Of a stretch of 40,467 nucleotides of DNA, positions 1 to 40,467 are shown piece after piece. The translations under genes and the position numbers were made by a program. The notes beneath the pieces were generated by a model, which had not been told where the DNA came from, did no database searches, and saw only the letters and a program-made list of their open reading frames with translations. How positions within the stretch are numbered: position 1 is the stretch's first letter; the number at the start of each line of letters is the position of its first letter. The DNA comes from a virus (taxonomy: Duplodnaviria > Caudoviricetes): the IMG/VR virus record IMGVR_UViG_3300037657_000136, positions 1-40,467 of that record. One strand, 5' to 3'.

Positions 1-127
1 TTGCTGAATTGGCTCACGGCGAGGCCACCAGCGCCAGCGTAAATGATCGCTGACAGTAGCTTCACCGTGGGTTCTGTCAATCCAAATTTCAATATGAAAA
101 TATCATAAACCGATCCGGCGAGGGCAA
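1..127. repeat. Terminal 127-bp direct repeat (copy 1; identical to 40341-40467), probably assembly overlap of a circular contig
   Basis: Exact identity of both ends; falls in the middle of a CDS. Confidence 0.95.
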
Positions 128-236
128 CGGCGACTACAGGGGCACAAAGCATTATGGAAAGAAAATTCGGGGTGCTGACGATAAAATTACTCCGGCTCCA
201 CAACTCCCGCCAGAACCCCCGCCGCCATTTATTCAC
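1..236 (-). CDS. Putative holin (2 TM), 5' part; continues across the junction to stop at 40235
   Basis: GTG at 236 overlaps the endolysin stop; reads MNKWRRGFWRELWSRSNFIVSTPNFLSIMLCAPVVAVALAGSVYDIFILKFGLTEPTVKLLSAIIYAGAGGLAVSQF...; two hydrophobic segments, lysis-cassette position. Confidence 0.6.
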   Translation of the reverse strand, partial: MNKWRRGFWRELWSRSNFIVSTPNFLSIMLCAPVVAVALAGSVYDIFILKFGLTEPTVKLLSAIIYAGAGGLAVSQFS

Positions 237-712
237 GCCGTCACCTTATCCCAGGGGAAATTGGGCCCCGGGTCAACCTTGCCTGGTGTGCGGTCTGGAA
301 TGTCCACGTGGCCAATCACATCATCAATCGGGTAGGCTGCATAGAGAGCTTCGATTACAGCCCGTATCGCCTCAACCTGCTCATTCGGCCAAGAATCCCC
401 GAAGCCCACGTTCTCAATCCCGACGGAATGGCTGTTGACCGAGAGGCCGTTGTAATGCCCCCTGGCATGCCATGTCACCACGTTGAACGGGGCCAACTGG
501 ACAATCGAACCGTCCTTACCGATTACCAGGTGGGCGGATACTTCGGATTTCTTGGCACAGAGCCACGACACGGCCCCTGCCATGCTGTTGCCGCCGGTGT
601 AGTGGATTACAATGAGGGTCGGGGTGATCTCTCCCCCGACATTCGGGGATTCCCGGAACGGGACTTGTACTCCGTCCACGAAAAGCAGGTTGTCGCGCAC
701 TTCGTAGTTCAT
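233..712 (-). CDS. Endolysin, N-acetylmuramoyl-L-alanine amidase (Amidase_2/AmpD-like)
   Basis: IVIHYT, SAHLVI, WHA, SVGIE, GH..I...K.DPG zinc-amidase motifs. Confidence 0.92.
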   Translation of the reverse strand: MNYEVRDNLLFVDGVQVPFRESPNVGGEITPTLIVIHYTGGNSMAGAVSWLCAKKSEVSAHLVIGKDGSIVQLAPFNVVTWHARGHYNGLSVNSHSVGIENVGFGDSWPNEQVEAIRAVIEALYAAYPIDDVIGHVDIPDRTPGKVDPGPNFPWDKVTA

Positions 713-727
713 GGTTCCCTCCTATCT

Positions 728-1075
728 CTACTTTCCTTTTCCAAACTCAATGCGCTCCCTGTCTAAACGAGCTGTTTGATGCGTTTTCACCACCGCCATA
801 TCTTCAACCAACTTATAAAGAATGGCATTTGTAGACCTTTTTTCTTCGGCTGCCGTTTGCTCAATTTTGACCAACTGAGCGCAAAGAGCCGAATACCCCG
901 CGTCCATTTTTCTGTCTTGGGCATTAAATCCTGCGAATACTAAAACTCCAACAGCAGTAATCAGGATTCCGATAGCCCCCCCGGCCCAGACCAAAATCTT
1001 ACTGTTTAAGGCCCAAGCGACAGGTTCTTTGTTGGGCGATTCCCAAGCTGTCGGGTTATTTTTTTTTGCTGTCAA
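728..1075 (-). CDS. Single-TM membrane protein with coiled-coil C-terminus (lysis-associated)
   Basis: TTG at 1075 with GGAG RBS overlapping the upstream stop; TM segment ILVWAGGAIGILITAVGVLVFAGF. Confidence 0.6.
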   Translation of the reverse strand: MTAKKNNPTAWESPNKEPVAWALNSKILVWAGGAIGILITAVGVLVFAGFNAQDRKMDAGYSALCAQLVKIEQTAAEEKRSTNAILYKLVEDMAVVKTHQTARLDRERIEFGKGK

Positions 1076-1479
1076 TGCCCGTTCTCCCTGGCCTCCGTCC
1101 CCAAAGGCCAACTATGCGAATCAATAACCCGCCCAAACACCCGGCTAATCTCGCTGCACACCGCATCCGCCGAAAACTGCATGCAGCTCTTGATAGTAAT
1201 CGTGAAATGCTCCGGCCAGACATCGAAAATCATAAACGAGGTCGTGAGAGGTTGGTAGATGAGTCTTTCTACGAAAGGCTGCATGATGGTCACCCCCTCT
1301 CCGCCCCGGCCGTCAGGGAGGGGAAAGATGCGCACGTCAGGGGCCATCCCGGCCATGTCCATACCCAGGAAGTTCACCAGGCGGACCCGGCCGTCAAGAA
1401 TCTCCTGGAGACTCCTGGCGCCCTCCACCATCACGTCCAAGTTCCAGGTGCGAGAACCGAAGCCGGCCGGCGTAGTCAT
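1072..1479 (-). CDS. S-adenosylmethionine decarboxylase (SpeD/SpeH)-like pyruvoyl proenzyme homologue, divergent
   Basis: GVT...LTTSFMIFDVWPEH...IKSC..F resembles the AdoMetDC G.T...L.ESH...HTWPE...D.F.C pattern; 135 aa. Confidence 0.6.
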   Translation of the reverse strand: MTTPAGFGSRTWNLDVMVEGARSLQEILDGRVRLVNFLGMDMAGMAPDVRIFPLPDGRGGEGVTIMQPFVERLIYQPLTTSFMIFDVWPEHFTITIKSCMQFSADAVCSEISRVFGRVIDSHSWPLGTEARENGH

Positions 1480-2339
1480 TACGTCACCACCGGATTTCCA
1501 ATGCTCACACCCGAGTTAGTGCCAAATAACCCAGCCCAAGTTCCGGCAGGCAAAGCCGAAGTGTTCTGATTAGCCCCGATCTGCGAGCCGTGATACCAGA
1601 GTTGCGCTGTGTTTGCGTCTGCCCAGCGAACCTCCACGATTCGAGCAGCACCATAAGCGGCAACAGAGTTGATTAGTTCTGACCTAACCCCATTAACAAA
1701 TATTGCCATGACAGCATTACTACCGTTATGGTAACACACCCCAAAATTGTTATCGTCAGAGTACCGCCACACAACTCCGCCAAGCATCCCTGCCGTTAGA
1801 CTGACTGGCGCTGCAATAGCAACTTGCCTGCCATAATTTCGCCTTGCTATTGCCTCTGTAATTGTAATCGGCTTGATTGAGAAATTGTCAAAGGTGCCCG
1901 CGGTGGTGGCGACGGCGTGTAGCCTTCCTTTGTCCGTATTTACCGCCCAGCCTGTACGAATGTGTGATCCAGTAGCATTGACCGCCGCACCAACGATGTT
2001 GTTGCCCATATAAATGTAGCCATAGGCGTCGGTGCGAACAAAGTCGATTCTTGTTTCATACAATTGATTTGCAATTGCCGCTACTCCAGCCGCATTTATT
2101 AAGTAGGACGCAACTCCCACAATCTTGGTAGCTTTCCCAGGATTGGTAGAATTAACGTCCCAGCCGGTACCCGGAGTCCAGTCGGCAGCAGCGATCATCC
2201 CTGGATCAGAAATGCACTCTACCCCCAACATCGGATTCGGACTCCACAACCCCGTAGCCGGGTTGTACGTCCAACCGACGTTCTTCCAGGGGGACCCTCC
2301 CCCGGCCAATGCCGGCATATATCGCCTGAGTCTCAGCAT
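1479..2339 (-). CDS. Tail/virion-associated beta-rich protein (CBM/lectin-like domains)
   Basis: Gly/Ala/Thr/Trp-rich beta-strand pattern; follows the tailspike; shares a W..GTGW module with tail tubular B. Confidence 0.55.
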   Translation of the reverse strand: MLRLRRYMPALAGGGSPWKNVGWTYNPATGLWSPNPMLGVECISDPGMIAAADWTPGTGWDVNSTNPGKATKIVGVASYLINAAGVAAIANQLYETRIDFVRTDAYGYIYMGNNIVGAAVNATGSHIRTGWAVNTDKGRLHAVATTAGTFDNFSIKPITITEAIARRNYGRQVAIAAPVSLTAGMLGGVVWRYSDDNNFGVCYHNGSNAVMAIFVNGVRSELINSVAAYGAARIVEVRWADANTAQLWYHGSQIGANQNTSALPAGTWAGLFGTNSGVSIGNPVVT

Positions 2340-2343
2340 GATC

Positions 2344-2655
2344 TTAGCTCGCAGTCGGAATGTAGGTGGCTACGCCCACATCCGCCCCGGCGAAGACGAT
2401 CTTGGGGTTGGTCATCATGGCCCCAATAAAGACAGCCTGCCCTGGCGACAGCGCTCCGGCTGCAAAGGTCAGCAGTGTGGTATCGCCGTCCTTGACCGTG
2501 ATAACTCCGGCGTTGGCAGATTGAAGGACAAAACTAATAAGCTGGGCCGCAGTTGCCGAGATTTCATAGGTGGCGGCCCCGGACATAGGGAGCAGTACGG
2601 CCCCGTTTAGTTGGCGCTTGATTTCGGTCAGGATATTTTTTACATTTATTGACAT
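2344..2655 (-). CDS. Hypothetical virion-associated protein
   Basis: ATG with AGGAGG RBS, position in the tail operon. Confidence 0.6.
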   Translation of the reverse strand: MSINVKNILTEIKRQLNGAVLLPMSGAATYEISATAAQLISFVLQSANAGVITVKDGDTTLLTFAAGALSPGQAVFIGAMMTNPKIVFAGADVGVATYIPTAS

Positions 2656-2705
2656 AACGCCCTCCTGTTTATTTATTAACCCAAACCTGATTAACTCTGC
2701 GTTCC

Positions 2706-4694
2706 TTAAATCGGGAAACTGAACTGTCCAAATGCGCCCTTAGCGTTGGCAGCCGTAAAAGCTGCCGCAGCCTGATCCTTATAGATGTTCACCGTATCGG
2801 ACCCGGCGGCCAAAGCGAACATCCCAGGGGTGGCCACCAGCCCCCCGTTATCAGTAACCCGGCATGGCCCCTGATAATTAGCCCCAAACACAGCCAGCGC
2901 GGCAGTAAATGGCAACGTAAAGGTGAAGCCGGTGGTATCGCTGACCCCCTCGATATGAAATATTACCGTCACTTCCCGGCCCCTTACCCGGTAAAAGATA
3001 TTTGCGGCAGTCAATGAAGCAAACCCGGTGATGGTGGAAACCGCACCATATTGCACCCACTCTTCGCAGCCGATATTGTCATACGCCTGGTAGGCGTCCG
3101 CCAGGGCGACGCTGGCTATAATGCCGTCCGCATTATAAGGGGTGCCCTCGGTGCCAAAGTTAATGACTGTGTTTCCGGTGAACCGGTTGTGCTGTAAAAC
3201 ATTGAGCCCGGCGGAATCATCGACATAAATCCCGTACCAACCGGACCCATCCAAGACGTTGCCGATGATCTTGTTGCGCAGGGAATCACCCTGGTTGGCC
3301 ACCAAGCACAGCAGTCCGCCGTCCCCGGCCGGAGCGAACGGGTGAGTCGGATCGCCGCAGTTGGTGATGTGGTTTAATGCGATCAGGTTGTCAGATCCGC
3401 AGATGTCGATACCCCAACTGAGATGATTCTTAATGCGGTTATTGACGATCTGACACTTATCGCCCCAGAAGACGATCCCCTCACTCTGGTTGTCGTGAAT
3501 GTCGCAGTCGGACACCACCATCCGGCTCAGTCCGGTCACCCCGCCCCAGATGCCGACATGGGCGAACTGGGTGATCTCCATCCGCTCAACCGTCAGCCCG
3601 GTGTAGCCTGCCGCGTGTTCGATGCCGCCGCAACGGTTCTGCACCGCCGACCGCCACGGTAACCCGGTGAAATCCCCCCGCAGGATGAAATCGTGCAGGT
3701 TGACGCCGTCATCCTGGATCGACAGAGCTGCGGCGGAAAACGCCGTCAGGTCTCCTCCAGGAGGCACCACCATCTTGATCTCGGAGTACCCCCGTGAACC
3801 GGAGAGTTCTTTGCAAAGCGAGGTTCCGGCCAGGAACGTGATCACCCAGGTCGACAGGTACTTCTTGGGCAGATAAACCCGGGGGGACATGGTGATGGCC
3901 TGGGAGAGCGGGACCCAGTCATCGGTCACCAGGTCGCCCTTGGCCCCGAACCATTCCGGCACCACATTGGTCAAACCGATCAGCTTGCCGGCCCCGGTAC
4001 AAGCGAATATCTGGTAACAACCGTCGGCAATCGTGTACCCGGTGATGTCAATTTCCGTGGTAATGGCACATGGCGTCCCGAAGAACAGGGCCCCCCCGCC
4101 AGGGTTTGCCGCCAGGGCCGCCGCCAGGGCCGCGCCCGTATAAACCTCGCCCGTCATGTAAGACTTGACATCGATCCATCCTACGTGCGATAAAGTCGTT
4201 GGCAACGCCGGGGAGGCTTCCAGAGCGGTTCCGGCCGCATTCCACCGCAGGTAGGCCGGCGCGCCCGTAAGGTTGACGGGAAGCTGCAACGGCGTCGAGC
4301 TGAAAGTTTCTGGCGCCACCGGAGCCCGATCTATCATGTCTGACAACTGCTGCGATATTTTAACGCCGCGGTCCAGTGCCCGCTCCAACGTCTCCGTAGG
4401 CAATAAACCGGCCTGGGGCAGGGCCAGTTCCTGGGTCAGCGACAACACGATCTTGATCACCACCGTGGAGCCGGATGGCGGGGGGGTTACGAAGGTGACA
4501 CTGCCCCCGTTCTCAACCAGCACCCCGCCTACGCTATAGTCCACTCCCAGGACCTGGAGAACTTCCACCCCCAACACATCCCGGAGGTAAACCACCAGGT
4601 CGTTGTCGTCAAAAATCATGTTGGTATACGGAAAAACCGTCTGGATATCATCACCGGCATAACTCCAGCGATTCACGGGGTTGCTCACTGTCAT
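2706..4694 (-). CDS. Tailspike/tail fibre: T7 gp17-like N-terminal anchor plus right-handed beta-helix (putative depolymerase)
   Basis: N-terminal Y.GD....FP.....DL.VY anchor motif; V.PEWFGAKGD..TDD pectate-lyase-3-like start; parallel beta-helix repeats. Confidence 0.85.
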   Translation of the reverse strand: MTVSNPVNRWSYAGDDIQTVFPYTNMIFDDNDLVVYLRDVLGVEVLQVLGVDYSVGGVLVENGGSVTFVTPPPSGSTVVIKIVLSLTQELALPQAGLLPTETLERALDRGVKISQQLSDMIDRAPVAPETFSSTPLQLPVNLTGAPAYLRWNAAGTALEASPALPTTLSHVGWIDVKSYMTGEVYTGAALAAALAANPGGGALFFGTPCAITTEIDITGYTIADGCYQIFACTGAGKLIGLTNVVPEWFGAKGDLVTDDWVPLSQAITMSPRVYLPKKYLSTWVITFLAGTSLCKELSGSRGYSEIKMVVPPGGDLTAFSAAALSIQDDGVNLHDFILRGDFTGLPWRSAVQNRCGGIEHAAGYTGLTVERMEITQFAHVGIWGGVTGLSRMVVSDCDIHDNQSEGIVFWGDKCQIVNNRIKNHLSWGIDICGSDNLIALNHITNCGDPTHPFAPAGDGGLLCLVANQGDSLRNKIIGNVLDGSGWYGIYVDDSAGLNVLQHNRFTGNTVINFGTEGTPYNADGIIASVALADAYQAYDNIGCEEWVQYGAVSTITGFASLTAANIFYRVRGREVTVIFHIEGVSDTTGFTFTLPFTAALAVFGANYQGPCRVTDNGGLVATPGMFALAAGSDTVNIYKDQAAAAFTAANAKGAFGQFSFPI

Positions 4695-4698
4695 GGCC

Positions 4699-7600
4699 TT
4701 ACTCCTCTATTGCGTCATTTTCCGGGCTGATGGTATCCGCCAAGGAATTGCGCCCCATGTCCCGCAAGATCATCTGTTTCTGGGACACGTCCGGGTACTT
4801 GGGCTTAAACCGCGACTTCACCGCCTGGAGCACCGATTGCGGCTTAATCACGTCGGCATAGCGCTTCGCCTCCAGCATCTTATTGTTGTAGGCCACCCAT
4901 TCATCGATGGTGCGCTGAAACCCGGCCTCATCCTCGTTCCTGATCGCCCGGGCCAGGTCCCCGGCAAACCCCTGCGCCCGGTCCCGGCGGTCGTCTTCCA
5001 TGCGCCGGGCGTGGCGCTCCTTGCTGTAGTGCTCCGCCAGGCGCACCGGCTGAAAACCCATGCCCTTCTTGATCGCCTCCCCCGGGGTCAGTTTCAACGG
5101 CTCCCCCTCGGCGGTAAAGATCGGCTGGCCCTTCATGGTAGTGGCCCCCTCGGTGCTCAAGCGGATCGCCGCCAACAGGTTCCGCACCGACACCGGCGAC
5201 GCGGCCTCCAACGCCCGCCCCTTTTCCCCCTGGCCCAGGGCATAACCCACGCTCCAGATCGTCTGCGCCGGAATGGACCCGGCCCCCAGGACGGCGCCTA
5301 CCAGGTTCTGCCAACTCAACTTGCCGTCCGGCAGGCTGCTCATAACCGGCAGATTAGGAGCTATGCGGCTGCCGATGTCGATTTCCAGGGCCCCGGCCAG
5401 GAGGCCCCGCTGCAATGTGCGCTCAAGCATGGCCGCCGAAGCATGGGAAATTCCAAAGGTGGCCTGCAAATAATCCTTACCGTCTTCTTCGATGTTGCTC
5501 CCAAAGACCGCTTCATAGCCTGTCCGAATTACCGGCCATAGGCCGGTGCCGGTTATTCCACCCATAAGCAAGGCCCCGGCCAACATCCGGGTCAAAGCCG
5601 TGGCCCCCGTCTCCCGGCTGCCGTACACCTCCGGGTTCACCCCCATGGCCGCCTTGCCGAAATTCTTGACCAGGGTTAAATAATTCGTCGTGTAGGTCAG
5701 GAAAATCCCCATCATGGACCCCATCTGCCCCCGGATCACTGCCGGCCTGGTCTCCTTGCCGTAAAGGAAATGCGCCTTCCGGGTCAATTCAATCGCCTGG
5801 TCATAATCCCCCGTCCGGCGATACGCGGCCAGAAAGAAGGTCTCCCGGTTCATCTGTTCCACAAAGGCCCCGCTCCAGAACCCCTTAAACACGTCTATGC
5901 CTTTGGACGCCAGGCTGGTGGGATCGTTGTGGAGCCACCGGTGCAGGGGACTGTAGGACTTGCCGGAGAGTTCCGCCACCCCGGAGGGCGCCAGTTCCGG
6001 CTCGAATCGGGCCCGGGCCAAAACGGCCTCCTCCCCCGGCCGCAGCCCCTCGCCCATCTCCGGCCGCTGCCCCTCGCCGCCCATCATGTAACCGGTCCAG
6101 TCCAGGTACGCCTCTTTCAATTCCTTCATCGGACCCCGGCCTTCAACCTTGACCGTCCCCAGGACCGGCCAGCCCACCGCCAGATTTTGCAGGGAATTGA
6201 TGAAGTGAAAGGAGAGGTTGCCCCCCAGGGTCCAGTTGTAGATGACGTTCCGCACCGCCTGCAGTTCATTGGGGTTGGACAGGACGTAATTGGCGTACTC
6301 GTTCAGGTGGCGCATGAGGTTGGGCATTTCCTTGGGGACCTCCTTGAAGGCTTCCGAGAAACCCCGGATCTTCTCCGCCTTGCCCAGGTAACCTGCCACT
6401 CCCGAAAAGTAATTAGCCAGGGGCCGCAGCAAATCGGTTTCGTACCCCGGCACATTCCAGCGTTTGATAAAGTGCGCCCCCGCCCCCTTGGCGGCCAGGT
6501 AGTCTTGCCAGCCCTCAATCAGGTCATCCTTGCCTGGCCCTTGCAGATTGCCGGTGTTGGCCGCATCAGTGATGATCTTCCACACCCGGGGGATATCGGT
6601 TTCCGTATAAATCTCCATGGGCAACTGCTTATTCAATTTCTCCTTGATGAGGAAACCCTTCTCCGCCGGAAACTCCGCCTCCAAAGCCGCCCGCCGCTCA
6701 TGGTACTGCGCCCGGCTCTGGGCCGCAGTGGCGTGGATCACCGTCGCCTTCATGGCGTCCTGAAATTCCTCCCGGGCCTCGGCCCGGAGCCGGTCCGCCT
6801 TGCTCATCTTCCGTGGGGCGGGCGTCTCGCCCGCCTCCGAACCTTCCGGCGCCTCCATAAATTCCAAAGCGCTTTGCTTCAGGGTAGCCTCCACGTCCAC
6901 CCGGTCCTTGGGATACCGCCGGTCAATGGCCTCCAAAGTCCGCTTGTACGCCCCCTTGGCCTTGGCGCTTGCCGCCGTGTCGATCACCCGGATAAAATAT
7001 TTGCCGTAGCGTTGATGCGGAATGTAATGATTGGTTTCCTTGAGCCAATACTGCATGGATTCCCGGAACCGCTTCAGGGCCGCCGGCACGCTCTTGCCGT
7101 GATCCGCCCCAAAAAATATCTTGGCGATATCTTCCACCGGCGACTCGGTGTGTAGGGTGAAATCCATGATGTCATTAATCTTGCCGCGGTCAAAACCGTG
7201 GGCTTCCAGCCACTCCCGGAGGTTGCGGGTGTGAAAATCTATCTGCAAAGCCTTGTAGTAGTCCAGGCCCATGCGCACCCCGAAAGCCCCCGCCGCCTCC
7301 GTCTCGCTCAGGCCCCGGCTCATGTAAAACTCGATCCCCTTTTGCTTGAGGTCTTCCCGGGGGTTTAGGAGATACCGCTGCCAATGCTCCAGATCGTCCC
7401 CCAGCCGGAACGACCGGCCCATGCCCGGATCGTTGATGAGGTCCAGTTTCACCAGCGCCGCATCCACCCGGGCGCGCTCCTCCGGGTTCAGGCGGTTGGC
7501 ATAAGGCACAAACAGGCTGTGGGCCTCCCCCGCCAGCCTGGAGGTTAAAGCCAGACCTTTGCGCGCCGCTTCAAAGGTCTTTCTCGCCTCGGGGTAGGTG

Positions 7601-10551
7601 TTGCCGATGTCCTCAAACATCTGCAACCGCAAGAGCGTCTTGCCGATGATGTCAGACGCGTCCGGGTCCATAAGCTCCGGCGGCAGATTCCGCTCCAGCC
7701 GCTTATCAATGGCGTCGATCAACCGCTCGCCCAGCCCCTTCAACTGCCGCCCGTACTCCTGAATCTCCTCCACCCCCGGCCCGCCGGAGTACATCTTGCC
7801 CGGCCCTACCCCCTCCGGCGCCCCCGGTGGTGCAGGTTCCAGTGGTGCAGGTGTCCCCGCCTGCACTCCTTTACCTTCCCCTAACCCCTGACCCCTGACC
7901 CCTGACCCCTGCTCTAAAAGCCGCTCCTGCTCCTCCAGCCCCATCACCCGGGCCTCTTCCCGCCCGATGAACCGCTCCCGCCCGTCCTGGTCCACCACAA
8001 ACCCCGGCTTACCCTCTTTCACCGCCTCCCGCAACACATACCCGCCGGTCTCGGGGTTCTTGGAGTCCAGAATCAAATCCCCAGCCTCAATAAAGGCATA
8101 GTCCGGGGGCTCGGGTTCGACGGTTTTTTCTGAGGAGGGTTTTGAAGTCATCGGCCCTTCCCCATAAGCCGACACCGGCTTTTCGTCCACGATCTTTTGC
8201 AGCCGGGCAATTTCTTCTTGAATCACCTTTTTATCTAAACCCAGCTTCATTTTAGTTTTGTCGCTTCTGGCCCGCCCGATCTTGGCCTCAACCGCCTCTA
8301 ATACTTTCCGCTGCTGGTCTATAGCTTCCTGATAAGGGTCCCGGACCTCTCCCGCCTTCGCCTCCGCCGGTGGCAACTTTCGCCCATACCTCTCCGCCAA
8401 CTCAGGATAATCCGCCAGCACCTCCGGCGGCACCGGCCCCCCCCGCTTCAGGGCATGGCGCACGTCGATCTCCCGGAGCTTGGCGATCTTTGCCGCGTTC
8501 GGCTCCGGCCGCCCCTCCATGGTCAAGGCCCGTTTCCGGGCGGCGTACTCATCAGCGCTCAATTCCCAGGGCTTCTTCCAGGGCTCCTGTGCCGCCGGCT
8601 CCAGTGGTGCAGGCTTCCCAGCCTGCACTCCTTCTTCTCCCTCTCCCCTGGTGGGAGAGGGTTGGGGTGAGGGGGGAGGCTCAGGCAGGTTCGATAGCAT
8701 CTTCCGAACCTTCTCGACATCTACATCGCCCTCTGCCAGTCGAGGGTTTTCTTTAAGCAGCCCTGCGGCCTGCTCATCGCTTATCTCAGGAACCAACTTC
8801 CTCACCTGCCGGGCAAATTCCTGTGCATATTGCGGGGATTCCGTCAGGGGAAATTTTTGATAACCAAACTTCAGATTCAGCGTCCCACTCTTCCCAATGG
8901 CCACCAGGCCGTCCTCGGCCTCCTGGGGATTAACCTTGGCCGCTTCCGCCATCATGGCGTTCGCCCGCAGCCCCTCCAATTGCTTTTTCATGGAGGGCGT
9001 CTTGCCCAGAAAATAGAGGTCCATCAGGTAATCAAAGGTCTTCTGCGCCAGCACCGTCCTATCAATGCTCCCGTCCCGCACCCCCCGGTACACGTCGTCC
9101 AGGGTAAAATAACCCTGATCCGGGGCCGCATGGAACCGGGTCTTGACAAAATCCAGCGCCGCCAGCCCCCCCGCCATGCGCATGGCCAGGGTAGGCACCG
9201 CCCCCGCCAGGGGAAACAGCAGCCCGATCAAGGCCCCGCTGCTGGAACCCTTGACAAACTCCAGCCCCGCCTCGGTCAAATTGTCGTTGTTTGCCAGGCT
9301 GGGGGCCAAAGATGACAGGCTGGTGGCCAGCCCCAGGGAGGCCCCGCCCTGGGCCATGACCTGCACAATCCCGCGCAACCCGGTCCGGGTCGGCGCCAGC
9401 CGGGTCCCCAACAAACCCTCCGCCAGCTTGAACGGCTGGCGCATGAAGCTGGCGAACCCCAGGGCCCCTGAAGCCACCGCCCCGGTGGCCGTCTCCGGGG
9501 CCGGGACCGGCGCGGTCAACTCCTTGGCGAAATAATCGGTCACCCCGAAAGTCAAGGGGCTGATGACCCCGTGATAGATCACCCGGTCCAGTTCCGAGTA
9601 TTTGGAGTCATCCCAGCCGTGGTACAGCTTCCGGGCCTCGTAGATGTCCTGCGCCTGCCACAACCCCGTCTCTTCGTTCATCACCGGCAGGAACGCCGGC
9701 AACTCCCGGTAGCCCAGGTAATCCTTCACCGTGTTCACCAGGTTGCGCTCGGTAACCGGCCCTTCATCGTAAATCCCGGGCTCCCGCCGCCCCGGCGCCG
9801 GGGGCGCAATCCCCGCCCCCAAATCCAGCCCCTGCACTGACTCCAAATATTCATCCCGGGTCGGCGGTTCCGGCGTCAGTGGTGCAGGCGTCCCCGCCTG
9901 CACTCCTTCTCCCGCAGGGCTGTAATCATCCGGGTTAAAGCCAGGCCGGATGCTGTAATCTGCCGGATTAAACCCGGGCCTCACCCCGCCTTCGGGCTTC
10001 TCCGCCGCCTCCGCCGCGTTCGGCCCCAGCCAATCGCCGATCCCGGCAAAAAAGCCTCCCGATCCCGGGTTGACCGGGTTGGTGGCGGTAATCTGAGCCG
10101 GCAGCCGCTCAATAAAGTTCCGGTCAACCGGTTCGGTTCTCCAGCCCTTGCCCGCGGTAAAGGACTTAAAAACCTGGCCGCCGCTTTCATCGGTGTCAAC
10201 AATGCCGATATGGGTCTTGCCGTACTCGTAATTCCGGTCCCCCGGCTGCCTGGTCATGTGGATAACCGTGCCCGGGGTCAAACTCTCCAGGGAAAGATTC
10301 TCTCTGCCATAGACCGCCGCCCCCCGGGACTTCCCCACGCTGGCCAGGTCGCCGGGGCCAATGCCGCCTCTGGGCAATGCCACGCCGGTATCCTTCAACG
10401 GCCCCGAGTTCAGGTAATTGGCCAGCGCATCGCCGCAATTGGAACCGCTACAGGTTTCCACCTGCAAGCCGGTCTTTCCCTGCGTCACCCCGCCGATATT
10501 TCCCATCTCTTCAATCGTAAGCGGAGAATAGTCTTCAGGGTTAAAAGCCAT
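4699..10551 (-). CDS. Large internal virion (ejection) protein, 1950 aa; N-terminal NlpC/P60/CHAP-like domain and PLxRFG-like domain
   Basis: Position of T7 gp16-like gene; NCGD...PGTVIHM...THIGIV Cys/His motif; YIPHQRYGKYFIRV resembles PLxRFG. Confidence 0.75.
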   Translation of the reverse strand: MAFNPEDYSPLTIEEMGNIGGVTQGKTGLQVETCSGSNCGDALANYLNSGPLKDTGVALPRGGIGPGDLASVGKSRGAAVYGRENLSLESLTPGTVIHMTRQPGDRNYEYGKTHIGIVDTDESGGQVFKSFTAGKGWRTEPVDRNFIERLPAQITATNPVNPGSGGFFAGIGDWLGPNAAEAAEKPEGGVRPGFNPADYSIRPGFNPDDYSPAGEGVQAGTPAPLTPEPPTRDEYLESVQGLDLGAGIAPPAPGRREPGIYDEGPVTERNLVNTVKDYLGYRELPAFLPVMNEETGLWQAQDIYEARKLYHGWDDSKYSELDRVIYHGVISPLTFGVTDYFAKELTAPVPAPETATGAVASGALGFASFMRQPFKLAEGLLGTRLAPTRTGLRGIVQVMAQGGASLGLATSLSSLAPSLANNDNLTEAGLEFVKGSSSGALIGLLFPLAGAVPTLAMRMAGGLAALDFVKTRFHAAPDQGYFTLDDVYRGVRDGSIDRTVLAQKTFDYLMDLYFLGKTPSMKKQLEGLRANAMMAEAAKVNPQEAEDGLVAIGKSGTLNLKFGYQKFPLTESPQYAQEFARQVRKLVPEISDEQAAGLLKENPRLAEGDVDVEKVRKMLSNLPEPPPSPQPSPTRGEGEEGVQAGKPAPLEPAAQEPWKKPWELSADEYAARKRALTMEGRPEPNAAKIAKLREIDVRHALKRGGPVPPEVLADYPELAERYGRKLPPAEAKAGEVRDPYQEAIDQQRKVLEAVEAKIGRARSDKTKMKLGLDKKVIQEEIARLQKIVDEKPVSAYGEGPMTSKPSSEKTVEPEPPDYAFIEAGDLILDSKNPETGGYVLREAVKEGKPGFVVDQDGRERFIGREEARVMGLEEQERLLEQGSGVRGQGLGEGKGVQAGTPAPLEPAPPGAPEGVGPGKMYSGGPGVEEIQEYGRQLKGLGERLIDAIDKRLERNLPPELMDPDASDIIGKTLLRLQMFEDIGNTYPEARKTFEAARKGLALTSRLAGEAHSLFVPYANRLNPEERARVDAALVKLDLINDPGMGRSFRLGDDLEHWQRYLLNPREDLKQKGIEFYMSRGLSETEAAGAFGVRMGLDYYKALQIDFHTRNLREWLEAHGFDRGKINDIMDFTLHTESPVEDIAKIFFGADHGKSVPAALKRFRESMQYWLKETNHYIPHQRYGKYFIRVIDTAASAKAKGAYKRTLEAIDRRYPKDRVDVEATLKQSALEFMEAPEGSEAGETPAPRKMSKADRLRAEAREEFQDAMKATVIHATAAQSRAQYHERRAALEAEFPAEKGFLIKEKLNKQLPMEIYTETDIPRVWKIITDAANTGNLQGPGKDDLIEGWQDYLAAKGAGAHFIKRWNVPGYETDLLRPLANYFSGVAGYLGKAEKIRGFSEAFKEVPKEMPNLMRHLNEYANYVLSNPNELQAVRNVIYNWTLGGNLSFHFINSLQNLAVGWPVLGTVKVEGRGPMKELKEAYLDWTGYMMGGEGQRPEMGEGLRPGEEAVLARARFEPELAPSGVAELSGKSYSPLHRWLHNDPTSLASKGIDVFKGFWSGAFVEQMNRETFFLAAYRRTGDYDQAIELTRKAHFLYGKETRPAVIRGQMGSMMGIFLTYTTNYLTLVKNFGKAAMGVNPEVYGSRETGATALTRMLAGALLMGGITGTGLWPVIRTGYEAVFGSNIEEDGKDYLQATFGISHASAAMLERTLQRGLLAGALEIDIGSRIAPNLPVMSSLPDGKLSWQNLVGAVLGAGSIPAQTIWSVGYALGQGEKGRALEAASPVSVRNLLAAIRLSTEGATTMKGQPIFTAEGEPLKLTPGEAIKKGMGFQPVRLAEHYSKERHARRMEDDRRDRAQGFAGDLARAIRNEDEAGFQRTIDEWVAYNNKMLEAKRYADVIKPQSVLQAVKSRFKPKYPDVSQKQMILRDMGRNSLADTISPENDAIEE
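6813..9907 (+). repeat. REP-like palindromes inside the 1950-aa gene (6813-6835, 7841-7870, 8603-8632, 8636-8678, 9878-9907) plus CCCCTGA heptamers (7878-7911)
   Basis: AGTGGTGCAGG-N7-8-CCTGCACTCC x3; GTGGGGCGGGCGTCTCGCCCGCC; CCCTCTCCC...GGGAGAGGG. Confidence 0.8.
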
Positions 10552-12116
10552 TACCGGCGGCCCCCCTGATTTCTGATAATGAGGTCATATTCAGCCGGGG
10601 TCACATACTCAATGGCACCGGTCCGGTTGTTCTTTACCGGAATGCTGGCTGTAGGCGCCTTCTCCGCCGCCGCCGCCGCCGGCCTTGCCGCCCCGGGCTT
10701 GAATCCCTTCACCCCCATGAGTTCAAACGGCTGAATGATCTCCTGGGCCTTCTTCCACATCCAGGGTCCGGTGAGTTCGCCCTTGGCCTGGGCCTCCTTG
10801 CAGGCCTCCATGAAGAGAAACCCGGCCTCGTGGCTTGGCAGCGGGCTATTTCTAGCAGCGCCTTTGCCCAACCCTTTTCTAAGATCTTCTTCAAAGGTTT
10901 CGTTCAGAGGCTTCAACCGGTCCCCAATCTCCTTGACCGCCAGCCGGAAATACGGGTCCTTGGTGAAGGACATTTCCTTGGGGGTTTCACCTTTACCCCG
11001 GGACGCGTTCAGCCGGAGCAAACTCCCCGCCCGGTCCAGGGCTGCCGCCCCGGTGCCAAACTCTCCCGCCTTCAACAAGGCATAAATTTCATCCGGGTTG
11101 GCCTTGCCTTCCGAGGACTGCGCGTGCACTTTGGCCCACTTGTCGTAATTGAGTTCCTTGGCCACGGGGAGCGCATCATTTTGCAAAGCCGCGTCGAAAT
11201 GTTTATAGGTCCCCATATTGATCACCCGGGCGTCCCGCATGCCCTTTAAATTCTCCAGGGTCAGCTTCTTTTCCTCATACCACTTCTGCACCTCCAAAGC
11301 GTTATCCTCTTGCGCCCGGTGCAGATTCGCGGTCAATCCCGGAATCAGCTTGGCCCGCTGGGTGTCGTCCAGGCCGAAGGCCCCCGGCTCTTTGACCTTG
11401 GCCAAAGTCCCCGCCGGATCGGTGAGCTTGGCCTTGTCAATGGCCCCCATGGCCACGGCATAGGTAAACCCTTCCCGCAACTGCTGGGCCTTGGCCGGGG
11501 CCAAAAAGCCTGCCGACACCCCGCCCTGTAGCAGCGAGAAGGCGTCCGCCTGGACCTTGGCCCGCTCGATATCGTTCCCGGCCTGGTTATAGAGTTCAAC
11601 ACTCTTACTGAAATTCGTCTCCACGTCCCCGGCAAAGTTGGCGATCTGCTGTTTCCGGGCCTCCACGGTCAGCCCGTGCATCATCACCGGGAAGTGGCTG
11701 GCCCAGGCTGCCTTGTAGTGCGCCTGCACCCCCGGGTCAGAACTGCGTTTCATGGTTTCCTGAAAATGGTTTTCCGCCTCGGTCTTAAATTTAGTTGTCC
11801 AAGTGGCCGGATCCGGGTCGGCCTTGACTTCCTCTCTTAGCTGGTAAAGTCTCTGGGTTGAATCGAGTTTCATGCTGGCCAGGTCGTTCACCTGCCGGGC
11901 CTGGCGCAGGGCCGTGTCAAGGTCCAGCCCCGCCTTGCTCAACTTTTCCCCGAACTCTCCCGCCTCGTTCCAGTTCTTGGCCGAAACCAGCAGCTCTGCG
12001 GCCCGGGCCTTACCCATTTCCCGCGCTCCGATCCCGAAGCTGTTGACGTCATGCTCAATCCCGGGACCCAGGTGCGTCAGTTGCGTGGACAACTCATAAA
12101 GAGGAATGCGCGCCAT
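10551..12116 (-). CDS. Internal virion (ejection) protein, gp15-position
   Basis: MARIP.Y N-terminus, helical Ala/Gln/Lys-rich, synteny. Confidence 0.7.
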   Translation of the reverse strand: MARIPLYELSTQLTHLGPGIEHDVNSFGIGAREMGKARAAELLVSAKNWNEAGEFGEKLSKAGLDLDTALRQARQVNDLASMKLDSTQRLYQLREEVKADPDPATWTTKFKTEAENHFQETMKRSSDPGVQAHYKAAWASHFPVMMHGLTVEARKQQIANFAGDVETNFSKSVELYNQAGNDIERAKVQADAFSLLQGGVSAGFLAPAKAQQLREGFTYAVAMGAIDKAKLTDPAGTLAKVKEPGAFGLDDTQRAKLIPGLTANLHRAQEDNALEVQKWYEEKKLTLENLKGMRDARVINMGTYKHFDAALQNDALPVAKELNYDKWAKVHAQSSEGKANPDEIYALLKAGEFGTGAAALDRAGSLLRLNASRGKGETPKEMSFTKDPYFRLAVKEIGDRLKPLNETFEEDLRKGLGKGAARNSPLPSHEAGFLFMEACKEAQAKGELTGPWMWKKAQEIIQPFELMGVKGFKPGAARPAAAAAEKAPTASIPVKNNRTGAIEYVTPAEYDLIIRNQGGRR

Positions 12117-12131
12117 AGTTATGAACCTGCC

Positions 12132-12707
12132 TTATTGCAGCATCGCATATTGTGAATAATTGTAAGATGAGCCACCCCAATTCTTGGCCAGCCCCGCCCC
12201 CGTGGTCAAAATCGAGGTGCCCGCCTTCAAAAGAGTCCCCGTCATATAATCAGGCACGTTCTGATTGCTGGACATCTGGTCGTACCGCTGCGCCGCAGAC
12301 CCGTAATAACTTCCCTGGGACCGGTACCGGGCCGCCTGGACGTCATAGTTGTACTGGGTGGCCAGGATATCCAACTCCTCATTTTTCGCGGTTTCAGCCA
12401 TAACATCCAGGGGCGACCCCTCCATAAGCACCCCCGCCTTGGCGTAACCCACCTTCTGGCTGCCCGCCAGCCGGATCGCCTTGAGTCTGGCCTTTTCCAC
12501 CTCCCAGGCCCCGGCCTTCTCGGTGGCCAAAGCGTTTTCCTCGGCCACCTGCTGGTTGCGCCTGGCGGCCTCGGCCTGCGCCCGGTTTGACTGGCTCTGG
12601 GCCTCGGCGGTGGCCTGGGCGGCTCGTGATTGCTGAATCCCGCCCACGACCGTGCTTGCCACAGTCGTAACAAGGCCGGCAATGGCCAATCCTGTAGCTA
12701 CAGCCAT
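12132..12707 (-). CDS. Internal virion protein B (T7 gp14-like)
   Basis: Hydrophobic N-terminus, Ala/Gln-rich helix, GSQ..YAKAGV..EGSP motif. Confidence 0.8.
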   Translation of the reverse strand: MAVATGLAIAGLVTTVASTVVGGIQQSRAAQATAEAQSQSNRAQAEAARRNQQVAEENALATEKAGAWEVEKARLKAIRLAGSQKVGYAKAGVLMEGSPLDVMAETAKNEELDILATQYNYDVQAARYRSQGSYYGSAAQRYDQMSSNQNVPDYMTGTLLKAGTSILTTGAGLAKNWGGSSYNYSQYAMLQ

Positions 12708-12710
12708 TAA

Positions 12711-13175
12711 TTAGCTCCTTTGGGGCTTTCTTACCCGGGCGAACCCCACATAATCCGACCCGTCCGGCCCATAAGCCTGCTTGAACCCCTCAAACTCGAA
12801 CCCGAGCCGCTTTATCCACCGCTGGCTCACATAATGGTCGCCCTGAATTGCCACCTCCAAGCGCCATAACCCCATGGTGCGCACCAGCAACTCCATGATC
12901 CGGCGCATGGCAAAATGAAAGAGAACTGGGTGAGCCGTCACCAGGGGGGTGGTTATCGACCAGCCCTCCCCCACCCCCGGCCACAACAAAACAATGCCGC
13001 CGCACATCAAAATCTCCTCGCCCAGAAACCCGGTGTAGGCCATGCCCCGAGCCATATAACCCAGGACTCTCCCCTCCAAATCCGGCAGCCGCGCCAATTC
13101 CCGCGCCTCAAACTTCCGGGCTTTTATAATCTCCAGGTGGGCAATTTCAAACGGCACTATCCTTAACTGGTTCAT
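12711..13175 (-). CDS. GNAT-fold protein (T7 gp13-like/internal virion protein A position)
   Basis: GG...W.GVGEGW and RW..RLGFEFEG..AYGPDGSDY motifs. Confidence 0.75.
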   Translation of the reverse strand: MNQLRIVPFEIAHLEIIKARKFEARELARLPDLEGRVLGYMARGMAYTGFLGEEILMCGGIVLLWPGVGEGWSITTPLVTAHPVLFHFAMRRIMELLVRTMGLWRLEVAIQGDHYVSQRWIKRLGFEFEGFKQAYGPDGSDYVGFARVRKPQRS

Positions 13176-15521
13176 TTAACCCTCAAAGACGCTGACCCGG
13201 GGGATCAGGGCGCATATCGTCAGAGGCAAGGGGTCGTCATGGACGATCATCACCCGGCCTTCCTGTTCATAATCGCTGCGGAAATCAATCTCCAGATCCC
13301 CGGTAAACAGGGGCACGGCCGTGTCCATGGGGTCAACGATCTGGCGGTAAATCAAATCCTCCAGGTTGTCCAGGTCCGGCCCGGCCTGGCCGGCGCCGGA
13401 GCGGTGCACCCGCAGCGTCAGCTTGTCGATGCGTTTCGTCTTGCCCTGGGCCGTGCCGTCCGTGGCCCCCGCCTCTATCCGTGGCGACAGGAACTGGCCC
13501 CGGTAAGGCAAGCCCACCTGGACCTTGGACGCAGCCTGCAACAGCGTGATTTGGCCGCTCGCCACCGTGCGCCTGGGGTGCACCGCCCCATCCGCCAGAA
13601 CTGCCACCTCCTTCCCCTCCAGGTGGCCAAGCCCGGTGATCACCGTTGCCGCCGCGCCGGCATAGGTCAATCCACTATCCACAAAAAAAGCGTCCTTTTG
13701 GTCCGCCCCGAAATCCACGTCCCGGAAACATTCGATATAGCGTTTGGTCTGGCCGTTGATGGTCCGGTTCACTGCCTGCCACACCTCAGTCTGTTTCACA
13801 CCGGGGATGCAGCAAGCCGACTCAAAGAGACCGTCCGTATCATGCCAGGACCAACCCACCACCTCCTGGGCGCGCTCATAAACCATGGCGAGCAAAACTC
13901 CGTCCGCCCGCACCGCCCACATGGTCTGATCCGGCTGCCGCTGGTAGGCCACCTCCACGATGCCGCTCTCGGTGATATGTTCGCTCCAGATGGTCAGGTC
14001 TGGGGCCACGTAGGCGTCATCGGCATAACTGTACGCGAATTCCCGCACCTTGCGGCCGTAGCGCTCCACGAACAACACTGCAGTGCCTACCCACAACTGG
14101 GTCACGCTGGCGCTGCCCTTAAAGGTGTTACCCCGCATCACCGGCGGATTGCTGGGGGTTAAGCCGCTATCGTTGCCGCCGAAAAGAGAAATCTCCTCAT
14201 TGACGGTCCCTACCAGCAGGGTCCGTCCCGAAGCCAGCCATTTGATGATGTTGATTTGCCCTGATATGCTCGGAATGGTATAGGTCACCGGGCCATCGTC
14301 GGTGATGGTGTCCTGGGGGGCAAAATTGGGATAATCGCTGGTCTTGCTGCCCCAAATGGTTTGCGGTTTATGGGACGTGCCTGCGAAGAACAACCGCTGT
14401 TCATAAAAACACAACGCCTGCGGAAACCCCCGGTAAGTCGAAAAAGCCCCTTCCCGCCAGGTCGCGGTGGCCGAAACGCTGCCCGACTTTACCGTGGCGC
14501 TGGCCGTCAAAGACGGATACGGTCCGGTGACCGCAGTGATCTGAACGTATCCCCCTGTCAACCGGAAATAAGCCCCCACGTGCTCCGCTTGAAACAACAG
14601 GCTCGGATTGTAAATCTCATTCACCGACACGTCATCGATGCTGCCGTCAAACGCGGCATTGGGAATGAACTTGAGATTGCCGGCGTTGGTGGCCGCAATG
14701 GTCTCGGTGTAGGTGCCGTCCGCCGACCGGGTGACCCCGTTGACCCCGCCGATCTGGGGCGTGACGCTCCCGGCGGCGTAATTCTTGATGGTATAGGTCA
14801 GGCGGTAGCTCTTGCCTGCCTCGGCGTTGATGTCCTGTTCCAAGGGGTCGGTGTCGCCGGGTGTGTGGTCAGCCTCCAGGTTCACGGCGTCATGGGTCCA
14901 GCCCGTTCCCCAGGTCCACAAGGCATCCGTGGCAAAATCCCCTTCCGAAACCTTCTCCGGGCCGTAGGCGTCCGTAGCGGTCAGGGTGATGTCGCCGGTG
15001 GCCGCCGACGGGGTGAGGGTAGTGGAACCCGTGTTTTGTTCCAGATAAGGGCCGTCTTGCAGTATGAGTTCGGTGAGTATCCAGGCGGTGTGTCCGGTGC
15101 GGCTTAACTGCCGCGGAGCATGGTTGGGGTGGCAGAGATACATCACGTCCGCCGACTGGATATACCTGATGTCCCGCAACTCCGCTTCTAAGTAAGGGCT
15201 GGCGATCTCATACGGGTTGACCCCGTCCAGGATTTGCCCTTTGTTCATGTAAAACCGGATATACTGGTCCCCGAATTCCAGAACGTAGGCCTGCGTGGCG
15301 CTGAACTGAAAATCGATCAGGCGGACGCGCTTGCTGTGGTCCTTGACCTCGGCGATAAATTCCAAGCCCGGGCGCTTGCTCAAGGGTCCCTGGGTTCGGA
15401 TAATCATGTTCCTGACGATCTCGCCGGTGTTGTGGTACTTGGCCAAATCCACCCGGCCCGCCAGGAGCGGCGTCATCTCCCCTGCGGTGACATTAGTTAA
15501 GATAGGTGTGGCTCTTGCCAT
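13176..15521 (-). CDS. Tail tubular protein B / nozzle (T7 gp12-like)
   Basis: NxTAGE..P....R.D, QSADV.Y..H, FYEQRL.FAG beta-propeller motifs. Confidence 0.9.
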   Translation of the reverse strand: MARATPILTNVTAGEMTPLLAGRVDLAKYHNTGEIVRNMIIRTQGPLSKRPGLEFIAEVKDHSKRVRLIDFQFSATQAYVLEFGDQYIRFYMNKGQILDGVNPYEIASPYLEAELRDIRYIQSADVMYLCHPNHAPRQLSRTGHTAWILTELILQDGPYLEQNTGSTTLTPSAATGDITLTATDAYGPEKVSEGDFATDALWTWGTGWTHDAVNLEADHTPGDTDPLEQDINAEAGKSYRLTYTIKNYAAGSVTPQIGGVNGVTRSADGTYTETIAATNAGNLKFIPNAAFDGSIDDVSVNEIYNPSLLFQAEHVGAYFRLTGGYVQITAVTGPYPSLTASATVKSGSVSATATWREGAFSTYRGFPQALCFYEQRLFFAGTSHKPQTIWGSKTSDYPNFAPQDTITDDGPVTYTIPSISGQINIIKWLASGRTLLVGTVNEEISLFGGNDSGLTPSNPPVMRGNTFKGSASVTQLWVGTAVLFVERYGRKVREFAYSYADDAYVAPDLTIWSEHITESGIVEVAYQRQPDQTMWAVRADGVLLAMVYERAQEVVGWSWHDTDGLFESACCIPGVKQTEVWQAVNRTINGQTKRYIECFRDVDFGADQKDAFFVDSGLTYAGAAATVITGLGHLEGKEVAVLADGAVHPRRTVASGQITLLQAASKVQVGLPYRGQFLSPRIEAGATDGTAQGKTKRIDKLTLRVHRSGAGQAGPDLDNLEDLIYRQIVDPMDTAVPLFTGDLEIDFRSDYEQEGRVMIVHDDPLPLTICALIPRVSVFEG

Positions 15522-16099
15522 CAGGCCCTCGCGTCAATCCATTCGTTGGATTCGTAGACTTCCGGCGGGTATTCCTGGGCGTCTATGCTCCGGGCCACCG
15601 ACAGTTCATAGTGATATTCGTCCATCATTTGCTTTTTGATCGCGGGGGAAGTGGTGATTTGCAGGGCGACTTCCGCCGCCAGGCGGGAGGCCAGGGTGCT
15701 ACAGAACCGGGAATCAAACAACTGCGGGTTGTCGATGCGCTCGATATACTTGATGCTGGCGCTGGCCTGGTCGGTTAAGAGCTGGCCCCCTTCAATGGCA
15801 AAGGCCAGCATCGGGTCGATGGTGGCGGTGTCGACGTTTAACAGGCCCAACACCCGCAGACAATTCTCCGGTAACTGAAAGGCGTACGCATACCCGAACA
15901 GGGGCGCCTCGCTGATCAGGGCCAGGCTCGCCCGGCGGGTGGCAAAATTCCAGGGGTGATCCCGCAGCACAATGTCGAGCACCAGGTCATAAACACTTCG
16001 CAGCGCCTCTGCCCGCTTCGATGTGTCATCCGGGCTCAAGATCGGTAAGGACCCTAACCGCAGTAAGGTCAGATTAAAGATGTCAATCTTTGCCGCCAT
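15521..16099 (-). CDS. Tail tubular protein A / adaptor (T7 gp11-like)
   Basis: I.N..L..LG, HPWNFA..R, Y.FQLP..CLR motifs. Confidence 0.9.
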   Translation of the reverse strand: MAAKIDIFNLTLLRLGSLPILSPDDTSKRAEALRSVYDLVLDIVLRDHPWNFATRRASLALISEAPLFGYAYAFQLPENCLRVLGLLNVDTATIDPMLAFAIEGGQLLTDQASASIKYIERIDNPQLFDSRFCSTLASRLAAEVALQITTSPAIKKQMMDEYHYELSVARSIDAQEYPPEVYESNEWIDARA

Positions 16100-16113
16100 G
16101 CCCTTCCCCTGTG

Positions 16114-16137
16114 AAAAGGGGCCGGCTTCCCGGCCCC
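16114..16137 (-). terminator. Intrinsic terminator after head genes
   Basis: GGGGCCGG-GAAG-CCGGCCCC followed by TTTT on the minus strand. Confidence 0.75.
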
Positions 16138-16145
16138 CTTAAAGG

Positions 16146-16661
16146 TTAATCGCCATAGACTAAGGCCGTCAACACCGTGGCGGGAATCGCCCCGGTGTAC
16201 GCCGCTAAAGCCGCCGCCGCCACCGCCCCGCCGGCCATTACCCCGCCCTTGGTGGCCGCAGCAGCCCCGGCGATGGTGCGGTCGGTGGCCGCGTCCTTGG
16301 CCAGGGTGTCGCCGCCTTCCACTCCCAGGGCTTCATCGATGCCGCCCGCCGCCCCGCCGATGACTTTGAGGTCATGGGTATGGGTCGCCAGGGCCGCCGA
16401 CTGCCGCGCCAGCAGTTTGTGGTTGGTCTGGTCATATTCCCATACCAGGCCCGAGTCAGGAGGACCCTGTAATTGCATGAAATGAATCCGGCTTCTGACC
16501 CCGTACTTCGCCATCACCGTGGGCAGGGGAATCCCCGCCGCCGGCACGGTCAAGGCGCCGTTGCCGAAGGCGATGGTCACCCGCCCCAAATGGGCGAACC
16601 CAGGAATCACACCCTTTTTTAACAGAGTTACCGTTACGTTACTGGCCGCCAGATCTGCCAT
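16146..16661 (-). CDS. Putative head decoration/virion protein
   Basis: Ala/Gly-rich, downstream of capsid. Confidence 0.6.
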   Translation of the reverse strand: MADLAASNVTVTLLKKGVIPGFAHLGRVTIAFGNGALTVPAAGIPLPTVMAKYGVRSRIHFMQLQGPPDSGLVWEYDQTNHKLLARQSAALATHTHDLKVIGGAAGGIDEALGVEGGDTLAKDAATDRTIAGAAAATKGGVMAGGAVAAAALAAYTGAIPATVLTALVYGD

Positions 16662-16716
16662 TTTCTACTCCTTATCTGACGGGGCGGGACGGCCTGGCCG
16701 TCCGCCCCGGCCGTGG

Positions 16717-17154
16717 TTAATTTTCCTGAATCACGTCAAACCGCAGTTTGATGGTGCCGGTGGCCGCGGAAACGCCCGCGGTGGTGATGATCACCGGCGT
16801 TTCGCCGTCGAACTCGTAGCCCAGGGCGTCCACCGCCCCGGCCCCGGCGTCCAGGTCCGCCTTGTCGGCTGCGGATACGGCGCTCGTCGCCGCCAGGAAC
16901 TTGTCCACCGCTCCCGCAATACCTACCGACAGGGTGACCGTATTCGTATCGCTCAGGTCGTCCCAGGCCAGCTGCCCGGTCCCGGCCCATTTCTCCCCCT
17001 TCTTGGGGGTGAACATGGTGATGGGGGAGCCACTGGCCAAAGCCGCGGCCTCATACGAATCCAGATATGTGGCCAGCTTCGCCCCCCAGGTGAACCGGGT
17101 GAGGAATTTACCAGCCGCCACCAGGGCGGCGCCAACACTGTTTACGAGCGACAT
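16717..17154 (-). CDS. Capsid cement/decoration protein (Bbp16-like position)
   Basis: 145 aa jelly-roll-like, directly after MCP, strong RBS. Confidence 0.65.
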   Translation of the reverse strand: MSLVNSVGAALVAAGKFLTRFTWGAKLATYLDSYEAAALASGSPITMFTPKKGEKWAGTGQLAWDDLSDTNTVTLSVGIAGAVDKFLAATSAVSAADKADLDAGAGAVDALGYEFDGETPVIITTAGVSAATGTIKLRFDVIQEN

Positions 17155-17200
17155 AGCTTTATCTCCTTATTCAAGGCCGGCGTCCCCGCCGGCCCGCCCC

Positions 17201-18076
17201 TTAGTAAGATTCGTAGTGCTGGATCTCAAAGACATCGGTCTCCTGGAGCCGGGTGCAGCCGAAATCGATGGTGGCCGCAATCTGCCGCAGGTTGACCTTG
17301 TCGTACCGGGGCTGAATCTCCGCCGAGAAGTCCTGGTTGAACCCCAGGGCCAGACCCTCCTTGCACCAGGCCACCGCCGACCGGATATTGCCGGTCTTGG
17401 GCAGCTGCGTGGACATCTCCACGTTGTAGCCCCACAAAGAGGCCAGCTTGCCGGTGCGGATCATATCCAGCGCCTGCTGCTGGGGATAGGTCACGTCCAG
17501 GTCCAGCATCAGGTCTTCGATAGCCAGAGGGCTCAGGCGGAGAAACTTCTCCGATTTATCCCGGTTGTTCAGGTTGAACCGGGTGAGGGAGGCGATGATC
17601 TTCCCCGCGGTCATGCCCAGGGTGCCGGTTTCCTCCACCTTCTGGGTCGACGGCAGGGCGATCACCTGCTCGGTCAATTCCGCCGTGGACACGGAAATGG
17701 AATTGCCGATGGCCGCCAGAAACAGCTTTTTCTCCATAAAGCGCTCAAACGCCGCCTTGATGGAGACCTGGTAGGAGTTGGTGGGATCGGCCAGGGTGCG
17801 CAACTCGGCCATGAGGGGAATCGGCACGGTCTTGACGTAAGGCAGGGTGACCACCAGGCGGCGGGAATGGGGAACCTCCTGGAGGTTGGCGTCCTGCACC
17901 AGCGCGGTCTGGGCTTCCGGTTCCCCGGTCACCCCCACGTAGTCGATGTACTTCTTGTCCTTGATGTTGGTTTCGACGGTGACAATGGCCCGGAGCGCGG
18001 TTTCCAACTGCTGGGCCGTGAGCTTGAAATTGTCGCTGAACTGCCGCACAAACGCGGTGGTGATTTGATCAGCCAT
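17201..18076 (-). CDS. Major capsid protein
   Basis: QI.TAFV.QF....L.AQQ....LR N-terminus, G..RL.E..V..I C-terminus; follows scaffold. Confidence 0.88.
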   Translation of the reverse strand: MADQITTAFVRQFSDNFKLTAQQLETALRAIVTVETNIKDKKYIDYVGVTGEPEAQTALVQDANLQEVPHSRRLVVTLPYVKTVPIPLMAELRTLADPTNSYQVSIKAAFERFMEKKLFLAAIGNSISVSTAELTEQVIALPSTQKVEETGTLGMTAGKIIASLTRFNLNNRDKSEKFLRLSPLAIEDLMLDLDVTYPQQQALDMIRTGKLASLWGYNVEMSTQLPKTGNIRSAVAWCKEGLALGFNQDFSAEIQPRYDKVNLRQIAATIDFGCTRLQETDVFEIQHYESY

Positions 18077-18110
18077 GATAGGCGAACCTCCGAAAAGTTA
18101 GGATCGTTTT

Positions 18111-18262
18111 CGGCTAGTCCGCCCATCGGCGGGGCCGGTTCACTGGCGGCCGCAACTGCGGCCAAAAGCGTTCCGGGCCTCTTGCGAGGTAATCCGAGGG
18201 GTGTTCAGGCGGGCGCTGCCGCCCGCCGTCCTGCTATCGGGGCCCCGGGGGGGGTAATCCCG
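18111..18262 (-). promoter_or_regulatory. Structured RNA leader between scaffold and MCP (five hairpins; three share an AYUA/C internal loop)
   Basis: CGGG-AUUA-CCCC..GGGG-C-CCCG; CGG-AUUA-CCUC-GCAA-GAGG-C-CCG; CGGC-C-CCGCC..GGCGG-ACUA-GCCG. Confidence 0.55.
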
Positions 18263-18263
18263 C

Positions 18264-19109
18264 TTACCCGTTATCCCCCTGTTTCTGGGGGTGCATCTCC
18301 TGATAAATCCGGGAAACTTCTTCCACGACATGCTGATGCTCGGCGTGCTTGACGTCCAGATAGGCCGGATGGCGCATGAGCTCTTGCCGCCTGGCCTCCA
18401 GGCTGCTGTTCTGAACTCCGCCGCCGGCAATAAAATCCCCTTCGCTCATGGACTTGCCCAGGTTGTAGAAGAACTTCACCAGGACCGGCGATTCACCGAT
18501 GGCTTTGTCCAGGGCCGCCAGTTCCGGCGATCCCGGTGGCGCCACGCGTCCCATGGCTCTCTTGGCCAGGATCAGGTTCTCGTCATACTTACCGCCCCAC
18601 TCCTTCTGCAACCCGGCCTGGATCTCTTCCATTTCGGCCTTCAAGGTCTGCTGGCCTTTCCGGTACTCCTCCAGCATGAACTGGTTGTAGCCGTCGTAGA
18701 TTTTCTTGGCGGCCGCTGGCGTCAGGCCCGCCTCGTGGGCCAGCTTCCGGTAAACGCTTTCCAACTCCGGCAGGTAGGGGAAATTCTCCGGCAAACCCTC
18801 GGGCTTGATATCGTAAGCCTCCGGCGATTCCGGCCGCCCCAGAGCGGCGTAAAACTGATCCCACTCCTCCGGCGGGGCGTCATCCTTGGGCACGATCACC
18901 CCTTTGCGGCCCACCATGGCCTTAGTGTCCACAAAGGCCTTGGCCAGAGTCGGCACGTCAGGCACCGTCTTCAGGCTGTCGCTGTTCCGCAGGTCGGCGT
19001 ATTCGTCCCCAGCCAGATGCTGATCCAGCCAGCTTTGCACCTGCCCGCCGTCCTGTGCTCCTCCGCCAGCAGTCCCGGTATCGGGGCTGGCAACACCTTC
19101 TTCGCTCAT
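18264..19109 (-). CDS. Capsid assembly scaffolding protein
   Basis: LGRPE.P..Y, L.KEWG..YD.N, HP.Y....H..H..VV motifs; upstream of MCP. Confidence 0.85.
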   Translation of the reverse strand: MSEEGVASPDTGTAGGGAQDGGQVQSWLDQHLAGDEYADLRNSDSLKTVPDVPTLAKAFVDTKAMVGRKGVIVPKDDAPPEEWDQFYAALGRPESPEAYDIKPEGLPENFPYLPELESVYRKLAHEAGLTPAAAKKIYDGYNQFMLEEYRKGQQTLKAEMEEIQAGLQKEWGGKYDENLILAKRAMGRVAPPGSPELAALDKAIGESPVLVKFFYNLGKSMSEGDFIAGGGVQNSSLEARRQELMRHPAYLDVKHAEHQHVVEEVSRIYQEMHPQKQGDNG

Positions 19110-19327
19110 AAAGCCTCCTTCGGCAAAATAACCTCTCCCAGCATGTGACAGAGGTATAAACCCGCCAAACGGCGGCCTTCGTTCCGGGCCATGGCCAGGG
19201 GCTCGGTCTCCAAATTTGGCGACCACACCCCGCAAAACCGCAGCAAGTCCTCCCGCACATTCATTGGCACCAGGCGGTAAGCCCGCTCCAAATCAGACAG
19301 TGGCCGTTCGGGTTGATCATCAGACAT
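19106..19327 (-). CDS. Small head-module protein (Bbp19-like)
   Basis: DL.RFC....A.NEGRR..GL motif between portal and scaffold. Confidence 0.7.
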   Translation of the reverse strand: MSDDQPERPLSDLERAYRLVPMNVREDLLRFCGVWSPNLETEPLAMARNEGRRLAGLYLCHMLGEVILPKEAL

Positions 19328-19553
19328 CGATAGTCCTGCTCATTTTCAAGCATGCCGGAAAAATTAAACCGAAAGGTTTCCAATAAAAACTGTGAGGACC
19401 CCGATGGTCATTAATAAATATTTCTTGTCCGCATACTACATAACGTCTATTTAATTTCTCCGGGCTTCCAAATGATCAAAAAAATCTATCGCCTGTCTTA
19501 GTTTATCAATTGTTAGGCCGTACCCCTGACCCCTGACCCCTAACCCCTGCTCC

Positions 19554-21221
19554 TCAGACATTCCCGGCCCCCTGATTCAAAGCCTGCCCCAACTGATCCA
19601 TGGGCGAGCCCGGCTCCGGCCCCTTGGAGAGCGCCGGCATGGCCTTGGCCGCCTCCATGGCCATGGCTTCCATCTTCTGCGCCTTGACCTGCTCCGCCCG
19701 GGCCGCCCGCGTCTGCTCTACTATTTTGGGGTCGATAATCAATTTCTGGGGCACCCCGTAATTTTCCAGCACCACCCGCTCCGCCCCGTCCCAATCCAGC
19801 ACGTCCAGAGCCTCGAGGCCCCGGACCTGAGCCACTTGCCCCAGAAAGCCGGTAGCCTGAATGATCCCCTGAGACTCCGCCTGCTTCTGCGCCCGGGCCA
19901 TGGGCGAGATATATTCCACCTTGAACTTCAGTTGCCCGTCTTCCCCGATGAGCTCCCGGGGCGGCGGCGGTATCTTCCCCGCCTCCCACAAAATATGAAA
20001 CACCCGGTCGAACAGAGGCTTGTACCGCTCGTCCTGGAGGCGCACCAGGGCGTCCCCCAGAAACTGCATCTTCTCCTGGGCCACCTCCATGAATTCCCCC
20101 AGGGTCACTTTCTTATCCATGGCCACGCTCATCAGGTCGGCGTAGAAGGTCTGGCCGATGCGCCGCCGCAGACCGTCCAACCCCTCCTCCGACCAGGCCA
20201 GGTTGGCCGCCGTGGGAAAGACCCCGATCTTGTCCTGCATCCGGCCCTCGCTGCGCACGAAGGTGTAACCCCCGGGGATCCGCTTGATGGGCGAGCCCGC
20301 AAAGCCGTCATCCGCCAGAAGCACCGGCGGGCTCAACTGCAACTGCCCCGCTTTGGTGGTGTCCCGGACCCGCACCTGCAACTCCTTGCTGTCCGGCAGG
20401 GCCATCATCCCCAGGCCCCGGCCGTACACCTCAGGCTTCATCACCAGATACCGGGCCACGCAATAGGGAAACTCCGGGAACCCGCTTTCCTCCAGGAGGT
20501 GTTCGTTTTCCGACTCGAAATATACCGACTCAAAGGGCATATTTTTGTTGTCGATCTTCCGGGGGTCCCGGTCCAACCGGGGCTTAACCGCATGGACGAT
20601 AACCACCTTTTGTTCCGGGTTATTCTCTTTGACCAAACTCTTTACCTTGGCGCTGGCCTTATCCTCGCCCCATTGCTGCACCACCTGTTTGGCGGTGAAA
20701 TCGTAGCGCCGGAACAGGGTGTCCACCTGGCCGTACTGGTCCGCGGCCAGAAAACATTCCCCCAGGTTGATGTTCTGAAAATGGCAGCCAAAGATAGGAT
20801 GTGGCCCCACGAACAAGGGATTGGTGCCGAAGATGGCCCAATCGATGGTGCCTTCTTTGTCGGCGGTGTAGAAGTTCGACTTGCGGAAGGTGTTGTAATA
20901 AATCTTCTCCACCAGGTCCAGCCACAACCGCACGTCCCGGTTATCCTTCTGGTAATCGTCCTCCGCCTGCAACTGAAACCATGGCATCGCCGGGTTGACG
21001 TTCTTGGCGCTGAACCCGGCCCCGAACAGCAGGGCATAATACGTGGGAGTGCCGTCATTGATGCTGGACATCTTCTTGCCCCCGGCCGGGCCGTTGGTGG
21101 TGATGTTTTGCCGGAACCACATGATGTAATCAATAATCTCCTGCCAGTGACTTGCAAAACCGTAGCGCTCCCCTTCCGTCTGGGTCAACTGGTATTTCAG
21201 ATCCGCTATTTTGGCTCTCAT
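19554..21221 (-). CDS. Portal / head-to-tail connector protein (T7 gp8/Bbp21-like)
   Basis: PWF.L, SNFY, FGT, E.YGRG.GM.ALPD, VEYISP.ARAQK motifs. Confidence 0.93.
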   Translation of the reverse strand: MRAKIADLKYQLTQTEGERYGFASHWQEIIDYIMWFRQNITTNGPAGGKKMSSINDGTPTYYALLFGAGFSAKNVNPAMPWFQLQAEDDYQKDNRDVRLWLDLVEKIYYNTFRKSNFYTADKEGTIDWAIFGTNPLFVGPHPIFGCHFQNINLGECFLAADQYGQVDTLFRRYDFTAKQVVQQWGEDKASAKVKSLVKENNPEQKVVIVHAVKPRLDRDPRKIDNKNMPFESVYFESENEHLLEESGFPEFPYCVARYLVMKPEVYGRGLGMMALPDSKELQVRVRDTTKAGQLQLSPPVLLADDGFAGSPIKRIPGGYTFVRSEGRMQDKIGVFPTAANLAWSEEGLDGLRRRIGQTFYADLMSVAMDKKVTLGEFMEVAQEKMQFLGDALVRLQDERYKPLFDRVFHILWEAGKIPPPPRELIGEDGQLKFKVEYISPMARAQKQAESQGIIQATGFLGQVAQVRGLEALDVLDWDGAERVVLENYGVPQKLIIDPKIVEQTRAARAEQVKAQKMEAMAMEAAKAMPALSKGPEPGSPMDQLGQALNQGAGNV

Positions 21222-21222
21222 A

Positions 21223-21459
21223 TCATTCTCCGAAGAGCTTCTTGCGTTTGACCGTGGCCTCTTCCTCCACCCCCAGGCCGCCGGTCAGGATTGTCGAGGC
21301 CGCTCCCTTGGCTGCGTTGGCCGCTTTGCGCTGCTTTTCAGCCTCTTCGTCTGCCTTTTCCTTGGCCTCTTCGCTGGTCGGATCAACTGAACTGGTCTCC
21401 ATTACATATTGGATAGCCGGCGTCGATGATACTTTGGGTGTCGAAAACAGCGATGCCAT
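21223..21459 (-). CDS. Small virion protein upstream of portal (paralogue 1)
   Basis: C-terminus GAASTILTGGLGV...KKLFGE. Confidence 0.7.
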   Translation of the reverse strand: MASLFSTPKVSSTPAIQYVMETSSVDPTSEEAKEKADEEAEKQRKAANAAKGAASTILTGGLGVEEEATVKRKKLFGE

Positions 21460-21460
21460 A

Positions 21461-21727
21461 TCACTCTCCAAAGAGCTTCTTTTTGGTGGTCTTGGCCTCG
21501 TCATCGACACCCATCCCTCCGGTCAAAACGGTTGAGGCCGCTCCCGTAGCCAAAGATGACGCCTGCCGTCGCTTTTCCGCATTTTCCGCCGCAGAACCGT
21601 CGGAGGACTTAATCACTTGTGTCGCCCCCTGGTTAACTAAAGGCTCGAAGCCACCGGTTTGATAATTTATCTTAAGACCACTACTAGCTGCGGACCTATC
21701 CCATAAATCTTTTACAAATGATGCCAT
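21461..21727 (-). CDS. Small virion protein (paralogue 2)
   Basis: C-terminus GAASTVLTGGMGV...KKLFGE. Confidence 0.7.
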   Translation of the reverse strand: MASFVKDLWDRSAASSGLKINYQTGGFEPLVNQGATQVIKSSDGSAAENAEKRRQASSLATGAASTVLTGGMGVDDEAKTTKKKLFGE

Positions 21728-21740
21728 TTGGTCTGTCCCT

Positions 21741-22379
21741 TTACGCGTACAAGTCCCATTCGGTGATCACCCGCTTATCCTGACTCCCCCCTGACCACGG
21801 CTCCCTGAGGATCAGTTCCGCCACGGCGTAACCCAGGGCCGCCAGGGCCGGAAACTTGCCGGCGGCCTGCTTCAAATCTTTTTGATCCAACCCCATGGCA
21901 TACCCGGGCAACGTGCTCTCCGGGCCGTAGGACAACAACTTCCGTTCCTGGCTCTGCACCATCCCCAGCATTTGGAACAGCGTCTGCAGTTGGCCCTCGC
22001 CCTGGCTGTATGGAGCCTCCGTCAGCCATACCGGCTCCGGCCCGCCCTCGCTCAATCCCCGGTTCAGGTTGCGGAACAACCGCAGCGCCTCCTTTTGCCC
22101 CAAATCCGCCAGCCAGGTGTCACAGGCGCATTGATTCCGCAATTCCATACAGCCCTGGTGCAGGCCGGCGATGGTTGTAACCTCCCGCTCCGCCAGGATT
22201 TGCAGCGGCCGACCTTTCAGCCCATGGTCGTAGGCGTACTGTTCGCCGATCACCACCAGAAACCCCGGCTTGGGTTCCCAGGGCCAACCCACCGCCCCCA
22301 CCACCCGCCGGTAAACCAGTTGCCTTTCCTGATCCCGGAAGAGCACTTCCTTGCGGATATTGAGCACCCGTTTGATCAT
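21741..22379 (-). CDS. Hypothetical protein resembling a degenerate terminase RNase H-like nuclease domain
   Basis: ATG overlaps TerL stop; motif order parallels the TerL C-terminal domain. Confidence 0.55.
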   Translation of the reverse strand: MIKRVLNIRKEVLFRDQERQLVYRRVVGAVGWPWEPKPGFLVVIGEQYAYDHGLKGRPLQILAEREVTTIAGLHQGCMELRNQCACDTWLADLGQKEALRLFRNLNRGLSEGGPEPVWLTEAPYSQGEGQLQTLFQMLGMVQSQERKLLSYGPESTLPGYAMGLDQKDLKQAAGKFPALAALGYAVAELILREPWSGGSQDKRVITEWDLYA

Positions 22380-23698
22380 GACCAGTTCAACCTCGCTCCC
22401 GGCGCCGCCTTGATCACCGGCTCCAGGGCGTAGCGGATGGCATCGATGCAATGGTTATGCGCGTCCACGATGACCGGCAGCACATCCCCGGTCAGCCGGT
22501 CCAACTTGTAGCTGTATAAGCGGCTTTCTTCCGCGGTGTGGACGCATTCAGGGTGAATGATGATCTGCTCGAAACCCCTCAGGAAGGCGATCCCGTCCTC
22601 AACGCTCCCCTTGCCCTTGGGAGCCCCGACGATGTTCAGGCCCTGGCGCCGGAGATAGCTGATGGTCTCCGGCCGGGCATTGTCGGCCCGGATGGTGTGG
22701 CGGCCGGCGCCCTCGATCTCTTCAAAGGCCGCCTTGGTCTGGTCCAGTTCCAACCCGATCCGGTAGACCTCCCCCTGGACGTATAATTTCTGGCGGTCCC
22801 CTTCGACCGCGATCCAGCACTTGATCAAGGTGGTCGGGTCCTGGGCAAATCCCCAATCCGCCCCGAAATACGGCCCGTGCCAATCCGGCTGCACCCCGAA
22901 ATATTCCACCACGCACTTGCCGCCCAGGATCTGCGCCGCCGAATTGCGCCGGCACTCCCCTTCCCACACGTGGTAGTAGGCGTCCAGGTCCACGGAGGCC
23001 AGGTAATCTTTTTCCTTGCGCAGTTCCTCGGGGAAATAGGGGTTGTCCTGCCAGTTGATCCGCTGGACCCGGGCCTCCGGCGGCGGATTGACAATGAAGC
23101 GCACGTAGCTCGGGTCCGTGGGTTCGTCCGGGTTCATGCTCACCCAAATCTCCGACCCGGGCTCCCGGATGGTGGGAATGAGTATCTGCCAGGAGTAGTC
23201 GCTGTTTTTTTGCGCCTCCTCCACCCAGCAGATATCCACGCCTTCCATGCTCTTGATTGCCTGGGGATTGTTGCGGATGCCCTTGAAGATGAACTCTGAC
23301 CCGTTGGCGCCGGTGATGGACTGCTGCTGCACCTGATAAAAACTCTCGTACCCCAGAAGATGAATCTGCTTGTTTAGCAGGTAGTGCACCGACTCCTGGA
23401 TGGAATTCTGAAACTCCCGGGCACACAGGATGCGCAGCCGCTTCTCTTTGCCCTTGAACAACAAAGCCCGGGCAAAGCTCCAGGACTTCATGCCGCCCCG
23501 GCCACCATAAGCCACCTTATAGCGGCAGGGCTCCCGGAGAAAATCCAGCTTGGCCGGAATATCCAGGTCCTCCCAGCGCTCCACCGTCCGCGCCGGTCGG
23601 CTTTCAACCTGCTCAAGCCCGGCCATCAAACTGAAATAGAAGTCCTGAACTATGGAGACTCCCGAGCCGGCGCCTGATTCTCGCTGCACATTCAGCAC
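22376..23698 (-). CDS. terL: Terminase large subunit, PBSX/XtmB (Terminase_3) family; start may be 23626
   Basis: YGGRGGMKS Walker A, CWVEEA Walker B, G.DWG, NHCIDAIRY nuclease motifs. Confidence 0.95.
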   Translation of the reverse strand: MLNVQRESGAGSGVSIVQDFYFSLMAGLEQVESRPARTVERWEDLDIPAKLDFLREPCRYKVAYGGRGGMKSWSFARALLFKGKEKRLRILCAREFQNSIQESVHYLLNKQIHLLGYESFYQVQQQSITGANGSEFIFKGIRNNPQAIKSMEGVDICWVEEAQKNSDYSWQILIPTIREPGSEIWVSMNPDEPTDPSYVRFIVNPPPEARVQRINWQDNPYFPEELRKEKDYLASVDLDAYYHVWEGECRRNSAAQILGGKCVVEYFGVQPDWHGPYFGADWGFAQDPTTLIKCWIAVEGDRQKLYVQGEVYRIGLELDQTKAAFEEIEGAGRHTIRADNARPETISYLRRQGLNIVGAPKGKGSVEDGIAFLRGFEQIIIHPECVHTAEESRLYSYKLDRLTGDVLPVIVDAHNHCIDAIRYALEPVIKAAPGARLNWS

Positions 23699-24131
23699 TT
23701 TCCGCCCCGATTTCCTGGATGATGGCCTGTTGCACGGCCATCAACTGTTGGGTTTTGAGGTAATTGTCCAGAACCTTCCCGAGGAACTCCAGCTGCCGCC
23801 GCTCTTCTTCCTTGGCCGCCAGATACAAGGCCATCACCTTCGTATCCAGAACCCCTTCGCTGTCCTGCAAGCGCTCTTCCAAGAAATCGGCGCTGCGCCT
23901 GATCTTGTCGCTGATCTCCACGAACCGCCGCCGCACGTCCATGGCGTGGTCCAGCATCATCCCGGCCCGTTCCAGCAAGGCGCTCTTGCCCACCGACAGG
24001 TTGAGCGCCCGCACCCGCTTGGACAGGGCCTGCTTGGTGACCCCGAACTTGGCGCACATCTCTGGCCCCGACAACCCCGCCTTGACGGCTTCTGCCAACT
24101 CCATATCCGAAAATTTCCGCTTTCGTCCCAT
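23613..24131 (-). CDS. Putative terminase small subunit (N-terminal HTH)
   Basis: HTH GLSGPEMCAKFGVTKQALSKR plus helical body, directly upstream of TerL. Confidence 0.7.
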   Translation of the reverse strand: MGRKRKFSDMELAEAVKAGLSGPEMCAKFGVTKQALSKRVRALNLSVGKSALLERAGMMLDHAMDVRRRFVEISDKIRRSADFLEERLQDSEGVLDTKVMALYLAAKEEERRQLEFLGKVLDNYLKTQQLMAVQQAIIQEIGAESAECAARIRRRLGSLHSSGLLFQFDGRA

Positions 24132-24132
24132 T

Positions 24133-24238
24133 GGTCAACTTAATTGGCTCCGGTCAACCTGTGGTCAACCCTATTTCCCCTGACTGTGGCACAAAAAAAC
24201 ACCCCTGTCTGTATAAGGATGTTAAAGGATGTTAAAGG
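24133..24238 (-). promoter_or_regulatory. Candidate late-promoter/pac region with short direct repeats
   Basis: GGTCAAC x3 (24133, 24152, 24163) and 10-bp AAGGATGTTA tandem repeats (24215-24238). Confidence 0.35.
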
Positions 24239-24247
24239 TATGGTATA

Positions 24248-24433
24248 TTAAAAGTTTTTTATGCGGCTTTTGATGGCATGTCCAGGGATGAGAATTTTAC
24301 CGTTCGGGGCCGGTTGATGAAACTCGATCTTGCCGTCGACCGTCCAGCGCCATACGGTCAGGCGGCACCGCCGCAGCAGCGCCGCCGCCTCCTTGATGGT
24401 GAAAAACTTCTTGTCATCGATCTCTTGGACCAT
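24248..24433 (-). CDS. MerR/excisionase-like HTH_17 DNA-binding protein (possible late regulator)
   Basis: FTIKEAAALL......VWRW..DGKI......GKILIP motif. Confidence 0.75.
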   Translation of the reverse strand: MVQEIDDKKFFTIKEAAALLRRCRLTVWRWTVDGKIEFHQPAPNGKILIPGHAIKSRIKNF

Positions 24434-24438
24434 GGCGC

Positions 24439-24648
24439 TTAGCTTTCCCTGTCGTTTCCCGCCCTATCCCTCAACTTGCGCAGGAACTTAAGATCATGGC
24501 GAGGGTTGACCCTTATGCCTGGTGGTTGCGCCTTACTTCCCCCGGTGTCCGCGGCCAGGGTCTGAACCTGCTGGACCAGGCCGTCCCCCGGCAGATCAAA
24601 CTCCGGCAACTCCACCCACCCCCCCGGCCACACCGTCTGCACCCTCAC
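24439..24648 (-). CDS. Hypothetical protein
   Basis: Coupled to the Rep stop codon. Confidence 0.5.
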   Translation of the reverse strand: MRVQTVWPGGWVELPEFDLPGDGLVQQVQTLAADTGGSKAQPPGIRVNPRHDLKFLRKLRDRAGNDRES

Positions 24649-25751
24649 GGCCCCCTCTCCTCCTGGTCAGCCTTGCACTCGCAGCGAACGGTTCCCTCCT
24701 GGCCATCTTCGATCTCGCCTTTCAACGCCCGGCGAAACCCGGACCCCGAGCATTTAAAACATGGCTCCGGCGGCGGCTCCCTTGCCGCCGCCGACTCATC
24801 CTGGAACCGGAACTTGCGCAGATAGGCCGAAGCCAGGGGGATGAACCGGCCCTCCTCCCGCTGCCAGGCCTCGCTCTCAACCTGCCGCCGGAGCACCGCC
24901 AGCATCTCCGCCAACGGCCTGAGCTTCCCCCGGCGCTTCAGCCGCCCCCAATCCCTGGCGGCCACCTCCTTGCCGATACGCATCGGCGGCGGCGCCTCCT
25001 CCCACCACACCAGAAAATCAGGATCACACCCATTCCCCCCCGGCGGGGGGGTAGGGGGGGTAGTTTCTTTTACTTGTGATTGTGATTGTGTTTGTGAGGA
25101 TGGATACTCTCGTGTGTCTGTCGTGATACTCTCGTGTGTCTGTCGTGATACTCTCGTGTCTAATTTTCTCTGCCGGTTATGGCAGGATAAGCACAAAGCC
25201 TCTAAGTTCTCTCTATTATGGGCCTTTTCGTGGTCCCCCTCAAATTCTCTGGCTGGCTTGATATGGTGTATATCTAAGGCCCGACCGTTTTCTTCCGGTG
25301 TTTTGCCGCATTTTTGACAAACCCTGTCCCGCTCGCGCACCTCTTTCACAATCTCAGGCCAGGCTTTTCCGTGATTAGTGATAGTCCCGCTTATCCTTCG
25401 CTTGGTATATTCCGCTGCCCTATCCGCCAGCTTGGGACAAAAGACTTTTTGCTCCTCCCAGGCCGTCGGGTCGATAGAGTTTACCTGGGCCAGCAAATCC
25501 AAAAACTCCCGCAGCTCCTCCACGGTGCAGTACAGGTCATCCGCCAGCACCTCCAAACCGTAGTCCTCCGGCAGGGCAAAACTGTCCAGGCCGTCATCGG
25601 CCACCCCCTGCTGCCCGATGATTTCCAGCAGCCGCCAAAACCGGCCCACCGCCGCCATCACCGCCTGGCCGCCCCGGTCCTTGTAAAACACCTCAATCTT
25701 GCGGATCTTCTTGTTATTCCCGGCATCCGTCCGGTGCTCAAACCAGCGCAT
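24645..25751 (-). CDS. Phage replication initiator (replisome organizer-like) with inserted HNH domain and C-terminal CxxC..CxC
   Basis: MRWF.H..DA....KI N-terminus; iterons; TPPTPP linker; F..WW...P....K..A..W and FIP.AS.YL..RF.DE C-terminal domain; CQKC...HHI...N...LC..CHN. Confidence 0.8.
   Translation of the reverse strand: MRWFEHRTDAGNNKKIRKIEVFYKDRGGQAVMAAVGRFWRLLEIIGQQGVADDGLDSFALPEDYGLEVLADDLYCTVEELREFLDLLAQVNSIDPTAWEEQKVFCPKLADRAAEYTKRRISGTITNHGKAWPEIVKEVRERDRVCQKCGKTPEENGRALDIHHIKPAREFEGDHEKAHNRENLEALCLSCHNRQRKLDTRVSRQTHESITTDTREYPSSQTQSQSQVKETTPPTPPPGGNGCDPDFLVWWEEAPPPMRIGKEVAARDWGRLKRRGKLRPLAEMLAVLRRQVESEAWQREEGRFIPLASAYLRKFRFQDESAAAREPPPEPCFKCSGSGFRRALKGEIEDGQEGTVRCECKADQEERGP
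25103..25160. repeat. Replication origin iterons (22-bp GATACTCTCGTGTGTCTGTCGT x2.6)
   Basis: Direct repeats inside the initiator gene, as in lambdoid origins. Confidence 0.7.
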
Positions 25752-25771
25752 ATCGAATCCTTAAAATCACA

Positions 25772-25815
25772 CGAACGGGCGAACACCGCGAACGGGCGAA
25801 CACCGCGAACGGGCG
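25772..25815. repeat. 17-bp tandem repeat CGAACGGGCGAACACCG x2.6
   Basis: Seen directly, intergenic between csp and rep. Confidence 0.8.
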
Positions 25816-25825
25816 CAAGCTCATC

Positions 25826-26068
25826 TCACAACCTCACCACATCCACCGCCGCCGGCCCCTTGGACCCCTGTTTTACGGTAAATTCCACCGCCTCCCCCTT
25901 CTTGAAACTCCGCACCACCGCAATAATGTTCGAAAAATGCACGAACACATCCGGCGCCCCGGCGCGCTGAATAAACCCGATCCCCTTCTTGGCGTCGAAC
26001 CACTTCACCACCCCCTGCTGCCGCTCCGGGCGGCCCTGGTGTTCGGCCCGCGGCCCTGGCGCTGCCAT
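25826..26068 (-). CDS. Cold-shock domain protein (CspA family)
   Basis: GVVKWFDAKKGIGFI (RNP1) and DVFVHFS (RNP2), V.F....G.KGP.A..V. Confidence 0.92.
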   Translation of the reverse strand: MAAPGPRAEHQGRPERQQGVVKWFDAKKGIGFIQRAGAPDVFVHFSNIIAVVRSFKKGEAVEFTVKQGSKGPAAVDVVRL

Positions 26069-26071
26069 AAC

Positions 26072-26455
26072 CTACCCTCCTGTTTCAGCTTTCTTTGCCT
26101 GGTGGAGTATATGGATCACCAGATTCGGCACTTTCCGGTCCACGTCCTCTGCCTTTTTCTCCAGCCATTCCCGCAGCGGCCGGTATTCTGCCGGAAAGGC
26201 CAGTACGATATTGCCTTTCTGGCATCCCTGACCGGGGATTAAGTTCTTTTTGCCGCGCTGGGAATAGCAGTCCCGGCAAAACGGCAACAGCTTTTGTTTT
26301 TTATCCCGATGCCGTTCATTTTCCGGATGCTCCGGGCATGGGTTCACCGGTCCCGGATTGGCTTGGTTCACCACCCTCAACCCTTCCTCCAGCTTTCCCG
26401 GTCCTAAAACCTTTATCGCCTCTTCCTCGCTAGCGAACTTAACGGCTTTACCCAT
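26072..26455 (-). CDS. Hypothetical protein with Cys/His zinc motif
   Basis: CPEHP...CRDC; AGGAG RBS. Confidence 0.65.
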   Translation of the reverse strand: MGKAVKFASEEEAIKVLGPGKLEEGLRVVNQANPGPVNPCPEHPENERHRDKKQKLLPFCRDCYSQRGKKNLIPGQGCQKGNIVLAFPAEYRPLREWLEKKAEDVDRKVPNLVIHILHQAKKAETGG

Positions 26456-26835
26456 TGGAATCTCCTTACTAAAATCAGCCAGCCGTGGCGCAGGCGGGAC
26501 CTTCGTGGCGCAGGCGGGACCTTCGTGGCGCAGGCGTCCCCGCCTGCGGCCGGCCGATCAATCGGTCGATCAATCGGTCGATCAATCGGCCGGCTGACAC
26601 ATGTTTTGACCTCCGGCCCTCGAACTATCAAGCCATCTCCACGGCAACCCATGCAGTGCTCCAGGGGACCGATATGCGCCTCGGGAAACTTTGCCCGCAG
26701 CGCCTTGATCCGGGCCAGGTTCTTTTCGCACGGCCTCAGCAAAAACCCGCTGCGCCACTTTTCGCAGTAATAGGGCAGTGCCTGAACCTCATTGGTGGCA
26801 CAGGTTTCTAACCTGTGTTCCTTGGTCCCCTTCAT
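26413..26835 (-). CDS. Hypothetical Cys-containing protein with REP and microsatellite insertions
   Basis: YYCEK..C...C..C core; HRLETCAT and RPID repeats. Confidence 0.5.
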   Translation of the reverse strand: MKGTKEHRLETCATNEVQALPYYCEKWRSGFLLRPCEKNLARIKALRAKFPEAHIGPLEHCMGCRGDGLIVRGPEVKTCVSRPIDRPIDRPIDRPAAGGDACATKVPPAPRRSRLRHGWLILVRRFQWVKPLSSLARKRR

Positions 26836-26850
26836 ACCGCCGCCCCCAGC

Positions 26851-26880
26851 CCCCGTAGGGGCGGACCTGTGTGTCCGCCC
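26851..26880 (+). repeat. GTAG-type REP, identical to 33091-33120
   Basis: CCCCGTAGGGGCGGACCTGTGTGTCCGCCC. Confidence 0.85.
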
Positions 26881-26904
26881 TGTTCCTCCGCGCCGGGGCC
26901 GTCT

Positions 26905-27285
26905 TTAGGTCTCATCGGCCTGCCGTGACTCCGGCACCGGGCACGAGGCCCGGAACCCCCGGGAGGCCCGCCCCCGCAGGGTGATCAACCCCGCCGCCGC
27001 CTCGCACATGGCATGATATGCCTCCGCCTTCCCAGTGTGGGAGGCGTCCAGTGGTGCAGGCGTCTCGCCTGCACTCCCCATGCTTCCCCTCTCCGCCTTT
27101 GCCACCCCTTTCGCCACCTCCAGGGCCAGTATGGTTTCTCCCAGACAGTAGTCCAGCCACGCCAGGGACTCGGAAAGCGGGTCCTGGGTTCCAGGTTCTC
27201 TAAAAACAGGTTCCAGGTTCCAGGTTCCAGGTTCCAGTTCTCCCCCTTTTTCTAAAGGGGCCCCGGGAAGGTTTTTGCCCTTCAT
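26905..27285 (-). CDS. Hypothetical protein
   Basis: ATG overlaps upstream stop; contains heptamer and REP insertions. Confidence 0.55.
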   Translation of the reverse strand: MKGKNLPGAPLEKGGELEPGTWNLEPVFREPGTQDPLSESLAWLDYCLGETILALEVAKGVAKAERGSMGSAGETPAPLDASHTGKAEAYHAMCEAAAGLITLRGRASRGFRASCPVPESRQADET

Positions 27286-27626
27286 CTCTCCCCCCCCCTG
27301 ACACCTGACACCTGACCCCTGGAACCTAATTCATCCGCGATCTGCCGCAGCACCTCGCCCCGGCTCCCCGCCACCACCCCGAACCGGCTGCAGAACTTCT
27401 TCAGGGCCGAACTCACCGCCTCCGGCCGGGTCCGGTTCACGAACTCCAGGATCTCTGCCAGCTGCTTGACGTTGGGCAGGTTCTGAACCTTGGATTTGTA
27501 CCCGAAACAGGAGATGGTGTTGGCCGCCTTCCCCATCTCCTTGGCCAACTCCTCCACGTCCTGGCCCAACAGCAGGTCAGCCACCAGCGCCGAGAAAAAA
27601 TCTTCCCAAAAAAACTTTTCCATCAT
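27282..27626 (-). CDS. CII-like transcriptional regulator
   Basis: Follows cro; VEELAKEMGKAANTIS HTH; GGAGG RBS before ATG 27626. Confidence 0.55.
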   Translation of the reverse strand: MMEKFFWEDFFSALVADLLLGQDVEELAKEMGKAANTISCFGYKSKVQNLPNVKQLAEILEFVNRTRPEAVSSALKKFCSRFGVVAGSRGEVLRQIADELGSRGQVSGVRGGER

Positions 27627-27754
27627 TGCCAAAGCCTCCGGGAGAATTGCCAAAGATTTTCACAAGCCCTATTTCACTTTCACAAGCCCTGTTCCTTTGG
27701 CAAAACAGGGGTCTTTTGCCAAAACTCAGGCCAAAAAAATATAACCCCGCAGAA

Positions 27755-27997
27755 TCACAGGGTTATATTTTTGGTAGCTTCTTCCTGGCCCCCGCCATTA
27801 CCCTTATATGGGTTCGGCACCAGGTCATCCAATGACAACGCCCCCTGGGCGTCATCCAGGATAACCTTGATGCTGGTCACCGAAAGTCCCCGTTGCCCTT
27901 TCAGATAACGGGTGATGCTGGGCACCGGCAGGTTAAGCCTCTTGGCATAGGCGCACTTTCTTTCGTTGAGGTTCGCAATATGATCTCCGAGTCTCAT
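27755..27997 (-). CDS. cro: Cro-like HTH repressor
   Basis: AYAKRLNLPVPSITRYLKGQRGLS HTH, divergent from cI. Confidence 0.75.
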   Translation of the reverse strand: MRLGDHIANLNERKCAYAKRLNLPVPSITRYLKGQRGLSVTSIKVILDDAQGALSLDDLVPNPYKGNGGGQEEATKNITL

Positions 27998-28006
27998 AAT
28001 TTGGAC

Positions 28007-28060
28007 AATTACCATACAGCAATTTTAAGTGCAAGAGATAAAATTACCGCACGTCAAATT
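28007..28060. promoter_or_regulatory. OR operators (AATTACCATACAGCAATT 28007-28024; AATTACCGCACGTCAAATT 28042-28060) with divergent promoters
   Basis: Two related imperfect palindromes between cro and cI, matching two sites at 29460-29510. Confidence 0.7.
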
Positions 28061-28081
28061 AATTTAGATTATTCTTGGATT

Positions 28082-28768
28082 ATGAAGGCGTCGGACCGGG
28101 AAAAGTTAGACAAGGAAATTGACAATATATTGATATTTATCAGTAATTATATTAAGTCAATTCCAGATGTTGAAAAGAAGAAGGCAAATGAATTTGCTGA
28201 ATTGTGCGGAGTAGGGCCTGAAAACATCACCCGCTATAAAAGATATGGCGAATCAACCGCAGAGGGCGGAAGACACGATCCCCATCTAAGGACATTTTAT
28301 AAGATTCTACGGGGCCTATTGGGAAAACCGCCCTTTGCAATTGACGACAAAGAAAACCATATTTCCGTCCCCTTGGTTGACGGCCGCATTGCCGCCAACC
28401 CCGCCGGCCATATCCCCGGCGACGCCATCGAGTCTCAGGTCTGGCTCCCCCGCTGCGAACTCCACGGCCGCCACAACCTGGTGGCCGTCCGCCTGGCCCC
28501 CGACGCCGATTCTATGGAACCAGCTCTGCACCCTGGCGACCTGGTAATCATCGACCGCAACGACCGCGAACTTACTCCCGGGGGCCTCTATGCTGTCCGC
28601 CTTCCCGACCAGGAATCTTGCACCATAAAACGCTTGCAATTAATCCCCGACCAAAAGATAATTTTATTATTATCCAATAATCCAAAATATGAACCCCTGC
28701 CCGTGAGCGACCATGAACACCTTATTATTGGCCGCGTAATCTATTCCTTGACGAATTGGCTAAAATGA
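28082..28768 (+). CDS. cI: CI-like repressor (HTH + S24 peptidase)
   Basis: HTH EFAELCGVGPENITRY; DSMEP.L.PGD.VIID and TIKRL catalytic Ser/Lys; IIGRVI C-terminus; likely leaderless ATG at 28082. Confidence 0.9.
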   Translation: MKASDREKLDKEIDNILIFISNYIKSIPDVEKKKANEFAELCGVGPENITRYKRYGESTAEGGRHDPHLRTFYKILRGLLGKPPFAIDDKENHISVPLVDGRIAANPAGHIPGDAIESQVWLPRCELHGRHNLVAVRLAPDADSMEPALHPGDLVIIDRNDRELTPGGLYAVRLPDQESCTIKRLQLIPDQKIILLLSNNPKYEPLPVSDHEHLIIGRVIYSLTNWLK

Positions 28769-28778
28769 GGAACCAGCC

Positions 28779-29039
28779 ATGATAAGATTAACATTAGCTT
28801 TAATTATCATCATAACTTACTGCAATATCGGATATTCTCAGATTCAGCATGAATCCCCTAAAATGAAACAACTACGGCAAGAACTTGAAGACCAAATAAT
28901 TATCCAAGGCAATGAAGCATATTATCAAATGCAGGCAAGGGAAATGGAGCGTCAAACAGAGAATCTTAAAATGGAAAGACGACTAAAAAAAATGCAAGAG
29001 GAAATTGATGAATTAAAATATTTTCGAAACCATGATTGA
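28779..29039 (+). CDS. AT-rich secreted/membrane coiled-coil protein (moron in immunity region)
   Basis: Signal-peptide-like N-terminus, GAGG RBS, low GC. Confidence 0.65.
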   Translation: MIRLTLALIIIITYCNIGYSQIQHESPKMKQLRQELEDQIIIQGNEAYYQMQAREMERQTENLKMERRLKKMQEEIDELKYFRNHD

Positions 29040-29074
29040 CGACAAGAATCTTGGCTGAAATTGGGAGAAAGATC

Positions 29075-29398
29075 ATGATTAATTACATTATTTATTGGGT
29101 TTTAATCGCTACTCTTTTATTGCCAGCCTGTGCCGCAAATATGCAATGGTCCAAACCAGGGGCAACAGATGCCGAATTTAAGAAGGATTGCTATGAATGT
29201 GAACGTGACGCTGCCATGTTACCCGGTTCCCCTGCTCCTTACCGACCTGCTCTTTATGCAAATACTCCTTCCGGTTCAATGCAAAGTTCTGGTGATGACC
29301 TCTTGGCTCTATCCCATAAATTAGGCCAAGAGGCTAAAAGGCTAAGCCTGTTTCAGCAATGCATGGAATCAAAAGGGTATGTTTTGATTAATAAATAA
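29075..29398 (+). CDS. Lipoprotein (possible superinfection exclusion)
   Basis: Lipobox LLPAC; W.KPG....F..D.Y.C...CM..KGY motif; cotranscribed with cI. Confidence 0.7.
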   Translation: MINYIIYWVLIATLLLPACAANMQWSKPGATDAEFKKDCYECERDAAMLPGSPAPYRPALYANTPSGSMQSSGDDLLALSHKLGQEAKRLSLFQQCMESKGYVLINK

Positions 29399-29424
29399 AC
29401 TCCTAATGGTTCATTTCTTAAAGG

Positions 29425-29447
29425 GCCGCCTCCGGGCGGCTTTTTTT
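29425..29447 (+). terminator. Intrinsic terminator of the cI transcript
   Basis: GCCGCC-TCCG-GGCGGC-TTTTTTT. Confidence 0.85.
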
Positions 29448-29459
29448 AATGCATAAATA

Positions 29460-29512
29460 TTACCGCACCGCAATTTTTATCTTGACAGACAAATTTGCCG
29501 TATGGTAATTAT
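29460..29512 (+). promoter_or_regulatory. pL-type early promoter with two operators (OL)
   Basis: TTGACA at 29482 with GGTAAT -10; operators ATTACCGCACCGCAATT and AATTTGCCGTATGGTAATT match the OR sites. Confidence 0.75.
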
Positions 29513-29579
29513 CTCCTCAGACATCAACCCCCCCGCTCCCCCGGGCAGACGCCCCAACCTTTGCCGGATAGGAGAAACG

Positions 29580-30203
29580 ATGCTGACTGACGAACAGATT
29601 GCCAAATTACCGCCCTATAAAAAGCTGCTCGAAATATCCCGAGAGCATGGGGCCTGTGCCAATTTTTTGGAGCGTGCCAATAAGTGCGAATCATATCAAG
29701 AAGCGGCAAGCAAACAGAACATCAACTTATTTACATGGTTTGATTGGCTCAAAGATTATTTCACGGCTCCGGCCAGGGCTGAGTACGAGAAGGCCAGGGA
29801 TGCGGCCAGGGCTGAGTACGAGAAGGTCACGGCTCCGGCCAGGGCTGAGTACGAGAAGGTCACGGCTCCGGCCAGGGCTGAGTACAAGAAGGTCAGGGAT
29901 GCGGCTTGGGCTGAGTACGAGAAGGTCAGGGATGCGGCCAGGGCTGAGTACAAGAAGGTCAGGGATGCGGCTTTGGCTGAGTACAAGAAGGTCAGGGATG
30001 CGGCCAGGGCTGAGTACGAGAAGGTCAGGGATGCGGCCAGGGCTGAGTACGAGAAGGTCACGGCTCCGGCCAGGGCTGAGTACAAGAAGGTCAGGGCTCC
30101 GGCCAGGGCTGAGTACGAGAAGGTCAGGGATGCGGCCAGGGCTGAGTACGAGAAGGTCAGGGATGCGGCTATGATTCAGGGAATTATAAGAAGTTTTATT
30201 TAA
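29580..30203 (+). CDS. Early protein with 12 tandem 11-aa repeats (RDAARAEYEKV/TAPARAEYEKV)
   Basis: GGAG RBS; the repeat reads as an amphipathic helix in this frame. Confidence 0.75.
   Translation: MLTDEQIAKLPPYKKLLEISREHGACANFLERANKCESYQEAASKQNINLFTWFDWLKDYFTAPARAEYEKARDAARAEYEKVTAPARAEYEKVTAPARAEYKKVRDAAWAEYEKVRDAARAEYKKVRDAALAEYKKVRDAARAEYEKVRDAARAEYEKVTAPARAEYKKVRAPARAEYEKVRDAARAEYEKVRDAAMIQGIIRSFI
29763..30170 (+). repeat. 33-bp tandem repeat, ~12.4 units
   Basis: Seen directly. Confidence 0.95.
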
Positions 30204-30330
30204 CCCTACCCCCGGTCCCCCAGGCAGACGCCCCAACCTTTGCCGAGCCGGGGGGAGGCCGGGCCGCCCCGATGCACCTGTAGCTTAAGGAGAACGGGCG
30301 CCCCCGGCCGGGGACCAAAGGAGCACCACT

Positions 30331-30504
30331 ATGCGAGGCGCCACAGCCAAACGCCTGCGCCGGGAAGCCCAGGGCGGCGGCAAAGACTATCGCCGCCACC
30401 TGAACACCGGCCAGGTCACCCTAACCCCGTCCTGCTGGCGGGCCAATTACCAGCAATTGAAGAAGCAGCTCAAGGCAGGGAGCTTACGTGTCCAGCAGCC
30501 CTGA
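30331..30504 (+). CDS. Small basic hypothetical protein (57 aa; MRGATAKRLRREAQ...)
   Basis: AAGGAG RBS, ATG 30331; below the ORF-track cutoff. Confidence 0.6.
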   Translation: MRGATAKRLRREAQGGGKDYRRHLNTGQVTLTPSCWRANYQQLKKQLKAGSLRVQQP

Positions 30505-30872
30505 AACCGGAGCCCTTACCCACCGCCCGGGAGCTGCACGTATATCTCCGGGAGTTCTATCACGACAACCCCGCCTTCTGGTCCTGGCGGGCTTTGGCCG
30601 TCAAAAACAGTTTTGGGAATTGAGTGTGCTACGAGAAAATCCGCCGGGTTTCCCGATGCTATCCACTTATGAGGCAACCCATCCAGCAAAATTATTCGCA
30701 CTGGCCGGCTCCATCCTTCGGATTGCGAGTCAAGCCACTATGGCACGAGCCACAGCTTGCCTGCGTGCTCGATGGTATCGACTACATGGTGCTCCGCCCC
30801 GATGAGCACCCAAGTTTTGAGAATGTGTTTGTGTTCCGCCATGGCGGCGCGCCCCCTTCTGCTCATGGATGA
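30488..30872 (+). pseudogene. Probable degenerate gene (frameshift right after GTG, internal TGA at 30621)
   Basis: GC3-rich codons run in the frame LKPEPLPTARELHVYLREF...GN*VCYEKIRR...VLDGIDYMVLRP, not in the frame of the RBS-bearing GTG. Confidence 0.35.
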
Positions 30873-30972
30873 AGCTCGATCACCATAGCACAAGACGCCC
30901 AACCCTGGCCATCCCCATCAACCCCTAACCCAGGCCCCGGCGCCCGCCGCACCGGGGCCTCACGGAGGACCC

Positions 30973-31304
30973 ATGCGAGAATTGACCAACCACATTGTTG
31001 AAGGTGATGTGGCACAAAACCAGAGGATAACCCATCATTTTCTGACCAGGATTATGACCTGGGTTTTGACGAAACCCTCATCCTCTTCCAAAACGGTCCC
31101 ATCAAAGAGGCCGGCCTCAACGGTATCACCCAGGAAGTCCTGCTGGCCATTGTGATTGATCGGCTGCGGTCATTCCAGGCCGGCCCCTTTCCTTCTGAGG
31201 CAAACGCACTCGCACTGAAAAACTGTGAAGCGGCGCTCTATCAGTTGCGGCCCCGGACCCGGGAGTGGCTCCAGCGCGGCGTGGAAGGAACTACCCAAGC
31301 ATAA
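30973..31304 (+). pseudogene. tad1: Tad1-family (Thoeris anti-defence nucleotide sponge) homologue, frameshifted/deleted near the N-terminus
   Basis: Start frame gives MRELTNHIVEGD; the -1 frame gives LFQNGPIKEAGLNGITQEVLLAIVIDRLRSFQAGPFPSEANALALKNCEAAL...R.RE..QRGVEGT, matching Tad1 FQ.G...LL.IV.DRL.SFQAGPF...N..AL...E.AL....R...R.V.GT. Confidence 0.75.
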
Positions 31305-31339
31305 ATAAATCATAGGCAATCCCTAAGGAGAATCGCAGC

Positions 31340-31897
31340 ATGAAACATTCCCGTCCCGATTACGACCGCATCCAGGACCCCGCCGGCCTTATCCCCGAGG
31401 ATGAGCCGGTCTTCTTCCTCCGCGCCCAGGACCTGGTGGCCCCGGCCACCGTCCGCGTCTGGGCCGATTTAGCCGCAGCCCGGGGCGCTGACCCCGAAAT
31501 GGTGGCCAACGCCCGGACTCAGGCCGACGCCATGGAGGCCTGGGCGAAAAAGAAGGTCCCGGACCTGCCCTGCACCCTGACTCCGAAGAGCGGATGGTTT
31601 CCTTACTGGCAATCCCATAAGGTCGTCCGGGCTGACAAAATTGTCGCGGTTAAGAATGACAGTCAAGTCGCCCGGCAACTGTGGACCTTGCGCTGCGGTC
31701 TCGTAATCGATGCTTACCCGGATCTTTACAACCGGGTTCCCAGAAATCATCACCCCTTCGGCGGCTACTATGTCCGCTACGCTGACGGTTATGAATCGTG
31801 GTCCCCGGCGGAAACCTTTGAGTCTGGCTACACTTTGCAGCCGGCGGCAAAGGCCCCGATCTGTGACAAGGGCCAGGAGGCCAACTCCGCCGCCTGA
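31340..31897 (+). CDS. Two-domain phage protein (DEPVF.LRAQD domain + HK.V.A.KI...GGYYV.Y.DGY.SWSP..FE.GY domain)
   Basis: AAGGAG RBS; two recognisable small phage domains fused. Confidence 0.8.
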   Translation: MKHSRPDYDRIQDPAGLIPEDEPVFFLRAQDLVAPATVRVWADLAAARGADPEMVANARTQADAMEAWAKKKVPDLPCTLTPKSGWFPYWQSHKVVRADKIVAVKNDSQVARQLWTLRCGLVIDAYPDLYNRVPRNHHPFGGYYVRYADGYESWSPAETFESGYTLQPAAKAPICDKGQEANSAA

Positions 31898-31963
31898 CTT
31901 TTCACCCCCCCCGGCCCCTGCCCGGCGGGGGCCGGAACTCCCCGGCTCATCACGGAGGCCCAC

Positions 31964-32215
31964 ATGCCCCTCTACGAATTCCAGTGCACGGACTGCTCCA
32001 CCAAAGACTTTCGGGTGGCGGCCAGCTTCGAAGACCAGGCCACCTGTCACATCTGCGGCGGTTTAATGGCCCAGCTCAGTGACCCGTTTGCCCCGGAACC
32101 CTCCAAACCGTGCGCCTGGTGCCAGGCCGAAATCGGCGAAGTCTCTCCCCCGGGCGTCAGCCACGGCATTTGCCAGCGCCACGCAACCGCCTTTTACGAC
32201 GAGGCGCCAAAATGA
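31964..32215 (+). CDS. FmdB-like zinc-ribbon protein with second CxxC..HGIC..H motif
   Basis: MPLYEFQC..C...C..CG. Confidence 0.8.
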   Translation: MPLYEFQCTDCSTKDFRVAASFEDQATCHICGGLMAQLSDPFAPEPSKPCAWCQAEIGEVSPPGVSHGICQRHATAFYDEAPK

Positions 32216-32502
32216 AAGCATGGCTCATAATCGGATTTTCGGTCTTGCTCGCCGCCGGCCTGACCACAGTTATGTACTGCCTCCTCATCATGGCCAGCCG
32301 CGGCGACCGGCAACTTGAAAAACTGGACCAGGCCCAGCCGGACCATGGCACTTGCCCTGCCGCTCCGCCTGCGCCCGAGGGCTACATCTGGTGCCCCACC
32401 TGCCAGGCAATGTTCGCAGACAAACTGTGTCCCGGCTGCACCCCGGACGAAGCCTCGGAAGCGGGATACTACCCCGGCTCTCTGAGTGACCCCAGGGATT
32501 AA
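32212..32502 (+). CDS. Membrane-anchored protein with Cys motif
   Basis: N-terminal TM, CPTC...CPGC. Confidence 0.6.
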   Translation: MKAWLIIGFSVLLAAGLTTVMYCLLIMASRGDRQLEKLDQAQPDHGTCPAAPPAPEGYIWCPTCQAMFADKLCPGCTPDEASEAGYYPGSLSDPRD

Positions 32503-32538
32503 CCATGTGCGTCTTCACCCAACCGCCCAGGAGGCTCC

Positions 32539-32916
32539 ATGACCCCCAAAGAAATCAATGAACTTATCGGCCAGAAAGTAATGGGGTGGACGCTCCGCCG
32601 GTCAAAAAATCCCCGTTACGACTGGTATGTTAATGCCGAAGGGAATCATGCTGGGTTGGTTAGAAATTTTAACCCAGCTGGCCCGTATGGCGACAGGATT
32701 GCTGATTGTTTCCGGGCTTTCGACCGGCTCATTAAAATGGGCTACAGGAACTTCCAACTAATCCACGTTTGCTGCGTTGACGGCTTTGCCTGGGATGCTG
32801 AGATCATGGGGCCTTGGGGTAATTATTTAGCCGACAAAACCCACTATGGCGGAGCAGGGGCCACCAGGGAAGAGGCTATTTGTTCGATGATAGTGAAGAT
32901 ATTGGAGGCCCCATGA
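32539..32916 (+). CDS. Phage ABA-sandwich/BC1872-like protein
   Basis: EINELI..KVMGW ... I.D....  ... A.T..EAIC pattern. Confidence 0.6.
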   Translation: MTPKEINELIGQKVMGWTLRRSKNPRYDWYVNAEGNHAGLVRNFNPAGPYGDRIADCFRAFDRLIKMGYRNFQLIHVCCVDGFAWDAEIMGPWGNYLADKTHYGGAGATREEAICSMIVKILEAP

Positions 32917-33086
32917 ACCATATTGCCGACATGCGCAAAAAGGTCTCCACACTACGCCTCACCCGCCGGGAGCGCCTCCAGGCCGCCTGGTACGCCGTGA
33001 TAATTTTTGCCCCCGTGATCGCGGTCATCCTGGCCCACCAACTCTACGCCCCCAGCCTGAGCCGCATCATGGGATGGCCCGGATGA
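32913..33086 (+). CDS. Small membrane protein
   Basis: ATG overlaps upstream stop; one TM. Confidence 0.55.
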   Translation: MNHIADMRKKVSTLRLTRRERLQAAWYAVIIFAPVIAVILAHQLYAPSLSRIMGWPG

Positions 33087-33277
33087 TGAACCCCGTAGGG
33101 GCGGACCTGTGTGTCCGCCCGGCCTCAAAGATGATCGGCAAAACCTACCTTGAAAAAGGAAAACCTGTCGTGATCTTGCGGAAATGGAACGGCAAAGGCC
33201 CCCGCAACGTCCTGATCCAAAGAGCGGACGGGAGTTTAATTGTCCGTCCATTTAGAGGATTGAGGGTGATGAAATGA
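33083..33277 (+). CDS. Hypothetical protein (G..Y...G.PV.I....GPRNVLI.R.DG...VRPFRGLR) with REP in N-terminus
   Basis: Translational coupling at both ends. Confidence 0.6.
   Translation: MMNPVGADLCVRPASKMIGKTYLEKGKPVVILRKWNGKGPRNVLIQRADGSLIVRPFRGLRVMK
33091..33120 (+). repeat. GTAG-type REP, identical to 26851-26880
   Basis: 30-bp exact copy. Confidence 0.85.
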
Positions 33278-33456
33278 CCGAATCCGAACGTAAGCGCCTC
33301 AAATTCCTACTCCTGGCAAAAGCCGACTGTCTGGAGAATGACCTGAGTTTTGAACACTTTGAGAGCGACATGACACCGGCGGAACGGGTCAAGGTCCGAG
33401 AAGCCATGGCCTACGCAATCCGGTACTTCGTGGCCGATGCGTTGGCGGAGGAATGA
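33274..33456 (+). CDS. Hypothetical protein
   Basis: ATGA coupling at both ends. Confidence 0.6.
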   Translation: MTESERKRLKFLLLAKADCLENDLSFEHFESDMTPAERVKVREAMAYAIRYFVADALAEE

Positions 33457-33710
33457 AATTGAAATATTACGTTGACGATCATGGCACCATTGAAGATGCG
33501 GAAACAATCCCTGAATGTGACTGTTCTGAAACCACAGTGGGGCTGTCATGGGCGGCGGAATTTGCGGCCGAACATTATCACACCCGCCGGGATGGCTGGG
33601 AATCTTCCTGGCCCCTAATTTTCGTCATCCTGGATGATGAGCTTAATGAACTGGGAAAATTTTCCGTGGACCGAGTGGCCATACCAGATTTCCATGCTTC
33701 AAAGATTTAA
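33453..33710 (+). CDS. Hypothetical phage protein (AE..AE.Y....DGWE.SWP motif)
   Basis: GGAGG RBS, coupled start. Confidence 0.65.
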   Translation: MKLKYYVDDHGTIEDAETIPECDCSETTVGLSWAAEFAAEHYHTRRDGWESSWPLIFVILDDELNELGKFSVDRVAIPDFHASKI

Positions 33711-33766
33711 CAATTTCCCGGCGCTTGCCCCATGCGGGGTGTGACCGGGATGTAAGGTGGGGAGAC

Positions 33767-33910
33767 GTGAGAAAAGCCCTTGCAATTATAGCTGTAACCA
33801 TCCTGGTATTATTGGAAGGCGTTTGCACTATTTTGGAAGGATTTTTTGACAAAGCCTCCACCAAGCTCTACCGGGCAACGGATAAAGTAATTGCGTGGTC
33901 ACACAAGTAG
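33767..33910 (+). CDS. Small membrane protein
   Basis: GGAG RBS, GTG start, hydrophobic N-terminus. Confidence 0.45.
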   Translation: MRKALAIIAVTILVLLEGVCTILEGFFDKASTKLYRATDKVIAWSHK

Positions 33911-33985
33911 TCCCGTTTTAACCGGGTTGGGAACGGGCAGCAACCCGGGGCGGTTGAGTGCTGCCGCCCCGATTGGGAGAGTTAA

Positions 33986-34168
33986 ATGGCAACATATTGG
34001 TTAATCGAAAGCGCAGATATCCCGCCGCAGTTCTTGACCATGCGGCATGGACATTTTTGGTGGACAACGGACAAGGAAGAAGCCCTCCATTTATCCCGTC
34101 GCGAAGATGCTGAGCGGGTTGCAGCAGAGAACGAAGATGCTTGGCATGTTCGGGAGTACGAACAGTGA
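33986..34168 (+). CDS. Hypothetical protein (WT.D...AL...RREDAE motif)
   Basis: GGAG RBS. Confidence 0.6.
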   Translation: MATYWLIESADIPPQFLTMRHGHFWWTTDKEEALHLSRREDAERVAAENEDAWHVREYEQ

Positions 34169-34205
34169 ACCTCACCGAAATGATCGGCCAAGAGCGGAGG
34201 GTGTT

Positions 34206-34360
34206 ATGGGCATAACTAAAATAGATTATCTTGACCGAACCTGGAATCCATTAGCAATGCGCTCACCCGGGTCTCTCCCGCCTGCGATAACTGCTGGCAC
34301 CTGCGCATGGCGGCGCGCAAGGCTGGCAACCCCAAGCTCACAGACAAGGACACCTTATGA
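34206..34360 (+). pseudogene. Frameshifted N-terminal fragment of a second DUF5131 (Gp37/Gp68) allele
   Basis: MGITKIDYLDRTWNPLAMR then, after a 1-nt shift, TRVSPACDNCWHLRMA; flanked by a 33-bp direct repeat. Confidence 0.7.
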
Positions 34361-35439
34361 ACCTCATCGAAATGATCGGCCAAGAGCGGATTGATAAGGG
34401 CATGTGGTGGTCAAAGGACTGCGGCCTACAACTCGTCGAGGGCTGCACCAAAGTCTCGCCCGGCTGCGATAACTGCTGGAGCCTGACCGCGGCCAACATG
34501 CGGCGGTTTAATCCGAACCCCAAAACGGCGGCAAGGTATGAAGGGACGGTCTGGAAAAATCCCGGATTGCCCCCGTACTGGACCGGCCAGGTCAACCCCC
34601 AATGGGACGATCTGGACAAGATCGGCCGGAGCCGGACCCCCAAGGTCTATACGTTCTGGAATGACTTGTTTCATCCGGGAGTAGGCCCAAATTTTCAAAA
34701 TAATGTCATGTTCAGAATTAAGGAACACCCCGAACATTTCTTTATCATTTGCACCAAAAGGCCAGGGCGAGCTCTGGAATATTTTACCGGGCAATATGCT
34801 CTTGGCGGCTCTCCCTTTCAGAATGCATCTTTTATAAAAAACCTCATGCTCATGACCACCGCCGAAAATCAGGAAATGGCGGACCTGCGCCTGCCGGTCC
34901 TCTTGCAAATTCCGGGGGTGATGCACGGGGTGAGCGTGGAGCCGGGGCTGGAGGTCGTGAATTTAAATCCATACTTGCGCCCCAATCCAGGTTGTTCCTT
35001 TGTAAATCCAGAAGATGGCACCTGCGATCATCCTGACACACCAGACCCAGAATGTCATATCGGGTCCTGGTGTGCACCAGTTAACCACGAATATCGGGGC
35101 CTCGATTGGGTAGTTTGCGGAGGAGAATCAGGCCCCAACGCCCGCCCCATGCACCCGGATATTCCCCGGAAGCTGCGGGATGATTGCGTGGCGGCTGGGG
35201 TGCCGTTTTTCTTTAAATCCTGGGGGAAGTGGGCGCCGGGGTCCGATGCCTCCGTGAAAAACCTCTGCGTTTACAATGACGGCCGCACCGTGGAATTTAC
35301 CCGGGAAGCTATTCTGGCAGAAGAAAAGCGCAGCGGCTTGGCGCACAATGATTTCGCCCCGACCTTAATGTCCCGCGTCGGCAAAAAAACCGCCGGCCGC
35401 GCCCTGGACGGCAGGACCTGGGATGAGGTGCCAATATGA
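34357..35439 (+). CDS. DUF5131 / phage Gp37-Gp68 family protein (radical-SAM-like)
   Basis: GCTKVSPGCDNCW, DLFH, TKRP.R, S.EP.L, DWVVCGGESGP.ARPMHP, PFFFK.WG, GR.LDGR.WDE.P. Confidence 0.92.
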   Translation: MNLIEMIGQERIDKGMWWSKDCGLQLVEGCTKVSPGCDNCWSLTAANMRRFNPNPKTAARYEGTVWKNPGLPPYWTGQVNPQWDDLDKIGRSRTPKVYTFWNDLFHPGVGPNFQNNVMFRIKEHPEHFFIICTKRPGRALEYFTGQYALGGSPFQNASFIKNLMLMTTAENQEMADLRLPVLLQIPGVMHGVSVEPGLEVVNLNPYLRPNPGCSFVNPEDGTCDHPDTPDPECHIGSWCAPVNHEYRGLDWVVCGGESGPNARPMHPDIPRKLRDDCVAAGVPFFFKSWGKWAPGSDASVKNLCVYNDGRTVEFTREAILAEEKRSGLAHNDFAPTLMSRVGKKTAGRALDGRTWDEVPI

Positions 35440-35687
35440 CCACCAAAGACATAATCGCAGTCCTAACTTTCAAAGGTTTCACCTATACCGCTATTTCTGA
35501 CTGGCAAGACCGCAAAGGGGTAACACATTTCCTCTATAAAGGCGATTGCTTTTTTAGAATTTACAGGACTCAGGTAGAGGTTCGCTTTCCCCAGACCAAA
35601 AGCGAACTCCACCTTGAAGGCAATCTTATCGGGCCTTTCAGGGACGGCGTAATGTTCGACCTGGATAGCCGGGAGATGGTACGATGA
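35436..35687 (+). CDS. Hypothetical protein
   Basis: Coupled start and stop. Confidence 0.6.
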   Translation: MTTKDIIAVLTFKGFTYTAISDWQDRKGVTHFLYKGDCFFRIYRTQVEVRFPQTKSELHLEGNLIGPFRDGVMFDLDSREMVR

Positions 35688-35830
35688 CTACCTATCTCCC
35701 CTACCACTACTGGATTAGCGTCACCGACGCCCACCAGTGGGTGCAATGTGGGCAACTACGGCCCTTCCCGGCCCCCTGCATGATCCCCCTCCTGGCGGCC
35801 CTGGCGAGGTTGACGGTGCGGGGGAATTGA
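35684..35830 (+). CDS. Small hypothetical protein (48 aa)
   Basis: ATGA coupling, GGAG RBS. Confidence 0.4.
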   Translation: MTTYLPYHYWISVTDAHQWVQCGQLRPFPAPCMIPLLAALARLTVRGN

Positions 35831-35839
35831 GAGGATGGA

Positions 35840-36181
35840 ATGAATCTGACCAAACTTATAAATGAGGAACGTCCAAAAGTCATTCCGGTAGGATGGCAAC
35901 CGGTGCCTAATTACCCAGATGGGGCTATCTATCGCTTCACGCTATCTGGCATGAGCATTTTGTACAGTCTATCTGAAACAGAAGATGGTAAAAAATACCA
36001 CCATGTCAGTTTTTCCCGCCAACACCGCCTCCCTGGTTGGGAGGAAATGCGGGATGAACTGTATAGCCTGCCATGGCTCAACAAGAACCGGTAAATTTTT
36101 ATGACTTTGCCGCCGAAAAGCCAGTACATATCCTCTGCTGGCCCGAATAAAAACGTAATGCACTGGTGGCAAGAAATTTAA
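35840..36181 (+). pseudogene. HVS..R.P.WEEM family phage protein interrupted by in-frame TAA at 36092
   Basis: Family motif continues past the stop: R*IFMTLPPKSQYI....NVMHWW. Confidence 0.65.
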
Positions 36182-36191
36182 GGAACCCCCT

Positions 36192-36449
36192 TTGACAGCC
36201 CCCCAACCCAAAAGCCGCCTCGCAACAATAGCCGAAGCCGCGGCCAGACTCTCCGTCCACCCGAACACCGTCAAAAACATGATGCGGGACGGCCGGGTGC
36301 TGGGGGTGAACATCAACCCCGGGGGCAAGCGCCCCACCTGGCGGATCGTGGCGGCCAGCCTGGAGGCGTTCCGGGTTGAGCCCCTGGGCGCCGAGGTCCT
36401 GGAGGAGCGGTTGAGGGAAGCGGAGATTGAGAGGAGGTGCGGGTGGTGA
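36192..36449 (+). CDS. xis: Excisionase-like HTH protein
   Basis: TIAEAAARLSVHPNTVKNMMRDGRV...WRI; upstream of integrase. Confidence 0.75.
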   Translation: MTAPQPKSRLATIAEAAARLSVHPNTVKNMMRDGRVLGVNINPGGKRPTWRIVAASLEAFRVEPLGAEVLEERLREAEIERRCGW

Positions 36450-37279
36450 AGGTTAATTCTGATTTAATAAAAAGGTCTCTTGCCAAACGTCACGAAAAAG
36501 ATTTCTTTGTTACCGAATGCAAATCGGGCCCCACCACAACAGCCGCAAGAGGGGAACTCAGAATATTTGATGCAATAGCGGTCAAGAAAAGCTGGACCCA
36601 GCCTTGCGTAACTATCTATGAAATAAAGATTTCCAGAAGTGACTTCTTGTCTGATATAAAATGGCCAGCCTATAAAAAATATTGCAACCGGCTATATTTC
36701 GTTTGTCCGAAAGGATTAATAACCCCCGATGAAATTAGTGACGGAGTGGGGTTGATTTATTATAATCCAGAAAACCAGGCACTTCATACAACAAAGAAAG
36801 CGTTATACCAAGACAATCCTCTGCCGACAAATGTCTTTTATTATATTTTAATAAATAAATTAGAATCAGATCGGCACCCATTTTTTAGCAAAAAGCGTGA
36901 ATACATTGAAAGGGTTTTAGCAGACAAAGAAGCCCGCCTCAGTTTGGACTTTAGATTTAAGTCTTACATGGTGAACAAGTTAGCAACGCTTGAAGAAGAG
37001 TCAGAGAGATTAATCAAAGAAGTTGAATCCTATAAAATATTTTATAAAGAATTACAACAAGTAAAAGAATGTCTTAGGCAGAATGGAATAAATCTTGGCT
37101 GGAATAGTCATAACCTTGATAATGAAATTAAACGCCTGCGGGGCGTGACCCTTATTCCCGGAGAAATAGACGGTGCCCTGAAGGTTATCTCCCGGGAGGT
37201 TGAGATCATTAAAAAATTCTATGCCAGAGATGGAGATGTCGAAATAAAAGTTGAAACCCCCGGAGAAATCGCGGTATGA
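36446..37279 (+). CDS. PD-(D/E)XK nuclease, MmcB-like, with C-terminal coiled coil (AT-rich insertion)
   Basis: D.......YEIK.SRSDF..D.KW..Y..YC...YFVCP.GLI...E.....GL. Confidence 0.75.
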   Translation: MKVNSDLIKRSLAKRHEKDFFVTECKSGPTTTAARGELRIFDAIAVKKSWTQPCVTIYEIKISRSDFLSDIKWPAYKKYCNRLYFVCPKGLITPDEISDGVGLIYYNPENQALHTTKKALYQDNPLPTNVFYYILINKLESDRHPFFSKKREYIERVLADKEARLSLDFRFKSYMVNKLATLEEESERLIKEVESYKIFYKELQQVKECLRQNGINLGWNSHNLDNEIKRLRGVTLIPGEIDGALKVISREVEIIKKFYARDGDVEIKVETPGEIAV

Positions 37280-38313
37280 CTTCACTTGCCATGCGCCTAT
37301 TCCGCCGCCCCCCCAAAACTCGCCCCCTGCCCCCGGAGTCCGAGTGGACCTGGTACGCCGAACTGGACCGCAAGACCCGGATCAGCCTCAAGACCGCGGA
37401 TGAAAAGCTGGCCCGGAAATCCTACGCCAAGCTCAAAAAGCTCTACCTCACCCGCAACCTGGCGATCCTGGAGGGGCGGCCGCCGACAAAACGCCTGGAG
37501 GATTTCGCCGAGGAATACCTGGAGTGGTCCTTCCAGACCAAGCGCCCCTTTACCACTCAGACCGATTCACAGGCCCTGCGCCGGGCGCTCCGGTACTTCG
37601 GCCCGGCAACCCCTATCGGCAGTATCACCCGCCGCCAGGTGGACGCCTGGCTCGCCTCCATGGGCCAGGAAGTGAAGCGGGTGTCGGCCAACACCTGGTT
37701 CCGGCATTTCAAGGCGGCCATGTCAAAAGCCGTGGATTGGAAGTACCTCAAGGAGAACCCCTGCCAGGGGGTCAAGCAGCTCGCCGTCGATGAACCCTTG
37801 CCCCGGTATCTCACCCAGGAAGAGTTCGCCCGGATTCTGGCGGCGGAGCCCTCCCCCGACTTCCGGCGCCTGTGGGAAATCTACCTGAGGACCGGCTGCC
37901 GGCGGGGGGAAATCCTCCAGCTCACCGGCCAGGACATTAATCACCAGGCCATGACCTTCACCGTGACGCGCACCAAAAACCGGCGAGCGCTGCGGGTCCA
38001 GATGACCCCGGAGATCGCCGCCCTGTTCCGGTCCATCCCGGTGCAGGTGGGCCGGTTGTTCCCCTGGACTCTGGACTACGTGACCCACCGCTTCCAGGCA
38101 ACGGCCCGGGCCGCCGGGGTCCAGTGCCGCCTCCACGACCTGCGCCACACCTACGGCTCCTGGATGATCCAAGCCGGCGTCCCCCTCCGGGTAGTCCAGG
38201 GCCTCATGGGGCACCGCAACAGCAAAACCACCGAACGCTACGCCTGGGCCAGCGAAGCACAACAGGCCGAGGCGCAAGGGAAGATTAAGATTTCAGGAGA
38301 TCATAATGAGTGA
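37276..38313 (+). CDS. int: Tyrosine recombinase / phage integrase
   Basis: TGCRRGE (R), TKN (K), HDLRH (HxxR), GH...TT.RY (H, Y). Confidence 0.95.
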   Translation: MTSLAMRLFRRPPKTRPLPPESEWTWYAELDRKTRISLKTADEKLARKSYAKLKKLYLTRNLAILEGRPPTKRLEDFAEEYLEWSFQTKRPFTTQTDSQALRRALRYFGPATPIGSITRRQVDAWLASMGQEVKRVSANTWFRHFKAAMSKAVDWKYLKENPCQGVKQLAVDEPLPRYLTQEEFARILAAEPSPDFRRLWEIYLRTGCRRGEILQLTGQDINHQAMTFTVTRTKNRRALRVQMTPEIAALFRSIPVQVGRLFPWTLDYVTHRFQATARAAGVQCRLHDLRHTYGSWMIQAGVPLRVVQGLMGHRNSKTTERYAWASEAQQAEAQGKIKISGDHNE

Positions 38314-38485
38314 CGGTAACCGTCAGATATTAAGCTCAGAAATAGAGCAAATAATCAACAAGGCCTACCATCGCGGGTTTGCCGATGCCCTCAAGTTGGC
38401 AAGTCAAACCTTTAACGGCATCATCGAAGATCTCAAAAAAACCAGTGCGGAAGCGCAGGGGAAAATTAAGATTGGGGAGGAATGA
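38306..38485 (+). CDS. Small hypothetical protein (59 aa) ending SAEAQGKIKIGEE
   Basis: AGGAG RBS, ATG overlapping the int end; below the ORF-track cutoff. Confidence 0.65.
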   Translation: MSDGNRQILSSEIEQIINKAYHRGFADALKLASQTFNGIIEDLKKTSAEAQGKIKIGEE

Positions 38486-39033
38486 TGAGAGAAGGCCACT
38501 GTCCTTTTTGCGGGGCCGAGAAAGATATAAATTTCGGCACTGAGGGAATTTATTATAAATGCGGGACGTCTCATTGGGGAAACCAAGATGTTAGGCTTAC
38601 AGGTGTTCGGCAGTGGCGTTGCTATAAGGCGGAAGGAGAACAGTTGAAGGCCCAAATCCAGAAACTACCAGAGACCATATTATCTCAAATCAAAAAGCAA
38701 GAAGAAACCAAAAATGTGCCTGGTGCACAGGCATTTAATAATGGACTGGCGATTGCTGGCCATGTATGCAATGACATCTTCCACCGTTCAGAGTTCTCAA
38801 ATCTCTTTGCGCCCACATCGCGCCCGCAAGCGCGGAGGGAGATTGTGATGGAAATTTATATCAAGTGTAATTGCGGAAACGAGATAGGCGGAACTATTTT
38901 ACCGCCACCCTTTGCATTTATCTGTAAACATTGTGGAAAAACTTATGAAGGCCGCGTGATAATGTATGTAGAGAAGCCCAGCGCGCCCGCAAGCGCGGAG
39001 GCCCAGGGGAAAATCAAGATTGGGGAGGAATGA
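38482..39033 (+). CDS. Hypothetical Zn-ribbon protein, apparent fusion of two cassettes (internal RBS+ATG at 38848)
   Basis: CPFC...C and C.C...C..C motifs; ends SAEAQGKIKIGEE. Confidence 0.65.
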   Translation: MMREGHCPFCGAEKDINFGTEGIYYKCGTSHWGNQDVRLTGVRQWRCYKAEGEQLKAQIQKLPETILSQIKKQEETKNVPGAQAFNNGLAIAGHVCNDIFHRSEFSNLFAPTSRPQARREIVMEIYIKCNCGNEIGGTILPPPFAFICKHCGKTYEGRVIMYVEKPSAPASAEAQGKIKIGEE

Positions 39034-39269
39034 TGAGCACAGGAAGGGATAATATGTTTCTTTGCAAATGGATTAGCCTAGATTGTGGTTATCGCAGTCC
39101 TGGTGGCCTATGTACCGACCCAGAGGCGAAAGGGGATTGCCACCCTCTATCAAGCGGCTGGGAAGGTTATTGCCATAGAATGAATAACCCCCTGATACCT
39201 GATCAGCAAATTCCGCCTGCGCCCACATCGCGCCCGCCCGCCGAGACACCCCCAAAACAAAACAAGTGA
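39030..39269 (+). CDS. Cys-rich hypothetical protein
   Basis: GGGGAGG RBS, ATGA coupling; stop lies in the attP hairpin. Confidence 0.6.
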   Translation: MMSTGRDNMFLCKWISLDCGYRSPGGLCTDPEAKGDCHPLSSGWEGYCHRMNNPLIPDQQIPPAPTSRPPAETPPKQNK

Positions 39270-39290
39270 CCAATTATTAAGAGTCACTTG
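39254..39290 (-). terminator. Intrinsic terminator built from the tRNA anticodon-stem 5' strand
   Basis: CAAGTGAC-12 nt-GTCACTTG followed by TTTTGTTTT on the minus strand. Confidence 0.65.
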
Positions 39291-39314
39291 CTCTACCAAT
39301 TGAGCTAACGGCCC
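39276..39314 (-). tRNA. 5' half (nt 1-39) of tRNA-Lys(CUU) = attP core; not a complete tRNA
   Basis: GGGCCGTTAGCTCAATTGGTAGAGCAAGTGACTCTTAAT: acceptor 5' strand, full D-arm, anticodon CTT at 34-36; no T-arm follows. Confidence 0.88.
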
Positions 39315-39332
39315 GGATGCAGAACAGGCTTG

Positions 39333-39361
39333 AATATACTGGGCTTAGGAGATTTTGTCAA
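39333..39361 (-). promoter_or_regulatory. sigma70 promoter driving the tRNA 5' half
   Basis: TTGACA (39361-39356), 17 bp spacer, TATATT (39338-39333); start site ~12 nt before tRNA nt 1. Confidence 0.8.
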
Positions 39362-39447
39362 GCGGGAACGATCAAACAAAATCGACCAAAAACACACAAA
39401 AGTGGGCGTGGTGATCGCATGTTCGCGGACACATCGCGGTCGCATTC

Positions 39448-39789
39448 TCACCGTAAACCGACCTTCGTTTTCCCCTTATCGCTAAACAAATCCCTAATGT
39501 AATCCTTTAATATCTGGATCTTCGTCTCCATGATATCAGCATAGGTTCGCTGGGCGACCTGGTTCTTAGCAATCTTCCCTTTGGCAGTCAAGGGAAGGGC
39601 CTTAAATTCATCCTCGGTAAAAAGGGGCGGTGCCGGACGGGGCTCAGGATTAACGTCCGGGACCGCTTTCTCCCCCAACGGCGGCAGAACCATCTTTTCG
39701 TGCAGGGAGCATCCCGAGGCCGATAAAGACATCGCGCATAGCAGCATCATCACCGGCAGTAACCACCTGGTCGATTTTTTGATTTTCAC
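39448..39789 (-). CDS. Outer-membrane spanin (Rz1-like lipoprotein)
   Basis: Lipobox SASGC, Pro-rich segment, overlaps the Rz 3' end. Confidence 0.7.
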   Translation of the reverse strand: MKIKKSTRWLLPVMMLLCAMSLSASGCSLHEKMVLPPLGEKAVPDVNPEPRPAPPLFTEDEFKALPLTAKGKIAKNQVAQRTYADIMETKIQILKDYIRDLFSDKGKTKVGLR

Positions 39790-40015
39790 TGGCCTGCACC
39801 TCCCTGAATTTTTTGGCGGCCTCCAGGTCCTTAATCTCCGCAGCCTGTTTGTAAATCTTGGCCTGGGCCTTGATCCCGGCCTCCTGGAGTTCCCGAATTT
39901 CCTTCTCGTAGGCCGGCTTATCGAACCAGTTATATTTGATGTACAGGCCGCCGCCGGCCAGCAACGAAGCCAGAAGCACCCCCACGAGAATCTTGGTGAA
40001 AATTCCGGTGAACAT
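39650..40015 (-). CDS. Inner-membrane spanin (Rz-like)
   Basis: N-terminal TM followed by coiled coil. Confidence 0.7.
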   Translation of the reverse strand: MFTGIFTKILVGVLLASLLAGGGLYIKYNWFDKPAYEKEIRELQEAGIKAQAKIYKQAAEIKDLEAAKKFREVQASENQKIDQVVTAGDDAAMRDVFIGLGMLPARKDGSAAVGGESGPGR

Positions 40016-40018
40016 GCA

Positions 40019-40117
40019 TCACCCCCAAATCAAGCGAATCAGACCATAAATGGCAATCGCCACCACCACCACTACCGCGGGCAAAACGATGTAGTCGAAT
40101 TTTTCAGTGACCTTCAT
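40019..40117 (-). CDS. Small TM peptide (32 aa)
   Basis: MKVTEKFDYIVLPAVVVVVAIAIYGLIRLIWG; ATGA coupling. Confidence 0.5.
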   Translation of the reverse strand: MKVTEKFDYIVLPAVVVVVAIAIYGLIRLIWG

Positions 40118-40248
40118 TGGATTCCCCTCAGAAAATACAGGGCTAACACCCCCAGCACAATTATGGCGACGTTCAAGGGATGCCAGCGGGTCTTGGTGGC
40201 CTCGTTTTTCAGGACGCGTTGCTTTAGCCAATACTCATGCGTGTTCAT
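40114..40248 (-). CDS. Small TM protein (44 aa)
   Basis: GGAGG RBS; MNTHEYWLKQRVLKNEATKTRWHPLNVAIIVLGVLALYFLRGIQ. Confidence 0.5.
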   Translation of the reverse strand: MNTHEYWLKQRVLKNEATKTRWHPLNVAIIVLGVLALYFLRGIQ

Positions 40249-40467
40249 CTGATCCTCCTTCCGGCTTCGGCCCCCGGCGGCCAGGTGGCCTGGAACTCTC
40301 CCCCGGTGCCATGGTGCCCAGCATTTCGGTGTAGGTGCGTTTGCTGAATTGGCTCACGGCGAGGCCACCAGCGCCAGCGTAAATGATCGCTGACAGTAGC
40401 TTCACCGTGGGTTCTGTCAATCCAAATTTCAATATGAAAATATCATAAACCGATCCGGCGAGGGCAA
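40235..40467 (-). CDS. Putative holin, 3' part (same ORF as 1-236)
   Basis: In frame with the ORF starting at 236 once the 127-bp overlap is merged; ends ...GGSDEHA*. Confidence 0.6.
   Translation of the reverse strand, partial: ALAGSVYDIFILKFGLTEPTVKLLSAIIYAGAGGLAVSQFSKRTYTEMLGTMAPGESSRPPGRRGPKPEGGSDEHA
40341..40467. repeat. Terminal 127-bp direct repeat (copy 2)
   Basis: Identical to 1-127. Confidence 0.95.

Follow-up and report, generated by a model that had tools for sequence, protein, structure and literature searches.

What is a promoter followed by only the 5′ half of a tRNA-Lys(CUU) gene doing on a phage genome, and where would the transcript that it starts come to an end? We addressed this question in the virus record IMGVR_UViG_3300037657_000136 (Duplodnaviria; Caudoviricetes), analysed as a whole (40,467 nt, hereafter the window), which is circular, with a 127-nt terminal repeat closing the circle. 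The window encodes a terminase, a major head protein, a CI-like repressor, an excisionase-like protein, a tyrosine integrase, an amidase and an Rz-like spanin. The repressor points to a temperate life style, and the phage genes lying on either side of the tRNA-half site indicate the unintegrated form. As set out below, the site is probably the attP of this temperate phage, in which a promoter and the 5′ half of tRNA-Lys(CUU) are followed by a predicted terminator whose hairpin takes one of its arms from the tRNA half.

A 5′ tRNA half facing the integrase gene

Promoter, leader, tRNA-Lys(CUU) nt 1–39, hairpin arm and T tract were all located exactly as the original prediction had described them, which confirms an attP-like site at 39254..39361, on the minus strand and facing the integrase. 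The features of the site and of its gene setting are the following (position, strand, description):

27893..28768, plus strand: CI-like repressor (Peptidase_S24; phrog_4)
36192..36449, plus strand: excisionase-like HTH protein (HTH_17; phrog_66)
37276..38313, plus strand: tyrosine integrase, 345 aa (PF00589, PF13102; phrog_1), pointing toward the tRNA half
39219..39235, minus strand: direct-repeat pair 41 nt from the crossover, putative arm-type sites on the integrase side
39254..39262, minus strand: T tract (8/9 T) right behind the hairpin, predicted intrinsic terminator
39263..39290, minus strand: hairpin; 5′ arm 39290–39283 (tRNA nt 25–32), 3′ arm 39270–39263 (phage sequence)
39276..39314, minus strand: tRNA-Lys(CUU) nt 1–39, identical to the Desulfobaccales gene
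39277..39283, minus strand: anticodon loop, nt 32–38, putative 7-bp crossover region and limit of host identity in L161, L165 and L160
39315..39326, minus strand: predicted 5′ leader, same as the leader of the intact L034 tRNA, its start placed from the −10 spacing
39333..39361, minus strand: predicted sigma-70-type promoter (−35 at 39361–39356, 17-nt spacer, −10 at 39338–39333)
39424..39439, minus strand: direct-repeat pair, putative integrase arm-type sites of the promoter-side arm, a repeat that recurs in relatives
39448..39789, minus strand: Rz-like spanin, the final lysis gene upstream of the promoter (phrog_1267)

A copy of the promoter-side arm repeat also lies ~117 nt before the start of the tRNA in L003, L023, L161 and L168, and the repeat precedes intact tRNAs in L002, L034, L046 and L055. 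ARAGORN detected no whole tRNA in the window, an Rfam search of 36000–40467 returned no tRNA (three chance-level matches only), and the complete cloverleaf with T arm and acceptor end that a functional phage tRNA gene would have is absent from the window.

The integrase gene, oriented against the tRNA half, ends ~1 kb from it, compared with a gap of 80–400 nt in several relatives. Within this interval, the last codons of the integrase (38266–38292) recur at the ends of two downstream ORFs of 59 and 183 aa (38444–38489 and 38992–39037), and arm-site-like repeats recur between the integrase-end copies (38808–38838, 38979–39001 and 39218–39237); the region looks like cassette-like accretion. A 79-aa ORF (39030–39269, plus strand), for which no family match was found, has its stop codon inside the phage-side arm of the hairpin, on the opposite strand.

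The probable target gene and its host

A search with the 39-nt core, proposed at the outset as a way to the host tRNA-Lys(CUU), returned exact matches at 69 loci of the genome contig collection, nearly all of which continue as full tRNA-Lys(CTT) and many of which are titled Desulfobaccales, Desulfobacca or uncultured deltaproteobacteria. In the order to which genome G004 belongs, 67 of 83 genomes match the core within 3 mismatches. Judged by these sequence matches, the host of the phage would be a Desulfobaccales bacterium. An arm repeat of the phage type is found at −117 to −119 in five of the 69 loci with an intact tRNA. Over 116 nt, L034 and the window share 90% identity, and their leaders are identical.

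In unoccupied genomes, the tRNA-Lys(CUU) gene sits after a conserved gene block. It had been suggested that integration would place 'any downstream operon' under the phage promoter, but in Desulfobaccales the gene stands alone with its own hairpin behind it: each of the three host loci folded has a hairpin of −17 to −21 kcal/mol with a T-rich tail directly behind the tRNA. Across 72 loci scanned with ARAGORN, tRNA clusters appeared in five (from Margulisbacteria, Acidobacteria and an unassigned record), and L063 has an additional tRNA ~570 nt downstream.

Several side observations concern the same gene. The contig G016:C26 (L271) is the related phage record L003 and comes from the same assembly as an intact host tRNA-Lys (G016:C7), making L003 and G016 a possible phage–host pair. 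Two intact tRNA-Lys(CUU) copies occur in G007 (G007:C14:30269 and G007:C19:48286), with near-identical element-type upstream DNA, and two in G008 (C17 and C22), reflecting either duplication or mixed strains. More distant integrases (25–28% identity) lie downstream of intact tRNA-Lys(CUU) genes, facing the tRNA, in L017, L046 and L063 (0.2–1.3 kb), and also in L245 and L253, which probably makes this tRNA gene a target for different element families on its two sides.

Integrated junctions in relatives of the phage

The original prediction took the site for a 5′-half, or reverse, attP for tRNA-Lys(CUU) with a crossover in the anticodon loop, and the relatives bear this out, with both junction types present: an intact tRNA behind a phage-type promoter, and a host promoter with its 5′ half running into a hairpin that faces int (L014, L153/L154, L061 and L034). 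Identity to the host stops at nt 38 in L161, L165 and L160, which would place the crossover in the 7-nt anticodon loop, as in attP sites of the anticodon-loop (site A) kind.

At L014, a 5′ half occupies the native host locus, with the same five upstream genes as in unoccupied genomes; it stands behind a different host promoter lacking arm repeats and is followed by a 9-bp borrowed hairpin and a T tract, beyond which lies an intact convergent integrase (56% identity). Both ends are preserved in G007:C19, where an intact tRNA behind a phage-type promoter lies 25.7 kb on from a decayed half, and in L061, where a relic of 1.8 kb that includes a remnant of the integrase occupies the native locus. 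These two loci have the 5′ fragment upstream of the intact gene and in the same orientation. The displaced halves of L153, L273, L274 and L061 have accumulated 2–7 changes, with an altered −35 box in L153, as expected of unused sequence.

We also considered the integrase relatives as a group. A convergent Lys(CUU) or Thr(CGU) 5′ half lies downstream at 11 of 18 distinct loci (at least 38% identity and at least 150 bits, with L073 and L167, the same locus, counted once), and two of the other seven have less than 30 nt of downstream DNA. Relatives in viral_contigs were found by an alignment-based search, whereas a single-sequence scan found none; the virus records G001–G003, all incomplete, showed no integrase. 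The genomes searched contained no integrated copy of the phage itself, and no second att end appeared in the incomplete genomes G004, G005 and G006 or in L034. In four DNA runs, contigs were interrupted at the shared tRNA core, and none was tied to a host junction of the phage.

Two tandem tRNA-Thr(CGU) 5′ halves (positions 3695 and 4610, minus strand), ~900 nt apart, accompany a single integrase in L178. In viral contigs with more distant integrases (L078, L100, L116 and L148), convergent 5′ halves of Thr UGU, Thr CGU or Val UAC genes lie downstream, which suggests that many members of this integrase group may share the reverse geometry.

A predicted terminator built from the tRNA half

The hairpin of the window has the structure of an intrinsic terminator, with an 8-bp stem containing four G-C pairs and then a run of 8/9 U. 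Its fold has a z score of −5.0, with none of 200 shuffles as stable. When the 40 nt downstream were shuffled 300 times, an 8-bp stem with a T tract never arose (p = 0.003); among 4044 phage windows of 40 nt, one other place had such a combination. The bare 28-nt hairpin reaches only −9.6 kcal/mol, and G-U pairing could lengthen its stem into the U tract. A consensus scan, the kind of terminator prediction envisaged at the outset, does not call the hairpin, because its loop is long (8–12 nt) for a scan with a limit of 8. A free-phage RNA of ~60 nt had been anticipated, a size that fits the length without the leader, but the RNA predicted to run from ~39326 to the U tract would measure ~72 nt.

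We then compared 22 junctions (15 Lys and 6 Thr in the main test, plus L297). Eight borrow the tRNA stem at p < 0.05 (the window, L168, L162, L014, L163, L023, L165 and L167), two do so weakly (L153 and L274), eight have an unrelated hairpin of their own with a T tract (L003, L195, L273, L170, L160, L173, L297 and one L178 site), and four lack a hairpin terminator (L161, L164, L174 and the other L178 site), with near-copy rows (window/L168, L163/L023 and L014/L153) leaving fewer independent cases than these counts. The borrowed stem with T tract was thus seen at p < 0.05 in 8 of the 15 Lys junctions, and a borrowed stem in none of the 6 Thr junctions; L078, L100 and L116, with distant integrases and Thr 5′ halves, matched no junction pattern and are uncounted. 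The borrowed form occurs in three registers, in which differing 3′ arms pair with different parts of the same tRNA strand, and in the integrase tree five of the six members of the window's clade have it, as does a second clade. In a swapped-tRNA control, the stem fell to 3 bp for the window, L168, L162 and L014, the four junctions for which this control is informative; for L163, L023, L165 and L167 it is uninformative because the D-stem strand is common to tRNAs.

Expectation that related integrases would also have a 5′-half attP with a complementary arm was borne out in part, the half being present in 11 of the 18 loci and the arm in several, but not in L161. In L161, the closest relative (94% integrase identity) and the sixth member of the window's clade, the promoter is the same, yet the interval from att to int contains neither a hairpin nor a terminator-like site, a loss on the integrase tree. 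Together with L164, L174 and one L178 site, L161 marks the terminator as dispensable.

Of 14 junctions measured, 11 have the integrase-side arm repeat 40–42 nt from the crossover; the distance is 51 nt in two others and 66 nt in the last. We infer from this a fixed gap that reflects a phasing constraint of the recombination complex and into which the stop signal usually has to fit, so that borrowing the tRNA strand probably saves space. Seven of the eight own hairpins begin within 13 nt of the crossover, in a test that omitted eight of the borrowed-stem rows, so that the two designs may not be mutually exclusive, and the own hairpins of L273 and L160 also fit the 40–42-nt gap.

A promoter of host-like type

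The promoter of the site is the best of 8 promoter-like matches in 35000–40467, with a score of 11/12, while shuffles of the same region gave 4.4 ± 2.0 promoter-like matches of any quality. The element promoter predicted to serve the restored gene has consensus form in the site and is also predicted in front of intact tRNAs with arm repeats. When the host gene upstream was used to build a tree of the 29 loci at which it matched over 200 aa within 4 kb, the window's promoter type was characteristic of one clade of 11/29 rows (support 100/99), the promoter classes in this comparison being patterns defined after inspection of the data. The phage therefore seems to bear the promoter type of its likely host clade, which may either have been copied from the host or have been left there long ago by an element. 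A scatter of this type over the host tree as repeated relics was ruled out, since the type marks a single clade.

The original prediction envisaged a regulatory promoter swap. Since the native promoter of the most similar host clade belongs to the same sequence type as that of the phage, the swap would be like for like, contrary to that proposal. Swaps between promoter types do occur when elements enter other lineages, as in G007 and L061, where the displaced host promoter and the element promoter differ in sequence type.

Proposed mechanism and alternative explanations

In the mechanism that we propose, the integrase would exchange strands within the 7-nt anticodon loop and join the phage promoter and 5′ half to the host 3′ half, keeping the tRNA expressed from a like-for-like promoter, and the displaced host promoter with its 5′ half would come to face the integrase gene head-on. 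The hairpin and U tract would then stop the transcript heading into the integrase gene. In the free phage, the same hairpin would stop the transcript of the phage promoter, whose product would change from a dead-end short RNA in this form to full tRNA in the lysogen. A 'self-assembling switch' had been put forward, but attP already contains the entire hairpin, and integration restores it without change at the junction with the host promoter, which argues for a state-independent insulator instead. Taking the tRNA strand as the 5′ arm is a likely way to fit a stop signal into the 40–42-nt gap. Retroregulation of the lambda sib kind was ruled out here, as integration does not separate the hairpin arms.

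Other readings of the same site can be weighed against this one. The site could be a true reverse attP whose complementarity is a by-product of recombination, through dyad symmetry of the core or template-switch copying, with the T tract acting as a DNA-bending or host-factor site. We regard this as rather unlikely: while the complement is in register around the anticodon loop in L165, L167 and L274, in the window, L168, L162 and L014 it lies 7 nt out of the core register, and the similar T-rich run that follows almost all junction types comes where the hairpin ends, be it a borrowed or an own one, whereas the arm sites keep a fixed distance. Such a reading would also be compatible with the missing hairpin of L161, but less so with the eight junctions at which an unrelated hairpin precedes the T tract. 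That the site is simply a decayed phage-encoded tRNA gene, not tied to integration, is hardly credible, since its ordinary-looking promoter, leader and tRNA start are followed in all relatives by a break at nt 38–39, beside a convergent integrase, and since the integrated junctions at the host locus in L014 and L061 contradict it.

A regulatory device, in which the phage promoter changes how much tRNA-Lys(CUU) the lysogen makes or how the gene is controlled, or in which the 72-nt RNA is itself functional, appears distinctly improbable. The −35 and −10 boxes are conserved among the phage relatives, an element-type arm and promoter persist at the native locus in L034 and L273, and promoter types were exchanged in G007 and L061, all of which could be expected of such a device; against this stand the confinement of the window's promoter type to one host clade, with its like-for-like swap, the lack of an operon downstream of the host gene, the decay of the displaced halves and an RNA fold that differs between relatives. 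In a broader version, the integrase family would serially overwrite the host tRNA-Lys(CUU) promoter, and the free-phage 72-nt RNA would be a regulator or a decoy for tRNA-Lys-cutting defence nucleases. Nucleases of this kind exist, and in the predicted fold the RNA would expose the lysine anticodon at the end of a stable stem. Serial overwriting is visible in the data as relic promoters at the native locus in L034, L273 and L061, the relic of L273 having itself been displaced later; the two parts taken together have, in our estimate, a comparably low probability. We thus favour an attP with an insulating terminator.

Relation to known integrative elements

Reverse-orientation tRNA integration is a rare, known class of which this phage is a real and well-supported member. 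Zhao and Williams reportedly described reverse-orientation tRNA-integrating elements in 2002 (J Bacteriol 184:859). For recombination on the 5′ side, Krupovic et al. 2019 refer to that work (PMC6563490), and Islander lists 159 islands with a 5′ fragment among 3919 (PMC4383910 Table 1). With these elements and islands the phage shares a tyrosine integrase, a tRNA target, a displaced 5′ part and restoration of the gene from the element copy; the window itself holds the tyrosine integrase and an attP 5′ fragment identical to the host gene. Unlike the Islander 5′-fragment islands, the present case offers a free phage attP and a family of relatives in Desulfobaccales, with a borrowed-stem terminator and a fixed 41-nt spacer that the accessible portion of the Islander report does not mention.

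The canonical anticodon-loop (site A) tRNA attP, found in 2083/3919 Islander islands (PMC4383910), resembles the present site in its 7-nt anticodon-loop crossover and in arm-type repeats on both sides; the usual elements instead carry the 3′ part and retain the host promoter. The archaeal pTN3-like integrases are described by Badel et al. 2021 (PMC8371274) as using the 5′ half of a tRNA gene as attB, with the tRNA expressed from the integrase promoter, an arrangement said there to be seldom met in bacteria. The likeness lies in the 5′ half as attB and in a recombinant tRNA made from an element promoter, and the difference in the promoter used: there it is that of the integrase, whereas here the integrase lies outside the site and faces it, a separate host-like promoter is present, and in the window the restored tRNA would not be expressed from the integrase promoter.

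A literature search did not find a borrowed-stem terminator, a weak absence since Williams 2002 and Zhao and Williams 2002, with their supplements, may describe such terminators; the available parts of PMC1635311 and PMC12884075 held nothing further on reverse integration or terminator detail. The borrowed-stem terminator is apparently an undescribed and dispensable design detail, kept in several relatives, not all.

Reverse-orientation elements must supply the promoter of the restored tRNA and silence a strong host promoter aimed at their own integrase. The Desulfobaccales family shows both solutions in a comparative series, namely a host-like promoter and a terminator in the fixed gap of the recombination site, with the stop signal built either from a hairpin of the element's own or from the tRNA half. 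This is a neat design detail of a known class and no new system; it explains the variable tRNA-Lys(CUU) upstream regions in Desulfobaccales and gives the phage a likely host.
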